Shown in pieces: positions 1 to 64,000 of a stretch of DNA of 64,000 nt. The stretch lies in contig OY969561.1 of NCBI GenBank assembly GCA_963701085.1, forward strand, positions 1,134,635 to 1,198,634, given 5' to 3'. How positions within the stretch are numbered: position 1 is the stretch's first letter; the number at the start of each line of letters is the position of its first letter. The notes beneath the pieces were generated by a model. The model did no database searches, was not told the origin of the DNA, and saw only the letters and a program-made list of their open reading frames with translations. The position numbers were made by a program, and so were the translations under genes. The DNA is from an uncultured bacterium (GTDB taxonomy: Bacteria > Babelota > Babeliae > Babelales > Vermiphilaceae).

Positions 1-2453
1 TGTCGCAGGCAGAGGCGAGCAAGCGTTTGCGGGAGTATGGCCCCAATGAAATACAAGAGACAACCGCAACATGGTTTGAAATTTTAAAAAATCAGCTCAA
101 AAATCCATTCATTCTTATTTTTATCGTTATTGCTGTTGCCTATTTTTTTACCGAGCAATATACCGAATGCATAATTTTGATCATTATTATGATGGTGAAT
201 ACGGTTATTGGCTTTTATCAAGAATATCAAAGTAGCAAGGCAATGGCGTTGCTCAAATCATATCTGCAAGCAACAATTATTGTTTATCGTGATGGCAAAG
301 ATGATCTTGTTGGCATTAATACATTAGTTCCCGGTGATAGTATTAAGCTTAATGCGGGTGATATTATTCCCGCAGATTGCCGCTTTATTGCAACGGATAA
401 TTGTGTTGCTGATGAAGCAATGCTTACTGGTGAATCATTACCAACAAAAAAAATGCACATGCTCGCCGATAAAAAAATAACAGCAGTATATGATGCATAC
501 ACCATCGGATTTGCAGGTACTGTTGTGGTTGATGGGAGTGCTACTGCCGTTGTGTTTGCAACCGGATTACATACAGAAATGGGTTCTATTGCTCAGTTAG
601 CAACGCACACAATAACCAAAAGTAATTTAGCAAAAGGCACCATGCGGCTTGCACAGATTGTTTTTGGCATGGTTGTCATCAGCCTTGTGCTTATTGTGAT
701 GGTTAACGTTATTTTTAAAACAGGACAACGTTCATTTTTTGATTTTTTGATTTTTGCAGGAGCGCTTGCAATTACGGCAGTTCCTTCAGCGCTTCCCATT
801 GTGATTACCTTTTGTTTGACCAATGGAGCAATGAGATTGCATAAGCATAAAATGATTGTAAAGCGATTGTCTTCTATTGAAGATCTTGGCAGTATTGAAG
901 TTTTTTGCACAGATAAAACAGGGACATTGACGGAAAATGTGTTGAGTGTAAAAGATGTTTATGCGGTGCATGAAGAACATACATTACTCTATGCAGCATT
1001 CACGTCGGATATGCTTTCCCGCACAAAGAAAATCATACCGAATGGTTTTGATCAAGCAATTGTGCAAGCGTTAACGGCAGAGCAAGTGCAATCATTGAAA
1101 GAGTACACTATTGTTAAAGAACTTCCCTTTACGTATGAACGTCACCGGAGTATTACGCTTGCTCAAAAAAATGATACGTATTGTTTGGTGACCAAAGGGT
1201 CTGCCGAATATATTATTCCTCTCTGTTCTTCTTTAACACAGCAAGATCTTGTTGCTGCTCATGCGTGGGTAAAAGATAATGAATTACAGGGCAACCGTGT
1301 ACTTGCGGTAGCAATAAAAAAAATAACCGGCGCGCAGCAGGTCACTGATGACATGATACATCAGTATGACACAACGTATGATACGCTGGGGTTAATTTCT
1401 TTTGCTGATCCACTTAAATCAACAGCGGAAACAGCGGTTAAAAAAGCACAAGCGCTCGGTGTGCAGATTAAAGTATTGAGTGGTGATAGTGTGTACGTAT
1501 GTTTTACGATTGCGCAGCAGTTGGGATTGGAGCACAGTATTGATAATGTTGTACTGGGCACGGATTTTGAAAAAGCGACCGAAGAACAGAAAATGTTTCT
1601 TGTGTGCAATCGTACTATTTTTGCACGCGTAACGCCGGAACAAAAGTATCAAATTATTTCATATCTTCAACGCACCTATTCCGTTGGTTACATGGGTGAT
1701 GGGATTAATGATGCACCAGCACTGAAAATTGCTCAGGTTGGTATTGCGGTCAATACTGCAGCTGGAGTTGCACGTGAGGCAGCAGAAATTATCATGCTAC
1801 AAAAAAGTTTATTGAATATTTTACTGGGGATAGAAGAGGGTAGAAAAATAATTATTAACACGCTTAAGTATATAAAAATAACTATCGCGTGTAACATAGC
1901 GCTGTTTTATGCACTCGTGTTTTCATCATTATTTATTAATTATTTACCGATGTTGCCATTACAGCTTTTGTTTTTAGATCTTATTACTGACTTTCCGTTA
2001 ATTGCCATCTCCACTGATGCGGTAAGTAAACATGAGCTGCAAAAGCCTTTGCATTATTCTATGAAAGAGATTGGTTTTGTCACATTTCTTTTTGGCTTTG
2101 TGCGTTTGCCATTCGATTTTTTAATTTTTGTTCTTTTTAAATCTAACCCTGTGTTATTACAAACGAGTTGGTTTCTTGCAAGTTCATTGTTCCAGTTTGT
2201 GCTGATATTTTCATTGCGGACAAAAATACCGTTTTGGCGAGCACCGCGTCCCTCATGGATGTTAGTGGGATTATGTTGCCTTGCTACAGCTATTGTATTG
2301 ATTTTGCCATTTATTACTTTTGGGCAAACCATTTTCTCTTTTGTGCAGCCAAGTATGGGTGATATGAGGAAAATAGCTCTTATTATTGCTGCTTATTTTA
2401 TAACGACTGAGACAGTAAAAATACTGTATTATCGTAGTCAAAATAATAAATAA
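1..2453 (+). CDS. P-type cation-transporting ATPase, MgtA-like (5' end lies before the window)
   Basis: TGES, DKTGTLT phosphorylation motif and MGDGINDAPAL; frame is open back to the window edge (SQAEASKRLREYGPN). Confidence 0.85.
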   Translation, partial: SQAEASKRLREYGPNEIQETTATWFEILKNQLKNPFILIFIVIAVAYFFTEQYTECIILIIIMMVNTVIGFYQEYQSSKAMALLKSYLQATIIVYRDGKDDLVGINTLVPGDSIKLNAGDIIPADCRFIATDNCVADEAMLTGESLPTKKMHMLADKKITAVYDAYTIGFAGTVVVDGSATAVVFATGLHTEMGSIAQLATHTITKSNLAKGTMRLAQIVFGMVVISLVLIVMVNVIFKTGQRSFFDFLIFAGALAITAVPSALPIVITFCLTNGAMRLHKHKMIVKRLSSIEDLGSIEVFCTDKTGTLTENVLSVKDVYAVHEEHTLLYAAFTSDMLSRTKKIIPNGFDQAIVQALTAEQVQSLKEYTIVKELPFTYERHRSITLAQKNDTYCLVTKGSAEYIIPLCSSLTQQDLVAAHAWVKDNELQGNRVLAVAIKKITGAQQVTDDMIHQYDTTYDTLGLISFADPLKSTAETAVKKAQALGVQIKVLSGDSVYVCFTIAQQLGLEHSIDNVVLGTDFEKATEEQKMFLVCNRTIFARVTPEQKYQIISYLQRTYSVGYMGDGINDAPALKIAQVGIAVNTAAGVAREAAEIIMLQKSLLNILLGIEEGRKIIINTLKYIKITIACNIALFYALVFSSLFINYLPMLPLQLLFLDLITDFPLIAISTDAVSKHELQKPLHYSMKEIGFVTFLFGFVRLPFDFLIFVLFKSNPVLLQTSWFLASSLFQFVLIFSLRTKIPFWRAPRPSWMLVGLCCLATAIVLILPFITFGQTIFSFVQPSMGDMRKIALIIAAYFITTETVKILYYRSQNNK

Positions 2454-2501
2454 TGTATGTTTTAAAAGGTGGTGTTAAAAAAATGAACCACTTTTTATTT
2501 A

Positions 2502-4976
2502 TTATAATTCTTTATTCATTACTTGTTGCGTATCAGTGACGCGCGCAAGCGTATGTTCTTCAAATCCTAGCGTAATGAGTGTATCAATAAAATCCATTGG
2601 TTTAAGTCCAATTTCAGCTGCTTGGTGGAATAAGCATGTTGCTGGTGTGAGTCCGGGTAATGTGTTATTTTCAAGAATAACAACGCGTTCTTTTTTTGTT
2701 GGGCTTTGCGTGGCTGTTTTGGTAAAAACAGTCAATGCGTGAATATCCTTTGCATTGTAGTGTTGTAAAAGCGCGTTCCATAATGCGTTGTACAAACTCG
2801 AGTGTTGCGTGTGGTAGTGGTGCGGGTGTTTGATTTTCCCCAGCACCGGGTAAGAATTTTTCTTCAATAGAAAGTATTCCTGCAGCAGAAACCGCCTGGC
2901 TTGGTGGTAATGCACGCGGATGTTCATTACCAATAACTCCCACGGTGAGTTCCATGCCGGTAATACATTCTTCTATTAATACACAATCTTTTTCTTGTAA
3001 AACTTTATTAATTGCGACAATTAATTCTTCATCATTGGTTACTTTTTGCACCATTACGCTGCAGCCATCATCATGTGGTTTAACTATGAGTGGGTATGCA
3101 AGACTATCTTTTTCTTTATCCGCACTCTTCGATACATTTTTGCAAGCAAAAACACTCAGGGCGAGCGGGAGGGGCAGAGTATTTTCTTTCTGTGAAGTTT
3201 TTTCTCCCCGCTCGCCCTGAGTGTTCTTCGTAGCTTCAGCGGAGAAGAATGTATCGAAGGGTGCAACCCACGTATTTTTCATAATCAAAATATTCTTTGG
3301 AACATCAAAGCCATGCGCAGCAAGTAGTTGGTTTGCTTTATACTTATTCATACACAACGCGCTTGCAAGCACCGATGATCCGTTATACGGCAAGCCAAGC
3401 ATTTCTAGTGTGCCTTGTACTGAACCGTTTTCACCTTCACCTCCATGCAGCGCAATAAATACAAAATCAGCAATAGATGATAAATCACCCCATTTAATTT
3501 TTTGTGATGGTTGCAACAGTTCAACAATTTCTTTAGTAGAATTACGCACGAGTTGTGATTGCGTTAAAATGTAGAGCTCTAAACTATCGCTGACAAAAAC
3601 AGGAATTGGTTCGTATTTGTGGGGAGATAGTTTATAAAATACGTTGCGGCCAGAATCGAGTGATGTTTCTTTTTCATTTGATTTGCCGCCGAGTAGTATT
3701 GCAACACGATTTTTTTGTGTATTCATAGTTGGAGATTCCAGTTTTTCTTGAGTAATAATCGTTTCCAGCATGTTGTATTGTTGGAGTTCTGTTTCAATAA
3801 TATGGTTAATAAGTTGCGCAGGGCTCATATTAATTTCTGCTGCTTGATTAAAAATATAACTTGATGGTGCCATGCCAGAGAAGGTGTTAGGATCGATAAT
3901 AACAACAGTGCCATCGTTGGTTACAAATCCATCGATACGTCCCATATTGCTCAGCTCTAATGCATGCATTACGTTAATACATGTTTGTTGAATACGTGCA
4001 GTAGTTTTAGCGCTACAGCGAGCAGGTGTACGTTTTACACCACGGCCAGGCATGTATTTTTGTTCGTAATCAAAAAAGCCTATTTCAGTGTGCGCAATGC
4101 TTTCTGTGGGAGGTAATGCAAAAAATTCACCTGTCCTGTGATCTGTTAATACAATGCAGGTAAATTCCATTCCAACAATTTTTTCTTCGATAAGTACGCG
4201 CTTTTTTTTGTTAGGATCTATACAGCACGCTTTTTTGAGTGCCTGTTCAAGAGTGCTGCTGTTTGCGATAGAAATACCAAGGCTGGAGCCTTCATTATAA
4301 GGTTTAACAACAAAATGATCAGCATTGTAGCGTGCATCGTTTTTATTCTTTAGCGCTCGTCCTGAACTTGTTGAAGGATTTTCTTCGAGCGCTCGAGGAT
4401 ATCCTTCAACAAGTTCAGGACGAGCGCCGGAACATAAAGATTGGGCAGAATTATTGCATTCTGGATAATGCCCGCATTAATAAGTCGGTCAAAAATATTG
4501 TTTTTGTAGTGCTCAAAATTATCAACTTCATATGGTTCAACGGCGATAAAGCGTGGTGTTGCAATGCCCGCATTATTGAGGAATGTTTTGAGTACAATTT
4601 TATCATTGCGTAATGCACTTGCAAGAACTCCTGAACCAAGATAGGGAATGCCAATAATTTCTAAAAAACCTTGCAATATACCATCTTCAGCGTAACGGCC
4701 ATGTTGTGCAATGTAGATAAAATCAACATGATTTTTAAGATCATCCCATGCAATAAGTTCTGCTTCATGAGTAAGGCGATGTTCAAAATCAGTTGTTTTT
4801 CCACGATGTAAAAAATGCCAAGGAAGTATGTATATTTTTGCATCACTTTGAAATAGTGGAATAACTGAATAGCGTGATGTATCAACATAATCACAGATTG
4901 TTCTGCCGGAGTTAAAAGAAACTTCTTTTTCAAGGGATTTGCCGCCCATAAGGACGCCAACGCGTAGTTTTTGCAT
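2502..4976 (-). CDS. ddl: Tandem two-domain D-alanine--D-alanine ligase, split by two frameshifts (~4350-4480 and ~2725)
   Basis: Two GGKSxEKExSxxSG starts, HGxxxEDG/ENG, (V/I)VKPxxxGxS, RIDxF and NTxPG motifs across ORFs 4350..4976, 2671..4170 (frame open upstream through HFVVKPYNEGSS) and 2502..2933. Confidence 0.85.
3122..3264. repeat. Bipartite palindromic element (A2 type), in frame inside Ddl domain 2
   Basis: Arms CTTCGATACA...CACTCAGGGCGAGCGG and CCGCTCGCCCTGAGTG...TGTATCGAAGG; encodes APFDTFF...NVSKSA. Confidence 0.9.
4353..4427. repeat. 75-bp palindromic element (A1 type) inside Ddl domain 1
   Basis: GCGCTCGTCCTGAACTTGTTGAAGGAT...ATCCTTCAACAAGTTCAGGACGAGCGC with a central CGAGCGCTCG palindrome. 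Confidence 0.95.
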
Positions 4977-5172
4977 ATGCTTGTAGCCTTATAATTTTTA
5001 ATTCTAAATTATTCTCTCTTAATTCAGTATTGTAGTTCACGTTCTATACAAATATCAAACTGCGTTATTATTCTACTGGTTTGCGTGATGCTGGTAAAGG
5101 AATAATCTGATTGTTGGCAACCGGATGGGTTGTGGTATGCTGGGTAATGGAAGGAAATTTTTTTGTAGGGGA

Positions 5173-5730
5173 ATGGTTGTGGCAAAAAATGATGTTTTAG
5201 GAAATTTGGTTTGGCTTGATCTTGAAATGACCGGATTAGTTATAGCAACGGATGTTATTTTAGAAATAGCAACCGTGATCACTGATGGTAATCTTAACGT
5301 GATTGCAGAAGGCCCTTCTTTTATTATTCATCAACCAGAAGAACAATTAGCTGCTATGGGTAAGTGGTGCCAAGATCATCATGGCAAAACAGGATTAACG
5401 GAAGCAGTGCGTCAATCAACAGTAACATTGCAGCGAGCCCAAGAAGAAACATTTGATTTCATTGCGCAGCATTGTGCTCCAAATACGGGAGTTCTTGCAG
5501 GTAATTCTGTGTGGCAGGATCGTGTTTTTTTGGATAAGTATATGCCAAGTATTAGTTCATATTTGCATTACCGTATTATTGATGTGACGAGTGTTAAAGA
5601 GATAGTGCGACGTTGGTATCCTGAAGATAAAAAAACGGAATATCAAAAATCAGATAGGCATCGCGCGTTGAGTGATGTGTATGAATCAATTGCTGAACTT
5701 AAACATTTTCGTATAAATTTTTTTAGATAA
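5173..5730 (+). CDS. orn: Oligoribonuclease
   Basis: LVWLDLEMTGL, LAGNSVWQDR, IIDVTSVKE, HRALSDVYESIAELKHF (DEDDh); start taken at the ATG after the GGGG RBS. Confidence 0.93.
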   Translation: MVVAKNDVLGNLVWLDLEMTGLVIATDVILEIATVITDGNLNVIAEGPSFIIHQPEEQLAAMGKWCQDHHGKTGLTEAVRQSTVTLQRAQEETFDFIAQHCAPNTGVLAGNSVWQDRVFLDKYMPSISSYLHYRIIDVTSVKEIVRRWYPEDKKTEYQKSDRHRALSDVYESIAELKHFRINFFR

Positions 5731-5747
5731 ATTTTTTGTATTAAAAA

Positions 5748-6385
5748 TAAGATAAAGAATTAATCCCCAACTTAGACCGTTGGGGACCCAACCTTCACTT
5801 CGTTACGGTTTTTTTTTCGCAAAGGGGTTTTGCAACCCCTCTGCACTCGTGCACAAACGTTCCCTTTGATCCCTTAGACCATTTCGAATTCAGGCCACAG
5901 TCTGTTCGCAAAACTTCACAGCCTAAACCATCATGCGAAATGTGTAGGTACTTATTTTTAAATAAGAATCTATCCCTAAAGTCGAAAAATATTAAATTTC
6001 CTTCCCGCGCTCGCCCTGAACTTGTTGAAGGGTTTCTTTGAGCGCTCGGAGATATCCTTCGACAGGCTCAGGACGAGCGCTGGAGTAAGATTTCAAAAAT
6101 TGAGAATTTTTAAAGTTAATGATCGTAAGTACAACGAGGGTTACCAGCGAGTTTCTGGCATTTTTCTTAAAATGACATGGGGCTCGGTCGCCATCCAGCC
6201 GTCGCGGGATCAGGAGCAGGCTGGATCAGCGACCTTGCTTTTAACCCGTTAAGGAATCCAAGGGAACTATTGGTGCACGAGTGCAGAGGGGTTGCAAAAC
6301 CCCTTTGCGTAAATTCACTTGAGCAAAGCGAAAGTAGGGTCCCCAACGGTCTAAGTTGGGGTCTTTGTTTTAATCTTAAATCTTA
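5748..6385. mobile_element. Non-autonomous composite inverted-repeat (MITE-like) element, copy 1
   Basis: Long imperfect terminal IRs (CCCCAACTTAGACCGTTGGGGACCC...GTGCAC / GTGCAC...GGGTCCCCAACGGTCTAAGTTGGGG); internal modules shared with 29223-30009; lies between convergent orn and priA; no real ORF. Confidence 0.8.
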
Positions 6386-8443
6386 CGCAAGTGGGTTCGG
6401 CGTAAAATAAATTGAACTCGAGTAATTTTTTCTATTAATCTGCTGACACAATCGCGCAATATCAGCAAACTTTTCTGCTTTAATATAAATCTTGCGGCTG
6501 TGTATTGATTTTATTTTTGATACGGGAGGTTTGGCAGGGCCAAGAATTGTTACTGATAATGTATTATTTTTTGTATACGCGTATAAATGTTCAATAAGAT
6601 GATGTGTATCTTGTTCAAGCCGTTTTTCATTTGAGTGTTTTAATTCCAATTCTGCAAAACGCATTGCTGGTGGATAATGTAATTCAGTGCGTATTTCCAT
6701 TTCTGAATGGTAAAATTTTAAATAATCAATTTCATTTAAATGCTTAAATAACTCATGGTCAGCCATAGCCTGAATAATCACCATACTTTGTTCATGATTT
6801 CTTCCCGCACGCCCGGAGACTTGAATAAGTTGTTGCAGCGCAGTTTCGGCAGCATTATAAACGGGGAAACCCAAATGCAAATCTGCCCATAATACACCAA
6901 CCAGTGTAACATGCGGAAAATGAAATCCTTTGGTAATTGTTTGTGTGCCAACCAAGATATCTATTTTATTCTCTGTCATATCAGCAATGGTTTGTTGCCA
7001 AACTTTTTTCTTTGTGGTGGTATCCAGATCAGCGCGAGCAATAGTTGCCTGTGGGAACATTTTTTGTAAAATAGTGACTACGCGTTGCGTGCCAATTCCT
7101 TTTTTTAAAAAATCATCAGCGCTCGTTTTACAACTCGGGCACGTGGATGGCAGCATGTGTGCCATGCCACAATAATGGCACACAAGACGATTATCTTCAT
7201 GTAATGTTAAACTGACTGAGCAATTATTACACGTAAAAATATAAGTGCAGTTTTTGCATTGCACAAAAAAACTAAAACCACGCCGATTGATAAAAATAAT
7301 GGTTTGTTCATGCTTTGCTAATCGGTTTTTTATTGCAGTCTCAAGCTCTTTACTTACCCAAAACTGCTTTCTATTTTTATTCTCTGTTAAAGAAACAACC
7401 TGCACGGTTGGCAATGTTCCAGAGAATCTTTTTTTGAGTTGGAAAAAAGCCCATTTTTTTGTTTTAACATTATACAGCGTGCTGATTGATGGTGTTGCAG
7501 ATCCGAGCACAATAGGAATGCCTGCTTCTTGTGCACGCATGATAGCAGCTTCTTTGCTGTTAATTTTTGGATGTTTTTTTTCTTGATAGCCAACTTCATG
7601 TTCTTCATCAACAACAATTACGCCAAGGTTGGGAATGGGTAATAATACTGGTAGATGCACACCAATTAAAATCATTGCAGTTTTATTGTTGAGATTGTTC
7701 CATACCGCATTTTTTTCTTTGGGTGTTTTACCTGAATGAAATCCGTAAATAGGCATATCAGGTAATTCTTGCTTCAGGCGATTTTCAAAGGCAATGGCAA
7801 GCGTCACTTCCGGCAGTAATAGTAAACTGGTTTTATTTTTGCTCAGTGCCTCAAGAAAAAGATGTTTATAGACTTCTGTTTTTCCTGATCCGGTTACGCC
7901 ATGCAGGAGTACTGGCAAATAAACATTGTTACCGATGTTTGGTGTAATAAAATCACATACAGTACTTTGCTCGTTTGTAAGAGTTACTTTTTTTTGCCTG
8001 TCCTTCGAAGCTTTAGCGTAGTAGGATTCGTCGGTGAGGGTGACGGTGCTTTGTTTTGAATGGATTATTTCCTCATCCCCGCTCATCCTGAGTGTTTTTG
8101 TCTTCAAAAATGTATCGAAGGACTCTTTTTTATTGATTAAAAACTGGTGAATTCTTTTAATAAAATGAAGCGGCTCAATTTGGTAATAATCGCCCAATTT
8201 TTTTAAAAAGCTGAGATAATGCTCATCGGCAGGCAGTGGTTCAAGACCATGAATGTCTTTGATTTCAAAGGTAAGATTGTGTGGTTTTAGTGCATGCTCA
8301 TCCAAAACAAGTGCGGGGATAATACGATTACGCACCGGTACCTGTACAATGAGGCCGGATAAAGGACCGTAGTTGCAGTTTGTTGGTACTGAGTACCAGA
8401 GGGGCTCGGGTAATCCATTTAAAAGTCTGACGCGAATAAACAT
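6383..8443 (-). CDS. priA: Primosomal protein N' (replication restart helicase)
   Basis: LLHGVTGSGKTEVY, DEEHE, GSATPS, NRRGF, four CxxC zinc motifs, QVSGRAGR. Confidence 0.97.
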   Translation of the reverse strand: MFIRVRLLNGLPEPLWYSVPTNCNYGPLSGLIVQVPVRNRIIPALVLDEHALKPHNLTFEIKDIHGLEPLPADEHYLSFLKKLGDYYQIEPLHFIKRIHQFLINKKESFDTFLKTKTLRMSGDEEIIHSKQSTVTLTDESYYAKASKDRQKKVTLTNEQSTVCDFITPNIGNNVYLPVLLHGVTGSGKTEVYKHLFLEALSKNKTSLLLLPEVTLAIAFENRLKQELPDMPIYGFHSGKTPKEKNAVWNNLNNKTAMILIGVHLPVLLPIPNLGVIVVDEEHEVGYQEKKHPKINSKEAAIMRAQEAGIPIVLGSATPSISTLYNVKTKKWAFFQLKKRFSGTLPTVQVVSLTENKNRKQFWVSKELETAIKNRLAKHEQTIIFINRRGFSFFVQCKNCTYIFTCNNCSVSLTLHEDNRLVCHYCGMAHMLPSTCPSCKTSADDFLKKGIGTQRVVTILQKMFPQATIARADLDTTTKKKVWQQTIADMTENKIDILVGTQTITKGFHFPHVTLVGVLWADLHLGFPVYNAAETALQQLIQVSGRAGRNHEQSMVIIQAMADHELFKHLNEIDYLKFYHSEMEIRTELHYPPAMRFAELELKHSNEKRLEQDTHHLIEHLYAYTKNNTLSVTILGPAKPPVSKIKSIHSRKIYIKAEKFADIARLCQQINRKNYSSSIYFTPNPLA
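7997..8026. repeat. 30-bp hairpin repeat (B type), in frame in priA
   Basis: CCTGTCCTTCGAAGCTTTAGCGTAGTAGGA; encodes SYYAKASKDR on the minus strand. Confidence 0.9.
8079..8122. repeat. A2-type half element, in frame in priA
   Basis: CCGCTCATCCTGAGTGTTTTTGTCTTCAAAAATGTATCGAAGGA; encodes SFDTFLKTKTLRMSG; near-identical inverted copy at ~29515-29557. Confidence 0.9.
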
Positions 8444-8492
8444 AATTTAAGAATATAGAAAAATGGTTTTTTTTGTAAGAGAAATAAATCCT

Positions 8493-9989
8493 CTAACAAT
8501 GATCATATTTAAGTGGTATTCCCTGATGCCAGGTAAATATATTTTTCGGATCATACTTATTTTTAATTTTAATAAGACGCTTGATGTGACTACCATAATA
8601 GGCATGCAAATAATCTGGACCTAAATCATAATCAACTAAATTTGCATAATCATAGGGTGAAGTATATGGTTCAAATTCCTTATAAAATTTTCGAATCAAA
8701 TGCAATGCTTCCTCTTGTTGGAATTCAAAAGGCCAATAAATAAATTGAAAAATATAGCCATAGGCCTTGCGTGGGTAAAATGAACTATTACCGTGCGCAA
8801 CGGCGCCACCGCTTTCTCCTCCAAATTCAAGAAAACATATATAAGGGTGTGCTTTTTTAATTAATTTGTTCATGAATTTAATCATCACATTAATACCATC
8901 TGATGATAGGGGAGAAAAAAGAAATTTAGATTTCACCTTAGAAAATGGTTGCGTGTAATTGGATGCAAAAATATCAGCTGCTCCTAAATAATTACCTCGA
9001 TACACGTTAACGGTTGGTTTAAATCGTGCAAATGTACTTTGCCACTCAGTAAAAGGAGTGGCGCCAACTTTAAGTGCGTTAATTTTTAAGGTGACCTGGC
9101 CGTTATCATAATAAAATACTAGTTCTGATGTAATAGATTGTGATTGTGCAGCAAACCAATGTTGCCATGCTTTAACAATTTGAGTTACTTGGCAAGGGTT
9201 CCATGGCCATGAAAGCTGCAGATAACTTACTGTTGGTATATAATACATGGTGAAAGTAAAACTTAAGACAATACCAAACGCATTAGCACCTGCGCCGCGT
9301 AATGCCCAAAACAGATCAGGATAGGTTGATTTGGTAACTTCAATAATTGTGCCATCAGCCATTAATACGGTCATACTGATAATTGAATCCGTGGTTAATC
9401 CATATTTACGTGCCAATAATCCAATGCCACCACCTAATGAAAGGCCGGTTATACCAACTGAGGGGCAGGTGCCTGTTGGAATTGCATAATTAATCTCTCC
9501 TAGCGTACTAATCACTTCACCTAGGTGGCATCCTGCGCCAATAGTCACGGTGTTATTGCCAATATTAGGAATAATCTCATTAAAATTACGCAGATCAATA
9601 ATATATCCCGATGATAGTGATCCCGGACCATAACAATGGCCTCCCGAACGTACGGAAAAGGGGAGATTATGTGCTGTCAGAACCTGAAAAGCATATTGTA
9701 TTTGCGCATATGTTTGGGGAATAATAATAGCGGCGGGAAATAGATTAAATCGTTTGTTGTAATTGAATCTATTGATATCATATGTGTCGCAATCGGGATA
9801 TATAACATAATCCAAATTTTGGAGTGCGGCAGGAATTGTGCTTAATAATGCGCACATGTTTTGATTGGGATAAAATTGCATGAGTGGATCATCCGTGCAT
9901 GTGTAGGTGGCACACACGTTTTCAGCATCTAATGAGTTGGTAGCACAACAGATACTGATAATGAGAAGTAGCATGAGTTTTAGATTCAT
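8493..9989 (-). CDS. Secreted FAD-linked oxidase, berberine-bridge-enzyme-like
   Basis: Signal peptide; RSGGHC, GTCPSVG, DLFWALRGAG; C-terminal YANL...LIKIKNKYDPKNIF. Confidence 0.9.
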   Translation of the reverse strand: MNLKLMLLLIISICCATNSLDAENVCATYTCTDDPLMQFYPNQNMCALLSTIPAALQNLDYVIYPDCDTYDINRFNYNKRFNLFPAAIIIPQTYAQIQYAFQVLTAHNLPFSVRSGGHCYGPGSLSSGYIIDLRNFNEIIPNIGNNTVTIGAGCHLGEVISTLGEINYAIPTGTCPSVGITGLSLGGGIGLLARKYGLTTDSIISMTVLMADGTIIEVTKSTYPDLFWALRGAGANAFGIVLSFTFTMYYIPTVSYLQLSWPWNPCQVTQIVKAWQHWFAAQSQSITSELVFYYDNGQVTLKINALKVGATPFTEWQSTFARFKPTVNVYRGNYLGAADIFASNYTQPFSKVKSKFLFSPLSSDGINVMIKFMNKLIKKAHPYICFLEFGGESGGAVAHGNSSFYPRKAYGYIFQFIYWPFEFQQEEALHLIRKFYKEFEPYTSPYDYANLVDYDLGPDYLHAYYGSHIKRLIKIKNKYDPKNIFTWHQGIPLKYDHC

Positions 9990-10031
9990 AGAGTACTTGT
10001 CCTAATGGTTATTTATTTTTAAATTTCCTCA

Positions 10032-10222
10032 CCGCGCTCGCCCTGACCCTTCGGCAAGCTCCCTCCTTCGCATAAAGCTTCGGCGGACACAGCAGGAGTA
10101 AACACCCGCCTGGCCTCCGACGTGTCCTTTGAAGCCTTGGCGAAAGAGGAAGCCTCGGCGAAGGACGGCTTGAAGGGTATCTTTGAGCGCTTTAATTCTT
10201 CAACAAGTTCAGAATAAGCGCG
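10032..10222. repeat. Nested palindromic repeat cluster (A1 element containing an A-like hairpin and three B units)
   Basis: A1 arms CCGCGCTCGCCCTGA...TTGAAGGG...TTCAACAAGTTCAG interrupted by B units at ~10061-10092, ~10109-10168 and 10120-10150. Confidence 0.85.
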
Positions 10223-10345
10223 AGGGAGTATGAATAGGGCAAGTGAAATGAGTTATGCTATACGTTACATGGAGATGAAAAGAAAACACAAGAATTAAAT
10301 AATGGTTTTTTTATGTAAGTGATATTTGTTTTAAAAGGTAATTAT

Positions 10346-11026
10346 ATGAAAAGCATAGCAGATTCTCTCAAACGTATAGATGAAAAAAAACAAAAATTAG
10401 ATGCAGCATATCCTTTACCACCAGAATTGGTGGAGAATTTGCAAGAATGGCTTGTAGTAGAATTTATCTATACATCAAACGCACTGGAAGGCAATACTCT
10501 TTCTTTCAGTGAAACTGCAATAGTGGTTGAAAAAGACATTGTTATTGGTGGAAAAACGTTGCGTGAGCATATTGAACTTATTAATTGTGCGCGTGCAATT
10601 AATTTTATTACAGCACGAGCTTTCAAAAAACAAAATATAACGCATGATGATATTCTTACTCTTTACAAAATAGTATCAGAAAAAATAGATCCATCTTTGG
10701 ATCTTAATGCTTTTATAGCATGGTTGCATTCTCGTACAGATCATCCGGTGATTATTGCATCACTTGCGCATTACAAATTAGTTACCATTCATCCATTTAT
10801 CGATGGCAATGGTAGGACTGCACGCTTGCTTATGAACTTATTATTATTGCAACACGGGTATCCATTAGCAATTATTCAAAAAGAGCAACGCCCTGAATAT
10901 ATTGCTGCAATTGAACATGCGAGGCAGACAGGTGATTTTGATCCGTTTTATGCGGTAATAATTTCTGCTGTTGAATATAGCCTTGATATTTATCTGGAAG
11001 CGATTGAACAGTCTAACTTATTGTAA
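10346..11026 (+). CDS. Fic family protein (class II-like, N-terminal inhibitory helix)
   Basis: Canonical HPFIDGNGRTAR motif; SNALEGN inhibitory motif; start taken at the ATG after AAAGG. Confidence 0.9.
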   Translation: MKSIADSLKRIDEKKQKLDAAYPLPPELVENLQEWLVVEFIYTSNALEGNTLSFSETAIVVEKDIVIGGKTLREHIELINCARAINFITARAFKKQNITHDDILTLYKIVSEKIDPSLDLNAFIAWLHSRTDHPVIIASLAHYKLVTIHPFIDGNGRTARLLMNLLLLQHGYPLAIIQKEQRPEYIAAIEHARQTGDFDPFYAVIISAVEYSLDIYLEAIEQSNLL

Positions 11027-11030
11027 AAAA

Positions 11031-11645
11031 CTATTTATGCGTGTAATGCCACAGCCAAAACATGAGAGCAGCGGTTGTGCCACAACCAATCCCACCAAAG
11101 AGTAATCCACTTACCCAGGTGTGCAATTCTGAGATTGATTTTTGTTGTGCTCTCATCATATTTTTCACTGTCACGTTTTCTTGAGCGAGGTCTTTAATTG
11201 TTTCTTGTATTGATTCTTGTTGTGTGTTAATACTCCTTTTCAGTGCTAAGTTTTCTTTAATGAGATCTTGAATTGCTTCTCGTGTGCTGGTTTGTAATTT
11301 TGATAGTGATAGACTTTGTGAGGATATAGTACTTTTTAGAGGTAAGTATTCTGATGATGTTTGTGGTGAGTTTATTGGTTGTTGCAAGAGTAAGAGACCT
11401 TTTTCAATTGTGTTTATTTGATTTTGTAGGGCTAAAGTCACTTGATAAAGTGTGTCTGTTTTTTCAAAGTATTCTTGAAGTTGTTTTTTTTTTGTTTCGA
11501 TTTGATTTAGGCGCTCTCCTAAAAAATCTTTTATAGTATCGACATTACTTATTGTTTTGAAAAATTCCTCAGGTGACGTAGGTTGGCTGGTTTTAGTAAT
11601 TTCTAATAACGTTGGTGTTGTTGGAGGTGTTTGTGGTGTGAACAT
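11031..11645 (-). CDS. Hypothetical coiled-coil protein with C-terminal TM anchor
   Basis: Q/K/E-rich heptad pattern; hydrophobic C-terminal segment VSGLLFGGIGCGTTAALMFWLW. Confidence 0.65.
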   Translation of the reverse strand: MFTPQTPPTTPTLLEITKTSQPTSPEEFFKTISNVDTIKDFLGERLNQIETKKKQLQEYFEKTDTLYQVTLALQNQINTIEKGLLLLQQPINSPQTSSEYLPLKSTISSQSLSLSKLQTSTREAIQDLIKENLALKRSINTQQESIQETIKDLAQENVTVKNMMRAQQKSISELHTWVSGLLFGGIGCGTTAALMFWLWHYTHK

Positions 11646-11722
11646 ATTTTCCTTTGTTTTTATAGGTAAATATAGCGAATTTTACAATGTAATCAAAGGA
11701 AAAGAAAAGTACCCTCTATTAT

Positions 11723-12160
11723 TTATGAATATGATGCCATAAGTATGAGTGCTGCAGTGACGGTGATCCCAAGGCCAAAATATATAAAATTTCGACTAAC
11801 AATTTTAAAGTCCTCTGAGCAGCGATCTTCTAAGCGTTTCAATCCTTCTGAAAGTTCTTTTTTTAATTCTCTCAGCTCTTCTTTTGTTGCATTGAGAACT
11901 ATTTGTTCTGTAATTTTTTTTTCGAGTTTCAATATGTTTTCATTAATTGTATCATCCACTAATTGTTTCAGGTGTTGAATTTTATCTTCTATAAACTTTA
12001 ATGGTTGTTCCATATGTTGTTTATTATATTCTGTAACGTCTTGTTTGGTTGTTAATAAGGCTTTTTCAAGATGGTCTTCAATTTTTTTTGCTGACCCTTG
12101 AGCAACAGTAAGTAGTGAGACTATTTCTGTTGGTGGAGTGTGGTGAGGTGGTTGTTGCAT
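11723..12160 (-). CDS. Hypothetical coiled-coil protein with C-terminal TM anchor
   Basis: AGGAGAG RBS; coiled-coil body; C-terminal FIYFGLGITVTAALILMA. Confidence 0.7.
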   Translation of the reverse strand: MQQPPHHTPPTEIVSLLTVAQGSAKKIEDHLEKALLTTKQDVTEYNKQHMEQPLKFIEDKIQHLKQLVDDTINENILKLEKKITEQIVLNATKEELRELKKELSEGLKRLEDRCSEDFKIVSRNFIYFGLGITVTAALILMASYS

Positions 12161-12213
12161 AGTACTCTCCTTTTTTTATAGATAGTAAGGTGAATGCAGT
12201 AAAAAGAGATATA

Positions 12214-13155
12214 TTAAAGGCCTACCTGATGACGATATGCAGCGGTTTCCGCTTCCAGCAATGTGCGCTGCATGTATGATAATTTTGGTTCAACAATATA
12301 ATCCTGTTCTTTGAGTGCAAAGAGAACAAGATCATTGGAGTGCATATCATCTCTGATTGTTCTATAGAATGATTCAGGCATGTCAGTTGCGGTTAGTTCT
12401 ACAAAATAGCAGTAGCGATTAAGTAATGTCCAATGTAAATCATCCAAATCATTCACGTCATCAAGAATGTTATGTTCAAGAAGTGTAACGAGTTGTTCGG
12501 AAATTTTCTTGGTGATATTCCATGTTTGTTCCTGTTCTGTAGGGTTCCAAATTAATTTGCTGAGTGCAATTTCACAGAATTTAATAATGCCTTGGCGTAG
12601 TTGTTCTTGAATAATTTCTTCTTGTGCGATAGTGACAATGTTTGAACTGATTTTTTTGAGAAACATATCAGGGTCTTGGCGGAATGATTCATATTCAGAA
12701 CTGAATTTTGAATATAACATTGTTTGAACGGTTGAGTTAAAGCGGTCAACAAATGATGCATCATAAAGTGCTGAATTAGTGATATATTCACGTGATGCGG
12801 GCAGTGTAAAATAGGGAGCAAGCTCTGCAGGTAATGTTGTCAGTAAGTGTGAAAATGCGGATGCGTTTACATAGTGAGAGCTTTTTAACATGTTAGAAAA
12901 CAGTTTTATGATTGAGCGTAGATATACCGGTGGTTGATGGCTTGAGGTGCCAAACGTAACAAGCACCGAAAGATATGAAAAATCATTGGGTAACACTTCT
13001 TTTCTATATTGCGGAGTTCTCAATTCTTTTTGTAGCGATATAATGAGATGGTCTTGATTTTGTAGTGGAGTATCTTTTTCTTGAAAAGAGCCAGCATTTA
13101 TACTATGACTGGAAAGAGTGTAAAGAATTAAAAGCGTAATAAAACGATGCATCAT
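12214..13155 (-). CDS. Hypothetical secreted protein
   Basis: 313-aa ORF, GGAG RBS, N-terminal signal peptide. Confidence 0.75.
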   Translation of the reverse strand: MMHRFITLLILYTLSSHSINAGSFQEKDTPLQNQDHLIISLQKELRTPQYRKEVLPNDFSYLSVLVTFGTSSHQPPVYLRSIIKLFSNMLKSSHYVNASAFSHLLTTLPAELAPYFTLPASREYITNSALYDASFVDRFNSTVQTMLYSKFSSEYESFRQDPDMFLKKISSNIVTIAQEEIIQEQLRQGIIKFCEIALSKLIWNPTEQEQTWNITKKISEQLVTLLEHNILDDVNDLDDLHWTLLNRYCYFVELTATDMPESFYRTIRDDMHSNDLVLFALKEQDYIVEPKLSYMQRTLLEAETAAYRHQVGL

Positions 13156-13279
13156 GGTTTTGACTCCGTATAAAATTAGAAAACAACCTCGATCAAGGTT
13201 AATGGTATCACAAAGATTACAGACTGATCAATGAAATAAGTTTTTTTAATCTCTTTAATGGAGTCCCCGATTGAAGCGA

Positions 13280-13309
13280 CGTGTCCTTCGAAGCCTTGGC
13301 GAAGGAGGA
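13280..13309. repeat. B-type 30-bp repeat inside a hairpin upstream of gspF
   Basis: CGTGTCCTTCGAAGCCTTGGCGAAGGAGGA, inside the stem CCCCGATT...AATTGGGG. Confidence 0.85.
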
Positions 13310-13353
13310 AGTGAAAATTGGGGTAAGAAGATAATAGTGCTGAGGAATTTTTT

Positions 13354-14565
13354 ATGGCGTTATATTCGTACGAAGCATTTTCAAAGGATGGCAAAAAGGT
13401 TCATGGTGTGATAGATGCACCATCAGCAGAAGCCTTGAGAGAACAGTTAACAAAACAGGGACTGTTTCCTACCAAAATAGAATCAACGGGCGGTATGTCA
13501 ACCGCTGGTTTTTTTAAGCGCTTGTTTGAAAAGAAGATAACGGTTAAAGATAAAATTCTTCTTACAAAACAGCTGGCAATTCTTCTTAAATCTGGTGTTC
13601 CTATTTTGCAAGCAATCGAAACACTCATTGAACAGTTTGAGGGCAGTGTAAAAAATATGCTTGTGCGTATCAAGGATGATGTTAAAGAAGGTACATCACT
13701 GGCTGATGCATTGAACAAATATCCAAAAGTTTTTGAAAAAATATATATCCAGTTGGTGCGTGCCGGGGAAGCAACGGGTAAGTTAGAAACAATTCTTGAA
13801 CGATTAACCGTATACTTGGAGCGCAGAGAAACTATTACTAAAAAAGTAAAAGGTGCAATGCAGCAGCCTATTATTCAGCTTGTTGTGGCGGTTGGTGTTA
13901 TTTCAGTTTTGGTTATGAAAGTTGTGCCGCAGATGGCAAAAAACTTTGCATCGCAAAAACAAGAGCTGCCTGGACCAACTCAATTTGTTTTATCTCTTTC
14001 CAATTTTATGATCGGGTATTTTTGGTTGGTTATTATTGGCGTGGTAGCAGTTATTGCGCTGTTTAGATTGTGGAAAGCAACGCCAGCTGGTGGCCGGCAG
14101 TATGATCAACTTAAATTAAAGCTTCCACTCGTTAAATATCTTTCAAAAACGAATGCAGTAGTACAGTTCAGTTATACACTCGGTTTGTTGCTTGAAGGTG
14201 GCGTTAATATTGCTGAAGCGTTGGATATTGTGGTGAGCGTTATTGATAACCGTGTATTGGCATCTGCGTTGCGCACCGCGCGTGATAATATTGTTAAAGA
14301 AGGTAAAATTGCAGAGTATTTGCAGCAGACAAAAATGTTTCCGCCGATTGCTATTTATCTGATTAAAACGGGTGAACAATCAGGACAGTTGGCTAGCATG
14401 TTGCTGACGGTTGCTGATAATTATGAAAAAGATTATGTTGAGCTCATTGATACCATGGTTGGTTTAATTTCACCAATAATGCTTGTGGTGATGGCGGTTA
14501 TTGTCGGCTTTATTGTGCTTGCTATTGCAATGCCAATGATGCAGCAAATTCAAAATATTGGATAA
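13354..14565 (+). CDS. gspF: Type II secretion / type IV pilus platform protein GspF/PilC
   Basis: Two T2SSF domains (QLAILLKSGVPILQA...AGEATGKL; LLEGGVNIAEAL...TGEQSGQL) and three TM segments. Confidence 0.92.
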   Translation: MALYSYEAFSKDGKKVHGVIDAPSAEALREQLTKQGLFPTKIESTGGMSTAGFFKRLFEKKITVKDKILLTKQLAILLKSGVPILQAIETLIEQFEGSVKNMLVRIKDDVKEGTSLADALNKYPKVFEKIYIQLVRAGEATGKLETILERLTVYLERRETITKKVKGAMQQPIIQLVVAVGVISVLVMKVVPQMAKNFASQKQELPGPTQFVLSLSNFMIGYFWLVIIGVVAVIALFRLWKATPAGGRQYDQLKLKLPLVKYLSKTNAVVQFSYTLGLLLEGGVNIAEALDIVVSVIDNRVLASALRTARDNIVKEGKIAEYLQQTKMFPPIAIYLIKTGEQSGQLASMLLTVADNYEKDYVELIDTMVGLISPIMLVVMAVIVGFIVLAIAMPMMQQIQNIG

Positions 14566-14595
14566 ATTTTTTTTATTATTAACAAAGGAGTTTTT

Positions 14596-15045
14596 ATGGC
14601 AATTACGGCACAAAATAATGAACGTGTGCGATACGCGCGTGCAGGATTTTCTTTGATGGAAATTATGATCGCGGTGATGATTCTTGGTCTTGTTATGGCA
14701 ATGGTTGGACCTGCGCTGAATAATGCGTATAAAAAATCACAAAAAAGAACAGCCGCAGTAACAGTAAGAAGTTTTAAAAATGCAATTGCTGAGTATCAGC
14801 GTGAAACACATCAGTGGCCAGCAAAATTAAAAGATCTTATTAAAAAACCAACGGGTGCTAAAGAATGGGATGGCCCGTATCTAGAAAAAGAAGAAGTTCC
14901 GCAAGATCCATGGGGAGCTGATTTTAAATATAAATTAACGCCAGGCGCTAAGCATCCATATGAATTGCATTCATGGGGTCCTAACGGTCAAGGTGCTCCA
15001 AAAGAGGAATGGATCAGTGTGTGGGAGGAGCCTTCAAAGGAATAA
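14596..15045 (+). CDS. gspG: Major pseudopilin GspG
   Basis: G|FSLME prepilin site; WDGPYL...VPQDPWG...SWGPNG. Confidence 0.9.
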   Translation: MAITAQNNERVRYARAGFSLMEIMIAVMILGLVMAMVGPALNNAYKKSQKRTAAVTVRSFKNAIAEYQRETHQWPAKLKDLIKKPTGAKEWDGPYLEKEEVPQDPWGADFKYKLTPGAKHPYELHSWGPNGQGAPKEEWISVWEEPSKE

Positions 15046-15049
15046 TGTT

Positions 15050-15610
15050 TTGAATAAAAACGTGCGTGGTTTCTCTTTATTAGAATTAATGATAGTGATT
15101 GCAATTATTGGTGTTCTTGGCGCAATCATTATGCCCAATATTCAGCGAACAACACCGCGCTATGAACGAGAAGTGTTTATAGCGCGGTTTAACAGTTTGG
15201 TGCAATATGGGTGGCAGCAATCATTACTTACCCATAAAATACAACGAATTACCGTTGATGTTGGTAAAAAGTTAATTAGTTTGACTGCAGATTCCGGTGA
15301 AAAAGATCGTTCAGGAGAAATTGTTTTTAAACCGATAGACAATCCCGTTGATGATACGTCATGCGTTATTCCTGAAAATATTATTATCAAGCAATTTTTT
15401 ATTGAGGGGTTTGATATGATGACAAAATTTGCACGGAGCAAAACGGCATCAGTCTGGTTTTATATTGTTCCTGAAGGTATGGTGCAGAACGTGGTAATTA
15501 ATTTTATGGATACCAAAGATTTACATGATGATCAGCCGCGACCAGTGGCATTGGTGCTTAACCCTTTTATTGCCCTCTTTAAAACATATGATACATTTCA
15601 AAAACCATAA
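15050..15610 (+). CDS. Minor pseudopilin, GspH-like
   Basis: G|FSLLE prepilin motif; TTG start after AAAGGA. Confidence 0.8.
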   Translation: MNKNVRGFSLLELMIVIAIIGVLGAIIMPNIQRTTPRYEREVFIARFNSLVQYGWQQSLLTHKIQRITVDVGKKLISLTADSGEKDRSGEIVFKPIDNPVDDTSCVIPENIIIKQFFIEGFDMMTKFARSKTASVWFYIVPEGMVQNVVINFMDTKDLHDDQPRPVALVLNPFIALFKTYDTFQKP

Positions 15611-16004
15611 ACATGGCTTTACGTTGATTGAAACGGTATTGGCAATGTCTATTGCGGCATTGGTTTTTACGCCTATTTTTATTATGTTGAGTACCATAAT
15701 TCAGCGCGTGGATAAATCATCAAAAGCATTTGATTATATATTGTTGTGTAAAAATTTGTTGTTTGAGGCACGTCAGAAACAAGATCCTGATGCTCAAACG
15801 TTTTCACTTGATAAAGCGGAGATTGATTTTGATGCAACGCTTACCTATTCTCTTGAAAAGGGTATTGATCAAAAATCATCACTTGCATCGCTGCAGGGGC
15901 TGCATACCGAAACGGTAAAGGTTTCCTGGACAGAGCAAGATAAAAAAAAGCAAGATCGGTTAGTAACATTTGTGTATAAAAAACCAGAGCAGAAGAAATC
16001 ATGA
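15588..16004 (+). CDS. Minor pseudopilin, GspI-like
   Basis: G|FTLIE prepilin motif; position in the operon. Confidence 0.8.
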   Translation: MIHFKNHKHGFTLIETVLAMSIAALVFTPIFIMLSTIIQRVDKSSKAFDYILLCKNLLFEARQKQDPDAQTFSLDKAEIDFDATLTYSLEKGIDQKSSLASLQGLHTETVKVSWTEQDKKKQDRLVTFVYKKPEQKKS

Positions 16005-17026
16005 AGCAAGGATTTATGTTAATTGAACTTATCATTGCAACATTGATAGCTTCAATGGTTGCTGGTGTTTTATTGACTGCGTTGTCACAAAGTACACGCG
16101 TTCAAGCAAGCGTTGATAATGTTATTAATACATCCGTGCGGATTGGTGTTATTGCTAATCAGTTAGAAAAAGATTTGATGGGTGCGTTTTTGCCCGTGCA
16201 GGCACAGCAATCCCTCGATACACCTTCTACCGCACTTAAACCGAGTGAGGGAGAGGGAAAAGAGACTGATAAAAAAGAAGACGTTGGGCAAAAAGGTCCT
16301 GAAAAAGAAAAACCAAAGCCGATTGAAAAAATATTTTATAGCACGAACAAAGATGGCACATTGGAGATGTTAACCTTTGTTACTAACAATCCTCTTGTTG
16401 TGTATGTTGGTAAAGATGTTGGTGAGGTAAAACCAAAAGTTGTGCGTGTGCAGTACAGTTTAAAACTAGAAGCTGATAAAAAAAATTCGTATACATTGTT
16501 CCGGCAAGAAAGTATGGAGCTGGATTTAGAAAAATTTAAAAACGCTCGCGCGTATGAAGTTATTAGTGGTATTAAAAGTTGTACGGCAACATTCACCGCA
16601 CGCATACCTAAACAACAAGACAAACAACAATCTTCTGAACAAAATCCTCCTAAGATTTTGTATGAATACAAAACCCAAAATGATTGGGTGAGTGAGCAAA
16701 AAAGAGGAATCAGGGATAAAGAAAAATCAGAATTTCCGCGAATTCCGTATAGTGTAGAAATTAAATTATTGCTGTGGGATAAGCAGGATAAAAAAGACAA
16801 AGAGTTTACGATTGTGTGTCAGATTCCTACTGATTTTTCACCTGCTGAAACAGAAGAAAAACAACAGCCAGAAAAGCCAAAGAAAGAAGCTGATGATAAA
16901 GGTGGTGAAACACCAGCTAACCAGCCAGATAAAGTTGCTCAGAATGAACCGAGTAAAACACCAGGACCAATTGTGGTGAATGTGTTACAAGACATAACAA
17001 AAATGTTGGGGCGGCGTAATTCATGA
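16001..17026 (+). CDS. Minor pseudopilin, GspJ-like
   Basis: G|FMLIE prepilin motif, QLEKDLMGA, VRVQYSL; ATGA overlap with the previous gene. Confidence 0.8.
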   Translation: MKQGFMLIELIIATLIASMVAGVLLTALSQSTRVQASVDNVINTSVRIGVIANQLEKDLMGAFLPVQAQQSLDTPSTALKPSEGEGKETDKKEDVGQKGPEKEKPKPIEKIFYSTNKDGTLEMLTFVTNNPLVVYVGKDVGEVKPKVVRVQYSLKLEADKKNSYTLFRQESMELDLEKFKNARAYEVISGIKSCTATFTARIPKQQDKQQSSEQNPPKILYEYKTQNDWVSEQKRGIRDKEKSEFPRIPYSVEIKLLLWDKQDKKDKEFTIVCQIPTDFSPAETEEKQQPEKPKKEADDKGGETPANQPDKVAQNEPSKTPGPIVVNVLQDITKMLGRRNS

Positions 17027-18270
17027 AAAAGATAATTGAATTCGTAAACTTTTTTCCCGCGCTCGTCCTGAACTTGTTGAAGGATTTCTTCGAGCGCTCG
17101 AGGATAGTCTTCAACAAGTTCAGACCGAGCGCGGCCAAGAGTGAATTGAGTGCGGCGCAGCCCGCTCCTTCGACGGAGCTCAGGATAAACTCCGCTTCAC
17201 CGTGTCCTCCGAAGCTTTTAGCGAAGGATGGAGCGACGGCGGGGTATATAATGATTTTTACATTGCTTGTTGTTGGAGCAGCAATGATGATTGTTACGTA
17301 TGTAGGACATCGCGGTTCTTTTTATTTACCATTTTCACACATGATATTTGCGCGTGAAAAAGCAAAAATGGTAGCACTTGGCGGTGTTCAGGTTGCCATT
17401 GCGCAATTATCGTCCTCCTCCGCTAAAGCTTCGGCGGACAGGCAGTCTGACTCACAAAGTATGTCGCCTGAACAAGAATTTTTGTCACGTATTTTACCAG
17501 CACTTAATCGTTGGCAAGAGTTTGCGCTTAAAGAAGATGTTGATGGTGTTGATGGGCAGATAAAAATATGTTTGATGTGTGAAGAAGGAAAAATTAATTT
17601 AAATCGTATTATCGATTTTAAAAAAGGTGTGTTCAGTGGCAGTGAACAGTCTGGTTGGAAGGCGATTATGCAGGAGCTGTGTAAATCTATTGAAAAATTA
17701 ACCAAAGGCAGCGATCTGTTTCCTGCATTGGAAAAAATAGTAAAAGATTTGAAATTCCCCTTTAATGATGCAACGGAACTTATTACGCGAAAAGAGTTTA
17801 GTTATTTTAAAGATACATTGTTTTATCAACCTCCAGCACAAAAAAAACAAGATACTATTTATTTAACAGATATTTTTACGGTATGGTCTAGTTCCGATAA
17901 GATTGAGCCATGGCTTTTTTCAGATTCTATAAATGGATTATTGGGATTGCCACGCGTAGAAGTTGATGATATAAAACAAAGAAAAGAACAATCTGCAAAC
18001 TGGGTGAAAAATTTTAAAGCGCGAGCCAATTGGCAACAGGATTGGAAAACAATGTTGATGCCAGTGTACGGGAAAGAGTTGCGGACTTTGCCTAAAAATA
18101 TAGACTCAATGCTAAGCACAACTTTTGACTCACATTTTTTTTCGGTTCTTGTGCATGGAAAAGTTGGTGATGTAACACAATGTGTTTACGCAATTTTAGA
18201 AAGAAATAAGCAACAACAAGGTGATACTATTGAGTATGACGTTGCAATTAAAAAATTATATTGGCTGTGA
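17023..18270 (+). CDS. Minor pseudopilin, GspK-like, with a repeat-derived N-terminal extension
   Basis: G|YIMIFTLLVV hydrophobic segment lacking E5; CEEGKINLN motif typical of GspK; position in the operon. Confidence 0.78.
   Translation: MKKIIEFVNFFPALVLNLLKDFFERSRIVFNKFRPSAAKSELSAAQPAPSTELRINSASPCPPKLLAKDGATAGYIMIFTLLVVGAAMMIVTYVGHRGSFYLPFSHMIFAREKAKMVALGGVQVAIAQLSSSSAKASADRQSDSQSMSPEQEFLSRILPALNRWQEFALKEDVDGVDGQIKICLMCEEGKINLNRIIDFKKGVFSGSEQSGWKAIMQELCKSIEKLTKGSDLFPALEKIVKDLKFPFNDATELITRKEFSYFKDTLFYQPPAQKKQDTIYLTDIFTVWSSSDKIEPWLFSDSINGLLGLPRVEVDDIKQRKEQSANWVKNFKARANWQQDWKTMLMPVYGKELRTLPKNIDSMLSTTFDSHFFSVLVHGKVGDVTQCVYAILERNKQQQGDTIEYDVAIKKLYWL
17057..17243. repeat. A1 palindrome (17057-17134) plus nested A/B composite (17161-17243), in frame in the gspK-like gene
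   Basis: Same arms as 4353-4427; second unit contains CCTTCGAC..GCTCAGGA and CCGTGTCCTCCGAAGCTTTTAGCGAAGGATGG. Confidence 0.9.
17413..17442. repeat. B-type 30-bp repeat, in frame in the gspK-like gene
   Basis: TCCTCCTCCGCTAAAGCTTCGGCGGACAGG encodes SSSAKASADR. Confidence 0.9.
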
Positions 18271-18324
18271 TTTTAAAAAAATTCCTAGCTCCATATTCTA
18301 AGCCGGGTCCCCGTGTGAAATGAA

Positions 18325-20059
18325 ATGGAACAGAGGGTAAAAGGAATAAGTTTGCAAGGTAAAATAGAGACACGTGTTGGAATCTTTGTTTTAATAGCAC
18401 TTGCCGTATTTGGGTACATGGGCTTTAAAATTGGTGCATTCCGTTTTGATCGTGCACAATATACAAAATATATGTTGCATTTTAGTGATATTTCTGGATT
18501 ATCACGTAAAGCTGCCATTAAAATTGCTGGTGTAAAAGTAGGGTGGGTTGAAAATATTAAACTTATTGAAGGAGCTCAGGCTCAGGTTGAGGCTGAAGTA
18601 ATGGTCTCAGCAACGTATCCTTTGTATCAAAATGCGTATGCTCTTGTCCGTCAAGATGGTCTTTTAGGACCAAAATATATTGATCTTCTTCCTGGTGATC
18701 AGTTATTACGACAATTAAATGAAGGAGAATCTCTTCAAAAGTCTGGAGCAGAACCTGTTGATCTTGATGATATTTTCCGTGAAGTAAAAGTGATTGCGCA
18801 CAATGTGCGTGAAGTAACTGAATCATTTAAAGATGCTTTGGGTGGACAGCAGGGAATGGACCAAATTAAATCATTTGTTGGTAATATGGAAAATGCTGCA
18901 GAAAAATTTTCAAACGTTACCAATATTATTGAACGATCATTTATGCGTAATGAAGATAATGTTGACGCCTTCTTGGAAATTGGTGCCAATGTACGCATGT
19001 TATCTGAAAGATTAGAAAATAACGTGTTTCCTTCTTTTCAAGAGAGTATAGAAAAAATATCCAGTGTATTTGATCGTGATTTTGGACGCATAGCAAATCG
19101 TGTGGAAATTACCACAGAAGCGTCTGGAAGAAGCTGCAGCACAAGCACGTGATGGGCTGCGTAGTGTGAGTGCCGTAGCAGAAAAAATTGATGAAGGAAA
19201 AGGTTTGCTTGGTAAGCTTGTTAATGAAGATGAAACATATCGTGATCTTAAAGTTGCCGTATCAGGATTTAAAAATTACGTAACTAAACTTGATCGTATG
19301 CAAATCTTATTCGATACGCATTTTGAAACAATGCATCGCCCGGCGGAAAACTATCGATATGAGGATTCAAAAGGGTATTTTGACATCCGTATCCACCCCA
19401 ATGAAGAACATTTTTATCTTGTGCAAATAGCGAGCTCGGAGCGTGGTTTTGCGTACCGTACAGAAAAAGAGTACACCTACACCAATGATGATCTTGATTA
19501 TATTGATCCAACAAAACCAAATAATCCACAAGCCGTTCCTGAATTCCAAACACCTACTGAGGACCAGCGGCCGCAATTGCTATCTGATAGTGTCTATGCA
19601 AATACCTTGCCATTTGATGATCAACTTAAAACAAACTATCGACAAGAAGAGTTACGCTTTGAACGTAATGGTATAAGATTTGGTTTACAATTTGGTAAAA
19701 TATTTGGCGATCTTGCATTGCGTGTTGGTATGATTGATGGCTTTGCAGGAATGGGCGCGGATTATGATTTTCCATTCAAGACTGATAAGTTCCGTTGGGT
19801 AACAACGTTTGAAGGTTTTGATTTCCGTGGTTTTAATCGTCGAGGGCCGAACAAATTCCACCAAGATAAACGACCGCATCTAAAATGGCTCAACAGAATG
19901 TTCTTGATGCGCAACATTTACTTCACGTTTGGTGCTGATGACTTTATAAGTAAGCAGAATGCTAACGCCTTTGTGGGTATTGGTATGCGATTTGGTGATG
20001 ATGATGTGAAGTATGTCCTTGGCAGCATTTCCGGTGCTGGTGGATTAATTAAGTCGTAA
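18325..20059 (+). CDS. MCE/MlaD family protein with long helical region and C-terminal beta-rich domain; one frameshift at ~19123
   Basis: N-terminal TM; FSDISGL..AGVKVG..QDGLLGPKYIDL MCE motif; removing one base in GAAGCGTCTGGAAGAA joins ORFs 18325..19152 and 19100..20059. Confidence 0.85.
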
Positions 20060-20155
20060 ATAAATAACGTAAAAAAAAGTGCGCATACTCTTAATTGATA
20101 GAGTGTGCGCATGTATTATTTTATCTGTATTATTAGTTGTTGACTCTTGCTTTTC

Positions 20156-20196
20156 CCGCGCTCGCCCTGAACTTGTTGAAGGGTGTCTTCGAGCGC
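20156..20196. repeat. A1 half element abutting the TAA stop of 20197..21300
   Basis: CCGCGCTCGCCCTGAACTTGTTGAAGGGTGTCTTCGAGCGC. Confidence 0.9.
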
Positions 20197-21300
20197 TTAA
20201 AACGGCATATATTTTCTGAGCGTGCTCTGAACTTTTTGTCCTGTATTTTTAAATGCTTGGTACAAACGTTGCCTTTTTTCAATTGCCTGCGTCAATTGCC
20301 AGTTTGCATGAATAGTTTTCATATCATTATTATTATCAATATATCCGTTAATGCGAGTGAAATAATAAGCATTTTTTGCGGCTTGCGGGTCAGAGCATGC
20401 TACAAGTGTATCCGCAGTTTTTTCTATAGCGGCGGTGTATTTTTTACCTGTAGGTGAGCAATTAAATTCTTCCTCTAGTTGTTTCCTTTGTGTTGCTTCT
20501 ATATTTGCTTTTTCAATAAGATCATGGAAGATATTAGTTTGCCAAAAGGCTGGTTTTAGGCATTTGTCCCATAAAATATTGATAGCGCGCGGGGTATGGC
20601 CTTGCGTGTGATGTGTCATTTCATGTGTCGCAGCATGTTGCAGTTGTTGATTATACAGATCAGTTGTAGATTGATTCTGTATGAATATGTTTGCTACATT
20701 TAATGTAATACTTCTGGAGGTGATTATTTTTGTATCGGTGAATCCATTATATTCATAAGCGATCTTGGCTGATGCCAATGTCTTAGAATCGTTTTTTATC
20801 GTTATAAGACCAAGGTTATTGATATTGAATTTATGTCTTTTGCATTCATTATTGATTGCGGTAATCCATTCAGATGGAAAATTGGGATCATGCAGCGCAT
20901 TGTAATTGTGTGAATCTTTTAGAATATTAAGATTAAATGCAATATCTTCTTCTGTTTTTTTCATAATATTTGACCATATTTCTTGATCATAGTTCCAATA
21001 TTGTCTAACATCTTCGAGTGCTTCAGCTTCATTTTTTCTCAAAAACGTTACCATGTTTGAACGTTGTTTTTGCAATACGGCAAGAGAGAGTTGGGATGGT
21101 AACAATGATAAGAGTAAACCTGTTTTTATATGTTTGGGAGACATGTAGTCATAGGTATGTCTGCTGACCATGTCTTTTGCATGAATCGATATTGTTGTAG
21201 CGAATTTATTTTTTTCCGAGCAGAGAGTTGGAAGGCTTATTATGAGTGATAAAAAGGCAACAAGGCTGAATTTTATAGCTGTTTTCATCGGGTATCTCAT
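20197..21300 (-). CDS. Secreted protein with HExxH zinc-metallopeptidase-like motif
   Basis: Signal peptide; AATHEMTHHTQGH plus a downstream EKTAD (M48-like third ligand pattern). Confidence 0.6.
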   Translation of the reverse strand: MRYPMKTAIKFSLVAFLSLIISLPTLCSEKNKFATTISIHAKDMVSRHTYDYMSPKHIKTGLLLSLLPSQLSLAVLQKQRSNMVTFLRKNEAEALEDVRQYWNYDQEIWSNIMKKTEEDIAFNLNILKDSHNYNALHDPNFPSEWITAINNECKRHKFNINNLGLITIKNDSKTLASAKIAYEYNGFTDTKIITSRSITLNVANIFIQNQSTTDLYNQQLQHAATHEMTHHTQGHTPRAINILWDKCLKPAFWQTNIFHDLIEKANIEATQRKQLEEEFNCSPTGKKYTAAIEKTADTLVACSDPQAAKNAYYFTRINGYIDNNNDMKTIHANWQLTQAIEKRQRLYQAFKNTGQKVQSTLRKYMPF

Positions 21301-21348
21301 TTTGGCGTATTTATTTGTAATATGTCGAAAATCTTATACATACTGAAT

Positions 21349-21376
21349 ATCATATCATAAATTGCCAGTTTGTCAA
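21349..21376 (-). promoter_or_regulatory. Putative sigma70 promoter for 20197..21300
   Basis: TTGACA-16 nt-TATGAT with an extended TG on the minus strand. Confidence 0.4.
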
Positions 21377-21408
21377 TGGCATGATTGAGGTGAAAAAGGC
21401 TTGGAAAG

Positions 21409-21658
21409 GCGCTTTAATCCTTCAAACCGTCCTTCGCCGAGCGCTCGAAGACACCCTTCAACAAGTTCAGGGCGAGCGCAGCGAGGATCTGAACGCGTGT
21501 TTACTACTGAGCTTGTCGAAGTATCAGGGCGAGCGCAGCGAGGATCTGAACGCGTGTTTAATACTGCTGTGACCTCCGAAGCTTTATGCGAAGGAGGGAG
21601 CTTGTCGAAGTACCAGGGTGAGCGCGGGATAAAAAATTAGTTTAGGGATAGGTTCTTA
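21409..21658. repeat. Composite repeat: A1 arm, two ~57-bp tandem units, one B insert and a terminal TTTAGGGATAGGTTCTTA motif
   Basis: TCAGGGCGAGCGCAGCGAGGATCTGAACGCGTGTTTA occurs twice; B unit at 21567-21598. Confidence 0.88.
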
Positions 21659-21997
21659 GTTTTTTGTTGAAGACTTATTATCATCCCAAACTTGTTTCCA
21701 AAGATAAGCTCCAGCCGTGATAAGTCCCGCAGCAACAATAGCAGTGGGAATCATTCCTTTTTTACTATTTTGTTGCTCTGTTCCTTGCAAATCAATAGCC
21801 GTCTGTATGGTGTCATACAGTAAATAGGTGCCAAGACCAATACTTGTAGTTGCAATCACCGGTTTAGCTTTATGATTAAGTTGTTCTCTCATAAATAAAA
21901 AATTATCTTTTTTATCATAATGATGATCATGTTCTATTTCAGCGTATGCGCAGAGAGTTAGTAGTAATGGTGTGAGTATAATAATAGTACTGTTCAT
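21656..21997 (-). CDS. Small hypothetical membrane protein
   Basis: Signal peptide plus two hydrophobic segments; ATGA overlap with the upstream gene. Confidence 0.65.
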   Translation of the reverse strand: MNSTIIILTPLLLTLCAYAEIEHDHHYDKKDNFLFMREQLNHKAKPVIATTSIGLGTYLLYDTIQTAIDLQGTEQQNSKKGMIPTAIVAAGLITAGAYLWKQVWDDNKSSTKN

Positions 21998-23160
21998 TGA
22001 TTGTCCTCATCATCAGATCCTGAACATGATGTGGGAGAATGATATCGGTAACCACCATAGGCAGCATATTTATCATTGAGGGTGATTTCCATAACTCCCT
22101 TATCATCGATAGTTATTGTATCGGCTAAATAAATTAAGTTTGCCCCGTCATAGTTTTTTGTATTGTTTATATCTGTGGTTACTTTGTATACGCATTTGCC
22201 ATCATCCTCCTCATCATCAGTAGAGCTATCATCGTTTGATGAAGATAAAGTTTCATCAGCATAATTGTGATAATAACCACCTGGCGAAAATGATTGAAAT
22301 TCTGATAATAATGCATCAATCTTACACTCGGCGGCTGTTTTAGTGATATAATCAATCAGGGTATTTGTAGAGTCTTGGTGCTTATTTTTGTCGCCAGACA
22401 GAATAAATATTGTTGGAATGGCGTTGTGTAAAAGAGAGGTAATTGTTTCTTTGCGCTCATCTGCAGTGTCAGAATTATCAATATTTATGTTACAGAATGC
22501 CAAATCTATACCATCTTTTGTATCCTGTAAAAAGTTACGTAAATAATCATTTGTTATTGTATTGCGCGTTATAATTTTGTCGTCAAATAGGGCAGAAAGT
22601 TCAGGATTGTTGTGTGGATAAAAAATGGATCCATTGCCGTGCTGAAAATAGTCCGCCATTGTTTTTGAAGTAAGATTTTCATCAATAACAAGAATGTGTT
22701 TGGCTAGTTGTGTATTTAATGCAAATGCAGCAGCAATGGGGATTGATGCATAGACATCGCCATTGGTACCTTGTGCATGTCCTGCAAATGAATAGCCTTC
22801 ACTTAAAGATATTGCATAATTCTGTCTTTTTTGGCGATCTTCTATTGCCGTTATTACGTCTATGGCTGCCAGCATGGTTGTGGTCACATTTTTGAGCATT
22901 GGTGTAAAGTAGGTTGTGCTGTAGTTATTGGGATAAAAATAGATGAAAGCATTATTGTTGATTGCTGAAAGCATTGCGCTTGGATGTTTTTCTATATTGT
23001 TTAAATATGCTTTTGAGTGTATGCGGGTAATGTTGGGCGCTGTGTGTTGTAGTATAACGTTGTGAGAGTGCTCACTAACAATAGAGGGGTTTGGTTGTTT
23101 TTCCATTCCGGTGATATTGGTACTGCAGAGTGCAAGAGCGAATAGAATCTGTTTTTGCAT
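21994..23160 (-). CDS. Secreted degenerate histone-deacetylase-like protein with acidic tail
   Basis: Motif order matches the HDAC fold (IHSKAYL; AISLSEGY; VYASIPIA; ILVID..HGNG; IPTIFILSG), but catalytic residues are missing; AAGGAG RBS. Confidence 0.55.
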   Translation of the reverse strand: MQKQILFALALCSTNITGMEKQPNPSIVSEHSHNVILQHTAPNITRIHSKAYLNNIEKHPSAMLSAINNNAFIYFYPNNYSTTYFTPMLKNVTTTMLAAIDVITAIEDRQKRQNYAISLSEGYSFAGHAQGTNGDVYASIPIAAAFALNTQLAKHILVIDENLTSKTMADYFQHGNGSIFYPHNNPELSALFDDKIITRNTITNDYLRNFLQDTKDGIDLAFCNINIDNSDTADERKETITSLLHNAIPTIFILSGDKNKHQDSTNTLIDYITKTAAECKIDALLSEFQSFSPGGYYHNYADETLSSSNDDSSTDDEEDDGKCVYKVTTDINNTKNYDGANLIYLADTITIDDKGVMEITLNDKYAAYGGYRYHSPTSCSGSDDEDNQ

Positions 23161-23245
23161 AGAGCTCCTTTTTTTAGTATTGATGAAGAAATAATCACCT
23201 TTTGGGTCATCTTTGTCAATATGTTAAAAAAAAAGGAAAGAGAAC

Positions 23246-24520
23246 ATGCAAGATCAAGTGTTTTGGTATCTCAATAATACCGGTACTGTTGCGCCGCTTA
23301 CCCATGATATTACTACTGATGTGGTAATTATTGGTGGAGGAATGGCAGGATTGACAGCAGCGCAAGCGTTTCGTTCTAAAGGTCATAATGTTGTGTTGAT
23401 AGAAAAAAATTATTGTGGTGCGGGTGCATCAGGAAAAAGTTCAGGATTTATAACACCAGATTCAGAATTGTCATTGTTTGAACTTATGCGTATTTTTGGC
23501 GCAGATACTGGAAAAAAATTATGGAATTTAATTGGTTCTGGCGTTGATATTATTCGGGATAATATTGAAAAGTACACTATTGATTGTGACTATCAAAAAC
23601 AAGATACACTTATTCTTGCAAACAGTTTACGCGCATTTAATAATGACATAAAAAAGGAATATAATAATCGTCAACAAGCAGGTTATACAAGTACTCTTTA
23701 TACCCAGCAGGAAGTAGGATCAGTTATTGGTTCCGATTGTTACAAGGGTGGCATATCATACGGCGGTACGTTTGGTATTCAAGCATATAAATATTGTTTT
23801 GGCATGAAAAAGATTTTACAAGAATTGGGCGTGCACATTTATGAAGAAACACCCGCGATTTGCATTCAAAATAATATGGTAACAACGCCACATGCAACAA
23901 TCAAAGCGGATCATATTGTTATGTGTGTGGACCGTTTTGAACCAGCAGCATCACTCTTGTGGGATAAGATATATCATGTACAAACATTTTTGATGCTTTC
24001 TGCTCCGCTTTCTGATACTCAGGTTAAAAAGATTTTTCCTGTAAAGCCATTCATGGTGTGGGACACTGATATGATTTATCAGTACTATCGCATCACGGGA
24101 GACAATCGTCTGATGCTGGGTGGTTCTGATTTGTTATATACGTACTCAAAAAATGAAACGCATGGTAATAATCGTGTGGCAAAAAAATTGATGCATTACT
24201 TTCATACAAAATTTCCATCTGTTGAAGTTGAATTTGAATATATGTGGCCGGGCATTATTGGTATTAGCAAAGATGTTTTTCCGGTAGCTGGTTTTGATGA
24301 AAAAATGTCATCAGTGTATTACATCGCCGGAGCCTGTGGATTGCCATTTGCTGCAGCGCTTGGTACCTATTGCGCAGAACGTATTATTAATAATAATCGT
24401 GAGTTTGATGACTATTTTTCACCGTATCGATCATCAACACTTGGGCCAATTACGCAAACAATTCTTGGCACGCGGTTGACGTTTGCATTATCAAACTTTT
24501 TATCTGTTGGGAGTTTATAA
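23246..24520 (+). CDS. FAD-dependent oxidoreductase (DAO/PuuB-like)
   Basis: DVVIIGGGMAGL, GASGKSSG, YYRITGDNRLMLGG. Confidence 0.88.
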   Translation: MQDQVFWYLNNTGTVAPLTHDITTDVVIIGGGMAGLTAAQAFRSKGHNVVLIEKNYCGAGASGKSSGFITPDSELSLFELMRIFGADTGKKLWNLIGSGVDIIRDNIEKYTIDCDYQKQDTLILANSLRAFNNDIKKEYNNRQQAGYTSTLYTQQEVGSVIGSDCYKGGISYGGTFGIQAYKYCFGMKKILQELGVHIYEETPAICIQNNMVTTPHATIKADHIVMCVDRFEPAASLLWDKIYHVQTFLMLSAPLSDTQVKKIFPVKPFMVWDTDMIYQYYRITGDNRLMLGGSDLLYTYSKNETHGNNRVAKKLMHYFHTKFPSVEVEFEYMWPGIIGISKDVFPVAGFDEKMSSVYYIAGACGLPFAAALGTYCAERIINNNREFDDYFSPYRSSTLGPITQTILGTRLTFALSNFLSVGSL

Positions 24521-24597
24521 ATAGTATAAGTTGATTTTTTCTGAGATTGACATAGAACTGAGTGAGAAAAAATGATTATTTTTATAAAGGAGACCTC

Positions 24598-25476
24598 ATG
24601 AAGTTGATGCATTTTCGGAATATGTTTTTTTCTCTAGCGCTTATTTTTTCTGTTGTTGTTGGTGCGCATGATAGTTTTGAAGGTTTGCAGTATATCGAAT
24701 GTGAATTGCGGTTAAGAGAAAGAAATTTACGTAAACATGATCATGAAGATTTTAAGCTTACCGATGAACAGAGTTCTGCGTATGCAAGCTTTACTCATCC
24801 GCATATTCCTATACAAGAAGGTACGAGTCAAAACTGGAGTGGTTATGCAGCACTTACTAATTTAAGTCATCCAGCTTCAAATAGCGTCAGTGCAGTGTAT
24901 GGTTCATGGGTTTGCCCAAGACTTTCATCAGCATCTCATAATACCTGGTGTTCATTGTGGGTTGGTATAGATGGTTATAGCAGTAATAGTGTTGAGCAAC
25001 TTGGCACTGAACATGATTGGTATAATGGTGTGCAATCAAATTATGCATGGTTTGAAATGTATCCAAATTATTCATATGAAATTGTTGGTTTCCCCGCACG
25101 TCCTGGCGATATGATTAGTGCATCAGTTGTGTATCAAGGGAATGGCGTATTTGTTTTATCTATAGCTAACACCACCGCAGGAGTTCATACAACAATTCCA
25201 ACATCGTATACAACATCACGCACTGCTCAACGTAGTTCAGCCGAATGGGTGATGGAAGCGCCATACTCAGGTGGAATACTACCTTTATCACATTTTGGTA
25301 CAGCATATTTTAGTAACTGTACTGCAACTATAAATAACATTCATGGCGCTATTAATAACAGCCATTGGAAGGATGATGTGCTTACCATGGTTACTGCTGC
25401 TGGCGCGGTAAAAGCTGCAACATCTGCGTTAACTTCTGGTGGTCAGGCATTTACGGTTGTATGGCATCATGAGTAG
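24598..25476 (+). CDS. Secreted glutamic peptidase, family G1 (eqolisin)
   Basis: SQNWSGY, WVGIDG, VEQLGT (catalytic Q), AWFEMYP, SAEWVME (catalytic E); signal peptide; AAGGAG RBS. Confidence 0.9.
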   Translation: MKLMHFRNMFFSLALIFSVVVGAHDSFEGLQYIECELRLRERNLRKHDHEDFKLTDEQSSAYASFTHPHIPIQEGTSQNWSGYAALTNLSHPASNSVSAVYGSWVCPRLSSASHNTWCSLWVGIDGYSSNSVEQLGTEHDWYNGVQSNYAWFEMYPNYSYEIVGFPARPGDMISASVVYQGNGVFVLSIANTTAGVHTTIPTSYTTSRTAQRSSAEWVMEAPYSGGILPLSHFGTAYFSNCTATINNIHGAINNSHWKDDVLTMVTAAGAVKAATSALTSGGQAFTVVWHHE

Positions 25477-25489
25477 ATAAATTAAGCAT

Positions 25490-25532
25490 AAAAAAACAAG
25501 GGCGCTCTTAAAAAGAACGCCCTTGTTTTTTT
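25490..25532. terminator. Bidirectional intrinsic terminator
   Basis: AAAAAACAAGGGCG-loop-CGCCCTTGTTTTTTT between convergent genes. Confidence 0.75.
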
Positions 25533-25545
25533 AGCCAAGTAATTT

Positions 25546-25633
25546 GAGCGCTCGAAGAAAACCCTTCAACAAGTTCAGGGCGAGCGCGCTAAGAAATTTA
25601 AGATTTTTCGACTTTTAGGGATAGGTTTTCTTA
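25546..25633. repeat. A1 half element plus terminal motif ending in the TAA of 25631..26464
   Basis: GAGCGCTCGAAGAAAACCCTTCAACAAGTTCAGGGCGAGCGCG, followed by a near reverse complement of 5963-6000. Confidence 0.88.
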
Positions 25634-26464
25634 GTCAAGTAATCGGCTTAATCGCCTTTGTAAGCGTTTAATTTCATTAAAATTATATTCAATAAGCTCT
25701 CGGAAATTTTCTTGTTCTAATTCAGTGTATGCATAATGCGCTTGTGCAGCTAATCTCTTTTTAAGTTCGCAGAGCTTTTCTGGGGGATAAAGTGCGATAA
25801 GATCATTTAAAATTTTATGAAGATTTTTTAAGGCAATTTTTGCTTTAGAAGATAATCTTTTTTTATCTAAACCTTGTATAAAGTTACCCGCTTTTGTAGC
25901 TAATAACTCTTTTTTACAAAATAGTGCGTCCATATCAATCGCATAAAAATGATCATTGTCCTCATCATAAAAAAGATTGCCGTTATGCCGATCGCTATTG
26001 TTGAGGAATATATCGAGAGCCACAATTTTGTAGAGATCTTTGTGTGTCATGAGACTTTCTAATTTTGCTCTGTTGGTAAGTCCTGATCTTATGCTAAAAA
26101 AACTAATTGCATTATTCATTCTCCTCACTTCATTGCCAGGTACAAGGGTGTGGAGAGTTTTTATGTGATGGGGAAATTTATCAACAGAGCTGAGAGAAGG
26201 GTCGTACGGGGGAAATATTTTTACGTGATTAATGTTAACGCCGATAGATCTTCCTACTTCAGCTCCAAGAGCATCATTAAGTGCGTGGTTGGGACTGCGA
26301 GGATATTTTAAGATAAATTTTCTGTTATGAGCATCCTCCACAAAAATAATTCTTCTGACGCATTTTATCTGTTGTAATGGTGGAGTAAAAAAATCATTTG
26401 AAAAAGCAATGCTCGTAAAACATAATAACACAACAAACAATAAACGAGCGTTTATAGTGGCCAT
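25631..26464 (-). CDS. Secreted PI3/PI4-kinase/HipA-like kinase
   Basis: FILKY, DIFLNNSDRHNGN catalytic loop, AIDMD; signal peptide from MATINAR. Confidence 0.7.
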   Translation of the reverse strand: MATINARLLFVVLLCFTSIAFSNDFFTPPLQQIKCVRRIIFVEDAHNRKFILKYPRSPNHALNDALGAEVGRSIGVNINHVKIFPPYDPSLSSVDKFPHHIKTLHTLVPGNEVRRMNNAISFFSIRSGLTNRAKLESLMTHKDLYKIVALDIFLNNSDRHNGNLFYDEDNDHFYAIDMDALFCKKELLATKAGNFIQGLDKKRLSSKAKIALKNLHKILNDLIALYPPEKLCELKKRLAAQAHYAYTELEQENFRELIEYNFNEIKRLQRRLSRLLD

Positions 26465-27234
26465 TGTACACTCACTTTTTTGCGTGATGTAGTGATAAGA
26501 TTGCGTTCTGTGAGCCATGATAAGAATATGTGCTTGATGAATAGGGCGCGTTCAAGACATGCGGCAACTGCAGCTATTTTTGTATCGTTGGTGGGGAAAA
26601 TGGTGCTGAGGTGTAGGCGTTTTATGGTTTGAGCGATACTTAAATATCGTTTGCATGTTTTTATTTCATGTTCAATTGTTTCAATGAATGTGATTAATGG
26701 GTGAGAAAGATCGGTCGGATTTTTTTTGTTAACGTGATGTTCGCCAATTGCGCGTATTAATTCTTGTTCAAGTTCATGCGGTGATACGCTGCATAACATT
26801 TCAAAGTTGTAATCAGATTTCCAGCGTGACCAGCGGGTGGCATGTGTAAGGTAATGGTAGTCAGATGATAAGAGTAAGCTGGTGGTGCCGTACGCGGTGA
26901 GTCCTGTACCCACCACAATGTTATAGCGATAGTGCCAGATGAGATTTTGTAGTAACTCTTTTGCGCTGTTGTAATTATCTTTGGTGAATGTTTGTTGTGC
27001 TTTTTCCATGATGTGGAGTCCAATATCTCTCATTTGCATGCCAACAGCATGAATAGTTGATGTTGTGGTGGTGTTAATTGTTGGACTTATGTTTGTGGTA
27101 TAGTTTGGCGTAGTGGTGACGTTTATGTTATGAGGTATAGGTTGTGCCCCGGAACTTTGCGTGGAAGGCGTAATGTGTAGTGGCGATAGTGCAATAAAAA
27201 ATAATATGTAGAGAATTTTTGTTGTATGTTTCAC
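26452..27234 (-). CDS. Hypothetical secreted/membrane protein (paralog of 27258..28040)
   Basis: Shares WxYRYxI, PTDxxHPL, EIKTCKRY and LERALFIKHxFLSWL with its neighbour; GTG start. Confidence 0.8.
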   Translation of the reverse strand: MKHTTKILYILFFIALSPLHITPSTQSSGAQPIPHNINVTTTPNYTTNISPTINTTTTSTIHAVGMQMRDIGLHIMEKAQQTFTKDNYNSAKELLQNLIWHYRYNIVVGTGLTAYGTTSLLLSSDYHYLTHATRWSRWKSDYNFEMLCSVSPHELEQELIRAIGEHHVNKKNPTDLSHPLITFIETIEHEIKTCKRYLSIAQTIKRLHLSTIFPTNDTKIAAVAACLERALFIKHIFLSWLTERNLITTSRKKVSVQWPL

Positions 27235-27257
27235 TGACTCAATCCTTTTTTTATGAC

Positions 27258-28040
27258 TTAATTTTTTTGATTGCTAGCAATATTGTACTCTGCCAGCCAT
27301 GATAAAAATAGATGTTTGATAAATAATGCGCGTTCAAGCAGTTGAGTGGCCTGATGTATCTTGTTATCACTGGTGGGGAAAATTGGTATGAGGTGTAAAC
27401 GTTTTATTATTTTTGCAATTTTAATATAACGTTTGCACGTTTTTATTTCTGTATCAACGGCATACACAAATGTTGTTAGTGGGTGTGCAAAATCGGTTGG
27501 CTTATCTTTGTTGTAATAGTGCTTGTTAATCGCACAGAGTAGTTCATGGGTGAGATCTTTTTGTGGTAGCGTGCACAAATCCTCAAAATTACATTCCGGC
27601 TTCCAGTGTGCCCATATGGTGTTGTTTTGCAGTGTGTGGTAGTAGTCAACAAGCAATAGCATGCTTATGATGCCGTATGAACTTACTACTGTTCCTCCTG
27701 TAATGTGGTAGCGGTATTGCCACAGTGCTTGCGTGATGAGATTTTTGAGGAGATGATAATTTTCTGGCGTTGCGGTGTTTTTAATTTTTTGAATGCATTG
27801 TAAGGTAATATCGCCAATTTTTACGCTGAAAGCGGAAGAGTTGGCGATATTAATTTGCGGACGAAGGTCAATTTGCGGACGAAGGTCAATTTGCGGACGA
27901 AGGTCAATTTGCGGACGAAGGTCGATGTGTGGGTCGAAGTTATTGTTGTATGTTGGCGCTGTGCTTGCTTGTTCGCACGGTAATAATGGTATACATTCAA
28001 AGAAAACAAAGATGAGATATGCTTTAAATATATAGCGCAC
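27258..28040 (-). CDS. Hypothetical secreted/membrane protein with PQIDLR repeats
   Basis: Tandem paralog of 26452..27234; AAGGAG RBS, GTG start. Confidence 0.8.
   Translation of the reverse strand: MRYIFKAYLIFVFFECIPLLPCEQASTAPTYNNNFDPHIDLRPQIDLRPQIDLRPQIDLRPQINIANSSAFSVKIGDITLQCIQKIKNTATPENYHLLKNLITQALWQYRYHITGGTVVSSYGIISMLLLVDYYHTLQNNTIWAHWKPECNFEDLCTLPQKDLTHELLCAINKHYYNKDKPTDFAHPLTTFVYAVDTEIKTCKRYIKIAKIIKRLHLIPIFPTSDNKIHQATQLLERALFIKHLFLSWLAEYNIASNQKN
27852..27923. repeat. 18-bp tandem repeat x4 (coding VNTR)
   Basis: Four exact copies of AATTTGCGGACGAAGGTC. Confidence 0.97.
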
Positions 28041-28171
28041 AAGGCTCCTTTTTTAGTTAGATTTGTTATAAGATACTAACGTTTTTTATTGTTTGACAAG
28101 CATTTTATTTGTGTTGAATAAAGGTGTCAGTTTTTTTATAGTAAGCAATTAAACCTCTACGGGAGTATGTA

Positions 28172-28747
28172 ATGCCAAGAAAAGCAATGTATCCAATTAA
28201 TGATATGTTTATCAATCGTTGGTCGCCGCGGGCGATGTCGGGAAAAGATATATCACATGAACAATTAATGTCTCTTTTTGAAGCTGCGCGCTGGGCGCCA
28301 TCATCATTTAATGGTCAGCCGTGGCGATTTATTTATGCGCATCGTAATACTCCGCAGTGGGATGCATTATATAATTTAATGGTACTCGCAAACCAGGAGT
28401 GGACAAAAAATGCGGCGGTGTTGATGGTCGTTGTTTCTCGTAATAGTTTTGAATATAATAATAAGCCTTCACGTACTCATTCTTTTGATGCCGGATCTGC
28501 ATGGATGTCTTTGGCTTTGCAGGCTTCAATCATGAATCTTGTTGCTCATGGTATGGAAGGGTTTGATTATGATAAGGCTCGTAAAGATTTGCATATTCCT
28601 GATGAGTACACGGTTGAGGCGATGATTGCAATAGGTTATCCTGGAGCATTGGATGTTTTATCACCAGAGCTGCAAAAAAAAGAGGTGTTATCGGATCGCA
28701 AAAAAGTTGAAGAATTTATTTTTGAAGGAATTTTCAGTAGTAAATAG
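28172..28747 (+). CDS. Nitroreductase family protein
   Basis: RWSPRAM, EAARWAPSSFNGQPWRF, HGMEGFD. Confidence 0.92.
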   Translation: MPRKAMYPINDMFINRWSPRAMSGKDISHEQLMSLFEAARWAPSSFNGQPWRFIYAHRNTPQWDALYNLMVLANQEWTKNAAVLMVVVSRNSFEYNNKPSRTHSFDAGSAWMSLALQASIMNLVAHGMEGFDYDKARKDLHIPDEYTVEAMIAIGYPGALDVLSPELQKKEVLSDRKKVEEFIFEGIFSSK

Positions 28748-28755
28748 GATACGAT

Positions 28756-29190
28756 ATGATAATGCGCGTGGTAACTTTTTTTGTTGATGAACTGTTGTGG
28801 ATGATGACGTGGGGTTCTTATCAGCTGACGTTGGGTCTTATTTTTACTTGGTTTATGTTTATGCTTATGGGTCGCATGCGGATGCTTCCTGCATTAATTT
28901 TAACCGTAGGGTCATATGCATTTGCCATTGTCACTTATTTTGCATTTGTTTCTGTATTACTGATTAATTTTTTTCAATGGAAATTCGTTGGTGGTGGTAC
29001 GCCCAATGTGTTTAATCCTCTTGACGCTTCATTACTTTTAGGTGGCATTTTATCGGTGCTGCAATTATTTTTTTATATGATTATTAATTATTGGAGACCT
29101 TTTTTGGTCACTCATTTTTTTATACTTTCATTAATCAGTAATATATCAGCAGCATTTTGTGGCTCTTTTTTTATTAAGCTTACGTTGTAA
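28756..29190 (+). CDS. Hypothetical integral membrane protein
   Basis: About four hydrophobic segments; follows the nitroreductase with an AGGA RBS. Confidence 0.7.
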   Translation: MIMRVVTFFVDELLWMMTWGSYQLTLGLIFTWFMFMLMGRMRMLPALILTVGSYAFAIVTYFAFVSVLLINFFQWKFVGGGTPNVFNPLDASLLLGGILSVLQLFFYMIINYWRPFLVTHFFILSLISNISAAFCGSFFIKLTL

Positions 29191-29222
29191 TGATGAGATT
29201 GTTAAGAGATTAGTAGAATACC

Positions 29223-30009
29223 AAGATAAGATTTAATCCCCAGCTTAACGCCGGGGACCCCTCCTTCGCGTAAAGCTACGGAGGGCAGGCCCACCTTCAC
29301 TTCGTTACGGTTTTCTTTTCGCAAAGGGGTCTTGCAACCCCTCTGCACTCGTGCACAAGCTTCCAGCTTGACCTCTTACGGGTTAAAAGCAAGGTCGCTG
29401 ATCCAGCCTGCTCCTGATCCCGCGACGGCTGGATGGCGACCGAGCCCCATGTCATTTTAAGAAAAATGCCAGAAACTCGCTGGTAACCCTTCATGTACTC
29501 ACAATATTTCGCACCCTTCGATACATTTTTGAAGACAAAAACACTCAGGGCGAGCGGAAAAAAATTCAAATCCTGTTCTCCCCGCGCTCGTCCTGAGCCT
29601 GTCGAAGGATTTCCTCGAGCGCAAATTTAAAAATAAGTACCTACACATTTCGCATGATGGTTTAGGCTGTGAAGCCCTGCGAACAGACTGTGGCCTGAAT
29701 TCGTCCTCCTTCGCCAAGGCTTCGAAGGATTCTTTATTTGGGTACCCGACTGTAGCGAAGCGTAAGTTGGGTTAAAAATGATCGGGGGAATCCAAGGGAA
29801 CCATTTGCCTGCCCTTCGTAGCCTTGGCGTAGTAGGGTGCACGAGTGCAGAGGGGTTGCAAAACCCCTTTGCGAAAAGAAAACCGTAACGAAGTGAAGGT
29901 GGGCCTGCCCTCCGTAGCTTTACGCGAAGGAGGGGTCCCCAACGGCCTGCCCTCCGTAGCTTTATGCGTAGGAGGGTCTAAGTTGGGGTCTTTGTTTTAA
30001 TCTTATCTT
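29223..30009. mobile_element. Non-autonomous composite inverted-repeat element, copy 2, with four nested B units
   Basis: Same outer ends as 5748-6385, internal modules in opposite orientation; B units at 29261-29290, ~29704-29730, ~29808-29836, 29903-29932 and 29946-29976 (first and fourth are mirror images). Confidence 0.8.
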
Positions 30010-30017
30010 CTTCCCCT

Positions 30018-31340
30018 TTAATCTCTACTCAAAATCATCTTCATCTCTTTTTTATAATTCTCAACTTGCGGCTGATCAAAAGGATTCACGTGCAATAAAA
30101 AACCAAGATACATAATTTCTATCATTTTAATCTGCATAAATTGACCAAGATAATACGCAGATTTTTCAGGTAACATAACAGATACAAAAGGGCGGTTATC
30201 ATTATGATATGCACGTTTTGTTCCTTCTAAAATAGCATCCATGATTGCGGTGAGGGGTTTTCCTTGAATGTGCGGGACAACTGCTTCAAATTCTTCATAG
30301 TTTGGAACAGTCACATTCGATTTGTTTTGTCCTACTGAAACAAACGTTGTAAATCTGTTATACGGCCCAGCCAAATAAAGTTGCGCAACTGAATGTAAAT
30401 CAGTGCTGCCCAAAGATATTGTTGGTAAAACGCCGGTGTTGATCAGTTCTCCGGTTATATCATAAGCTTTGCCAACACTTTCAGCAGATAGTTGACGGTA
30501 CCATGCGCCAAGGTTTGCAAGTGCAACAGAAAAAATGAATGTGTCATGAATAATATTGCCACGTTTATAATGCGTTGCAATGAGTGCTGCACTTAATGCG
30601 GCAGGGTTATTACTGAATTGTTTGTGTGTGCTGAGTGAAAATCCGCTTTGCGCACCTGTGCAGAGATTTTCAATATCAATCCCCAAAAAACAAAGAGGAA
30701 ATAGTCCAACGGCGGAAAATAGTGAATAACGCCCACCAACAAGTTTTGGAACGGCAAGGTGTATAAACTCTTCTTGTTGTGCAAGTTTCCACAGCGCAGA
30801 ATCTTTATCAGTTGTTGCTACAACAAAGTTATGATAATTGTATGGGCGATGGCTTTTGAGAATTTCAAGGAATATCTCAAAGTTAGCAATGGTTTCTGTG
30901 GTGGTGCCAGATTTGCTAATGACGTTGAGAATGATATTGTTACCTGTTGCCAGTTCCCGCTCAACCAACTGCGCAATATTATTAACGTGATCAGTATCCA
31001 CCGTATCAACAAAATAAACATCAATATCATAATGTTCGTTATAAAACTTTCCTCGTAACGCTTCCAGCACAGCAATGGTGCCCAAATTAGATCCCCCAAT
31101 ACCAATAACAACCAATGTTGTTGGGTTGAGGGATTTTGCCGTTTTTACGGCCATAGTGACTGTTTTTATCAGTTCGCCATCAAATGGCAGGTTTATTGAT
31201 GCATAGTCGGTGTCATAATCATAGGTTCGGGCGTTATAAATACGTTCAATTTCTGTTTGCAGCTTTGCCTGTAACGGTTCTAGAGCTTCCTGGGCGACCA
31301 GACAGCTATTTTCGTGGTCAAAATGGATACTTTTCATCAA
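30018..31340 (-). CDS. pgi: Glucose-6-phosphate isomerase
   Basis: GIGGSNLG, SKSGTTTET, VGGRYS, QLSAESVGK, DLHS, NPFDQPQVENYK. Confidence 0.95.
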   Translation of the reverse strand: MMKSIHFDHENSCLVAQEALEPLQAKLQTEIERIYNARTYDYDTDYASINLPFDGELIKTVTMAVKTAKSLNPTTLVVIGIGGSNLGTIAVLEALRGKFYNEHYDIDVYFVDTVDTDHVNNIAQLVERELATGNNIILNVISKSGTTTETIANFEIFLEILKSHRPYNYHNFVVATTDKDSALWKLAQQEEFIHLAVPKLVGGRYSLFSAVGLFPLCFLGIDIENLCTGAQSGFSLSTHKQFSNNPAALSAALIATHYKRGNIIHDTFIFSVALANLGAWYRQLSAESVGKAYDITGELINTGVLPTISLGSTDLHSVAQLYLAGPYNRFTTFVSVGQNKSNVTVPNYEEFEAVVPHIQGKPLTAIMDAILEGTKRAYHNDNRPFVSVMLPEKSAYYLGQFMQIKMIEIMYLGFLLHVNPFDQPQVENYKKEMKMILSRD

Positions 31341-31522
31341 CTTACCCTTGTTTTTAGTACAAATCCTTTTGCAGGTGATTGTAGCAAAAATGCTGCAGTG
31401 GTAGCGATAGACGTTTTATGCACCCCATTTGTGCAAATTATCGCTTTATGTTATTATATATAGGAATAATAGTAAAACGTGAAATTGATTAAAATTCAAC
31501 AAGAAATTCTTATATGGGGGTC

Positions 31523-32269
31523 ATGATGAAAAATAATAAATCGTTTTTAGGGTTATTTTTGGCCGTTTTAGTGCTGTTGCCAGGCTGTATGCATGTGCCA
31601 ACGTATCAGCGTAAATCATTGAAGTCAGTGAATGATCATTGTACTTATCGTGGTGCTGAAAAGAATGTGATTATGCGGGCAAAAAAACTGAGTCAGGCAG
31701 AAAAGAATTATCTTTTTGGTGACCGTAATAGGTTGATTAATGATGAACTTCAGGGGATTTATGTTTCTGTTCATAATTTAGGTAATGTGCCATATGTTTT
31801 CTCTCATGATCATATTTATGTGAGACAAATAAAATATGGAGATGTTATTCGATCAATGAGAAAAACCAGTAGTATAGTTAGATTGACTGGTAGTGCATTA
31901 ATTGCGTGGCCTGTTCTTCCTGTTGCAATAGTTCTTAGTCCCGTGGCCATTGTGCCTATTATGGTACCAATACTTACTGCTGGAATGGTTGGCTTTTTGG
32001 CTGGTTTTAGTGCAGTGGGCGGGGTTTTAAGTTTAACCTTTTTGGCTTATGGTATAAAATCCATTGTAATGAATAGACGTATAAGCAAAGATCTTAAAGA
32101 AAAAACATTACATGAAAAAGTAACCATTAATCCTGGTGATTCTTACGAAGGTCTTATGTTTGTTAAAGCAGTAGATTATAATCCGCAATTCAGTGTTACT
32201 ATGCATGAAAAAGATAACAGAAATAATACTGTTACATTTGATGTTGATTTGCGGCAGAATAAAGAATAA
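31523..32269 (+). CDS. Putative lipoprotein with an internal TM hairpin
   Basis: Lipobox-like LLPG|C; long hydrophobic central segment. Confidence 0.7.
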   Translation: MMKNNKSFLGLFLAVLVLLPGCMHVPTYQRKSLKSVNDHCTYRGAEKNVIMRAKKLSQAEKNYLFGDRNRLINDELQGIYVSVHNLGNVPYVFSHDHIYVRQIKYGDVIRSMRKTSSIVRLTGSALIAWPVLPVAIVLSPVAIVPIMVPILTAGMVGFLAGFSAVGGVLSLTFLAYGIKSIVMNRRISKDLKEKTLHEKVTINPGDSYEGLMFVKAVDYNPQFSVTMHEKDNRNNTVTFDVDLRQNKE

Positions 32270-32479
32270 GAGTAGAGTATATTTTTTTTAGATTGATTTA
32301 AAGATCTAAAGGCGCTCTGATAAATAGTTCAGGGCGCTTTTTACTGCAACATTATCAACTTGCCAATATATTGTTTTTTTAAAACCCTTGTATTTAGCAT
32401 TGTTTATTTGATATATTCATATATGATTATTGTAGAAATAGATGATTTAGTCCTTAAAATGAATGTATTGGGGGTTTTT

Positions 32480-33163
32480 ATGAAAAATAATAAGTTGAAT
32501 AGTGCATTGCTGAGTGTATTATTGATGATCCCAGGGCAGGTATTGTGCTCTGAGCCGTTATTGCCAGTACAACCGAGTATTTTTGATCGTTTATGGTTGT
32601 CTGTGCCATCTATGCCGGCCGCTCCAGAATGGATGACTAATTTCACCAGTGGGTTGTCAGATACCAAAAAATACTTCTTATATGGCGCAATGGCTGCGTT
32701 TTTGGGTTATATTGGCTATCAAGTAAGTGGTATTTCTTTTTTCAGCTCTAAATTTATGGCTGTTCCTACAGAGATAGATAATAGACCTTTATTGATAGTT
32801 AAGTCAGAGCAATTAGATGATGAGATTAATTGTAGAAATATAGCATATATTACAAGAGATTATGTTCCTACATACAATTCTCCGAAGAGGCAGAAGGCTT
32901 TTGAGTCTTATGTATGCCCGGTTCTAAATAAGCATCAGGAAAAGTTGGATTCTAAAGAAAACTGGATGACATTTTTGACTAAGATTACATTTCAAAAACA
33001 TCACAGGATGACTTTTACTTTGAATCAAGATGAGCTTGGTTATAAAATATTTTCATTAATAAATAAGACGTGTCCTAATAAAAATATTACAAATCCGTTA
33101 AAAGAATTATTAATTGAGAGAAATCCACGAGATACTGAGCTTTTAGAATTTTTGAATAAATAA
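32480..33163 (+). CDS. Hypothetical secreted/membrane protein
   Basis: GGGGG RBS, signal peptide and one TM segment. Confidence 0.65.
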   Translation: MKNNKLNSALLSVLLMIPGQVLCSEPLLPVQPSIFDRLWLSVPSMPAAPEWMTNFTSGLSDTKKYFLYGAMAAFLGYIGYQVSGISFFSSKFMAVPTEIDNRPLLIVKSEQLDDEINCRNIAYITRDYVPTYNSPKRQKAFESYVCPVLNKHQEKLDSKENWMTFLTKITFQKHHRMTFTLNQDELGYKIFSLINKTCPNKNITNPLKELLIERNPRDTELLEFLNK

Positions 33164-33282
33164 GCAGATAAATTTAGCTTGTTAAGAGAAGAGTGCTTTG
33201 GAGTAATTTCAAAAGCACTCTTTTGTTTTTATAGGGTTTCTTTACAAACCCTAGCGCATGGTTTAGCTTAGTAATTATGTAG

Positions 33283-35162
<1,880 letters not shown>

Positions 35163-35192
35163 TAAATACTGCAGTAAATATGTATTTAGTTT

Positions 35193-35384
35193 CTCGCTGC
35201 GCTCACCCTGAACTTGTTGAAGGGTTAAGCGCACATAACAAATAAGCTTTAATATCAAAAAGACAAAAAAAATAATGGTTAAGAAAAAACAAGAAGCGCT
35301 TTAATCCTTCAACAAGTTCAGGATGAGCGCAGCGAAGACCTGAACGCGTGTTTACGAGCTTGCCGAAGGCTCAGGACGAGCGCG
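35193..35384. repeat. Split A1 arms around an AT-rich spacer, plus the tandem-unit module also seen at 21467
   Basis: GCGCTCACCCTGAACTTGTTGAAGG / CCTTCAACAAGTTCAGGATGAGCGCAGCG...TGAACGCGTGTTTA. Confidence 0.85.
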
Positions 35385-35394
35385 AAAGAACAAA

Positions 35395-37015
35395 GTGAAA
35401 ATTGGATTAAAAAAAGTTCTTGGTCATATCATTTCTGGTTCACTCACTGAAGGTTTGATTATTCGCATTTCCCCAGAAACGCCGCTGGAAGAAATAAAGA
35501 CAGGAAAATTTGTTTCCATCTCCGGAAAAAATCATACCTTTTTTTCTCTTATTACTGATCTCACGTTAGAAGTTACGCATCCTGATATTTTACTTTTCCC
35601 TCCCACACCAGAAGAAACATTGCTCACATCACTTTTAAAACAGCGTGATATTTATGCAACCGCACCCTCAGGCCAATGCTTATGCTCACTCAAAGACAAT
35701 AACCGTCACCGGTTAAAACTATTCCACCTCATTTTGCGGTAGTGCATGAAGCGGATAAACAAGATGTAGCACTTATTTTTGGTGATGAGCGCATATCAGT
35801 AAAAAATATTTTAGCATTGGTTGTCCGCTTGATATGGATACGCCGGTATGTATTGATTTGGAAAAACTCACCGAACGAAGCAACGGTATTTTTGGTAAAA
35901 CAGGAACGGGAAAAACATTTTTAACGCGCTTAGTTTTAGCGGGCCTCATTAAAAATGAAAAAGCGGTTAATCTTATTTTTGATATGCACAGTGAATATGG
36001 TTTGCAAGCACGCAAAGAAGTCTGAGCATCAGTCATTTGTAAAAGGCTTAAAACATTGTTCCCTGATCGCGTTGCTATTTTTTCTTTAGATCCTGATTCC
36101 ACACGCAGACGTGGTGGCAGTCCAGACGTTGATATTGTTCTTTCATATCAAAGCATTCAAGTTGAGGATATTATTATCGCTGCAAGATGAACTTAATCTT
36201 GCATTCAACGGCAATTGAAGCGGCCTATTTGATTGTTGCGCAATATAAACAAGATTGGTTGTATGTGTTGCTTAATCAAGGTGAAAATTTAAAAGAGTTT
36301 GCGCAATCAATTGGTGCTCATCCAGAATCAATTGCTGCATTGTATAGAAAATTAAAGCGGATTGAACGGTTGCCATTTTTTAAGCCGCTGCATAAGGGTG
36401 CTCACAAAGACCGGTGATAGATCAGATGATGGAATATATTGATAAAGGTATTAATATTATTGTGGAGTTTGGTAATTATACTTCCACGTTTGTCTATCTT
36501 ATTGATTGCTAATATTATCTACTCGTCGGATTCATGCGCAGTATGTTGCAAAAACAGAAAAGTTTTTGGGATCACAGCGAAAAGAAGATGAACCAAAAAA
36601 ATTGTTGATCACGATTGAAGAAGCGCATAAATTTTTAAATCCGCAAGCAGCGCGGCAAACAATTTTTGGCGTGATTGCTCGGGAAATGCGTAAATATTAT
36701 GTTTCCTTGCTTGTTGTTGATCAGCGCCCTTCAGGTATTGATCCAGAAATTATTTCTCAGATTGGTACTAAAATTGTGGCGCAATTGAATGATGAAAAAG
36801 ATATTCAAGCGGTGCTGACTGGCGTCAGTGGCGCCACTGCATTACGTTCAATTCTTGCATCTTTGGATACAAAAAAACAGGCATTGCTGCTTGGTCATGC
36901 CATTGCAATGCCGGTCGTTGTTCAAACACGTGAATATGATGAAAAATTCTATCGCGATATGGGTGATATGATTACTGCTGCACACATTGATCAGTTTGTG
37001 ACTGAATTATTCTAA
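35395..37015 (+). pseudogene. HerA/FtsK-like ATPase with multiple frameshifts (pseudogene or assembly indels)
   Basis: Fragments carry an N-terminal barrel-like region, GIFGKTGTGKT, IFDMHSEYG, IEEAHKF, AREMRKY and VDQRPS in different frames. Confidence 0.8.
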
Positions 37016-37120
37016 ATAAAATCCCACATTTTTTTTAAGTTCGCTGTTAATTTCTTGACGCTCATCGCATAAAAAGATAAAAAAAGAAATAGAATGAGAT
37101 GCAATAAAAGGAGATCTATT

Positions 37121-37954
37121 ATGAGCTATATTTCTGTAGGAAAAGAAAATTCCGCTGATATCCAACTTTATTATAAAGACTGGGGCACAGGACAACCAGT
37201 CGTTTTTAGTCATGGCTGGCCATTAACAGCAGATGCCTGGGAAGATCAAATGCTGTTTCTTTCAAAGAATGGCTACCGTTGTATCGCTCATGACCGTCGC
37301 GGACATGGCAGGTCAAGCCAACCAGGCACCGGCAATGATATGGATACCTATGCCGATGATCTTGCAAAACTAATTGAAGCTTTAGACCTCAAAGATGTAA
37401 TTCTGGTTGGTCATTCAACAGGTGGCGGTGAAGTTACTCGCTATATTGGTCGGCATGGCACAAAACGTATTGCCAAAGCTGTTTTAATTAGTGCAGTACC
37501 ACCCTTCATGCTCAAAACAGATACCAATCCCAATGGCCTTTCTATGGAAGTTTTTAATGACTTGCGTAAAAATACACTCAAAGATCGTTCACAGTTTTTT
37601 AAAGATTTCACTGATCCATTCTTTGGTGGCAACAGACCAAATAGTCATGTTTCACAAGGACTCAAAGATATTTTTTGGCTACAAGCAATGATGGGTGGTT
37701 TTAGCGCGATTTTTGATTGCATAAAAGCATTTTCTGAAACTGATTTTAGAGAAGATCTCAAAAAATTTGATATACCAACACTTGTTCTCCAAGGTGAAGA
37801 TGATCAAATTGTGCCACTTAACATTTCCGGATTACTTTCATCAAAGATGATCCCAAATGCTTCTTTAAAAATTTATCCGGGGGCACCGCATGGTGTATGT
37901 TCAGTGTTAAAAGATCAAGTAAATGCTGACCTGCTCGAATTCTTCAAAAAATAA
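37121..37954 (+). CDS. Non-heme chloroperoxidase-like alpha/beta hydrolase
   Basis: [36 protein letters not shown]. Confidence 0.92.
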
Positions 37955-38037
37955 GTCGGACTATTTTAGAACTTTTGCATCTAATGATATTAATATCAAC
38001 TGTCGACAAATTGTCGACAACTCACTTCCTTCAGCAA

Positions 38038-39603
38038 TCAGTTATTGCTTAAGCTTTCTCCAATAGGCTCTTGGGCTTCTTGAAGATTTTTGTGATTTAC
38101 GTACATGTGCATAATTAAGAGCGCTATTTCTTGCGGTAGCGTGTCACAACCTTCAATTGTATAGTTTTTGAGCAACAAGTATTTAGGAGTAGCCTCTTTT
38201 TTTATTTCAAATTCATTAACCATTTTTTTGAACCACATTTGTTGTCCTGCAAAATCGAATGCATTCTCCATTTTTTTTGTAAAAGAGTTATAGCTTTTTA
38301 TGTAAGGATCTGCGTCATATTCTAATAATAATTGTGTAAGCTGTTGATCTTGGTACTTAACAGCAGATATTAATGAAGTTTGCTCTGTATTTTTTTGTCG
38401 GAAGTTAGGCCTAAGACCCTTTTGTAGTAAGCGGTGTGCTTTGTTGAAGAGGTCATTGAATTCAGTATTATTTTCCAAGAGACCATTGAAATCAATTTTA
38501 TATGATGAAGGGGAGGACCAGCATTCAATACCATCTTTGATATGGAATGTAGAATTATTTTTCAAAAACTCAGAGACTGCATTATTTTTCACTAGTTTTT
38601 TTATTGTATTTCGTTTTTCTATAATGTTGAATAAGCGATCTTTCTGAGTGTCATAATGATAATGTAATTGTTGTACAGTACGCATAATTGATTGCATTGT
38701 TTTTTGCGGCAATGTGGTATCGGTATAGTTTTTGAATGACCAGTATTTAAATAAATTATTTGTTGTAGCCATACGTTTCAGCCAACCTTTTGGTTCGCCT
38801 TCTTCAAATTCAAATGAGTTTTTACCACACCACCCATCACGTTTTTTATAAGGATTTGCGCCATATTGTAATAATAAATGGGCAAGCGGTTTGTCATTGT
38901 TTGAAGAAGCATACATGAGAGCTGTTAATGGAAGGAATGTTCCATCGGCAGGCATGTTTTTTTCGCGTAACAACCGTTCCGTGATACATAATAATTCATT
39001 GCGTGTATTTTCATCGGATATAGCGCGTCGGCTTTCAGCAATAAGCTTCAATAGATAATTGCTGGTATGCCATCCAAAATCTATTTTTTGTGCATGCGTT
39101 ATGACTGTATGTGCTTTTTTAAATTGTAGATTATTATTATTAATGATCGCGTACAACAATGATTGGTCATTATTTCCCAGAACGATGCTAAAATACCACG
39201 GATCTTGTAAATCTTTTGCGGTGAATGGTTTGTATTTTTGGCGAATAATTGTGCAAAGATGATCTATTTTTTTTTGTACTGTATGGCAACCTAGTTTTTT
39301 GATTATAAGGCTATAGCTATTACTGTAGTAGTCGGACGCGCATCCGGTTATTATTTTTTGCATGACTTTTTCTTGGCCGTAATATTCATGAAAAAATTTG
39401 TTGGTCTCATACAGAGCACGGATATTTTCTTTGAGGTTGTTGATATTAGGTTTATGCTGCTTGCGGAGATGTTCGGTAACAGTCCATGCATTATCAGAGT
39501 TACGTAGTACCATTTCTAATGAGATGGCGGATGCTGGTATTTCCATTCCATGAACTGTTGGGTGTGCGATAAGTAAAAAAGAAAAAATTATTTTTTTATG
39601 CAT
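38038..39603 (-). CDS. Secreted ankyrin-repeat protein with an internally duplicated module
   Basis: TALMYA..LLLQYGANP and TSLISA..LLLEYDADP, each followed by KNYT..TLPQ. Confidence 0.8.
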   Translation of the reverse strand: MHKKIIFSFLLIAHPTVHGMEIPASAISLEMVLRNSDNAWTVTEHLRKQHKPNINNLKENIRALYETNKFFHEYYGQEKVMQKIITGCASDYYSNSYSLIIKKLGCHTVQKKIDHLCTIIRQKYKPFTAKDLQDPWYFSIVLGNNDQSLLYAIINNNNLQFKKAHTVITHAQKIDFGWHTSNYLLKLIAESRRAISDENTRNELLCITERLLREKNMPADGTFLPLTALMYASSNNDKPLAHLLLQYGANPYKKRDGWCGKNSFEFEEGEPKGWLKRMATTNNLFKYWSFKNYTDTTLPQKTMQSIMRTVQQLHYHYDTQKDRLFNIIEKRNTIKKLVKNNAVSEFLKNNSTFHIKDGIECWSSPSSYKIDFNGLLENNTEFNDLFNKAHRLLQKGLRPNFRQKNTEQTSLISAVKYQDQQLTQLLLEYDADPYIKSYNSFTKKMENAFDFAGQQMWFKKMVNEFEIKKEATPKYLLLKNYTIEGCDTLPQEIALLIMHMYVNHKNLQEAQEPIGESLSNN

Positions 39604-40532
39604 GAATTTCTATTGTTTATTTTAAGTTTTTTATTTTCTGCAACTTCATCAATTATTTCCTGGAGCCAGCCTTCTTCTGGTTCAATATCAAAAGCATTTA
39701 CCATTTTGTTTCTCAACCCACTATATGTTTCAAGATAAGGGTTGGCGCCATATTCTAATAATAATCGAACAAACTTTTTGCATGTAACTGAGTAGTTTAA
39801 TGGAGTATATTGAGTTTTTCCTTCGCGACCATCAGGAAGAATTCCTTTTTTAAGTAAGCCTTGTGCAATAGTGAGCAGCTTCTTGCATTTTTTTTCGTCG
39901 AATTTTTCATGTAAGTCTAGCCAGAATAGGTGGTCAGCGATTTTGAATAAAGGATTTTTCCCATGACCATAATTAAAAGATAATTTTTCTGTATTATTTA
40001 GTATGGTAATTGCTGTTTCTAGATTGAGATTGTCAATTGCTATATATACTAATGATCGATTGAGAGGTCGTCCATAGAATTTATAACCATACGTGGTAGT
40101 TATTGCTAGATACCAAGGATCCAGAAGATCATTTTCACTGAATTTTTTGTATCCAAAGCGAGCAGTATCAGTAAAGTGTTTTATTTTGGCATATATTGCA
40201 CGGCATTTTAATTCACGTGCAGTGCTTTTATCATTTGAATTATTATAACGTAAACATGATCTGATGATCCCTTGTGCGATTTTTTCTTGAGCGTAATAAT
40301 CGTGAAAAAATTTATTAGTGTCAGAAAGTGATCTAATATCTGTTCTTATGCCACACGGCTGATAGTTATGACTCATGCAGAGGTGGTCAGTAATTTGCGG
40401 TATAAGATCATCATTGAAAAGTACCATTGCGGTGTTAACCGCATCATTATTTTCAACAATGTTTGGTCTTTTCATGCCATGAGTTAATGTGTTTGTGATG
40501 AGTAGCAAAGAAAATAGTATCTGTTTATTCAT
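39588..40532 (-). CDS. Secreted ankyrin-repeat protein
   Basis: Signal peptide; YTPLNY..LLLEYGANP. Confidence 0.8.
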   Translation of the reverse strand: MNKQILFSLLLITNTLTHGMKRPNIVENNDAVNTAMVLFNDDLIPQITDHLCMSHNYQPCGIRTDIRSLSDTNKFFHDYYAQEKIAQGIIRSCLRYNNSNDKSTARELKCRAIYAKIKHFTDTARFGYKKFSENDLLDPWYLAITTTYGYKFYGRPLNRSLVYIAIDNLNLETAITILNNTEKLSFNYGHGKNPLFKIADHLFWLDLHEKFDEKKCKKLLTIAQGLLKKGILPDGREGKTQYTPLNYSVTCKKFVRLLLEYGANPYLETYSGLRNKMVNAFDIEPEEGWLQEIIDEVAENKKLKINNRNSCIKK

Positions 40533-40566
40533 GTAATGATCTTTAAATCAATGTATGACCGAGTTG

Positions 40567-40920
40567 TTATAATTTGTGAGTTTGTCTGTTACGTAAAAAA
40601 ATTGAAAGTTCCGTATCTCGAGCGCCATTCTTTTTTAAAAAGGTTTCACAGCGTTTACATCCATGAAGCGTTGCTGCTTCTAATGGTGTCATATCATAAT
40701 ACAAAGATGACATATCTGTTTCTTTTTTATTAATATTAGTACCTGTATAGATATGTTTTTTAATTTTTTCACATGCCTTATGACTGGAATTATCCCAATG
40801 ATCAAAAATGCTCCCTTCGTGATGTGTATGATTTGAAACTTCTTTTTTGGTTTCCATGCATACATTATGATGTGGGTGTGTCATGATGATTAAAGTAGCT
40901 GATATTATTATTCTTTTCAC
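40567..40920 (-). CDS. Small secreted ankyrin-repeat protein
   Basis: MTPLEAATLHG...FLKKNGA; GTG start. Confidence 0.7.
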   Translation of the reverse strand: MKRIIISATLIIMTHPHHNVCMETKKEVSNHTHHEGSIFDHWDNSSHKACEKIKKHIYTGTNINKKETDMSSLYYDMTPLEAATLHGCKRCETFLKKNGARDTELSIFLRNRQTHKL

Positions 40921-40958
40921 AAAAATCCCGGGTTGTTTTTTTATCGTATTACAAATTG

Positions 40959-41936
40959 TTACAGAGTTATTTTAGTTTGATCTTCAATTGTTTTATATGA
41001 ATTTTTACCAACTTCCCATACTTTATATCCAATAAGATCTATTAATTCCTGAAGTAATGTTAATTCTTCAAGATTATGATGTTTGAAGAGCAAATAGTTG
41101 AAAATTGTTTGTTGTTTATTGTCAACCATTTTTTTGAGCCAACCAGTTTCTTCTAAGTCAAAGGCACTGCATATACGTTCATAATAATGTCCACAATAAA
41201 TTTTGTTTACTACAATTTTACAAGGATCTGCATTATACCACAGTAATAAGTGTGCACATTCTTTATCAATGGAGCTAGCGAGGACTGCTGCGATCAATGG
41301 AGTATTATACTTATTTGAGAGTTTAAAATTTGGATCAGCTCCATGTTCTAATAATAATTCTGCAATTGTTAATAATTGTGTTGATTTAAATCTTTTTGCT
41401 CTCCTATCGTCACATATTGTGGTCAGTAAAGAGTTATTGATGTTATTTTTAACATCTGTTTTGGCATGTATTAAAGTTTTTATTGTATCTAATTGTTGCG
41501 CGTGATATGCAGTAGTTAATAATGTTGATTTTGCATCTGCCCATATGGTTATGGTGCTGTTAAGATACCATGTATCTTTTAAGTCATCTTCAGTAAATAT
41601 TTTGCCTTGCTTTGCTTTGTCAAAAAAGCAACGTATTTTGTTCCCGATTGCATTGTATTTCAAGCAACAAGCTATGTTACAATCGCTTATATCATTCTGT
41701 AAAGCCATTTGTCTGATAATATTTTGTTGTGTTTTTTCACGGCTGTAATATTCGCATAACGTTGTATCAGCCATTGCTAATGAATCAATATCTTTTTTTT
41801 CAACCAAAAAAATGTGCGCATTGCAGATTTGTTCAGTGATATGAAACAGCATATTGGGATCATGAAGTACAGTCAGTTCCATGCTCTGTAGCGCTGTGCT
41901 GGTGAGTAGTAAAGAAAAAAATAGTTGTTTTATCAT
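40959..41936 (-). CDS. Secreted ankyrin-repeat protein
   Basis: Start reassigned to MIKQLFFSLLL (same leader as 42901..43734); LLLEHGADPN, NTPLIAA. Confidence 0.8.
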   Translation of the reverse strand: MIKQLFFSLLLTSTALQSMELTVLHDPNMLFHITEQICNAHIFLVEKKDIDSLAMADTTLCEYYSREKTQQNIIRQMALQNDISDCNIACCLKYNAIGNKIRCFFDKAKQGKIFTEDDLKDTWYLNSTITIWADAKSTLLTTAYHAQQLDTIKTLIHAKTDVKNNINNSLLTTICDDRRAKRFKSTQLLTIAELLLEHGADPNFKLSNKYNTPLIAAVLASSIDKECAHLLLWYNADPCKIVVNKIYCGHYYERICSAFDLEETGWLKKMVDNKQQTIFNYLLFKHHNLEELTLLQELIDLIGYKVWEVGKNSYKTIEDQTKITL

Positions 41937-41958
41937 GTGAAAATCATGAGGGTAAGAA

Positions 41959-42879
41959 TTAAGTAATTTTTTTGCTTTTTGCAACATCGTCAACCATTGC
42001 CCGGAACCATTTCTGAGATTCTTCATTTCCACAATTAAAGGCATTTTGGAGCCATGGTTTTTTTTCATTGAATGTAGGTAGTATTGTATCAATGGGATAT
42101 TGTTTTGCAGCCTGCTTAATAGTATAAAAATCTCTATGCTTATAATAGTGCTCATTAAATAATAATAAATAAGGGTTCGCTTCATGTTCTAATAATAATC
42201 GAGCAAACTCTTTATGGTTTTCCCAAATGCAGATCATGAGCGGAGTGTGTGATGTAATAGTAGGACGATCATCTGGATTAGCTTTTTTATGAAGTAATAG
42301 CTGGGCAATAAGAAGATTGAGGTTATTAAATTCGCTTCCTTTAGATTTTAGCAGCGATTTGGCTGTAGACCATAGTGAGCAGGTATTGCTGTCTGCATTG
42401 ATGTCACTTATGAGCTCAGTTAACATTGTTACATTTGTTATCTGAGCGGCTTCTATAGCGGTACGCAATAGCGAACGCTGCCAGGAGCTTTTTGTGGCAG
42501 TGAGGTACCAGTTATCTTGCAAATCTTCTGGACTAAAGGATTTATTTTTATCAGAAGCAATAGAGAAAAGATATTCTATTTTGTTGAGTATTGTTTTTTG
42601 ACCTAAATATTCTGCTGCCCATTGATCGCATATACAATGGCCTCGCGCTACCATTCTGACTATATTTTTTACATTGTTTTCATAATAAATGCAGAGCGCT
42701 TTATTAGTTTGAGAGAGCGTGCCAATCTCTTTTTTGAAGTTAGATGGTTTCATGTCATGAGCAGCGCACAGTTTTTCAGTAACATGAAACAGTATATCGT
42801 GATTATGAAGTACAGTCAGTTCCATGCTATGGATTGCTGTGCTGGTGAGTGCTAAAGAAAAAAGTAGTTGTTTTATCAT
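41959..42879 (-). CDS. Secreted ankyrin-repeat protein
   Basis: MIKQLLFSLAL leader; HTPLMIC..LLLEHEANP. Confidence 0.8.
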   Translation of the reverse strand: MIKQLLFSLALTSTAIHSMELTVLHNHDILFHVTEKLCAAHDMKPSNFKKEIGTLSQTNKALCIYYENNVKNIVRMVARGHCICDQWAAEYLGQKTILNKIEYLFSIASDKNKSFSPEDLQDNWYLTATKSSWQRSLLRTAIEAAQITNVTMLTELISDINADSNTCSLWSTAKSLLKSKGSEFNNLNLLIAQLLLHKKANPDDRPTITSHTPLMICIWENHKEFARLLLEHEANPYLLLFNEHYYKHRDFYTIKQAAKQYPIDTILPTFNEKKPWLQNAFNCGNEESQKWFRAMVDDVAKSKKIT

Positions 42880-42900
42880 GTGAAGTCCTGAGGATAAGTG

Positions 42901-43734
42901 TTAACTGTTTTGTTTATTTTTCTCAATTTCATAGATGAGGCCTGCAAGCCAATGATCTTGTTTGTTAAAAAGTTCTTCTATTTCAAATGCATCAGAGGCA
43001 ATCCATTTTAAGTGGGGATTTGCTCCGTGTTCTAATGCTAAACGAGCTACATTTTTATTCTTACTGCCCACTGCAATGTGGAGTAATGTTGGAGAATAAC
43101 ATCCCTCTTTGCGGCTATCGGGATGAATTTTATTTTCCAATAAGAGCTTAATAATATCGAGGCAGTCTTCTTTTTGCAGTGCTTCTGCATCTTCACAACA
43201 TTGTGTGGTAATTAAGACTAAAGGATTTTCCGAGCATCGTGCATTATTGCAATTAATGCCGGCAGTAATGAGGAGTTTTGCTTTGGTGAATTCACGCTTT
43301 TTTATTGCATCCAACAATAATGTGCTATCGTTTGGATAATTCATTGTAGTACTATTAAGGTACCAACTATCTTGTACATCATTCTCAGTAAGTTCTTGAT
43401 CTTTATTTATTTTGGTAAAAATAGTATCTATTTTACCTGCTATTGTTTTGTAACGAAAAAAATCTGCTATCGAACGATCGCTCATATTTTTATATATCGC
43501 CATTTGTCTGACAATGTTTTGTTTGGTTTTTTCAAGGTTATAATATGTATATAACGTTTTATTAGTTTTTGAGAATGCGGCAATATCCTTTCTTGTTCGT
43601 GTTATATGACATTGATTAATATTGCAAATTTGTTCAGTAATGCAGTTGAATGGCTCTGTATAAGATAGCACCAGTTCCATGCTCTGTAGCGCTGTGCTGG
43701 TGAGTAGTAAAGAAAAAAATAGTTGTTTTATCAT
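42901..43734 (-). CDS. Secreted ankyrin-repeat protein
   Basis: MIKQLFFSLLL leader; TLLHIAV..LALEHGANP. Confidence 0.8.
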   Translation of the reverse strand: MIKQLFFSLLLTSTALQSMELVLSYTEPFNCITEQICNINQCHITRTRKDIAAFSKTNKTLYTYYNLEKTKQNIVRQMAIYKNMSDRSIADFFRYKTIAGKIDTIFTKINKDQELTENDVQDSWYLNSTTMNYPNDSTLLLDAIKKREFTKAKLLITAGINCNNARCSENPLVLITTQCCEDAEALQKEDCLDIIKLLLENKIHPDSRKEGCYSPTLLHIAVGSKNKNVARLALEHGANPHLKWIASDAFEIEELFNKQDHWLAGLIYEIEKNKQNS

Positions 43735-43767
43735 GTGAAAATCCTGAAATTTATTTTATTTGGTTTG

Positions 43768-46212
43768 TTATCGTATTACAAAGCTAATCAAGCGGTCTTT
43801 AACAAAAACAACTTTGATAACGTTTTTATCTTTAAGCCAATTACTGATTGCGGCGCGTGCTAATGGCTCAACAGCAGATTGTTCAGCATTGCGTTCTACC
43901 GTAACGTTACCGCGCATTTTTCCATTAACTTGAATAACTATTTCTACATTATTTTCATACGTATATTCAGGATTTGCATATGACCAGGTGCAATCTTGCA
44001 ATTGTTTGTTAAGTAATTGCTCAAGTAGTTCACTTGCCATGTGCGGAGCCATTACTGAGAGAGCAACGATTACTTTTTCAGCTGAGTCGTGGCTCAATTG
44101 CATTGTGGTGCTTGTTGCATCATTAATCCATTCCATAAATGCAGAAAGTGCGGTGTTAGGCTTGAACAGATCAATGCGTTCTTGGAAATCTTGTAATAGT
44201 TTGTGCACGCGACGTGTAACTACTAATTCTTCTTGTTGTCCTTTTGGTAATAGTGTGCCCGGTTTTACCAAGTAATCATGCAGACGGTGTGCAAAACGTT
44301 TTACACCTTCAACGCCATTATCTTGCCATTCACAATCAAGTTCAGGTGGTCCCATAAAAAGAATATACATGCGCAACACATCAGAACCATAGTGTGCAAC
44401 CATATCATCAGGGCTGACAACATTGCCTTTTGATTTTGACATCTTTTCCACAAGGCCTGATTTTTCTGAGTATTTTAATACCATTCCCTGATTAAAAAGA
44501 TGCTTGAACGGTTCATCAAATGGTAAATGTCCCAAATCATGCAATACTTTTACCCAGAAACGTGCGTATAACAAATGTAAAATTGCATGCTCAACACCGC
44601 CAACATATAAATCAACAGGTAACCAGTAATTCATATCAGCTGGATCCCATGGTTTATCTTTTAAGTGTGGATTTGGGTAGCGCAAGAAGTACCAGCATGA
44701 TCCCGCCCATTGCGGCATGGTATTGGTCTCACGCTTTGCAGGGCCATTACAGTTTGGACATGTAACATTAACCCAATCATGCACTGCAGCAAGGGGGGAT
44801 TCACCGGTTCCTGTTGGTTGATAATGTTCAATGTATGGTAATGTTACCGGAAGTTGATCTTCTGGCACGGGAACGACACCGCATTTTTGACAATGAATGA
44901 GTGGTATTGGTTCACCCCAATAACGTTGACGAGAGAATATCCAGTCACGTAATTTATAGTTTGTTTTTTTTGTTGCAAGCCCAGCGTTGACAAGAAAATC
45001 AATGATTGCATTTTTACCCATTGATTGCGCTCGCATGTTATTAAAGCGATCACTATTAATTAATGCGCCATCGCCGGTATATGCTGCAATAATAATGCCA
45101 TCATAATCACGCTTGATATCGGGTGAACTGATAACCTCTCTGATTGGTAATCCACATTGTTGTGCAAATTCAAAATCACGTTCACAGTGAGCTGGTACAC
45201 CCATTACAATACCGGTACCGTAATCAGCAATTACAAAGCTGGAAAGATACACAGGAATTTCTTCATTGTTAATTGGGTTTATTGCATAGCTACCGGTGAA
45301 TATGCCAGTTTTTTCTTTATCAGTCATGCGTTCAAGTGGAGACATGGTGTTGACGTGAGTGCGATATTCTTCAACTGCTGCACGATATTCTGGTGTGGTG
45401 ATCACATCAACAAGATCATGTTCAGGAGCCATGACGAGAAATGTTACACCATATATTGTTTCTGCACAGGTGGTATAAACGGGAAGGTTGATTGTTGTAG
45501 TATTGCTTTGGGTAGTAAACGTGATGATTGCGCCTTCACTTTTGCCAATCCAGTTGCGCTGCATCAGTTTAACTTTTTCAGGCCAATCAAGGGTATCAAG
45601 ACCAGTTAATAATTTTTCAGCGTAAGCAGTGATTTTTAATATCCATTGTCTGATGGTACGTTGGATGACTTCCGTTCCACAACGTTCACATTTGCCATCA
45701 ACAACTTCTTCATTGGCAAGACCGGTTAAGCATGATGAGCACCAGTTGATTGGTGCATTGTCTTCATACGCAAGGCCAGCTTTGAATATTTGTAAAAAGA
45801 TCCATTGTGTCCATTTATAATAATCAGGATCAGTTGTATTAAGTTCTTTATCCCAATCATATAATGCAGCAATTTCTTGTAGCTGTTTTTTAAAATGAGC
45901 AATGTTAGCAGCAGTTCCTTCTGCGGGTTGAATGCCTTTTTTTATTGCATCATTTTCTGCAGGGAGTCCAAATGCATCCCATCCCATTGGATGTAAAATA
46001 TTGTAGCCTTCAAGCCATTTGATACGCGTGTAAACATCGGAGAGTACATATCCACGCCAATGCCCCACATGCAATCCGCTGCCGGATGGATAGGGGAACA
46101 TGTCTAAGCAATAAAATTTCTTTCCGCTGTGAGAGGATTTTGCTTGCGCATCTGGATGGGTTTGCCACTTCTTTTGCCATTTTTTTTCAACTGCTGATAT
46201 ATCATAACTCAT
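43768..46212 (-). CDS. leuS: Leucine--tRNA ligase
   Basis: [52 protein letters not shown]. Confidence 0.98.
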
Positions 46213-46285
46213 TAAAAATTCCCTTAGATCTTATCTAAAAAACTGTTATATATAACAATTTTAGAGGTTTCTTGGAAAAAAGTAA

Positions 46286-46348
46286 CCCTCCTTTGTTAAA
46301 GCTTACTCTTTCGCATAAAGCTTCGGAGTACACATTTGGAGGGCGGGG
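46286..46348. repeat. B unit nested within a degenerate B unit
   Basis: CCCTCCTTTGTTAAAGCTTA[CTCTTTCGCATAAAGCTTCGGAGTACAC]..TGGAGGGCGGG. Confidence 0.75.
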
Positions 46349-46523
46349 TATTAAAAATGGTATTATTTTTTGTAAATTGTGCCTGAATAACTTCTGTGAG
46401 TGCGAGTAAAAAGACGCGTTGGTCAGGATCTTTTGATGCTTCATTGAGATATGCGAGTGCTTTTTTTGGATCTTGTAATACATTGAGCAAGTATTCTTGA
46501 AAGTCTTTGTGTTGTTTTTTCAT
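46296..46523 (-). pseudogene. Truncated addiction-module antidote (HI1420-like); HTH region missing
   Basis: EYLLNVLQDPKKALAYLNEA...FLLALTEVIQAQ, then runs into repeat-derived sequence. Confidence 0.55.
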
Positions 46524-46555
46524 ATATTAAAAGTAACACAAAGACTTTTTTCGGT

Positions 46556-46954
46556 CTATTGCTGGCGGGCGGTTTCTTTGAGTTCAGTCAGCCATGCAAA
46601 CATGATATAACCAAATGCAATGGCAACATCGCGCAAAATAATATCATACATGCCGCCAATCATGAATAAATTGATGATCACAGCACCGATCCATGCTGCA
46701 ACAAGGTATGCGCCAAAACGTGGGTATTTGGTAAGGATAAGTAGGCCGGCAACAATTTCAATAATGCCAATTACGGGGACAAAGTAAGCTATTGGAAAAT
46801 ATGATGCCACAAAAGGACTTACGTAGATATTCCAGTTAACAATGTAAAAGGCGAATTTATCAGCGCCTATTAATACTGGAACAAGACCATAGATATATCG
46901 TGCAATAGTCCACATGCGATTAAATTTGTTTTCATTGATAATCATCATAACCAC
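46556..46954 (-). CDS. DoxX-like membrane protein
   Basis: GADKF, IGIIEIVAGLLIL, YDIILRD; four TM segments. Confidence 0.75.
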   Translation of the reverse strand: MVMMIINENKFNRMWTIARYIYGLVPVLIGADKFAFYIVNWNIYVSPFVASYFPIAYFVPVIGIIEIVAGLLILTKYPRFGAYLVAAWIGAVIINLFMIGGMYDIILRDVAIAFGYIMFAWLTELKETARQQ

Positions 46955-47061
46955 AACTCCTCTATTATTTTTATGAAACTGGGAACTGCTTTAGGCATAC
47001 CATATCATTGCTAATATTGTCACTCGATTTATACTGGAAGTATATAATTGTAAGGAGAAAT

Positions 47062-47751
47062 ATGCAGATAACTACTTCGCAACAATCCTCCTACGCCAAG
47101 GCTACGGAGGACAGGCAAAATAAGCCATTACATGATGAACATATTCTTGTAGTGTGCCGTTCACATTTTTTTACCGCAGATACGCCAGCATGGCATGGGT
47201 TAAAAGAGGTTAACTTTGATGATTACATGCACATTATTAATCATCGCAAAGAGTTTCATCCACGTTCCATTATGGAAACAGATCCAACATACAAACAAAT
47301 TATTCCCTATCTTATTTTTGAGCATGATAATCATTATTTTTTGATGCAGCGCAAATCAGATGCGTCAGAAAGCAGATTGCGTAATAAGTTAACTCTTGGC
47401 ATTGGCGGGCATATTCGTGAGGAGGATATGTCCTCCTTCGCCGAGGCTTCGGAGAACAAGCAAGAAAATTCATTATTTGCATGGGCAACGCGTGAGTTTC
47501 ATGAAGAAGTAAATTATGCAGGTAATTTGAAAGTACTGCCTTTGGGAATTATTAATGATGATTCAGATGATGTTGGCAAGGTGCATATTGGCTTTGCATT
47601 TTTGCTACGCGGTGATTCATCTGATATCAGCATTAAATCAGAATTAAAAAGTGGCATTCTTGTTTCTTTGGATGAATGTATTGCGCAAAAAGAATGTATG
47701 GAAAGTTGGAGCCAGTTTGTACTAGAATTTTTACAACAACAGAAACAATAA
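47062..47751 (+). CDS. NUDIX-family phosphoesterase (COG4112-like) with two in-frame 30-bp inserts
   Basis: ETDPTYKQIIPY, LGIGGHI, REFHEEV, VGKVHIG, MESWS; TAAGGAG RBS. Confidence 0.85.
   Translation: MQITTSQQSSYAKATEDRQNKPLHDEHILVVCRSHFFTADTPAWHGLKEVNFDDYMHIINHRKEFHPRSIMETDPTYKQIIPYLIFEHDNHYFLMQRKSDASESRLRNKLTLGIGGHIREEDMSSFAEASENKQENSLFAWATREFHEEVNYAGNLKVLPLGIINDDSDDVGKVHIGFAFLLRGDSSDISIKSELKSGILVSLDECIAQKECMESWSQFVLEFLQQQKQ
47086..47115. repeat. B-type 30-bp repeat, in frame
   Basis: TCCTCCTACGCCAAGGCTACGGAGGACAGG encodes SSYAKATEDR. Confidence 0.92.
47431..47460. repeat. B-type 30-bp repeat, in frame
   Basis: TCCTCCTTCGCCGAGGCTTCGGAGAACAAG encodes SSFAEASENK. Confidence 0.88.
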
Positions 47752-47777
47752 TTAACATAAAACACAAAGGGTTCATC

Positions 47778-48161
47778 ATGGAACAGTCAACAGCAGTAGA
47801 ATTGGGTAAACTTATCAAAGCGCAAGCTATGTTTGAGCGGTTTCGTCGTGATATGCAGGATGATAGAGATCAGATGGGAGCGGTTTTAGCATTTAAAATT
47901 TGTTATGAATTAGCATTGAGAGTGATGGAAGCTGTTTTGGCAGCTGAGGGTCTAGAAGCAACATCGCCAAAAGATATATTTAGAAAAGCGGTTGTTGCAA
48001 AAATAATTGCTGATCCTGAAGTATGGTTTAGTTTTCAAGGAAAAAGAAACCTGACAGCACATGCGTATGAACAAGAAAATCTTACTGCTATTGTAGCAAT
48101 TTTTGATCTGTTTTCTGCAGAGCTTAACAAGCTGGTCGAACATTGCAATGTTCAAAAATAG
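47778..48161 (+). CDS. HI0074-family HEPN protein (nucleotidyltransferase substrate-binding subunit)
   Basis: AFKICYELA, SPKDIFR, RNLTAHAY (RxxxxH). Confidence 0.85.
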   Translation: MEQSTAVELGKLIKAQAMFERFRRDMQDDRDQMGAVLAFKICYELALRVMEAVLAAEGLEATSPKDIFRKAVVAKIIADPEVWFSFQGKRNLTAHAYEQENLTAIVAIFDLFSAELNKLVEHCNVQK

Positions 48162-48182
48162 GCTTTGCATAAAAGGAATTAC

Positions 48183-48542
48183 ATGGCCGATGCAACAACA
48201 ACCGTAGAATCATTAAAAAATGATGTTAAAAAATTTGTTGAAGATCGTGAATGGCAACAATTTCATAGCCCAAAAAATTTGAGCATGGCGCTTGCATCAG
48301 AAGCGGCGGAAGTTATGGATCTTTTTTTGTGGTGTGAAAGTGCTGCATCATATGATGAGTTAGAAAAACGCAGACAAGATGTTGAATATGAAATTGCTGA
48401 TGTGGCAGTTTTATTGTTGGCATTTTGTGTGCGTCATAATATTGATCTGAGTGCTGCTATTGCGCATAAGCGTATTGAGGCTGCACGTAAATATCCCATT
48501 GAAAAATGCAAAGGGAAGTCGCTGAAATATGATCAGTTGTAG
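48183..48542 (+). CDS. MazG-like nucleotide pyrophosphohydrolase (dCTP pyrophosphatase-like)
   Basis: REWQQFHSPKNLSMALASEAAEV, EIADV, KYPIEKCKG. Confidence 0.9.
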   Translation: MADATTTVESLKNDVKKFVEDREWQQFHSPKNLSMALASEAAEVMDLFLWCESAASYDELEKRRQDVEYEIADVAVLLLAFCVRHNIDLSAAIAHKRIEAARKYPIEKCKGKSLKYDQL

Positions 48543-48571
48543 AATTGTTTTCAGAATTTCTTCGAGAAAAA

Positions 48572-49186
48572 TTAATGTGCTTGTGGCGCAAGGGCTTGCA
48601 AGCTTAGCACAATACCAAATTTAAGTAATTGTCCCATCATGGCGCTAAATGTATAAATGAGTGCTGTAGAGGCTGCTGAGCTGACGATAAAGGAGGTTGA
48701 AGTTTGTTGCTGCCATTCGTCAAAATTGATTTTGTTTTTTGCTCTAAAATAATTTTTTACCATATTTAATTTTTCTTCTTCGGTAGCGAATTCATTTGAT
48801 TCTTTAAGTGAATTGTTTATGTCGCTAAAAGCTTCATTTTTCATGTGAGTAAACGTTCGTTTTTGCATAAATTGTTTGGTAAGATTTTTTGTAAAAGCGC
48901 CAATGCCAGCATCTGAGCCGGTCGAAAAACTTTGTATAAATATTTGTGGTAGCAGATTATAGATCATGCTCCAGTTGCTTGGAGTTGTAGTAGCAGGTTG
49001 AATACGTTGTTTTATAGGCTCTTCTTCCTCTTCTTCAATTTTTTCATACATTGTTTGAGGAGTGTGTGGTGCGGGGGTTATTTTTTGTGTTGCAACTGGT
49101 TGTGTAAGTTGTTTGCAATGAGCGAGAGAAGGTAATGCAAATGTGCAGAGTAGTAGAGGAGTAATAAGATAATTTTGTTTTTTCAT
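48572..49186 (-). CDS. Hypothetical secreted/membrane protein
   Basis: GAGG RBS, signal peptide, hydrophobic C-terminus. Confidence 0.65.
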   Translation of the reverse strand: MKKQNYLITPLLLCTFALPSLAHCKQLTQPVATQKITPAPHTPQTMYEKIEEEEEEPIKQRIQPATTTPSNWSMIYNLLPQIFIQSFSTGSDAGIGAFTKNLTKQFMQKRTFTHMKNEAFSDINNSLKESNEFATEEEKLNMVKNYFRAKNKINFDEWQQQTSTSFIVSSAASTALIYTFSAMMGQLLKFGIVLSLQALAPQAH

Positions 49187-49266
49187 GTGCTTACCTCTTT
49201 GTATCTAGTATTCTTTTTATTTACATTGAATGTCTCAAAATAAGAAATAATAAAACAAGAGATAAA

Positions 49267-50514
49267 TTATTTTCTTTGAAGCGCCAAAAACAGAGGGATA
49301 TTTTTTTTTGCCTGCGATATCTGTTCTGCTATATCCTTATTGATCAATTGTTGTTCATATTCTGTTAAGCGTTGATAGGGGAGTGTTGCATGAATATCAT
49401 TCAATGTATCTAAGTGAGTATTGTTTTCTATAGCTTGTTTGCAGAGATGCAATGTAACACATCTTTTTTTGATTATACATACTATTGTATCATCGTCATC
49501 ATTAATACTCCCTTCATATTTTTTTTTGTCTGATAAAAATTCTGTTAATTGGTCTTGGCGCCACGGTAATGGAGATGAGGAGCAGAGCTTGATTGGCTCT
49601 TGTATATCATTAAGCTGCCATAGCGTAAGAATTCTATCGTGGCGGCCAAAAGCATTATTGTGTTCTTGTGCAAATGCGGCAAGAATGTTGTTTGATGAGC
49701 CTTGCATAAAATTGATATGATACACATGAGCATCTTGTGTAATAGTATGGAGCGGTTTTTCTGATAGTGGCTTGCGTATTTTTATGCGAGATTTTGTATG
49801 ATTATTGCGTGTTGTATAATGAGTTGCTGTTGCCATCAGAGAACCATCTTGATTGAATTGTATCAGAATAATAGGATTATTTTCTTGAAAAGTAATCGCA
49901 GATCCCGTTTTTAGATCCCATATACGCAATTGACTGTCTGTGCTGTGAGTGACAGCTCTATCAGTTGCTGGGTGTACTGCAAGCAGGCGAACCTTGTGCG
50001 GATGTGCAAGGATCATGTTATACGTTAATGTAATCTCATTGTAAGCTTGCTGCATGACGTATTCTTTAATTTCTCGAGGAATCGTATTCAGTAGCTGTAC
50101 TGGTTGGTGTGATGCAGGATTATCAATAGCGTTTATTGTTGCGCACGTAACATTGTCTCTATTTTTACGTGCAAGTTTAATGAAATAATTAATTGCTTCA
50201 TCGAAAAAAGTATTTTTTTCGCGAAGCGCATCGATAAATGATGGGTTAAGAAAATCGGCTGTTGTTTTATACCAGTAATCGGTGAGATTTATGATGGCAA
50301 GCATATCTGTTTTTTTTAATTGTAATCGTGTAAAAAAATTACTTACCTCATTACCTTGGGCGTATTCATAATCGATTTTGTCACTAATAAGATTAAGTGT
50401 TTTAATATTAAGGGTGTTAGTTGTTTGTTGTTGCAGTTCTACAGATTCCATTGCAAAAGTTGTGTGCGATGCACAGAAGATAATAAGGTAGAGGATGCGG
50501 CTTGTGTGCTTCAT
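49267..50514 (-). CDS. Secreted WD40-repeat protein
   Basis: DSQLRIWDL, FNQDGSLMAT; paralog of 50634..51935. Confidence 0.8.
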   Translation of the reverse strand: MKHTSRILYLIIFCASHTTFAMESVELQQQTTNTLNIKTLNLISDKIDYEYAQGNEVSNFFTRLQLKKTDMLAIINLTDYWYKTTADFLNPSFIDALREKNTFFDEAINYFIKLARKNRDNVTCATINAIDNPASHQPVQLLNTIPREIKEYVMQQAYNEITLTYNMILAHPHKVRLLAVHPATDRAVTHSTDSQLRIWDLKTGSAITFQENNPIILIQFNQDGSLMATATHYTTRNNHTKSRIKIRKPLSEKPLHTITQDAHVYHINFMQGSSNNILAAFAQEHNNAFGRHDRILTLWQLNDIQEPIKLCSSSPLPWRQDQLTEFLSDKKKYEGSINDDDDTIVCIIKKRCVTLHLCKQAIENNTHLDTLNDIHATLPYQRLTEYEQQLINKDIAEQISQAKKNIPLFLALQRK

Positions 50515-50633
50515 TAAAAACATTCCTTTTTTATTTTTTGATAATAGGGCATTTGGCGTTTAGCATAATCTTGGTGTTTTAAAATCACAATATCAAAAAA
50601 AAGGGCCCCAATTTCTTGGAGCCCTCACATTAT

Positions 50634-64000: not shown

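Follow-up and report, generated by a model that had tools for sequence, protein, structure and literature searches.

Two intergenic elements in the DNA analyzed here raise the question of how a pair of repeats can share its outer ends and yet carry its core in opposite directions, and whether such a flip denotes a switch. The window, a stretch of 64,000 nucleotides, corresponds to positions 1,134,635 to 1,198,634 of the single 1,198,634-bp contig (37% G+C) that makes up the source genome (G000), which is 92.6% complete in one 1.2-Mb contig. In window coordinates, the first element, e1, extends from 5748 to 6385 (638 nt) between orn and priA, and the second, e2, from 29223 to 30009 (787 nt) between a frame of 144 amino acids (orf144) and pgi. 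At both sites the flanking open frames are convergent, and none of the six short frames inside e1 and e2 had a Pfam match, which agrees with the first-pass annotation, where both elements had been placed between convergent genes and described as devoid of an ORF. We consider it probable that e1, e2, and a third copy, e3, are ORF-less mosaic repeats confined to one genus and that the flipped core of e2 is the outcome of a recombination event rather than of a programmed inversion; the flip is best explained as a by-product of the free shuffling of parts, not as a switch.

The start motif TTAATCCCCA(A/G)CTTA begins at 5760 in e1 and at 29233 in e2, and the end motif GGGGTCTTTGTTTTAATCTTA occupies 6358 to 6378 and 29986 to 30006, respectively, so that the shared ends proposed for these twin elements were located in both of them. 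By BLAST, cassette X (5885 to 5963 in e1 and 29625 to 29703 in e2) matched on the reverse strand with 96.2% identity over 79 nt (E value of 3e-34), as did cassette Y together with the adjacent arm (6118 to 6313 and 29316 to 29508; 90.5% over 200 nt, E value of 2e-71). The left arms (5787 to 5863 and 29290 to 29364; 93.5%) and the right ends (31 of 31 nt identical) matched directly. These matches are far beyond chance, and since X and Y match in reverse only while arms and ends match directly, they confirm that the core is flipped between e1 and e2 as assembled. The order of parts read in the first-pass annotation, X-A-Y in e1 against its reverse complement around the same A in e2, stands for X and Y but not for the middle, where e1 has a complete A palindrome and e2 has half of A plus half of a second repeat, B. 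When e2 is reverse complemented, its X, A half, and Y follow the same order as in e1, and thus the cores of the two elements share an origin as a unit; the A half of e2 is 90% alike to e1 in the reverse-complement sense, versus 79% in the other sense. At the junction with the head of X, e1 presents a linker followed by the outer end of the complete A, and in e2 the head directly abuts the inner end of the half A, likewise at two loci of another species (L019 and L020).

Each element is a long imperfect palindrome, whose unit is a half-element of about 230 nt; two halves are arranged head to head, usually one with X and one with Y. The outermost part of a half is an AT-rich tail; moving inward, it is followed by a terminal hairpin (7-bp stem), the spacer and arm hairpins, a conserved box, and, last, a cassette that ends in an AT-rich head near the center of the element. 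X and Y are alternative cassettes occupying one position. Furthermore, the centers and the arms host nested small hairpin repeats, namely, A, B, F, and 30-nt mini-hairpins.

The left half of e1, read on the minus strand, comprises an ATT-type tail that is T rich outward (5748 to 5764), a terminal hairpin of type a with a 7-bp stem and a 7-nt loop (5765 to 5785, recognized by a regular expression), a spacer hairpin of type S1 (5786 to 5817), the arm hairpin arm1 (5818 to 5854), a box of type A (5855 to 5877), and cassette X with its AT-rich head (5878 to 5963), which within the source genome occurs only in e1 and e2. The arm hairpin is an inverted copy of the one at 6273 to 6309, belongs to a 55-nt arm pair that is 87% complementary, and corresponds to a helix with compensatory changes. 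The nested complete A palindrome (6006 to 6080, with no strand assigned), centered on GAGCGCTC at 6040 to 6047, is one of 77 A loci in the genome. On the plus strand, the right half is formed by cassette Y, a long structured hairpin with compensatory changes in its outer stem and three copies in the genome (6126 to 6249), a box of type B (6250 to 6272), a second arm1 hairpin (6273 to 6309), a spacer hairpin of type S2 (6310 to 6340), and a terminal hairpin of type a (6341 to 6361) with a TCTT-type tail that reaches 6385 and contains the priA stop codon (6383 to 6385).

The left half of e2, also on the minus strand, begins with an ATT-type tail and a terminal hairpin of type b (29223 to 29256, with the hairpin at 29238 to 29256), whose stem includes a G.T pair when read on the outward strand. 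It continues with a 104-nt arm block (29253 to 29356) containing mini-insert D (approximately 29259 to 29291), S1, and arm1, and with cassette Y in reverse orientation (29378 to 29499). In the center lie the half B palindromic repeat (29510 to 29557; B has 53 loci in the genome) and the half A repeat (29582 to 29622), neither with an assigned strand. The plus-strand half includes cassette X, reversed relative to e1 (29634 to 29702), then a region (29703 to 29836) with two mini-hairpin inserts (approximately 29703 to 29728 and 29808 to 29836), a further, unassigned insert, and a box of type B (approximately 29776 to 29807), then the right 104-nt arm block with arm1, S1, and mini-insert D (29837 to 29940), and, at the end (29937 to 30009), a type a terminal hairpin (29937 to 29988), whose loop contains a D mini-insert, and a TCTT-type tail. 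The 104-nt arms of e2 are 99% complementary, and each carries a copy of the same mini-insert. Overall, e2 has four mini-hairpin inserts of 26 to 33 nt, one per arm block and one in the loop of the right terminal hairpin, with related ones beside X and the right arm.

The source genome contains three copies of the family. The third, e3, is located outside the window (genome positions 543,575 to 544,255) and carries Y in one half and a diverged Y in the opposite half; Y thus occurs three times in this genome, and X occurs in e1 and e2 only. Of the 11 genomes of the genus, 9 contain halves, and the remaining two (G001 and G008) gave no match. An exact scan for the arm hairpin across 185,579 species, each represented by one genome, returned seven loci, all of which belong by position to three genomes of the genus. 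The e-type mosaic repeat family is restricted to one genus of Dependentiae (TM6). Full elements mostly join an X half to a Y half (e1, e2, L014, L015, L017, L020, and L037), with X facing X in L002, L005, and L019 and Y facing Y in e3, and lone halves occur as well (L033, L038, and L089 to L091); X-type cassettes are also present in relatives. In the pairs of halves listed for the 11 genomes, the partners are never more than about 0.7 kb apart, and hence none of these pairs represents an ORF-bearing version. A metagenome scan with a 20-nt core of Y retrieved 12 loci, 11 of which had element matches of approximately 77 to 98% identity; none matched the genes flanking e1 or e2, and thus no close strain is represented among these loci.

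The arrangement of parts was compared in 33 halves from several genomes, after 5 of the 38 rows retrieved by regular expression had been dropped (four false ends due to nested mini-hairpins and one duplicate fetch of a locus). The variants of each part combine in nearly every way. In particular, terminal hairpin a was found with X in seven halves and with Y in three, and hairpin b in seven and nine; arm1 was found with X in eight and with Y in six, and arm2 in six and four; the ATT tail was found with X in seven and with Y in nine, and the TCTT tail in five and two. Box types are likewise each paired with X and with Y. As the copies are related by descent, such counts of halves, and those of alignment cells given below, overstate the number of independent events. 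The only linked pair is that of the neighboring tail and hairpin (ATT with b in 15 halves and TCTT with a in 8, versus 3 and 2 for the other pairings). The modular assembly that had been put forward as an alternative to inversion is therefore strongly supported, with hairpin, tail, arm, and box types each occurring with both cassettes.

These combinations also bear on the asymmetric outer ends, which were described in the first-pass annotation as having the same orientation in both elements. The description is correct for the tails, but the outer ends are otherwise imperfect inverted repeats: their asymmetric portion is given by tails of approximately 17 to 21 nt and by the hairpin variant at the left of e2, and nothing more, so that the "same outer orientation" rests on about 20 nt of tail only. 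Tail type and cassette type show no link among the 33 halves, and it follows that the ATT-left/TCTT-right asymmetry is a choice of two end variants, uninformative on the cassette. The combinations seen in e1 (ATT with X and TCTT with Y) and in e2 (ATT with Y and TCTT with X) are both ordinary draws.

The orthologous sites in the relatives indicate different histories for the two elements. At the orf144/pgi site, the full element of G007 places an X-type half by orf144 and a Y-type half by pgi, and in G005 a Y half faces pgi; the spacer is short in five other genomes, and two contain B repeats. The e2 site is old, having been occupied before the split from G007 and G005. Since the arrangements in these two relatives are opposite to that of e2, G000 differs from both in cassette order at this site. 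The pgi-side terminal hairpin with its mini-insert is 98% alike over 48 nt between G000 and G007 and yet is inverted relative to pgi. Of the relatives compared at the orn/priA site, G002 has nothing, G009 and G003 each have a single terminator-like hairpin and no more, G004 and G007 have other repeats, and G006 has one unpaired half, so that e1 is a later gain. The possibility that the body of the element was inserted into a pre-existing lone hairpin was considered and rejected, because each end has its own complete hairpin and these hairpins are copies of each other in inverted rather than direct orientation. Among the three copies in G000, the cassettes are 95 to 96% alike, whereas pgi and orn are 61 to 82% alike between species and coding genes show about 79% likeness to those of the nearest species, which points to recent copying between elements inside G000. 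The flip may be either an inversion in place or a copy brought in through the inverted arms; both amount to recombination by way of the inverted parts that the elements share.

Within an element, every conserved part occurs both ways round, and recombination can consequently orient a cassette or a core either way. Homologous recombination or gene conversion through the shared inverted parts, whether the partners are the arms of a single element or different copies, would place a cassette or the core in either direction, and a crossover in an arm-to-arm exchange would invert the core. The near-identical arms of e2, which share a mini-insert, show that arm-to-arm exchange has happened at this element; the hairpins just outside these arms differ (type b versus type a), as do the boxes just inside them. 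We infer that the e2 flip arose by such recombination. The inversion of the core by recombination between the arms, as first proposed, is thus plausible as an event at e2, where the arms are 99% alike in a genome that has recA, but a programmed switch is not supported. Even where a flipped core stands out in a genome rich in repeats, a switch is not a necessary conclusion, since a palindromic repeat with every part in both orientations is reshuffled by ordinary recombination.

Three other explanations of the flip were weighed. A programmed invertible switch, in which the core would flip between the arms within populations and change which cassette faces which gene, is the least probable of them. 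The 480-nt segment flanked by inverted arms in e2 and the structured, conserved cassettes would suit it, and a weak hint comes from a related contig of 375 nt (85 to 96% alike), which joins the pgi end to the arm and to 29357 to 29381, the box after the arm being the one found on the opposite side in G000. However, G000 has no Resolvase-family gene, and its three tyrosine recombinase frames (Phage_integrase type, at genome positions 356,925, 437,751, and 575,621) are more than 500 kb from e1 and e2. Moreover, the elements contain neither a credible ORF nor a promoter-like site (0 sites in e1 or e2 with a sigma-70 consensus, which may differ from the promoters of this phylum), the arms of e1 are just 55 nt long and 87% alike, and the reshuffling reaches parts outside the arms too. 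An assembly artefact, with the core of e2 misplaced between its near-identical 104-nt arms, is very unlikely. The 99% likeness of the arms would allow it, no contig spans a whole arm (exact unitigs over e2 cover 29301 to 29461, 29357 to 29507, 29685 to 29835, and 29776 to 29877, and none spans the 104-nt arm), and the best sequencing run contains a fraction of 0.18 of the sampled words of the stretch. On the other hand, the genome is one 1.2-Mb contig, the arms differ by one base, and the unitigs 29301 to 29461 and 29776 to 29877 tie each arm to its inner flank, though not to its outer one. Both tail/cassette combinations also occur in independently assembled genomes, which makes the general pattern independent of e2.

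The third explanation, that of a classical MITE, would have an asymmetric X-to-Y element mobilized by a transposase acting in trans and inserted in opposite orientations at the two sites, with the shared tails due to a preferred target or to later conversion between two nearby copies. We regard it as unlikely. Several features are those of a MITE, namely, the terminal inverted repeats, the small size, the absence of an ORF, and the occurrence in several copies. The colinearity of reverse-complemented e2 with e1 through X, the A half, and Y is consistent with it, and so are the identity of the right ends of e1 and e2 over 31 nt and the gain of e1 at a site that is empty or has a lone hairpin in three relatives. 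In one relative, the L002 element is embedded in an A repeat and flanked by GAGCGCTC at either end, which may be a target duplication, so that transposition of whole elements may have occurred, although this sequence is the palindromic center of the A repeat itself. However, profile searches (PF01797, PF01609, PF00665, PF00872, and PF01548 among them) gave no match in G000 for any of the six families Y1_Tnp, DDE_Tnp_1, Resolvase, rve, Transposase_mut, and IS110 DEDD, whereas control genomes gave matches, and no ORF-bearing version was seen in the 11 genomes. No target duplication was seen at e1, e2, or e3, and equivalent ends differ, with S2 and hairpin a on the Y side of e1 and S1 and hairpin b on the Y side of e2. 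Finally, the occupation of the e2 site predates the split from G007 and G005.

Recombination among shared parts, which remains our preferred reading, can be set beside known systems of repeats. The BIMEs and REP clusters of enterobacteria and the REPINs are noncoding mosaics of short hairpin units with alternating orientation and variable linkers, located mainly at the 3' ends of genes, where two inverted units form a larger element; a single-strand hairpin is the presumed active form of REPs and REPINs. The elements described here are similarly mosaics of inverted hairpin units, extragenic and biased toward gene 3' ends. However, different from REPINs, they have no RAYT (Y1 transposase; 0 matches to PF01797 in G000, which is 92.6% complete), their units are much longer than those of BIMEs and REPINs, with three hairpins and a structured cassette of 70 to 130 nt per half, and they feature a copy number of three in G000 and two alternative cassette types. 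The literature records returned by our search contained nothing on palindromic repeats or MITEs in Dependentiae. The e-type family is an undescribed BIME/REPIN-like mosaic repeat family, and what is new is the documentation of such a genus-restricted family in Dependentiae.

Correia elements of Neisseria are MITEs with terminator or promoter activity. With Correia-like MITEs the e-type elements share the terminal inverted repeats, the lack of an ORF, the intergenic and often convergent location, and the terminator-like ends, and the nested B repeat resembles the palindromic elements of Rickettsia, in that both occur inside open reading frames. Unlike MITEs and the Rickettsia elements, they have no cognate transposase and no clear target duplication, and their ends and interior are drawn from reassorting variants, not from one consensus. 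In plastid genomes and in the yeast 2-micron plasmid, homologous recombination between long inverted repeats flips a segment. The likeness to these systems is limited to the way they work, as inverted copies invert the interior and stay alike; the arms measured here are 55 to 104 nt, and no dedicated recombinase is present. As in an inverton, inverted repeats flank a segment, but there is no nearby or dedicated recombinase and no promoter or gene part inside.

A cognate gene was proposed in the first-pass annotation as a HUH/RAYT, IS5-type, or GIY-YIG gene flanked by the same ends. In the searches of G000 for the six families named above and among the paired halves listed in the 11 genomes, we found no gene flanked by e-type outer ends; GIY-YIG genes do occur, but with the nested A and B repeats only. 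In particular, the source genome has five small GIY-YIG frames, three lying exactly between A halves and one between B halves (genome positions 339,183 to 339,437). Across the genus, nine frames reach at least 68% identity to the query, and eight of them are flanked by an A half on each side; another five, of 51 to 58% identity, are flanked by B in the same way, and two have the third repeat, F. The protein of 96 amino acids matched the Pfam GIY-YIG family (E value of 2e-18, residues 5 to 77), and its best solved relatives are UPF0213 proteins. In a sample of the phylum, such a gene was detected in 70 of 201 genomes (E value of ≤1e-10), often in several copies and sometimes with stops, and an inverted repeat of at least 29 nt flanked it at 36 of the 42 loci checked.

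Ssn nucleases associated with NTS/SRM hairpin repeats have been described (Chenal et al. 2025, PMC11893778). The A and B repeats together with the 96-amino-acid GIY-YIG gene appear to match the Ssn type, with a different repeat motif. The two systems have in common a GIY-YIG protein of approximately 96 amino acids limited to the catalytic domain and a gene bracketed by inverted hairpin repeats that are also scattered genome-wide. The published SRM search motif gave no match on either strand of G000, the A-gene and B-gene loci included, which indicates that the A/B repeat motif differs from it. That article has no occurrence of Dependentiae, and the literature records retrieved with our search terms did not link bacterial GIY-YIG genes to MITEs. 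Different from Ssn loci, the e-type outer element is without such a gene. Part of the repeat system is thus tied to the newly described Ssn nucleases, in a group of uncultured, symbiont-like bacteria with small genomes that nonetheless hold more than a hundred hairpin-repeat loci.

The two layers of repeats meet at the A palindrome. In relatives, e-type halves or whole elements are often found between two A halves, in the place of the nuclease gene (L002, L013, L019, and L038; at the last three, a half takes exactly the position that the gene has in full A elements), and A repeats often sit in e-type centers; taken together, these arrangements point to the A center as a common point of breaking and joining. 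It could be hypothesized that cuts made by the nuclease at the A center drive the reshuffling.

The strand-specific folding of the halves provides a lead on a function of these repeats at the level of RNA or single-stranded DNA. We aligned the box-to-tail part of 27 clean halves, leaving out 11 of the 38 entries, of which ten carried nested inserts or were false ends and one belonged to a divergent type. RNAalifold predicted for the outward strand a structure of −23.6 kcal/mol with 27 pairs, 14 of which have compensatory changes, and five conserved helices, compared to −10.4 kcal/mol and 14 pairs for the inward strand. The outward structure includes 87 G.U cells at 11 positions versus 2 A.C cells at 2 positions, a comparison in which the consensus structure was predicted on the strand it favors. 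The cassettes as well gave lower predicted energies outward than inward (−17.6 versus −12.2 for X and −22.8 versus −14.6 for Y), and the outer stem of Y has several different compensating versions across copies. Fold energy alone, which favored the outward strand in all 38 entries (five of which are false ends or a duplicate locus), was rejected as proof of an RNA function, as it mostly reflects G-richness: the outward strand has 31.6% G versus 21.2% C, shuffled sequences are already unequal between strands (−30.3 versus −23.4 kcal/mol), and the excess over the shuffles is −11.5 kcal/mol outward and −9.3 kcal/mol inward.

There is thus moderate evidence that the halves may be selected as outward-read single strands, and these would most likely take the form of RNA hairpins at 3' ends or of outward-facing terminators. 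Hairpins of single-stranded DNA are equally allowed, given that among DNA mismatches, too, G.T is the mildest. It is improbable, in our judgment, that the half-element encodes a structured RNA of approximately 230 to 260 nt, transcribed outward and provided with a swappable cassette. If it did, X and Y would be 5' cassettes on a conserved 3' scaffold of three hairpins with its own terminator, the family would be a mobile noncoding RNA cargo of nuclease-associated hairpin elements, and the reassortment of cassettes would be a way of diversifying. Four element loci had no Rfam match at an E value of ≤0.1, and e1 gave only two weak matches below the threshold, over the A repeat.

The terminator scan predicted a terminator-like hairpin with a T run at either end of e1, both of them directed outward, with the left one on the minus strand (5788 to 5762) and the right one on the plus strand, in the part spanning 6341 to 6385. 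The terminal hairpins of e2 were not called terminator-like in the same scan, owing to the insert in a loop and the mismatch in a stem. The reading as outward terminators or 3'-end hairpins fits the placement of the family at the 3' ends of genes: among the 17 loci bounded on each side by an open frame of 90 amino acids or more, the candidate frames are convergent at 11 (three of these being orthologous e1 or e2 sites), tandem at 6, and divergent at 0.

The A and B palindromic repeats, which are abundant in this genome (77 and 53 loci, respectively) and nested in the centers of the ORF-less elements e1 and e2, also bracket genes. In particular, four genes located outside the window and encoding 96-amino-acid GIY-YIG proteins are each enclosed precisely by an A or B repeat, with one half of it on either side (genome positions 1,102,879 to 1,103,166, 1,091,357 to 1,091,644, 231,646 to 231,933, and 339,183 to 339,437; loci L054 to L057). 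Across the phylum, the GIY-YIG gene is multicopy, and at 36 of the 42 loci checked it is flanked by inverted repeats that are 29 nt or longer. The gene bracketed by these halves is of the Ssn type, published in 2025 (PMC11893778), although the repeat motif around it does not fit the SRM pattern given in that publication.

Within the window, A and B repeats are also found in or at the ends of open frames. A B repeat (3122 to 3264) falls inside the D-Ala-D-Ala ligase frame on the minus strand (2671 to 4170), which remains open; the family match is broken at about residues 301 to 339, where the repeat falls. This resembles the in-frame insertion of a repeat, as known for the Rickettsia palindromic elements. 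Upstream of the full ligase gene, a 208-residue frame (4350 to 4976) has a family match limited to the N-terminal portion of D-Ala-D-Ala ligase, and its 3' end coincides with an A repeat (4353 to 4427); the frame may represent a gene fragment or a duplication with the repeat as its boundary. Furthermore, the long open frame of priA (6383 to 8443) contains a B-type half (8063 to 8121) in its 5' portion, and since PriA family matches start only at about residue 116, the true priA start may be downstream of this half.

In the related genomes G009 and G003, the orn/priA spacer, which holds e1 here, contains nothing more than a single hairpin flanked by A-rich and T-rich sequence (L025, about 2070 to 2130, and L030, about 2055 to 2105, respectively), and the same hairpin forms the ends of the e-type halves in both. 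This hairpin might represent the smallest unit of the e-type family or the site at which its members land. Moreover, another abundant repeat of this genome, with about 25 sites (for example, at 308,622, 322,520, and 865,508), has a hairpin of the e-type terminal design followed by a second hairpin, and directly adjoins an A half on its inner portion. Finally, e2 harbors mini-hairpin inserts of 26 to 33 nt (29259 to 29291, 29703 to 29728, 29808 to 29836, 29902 to 29934, and 29944 to 29976), positioned inside the arms, beside the cassettes, and within a hairpin loop, and similar inserts occupy the same kinds of site in relatives (e.g., L095, L093, and L037).
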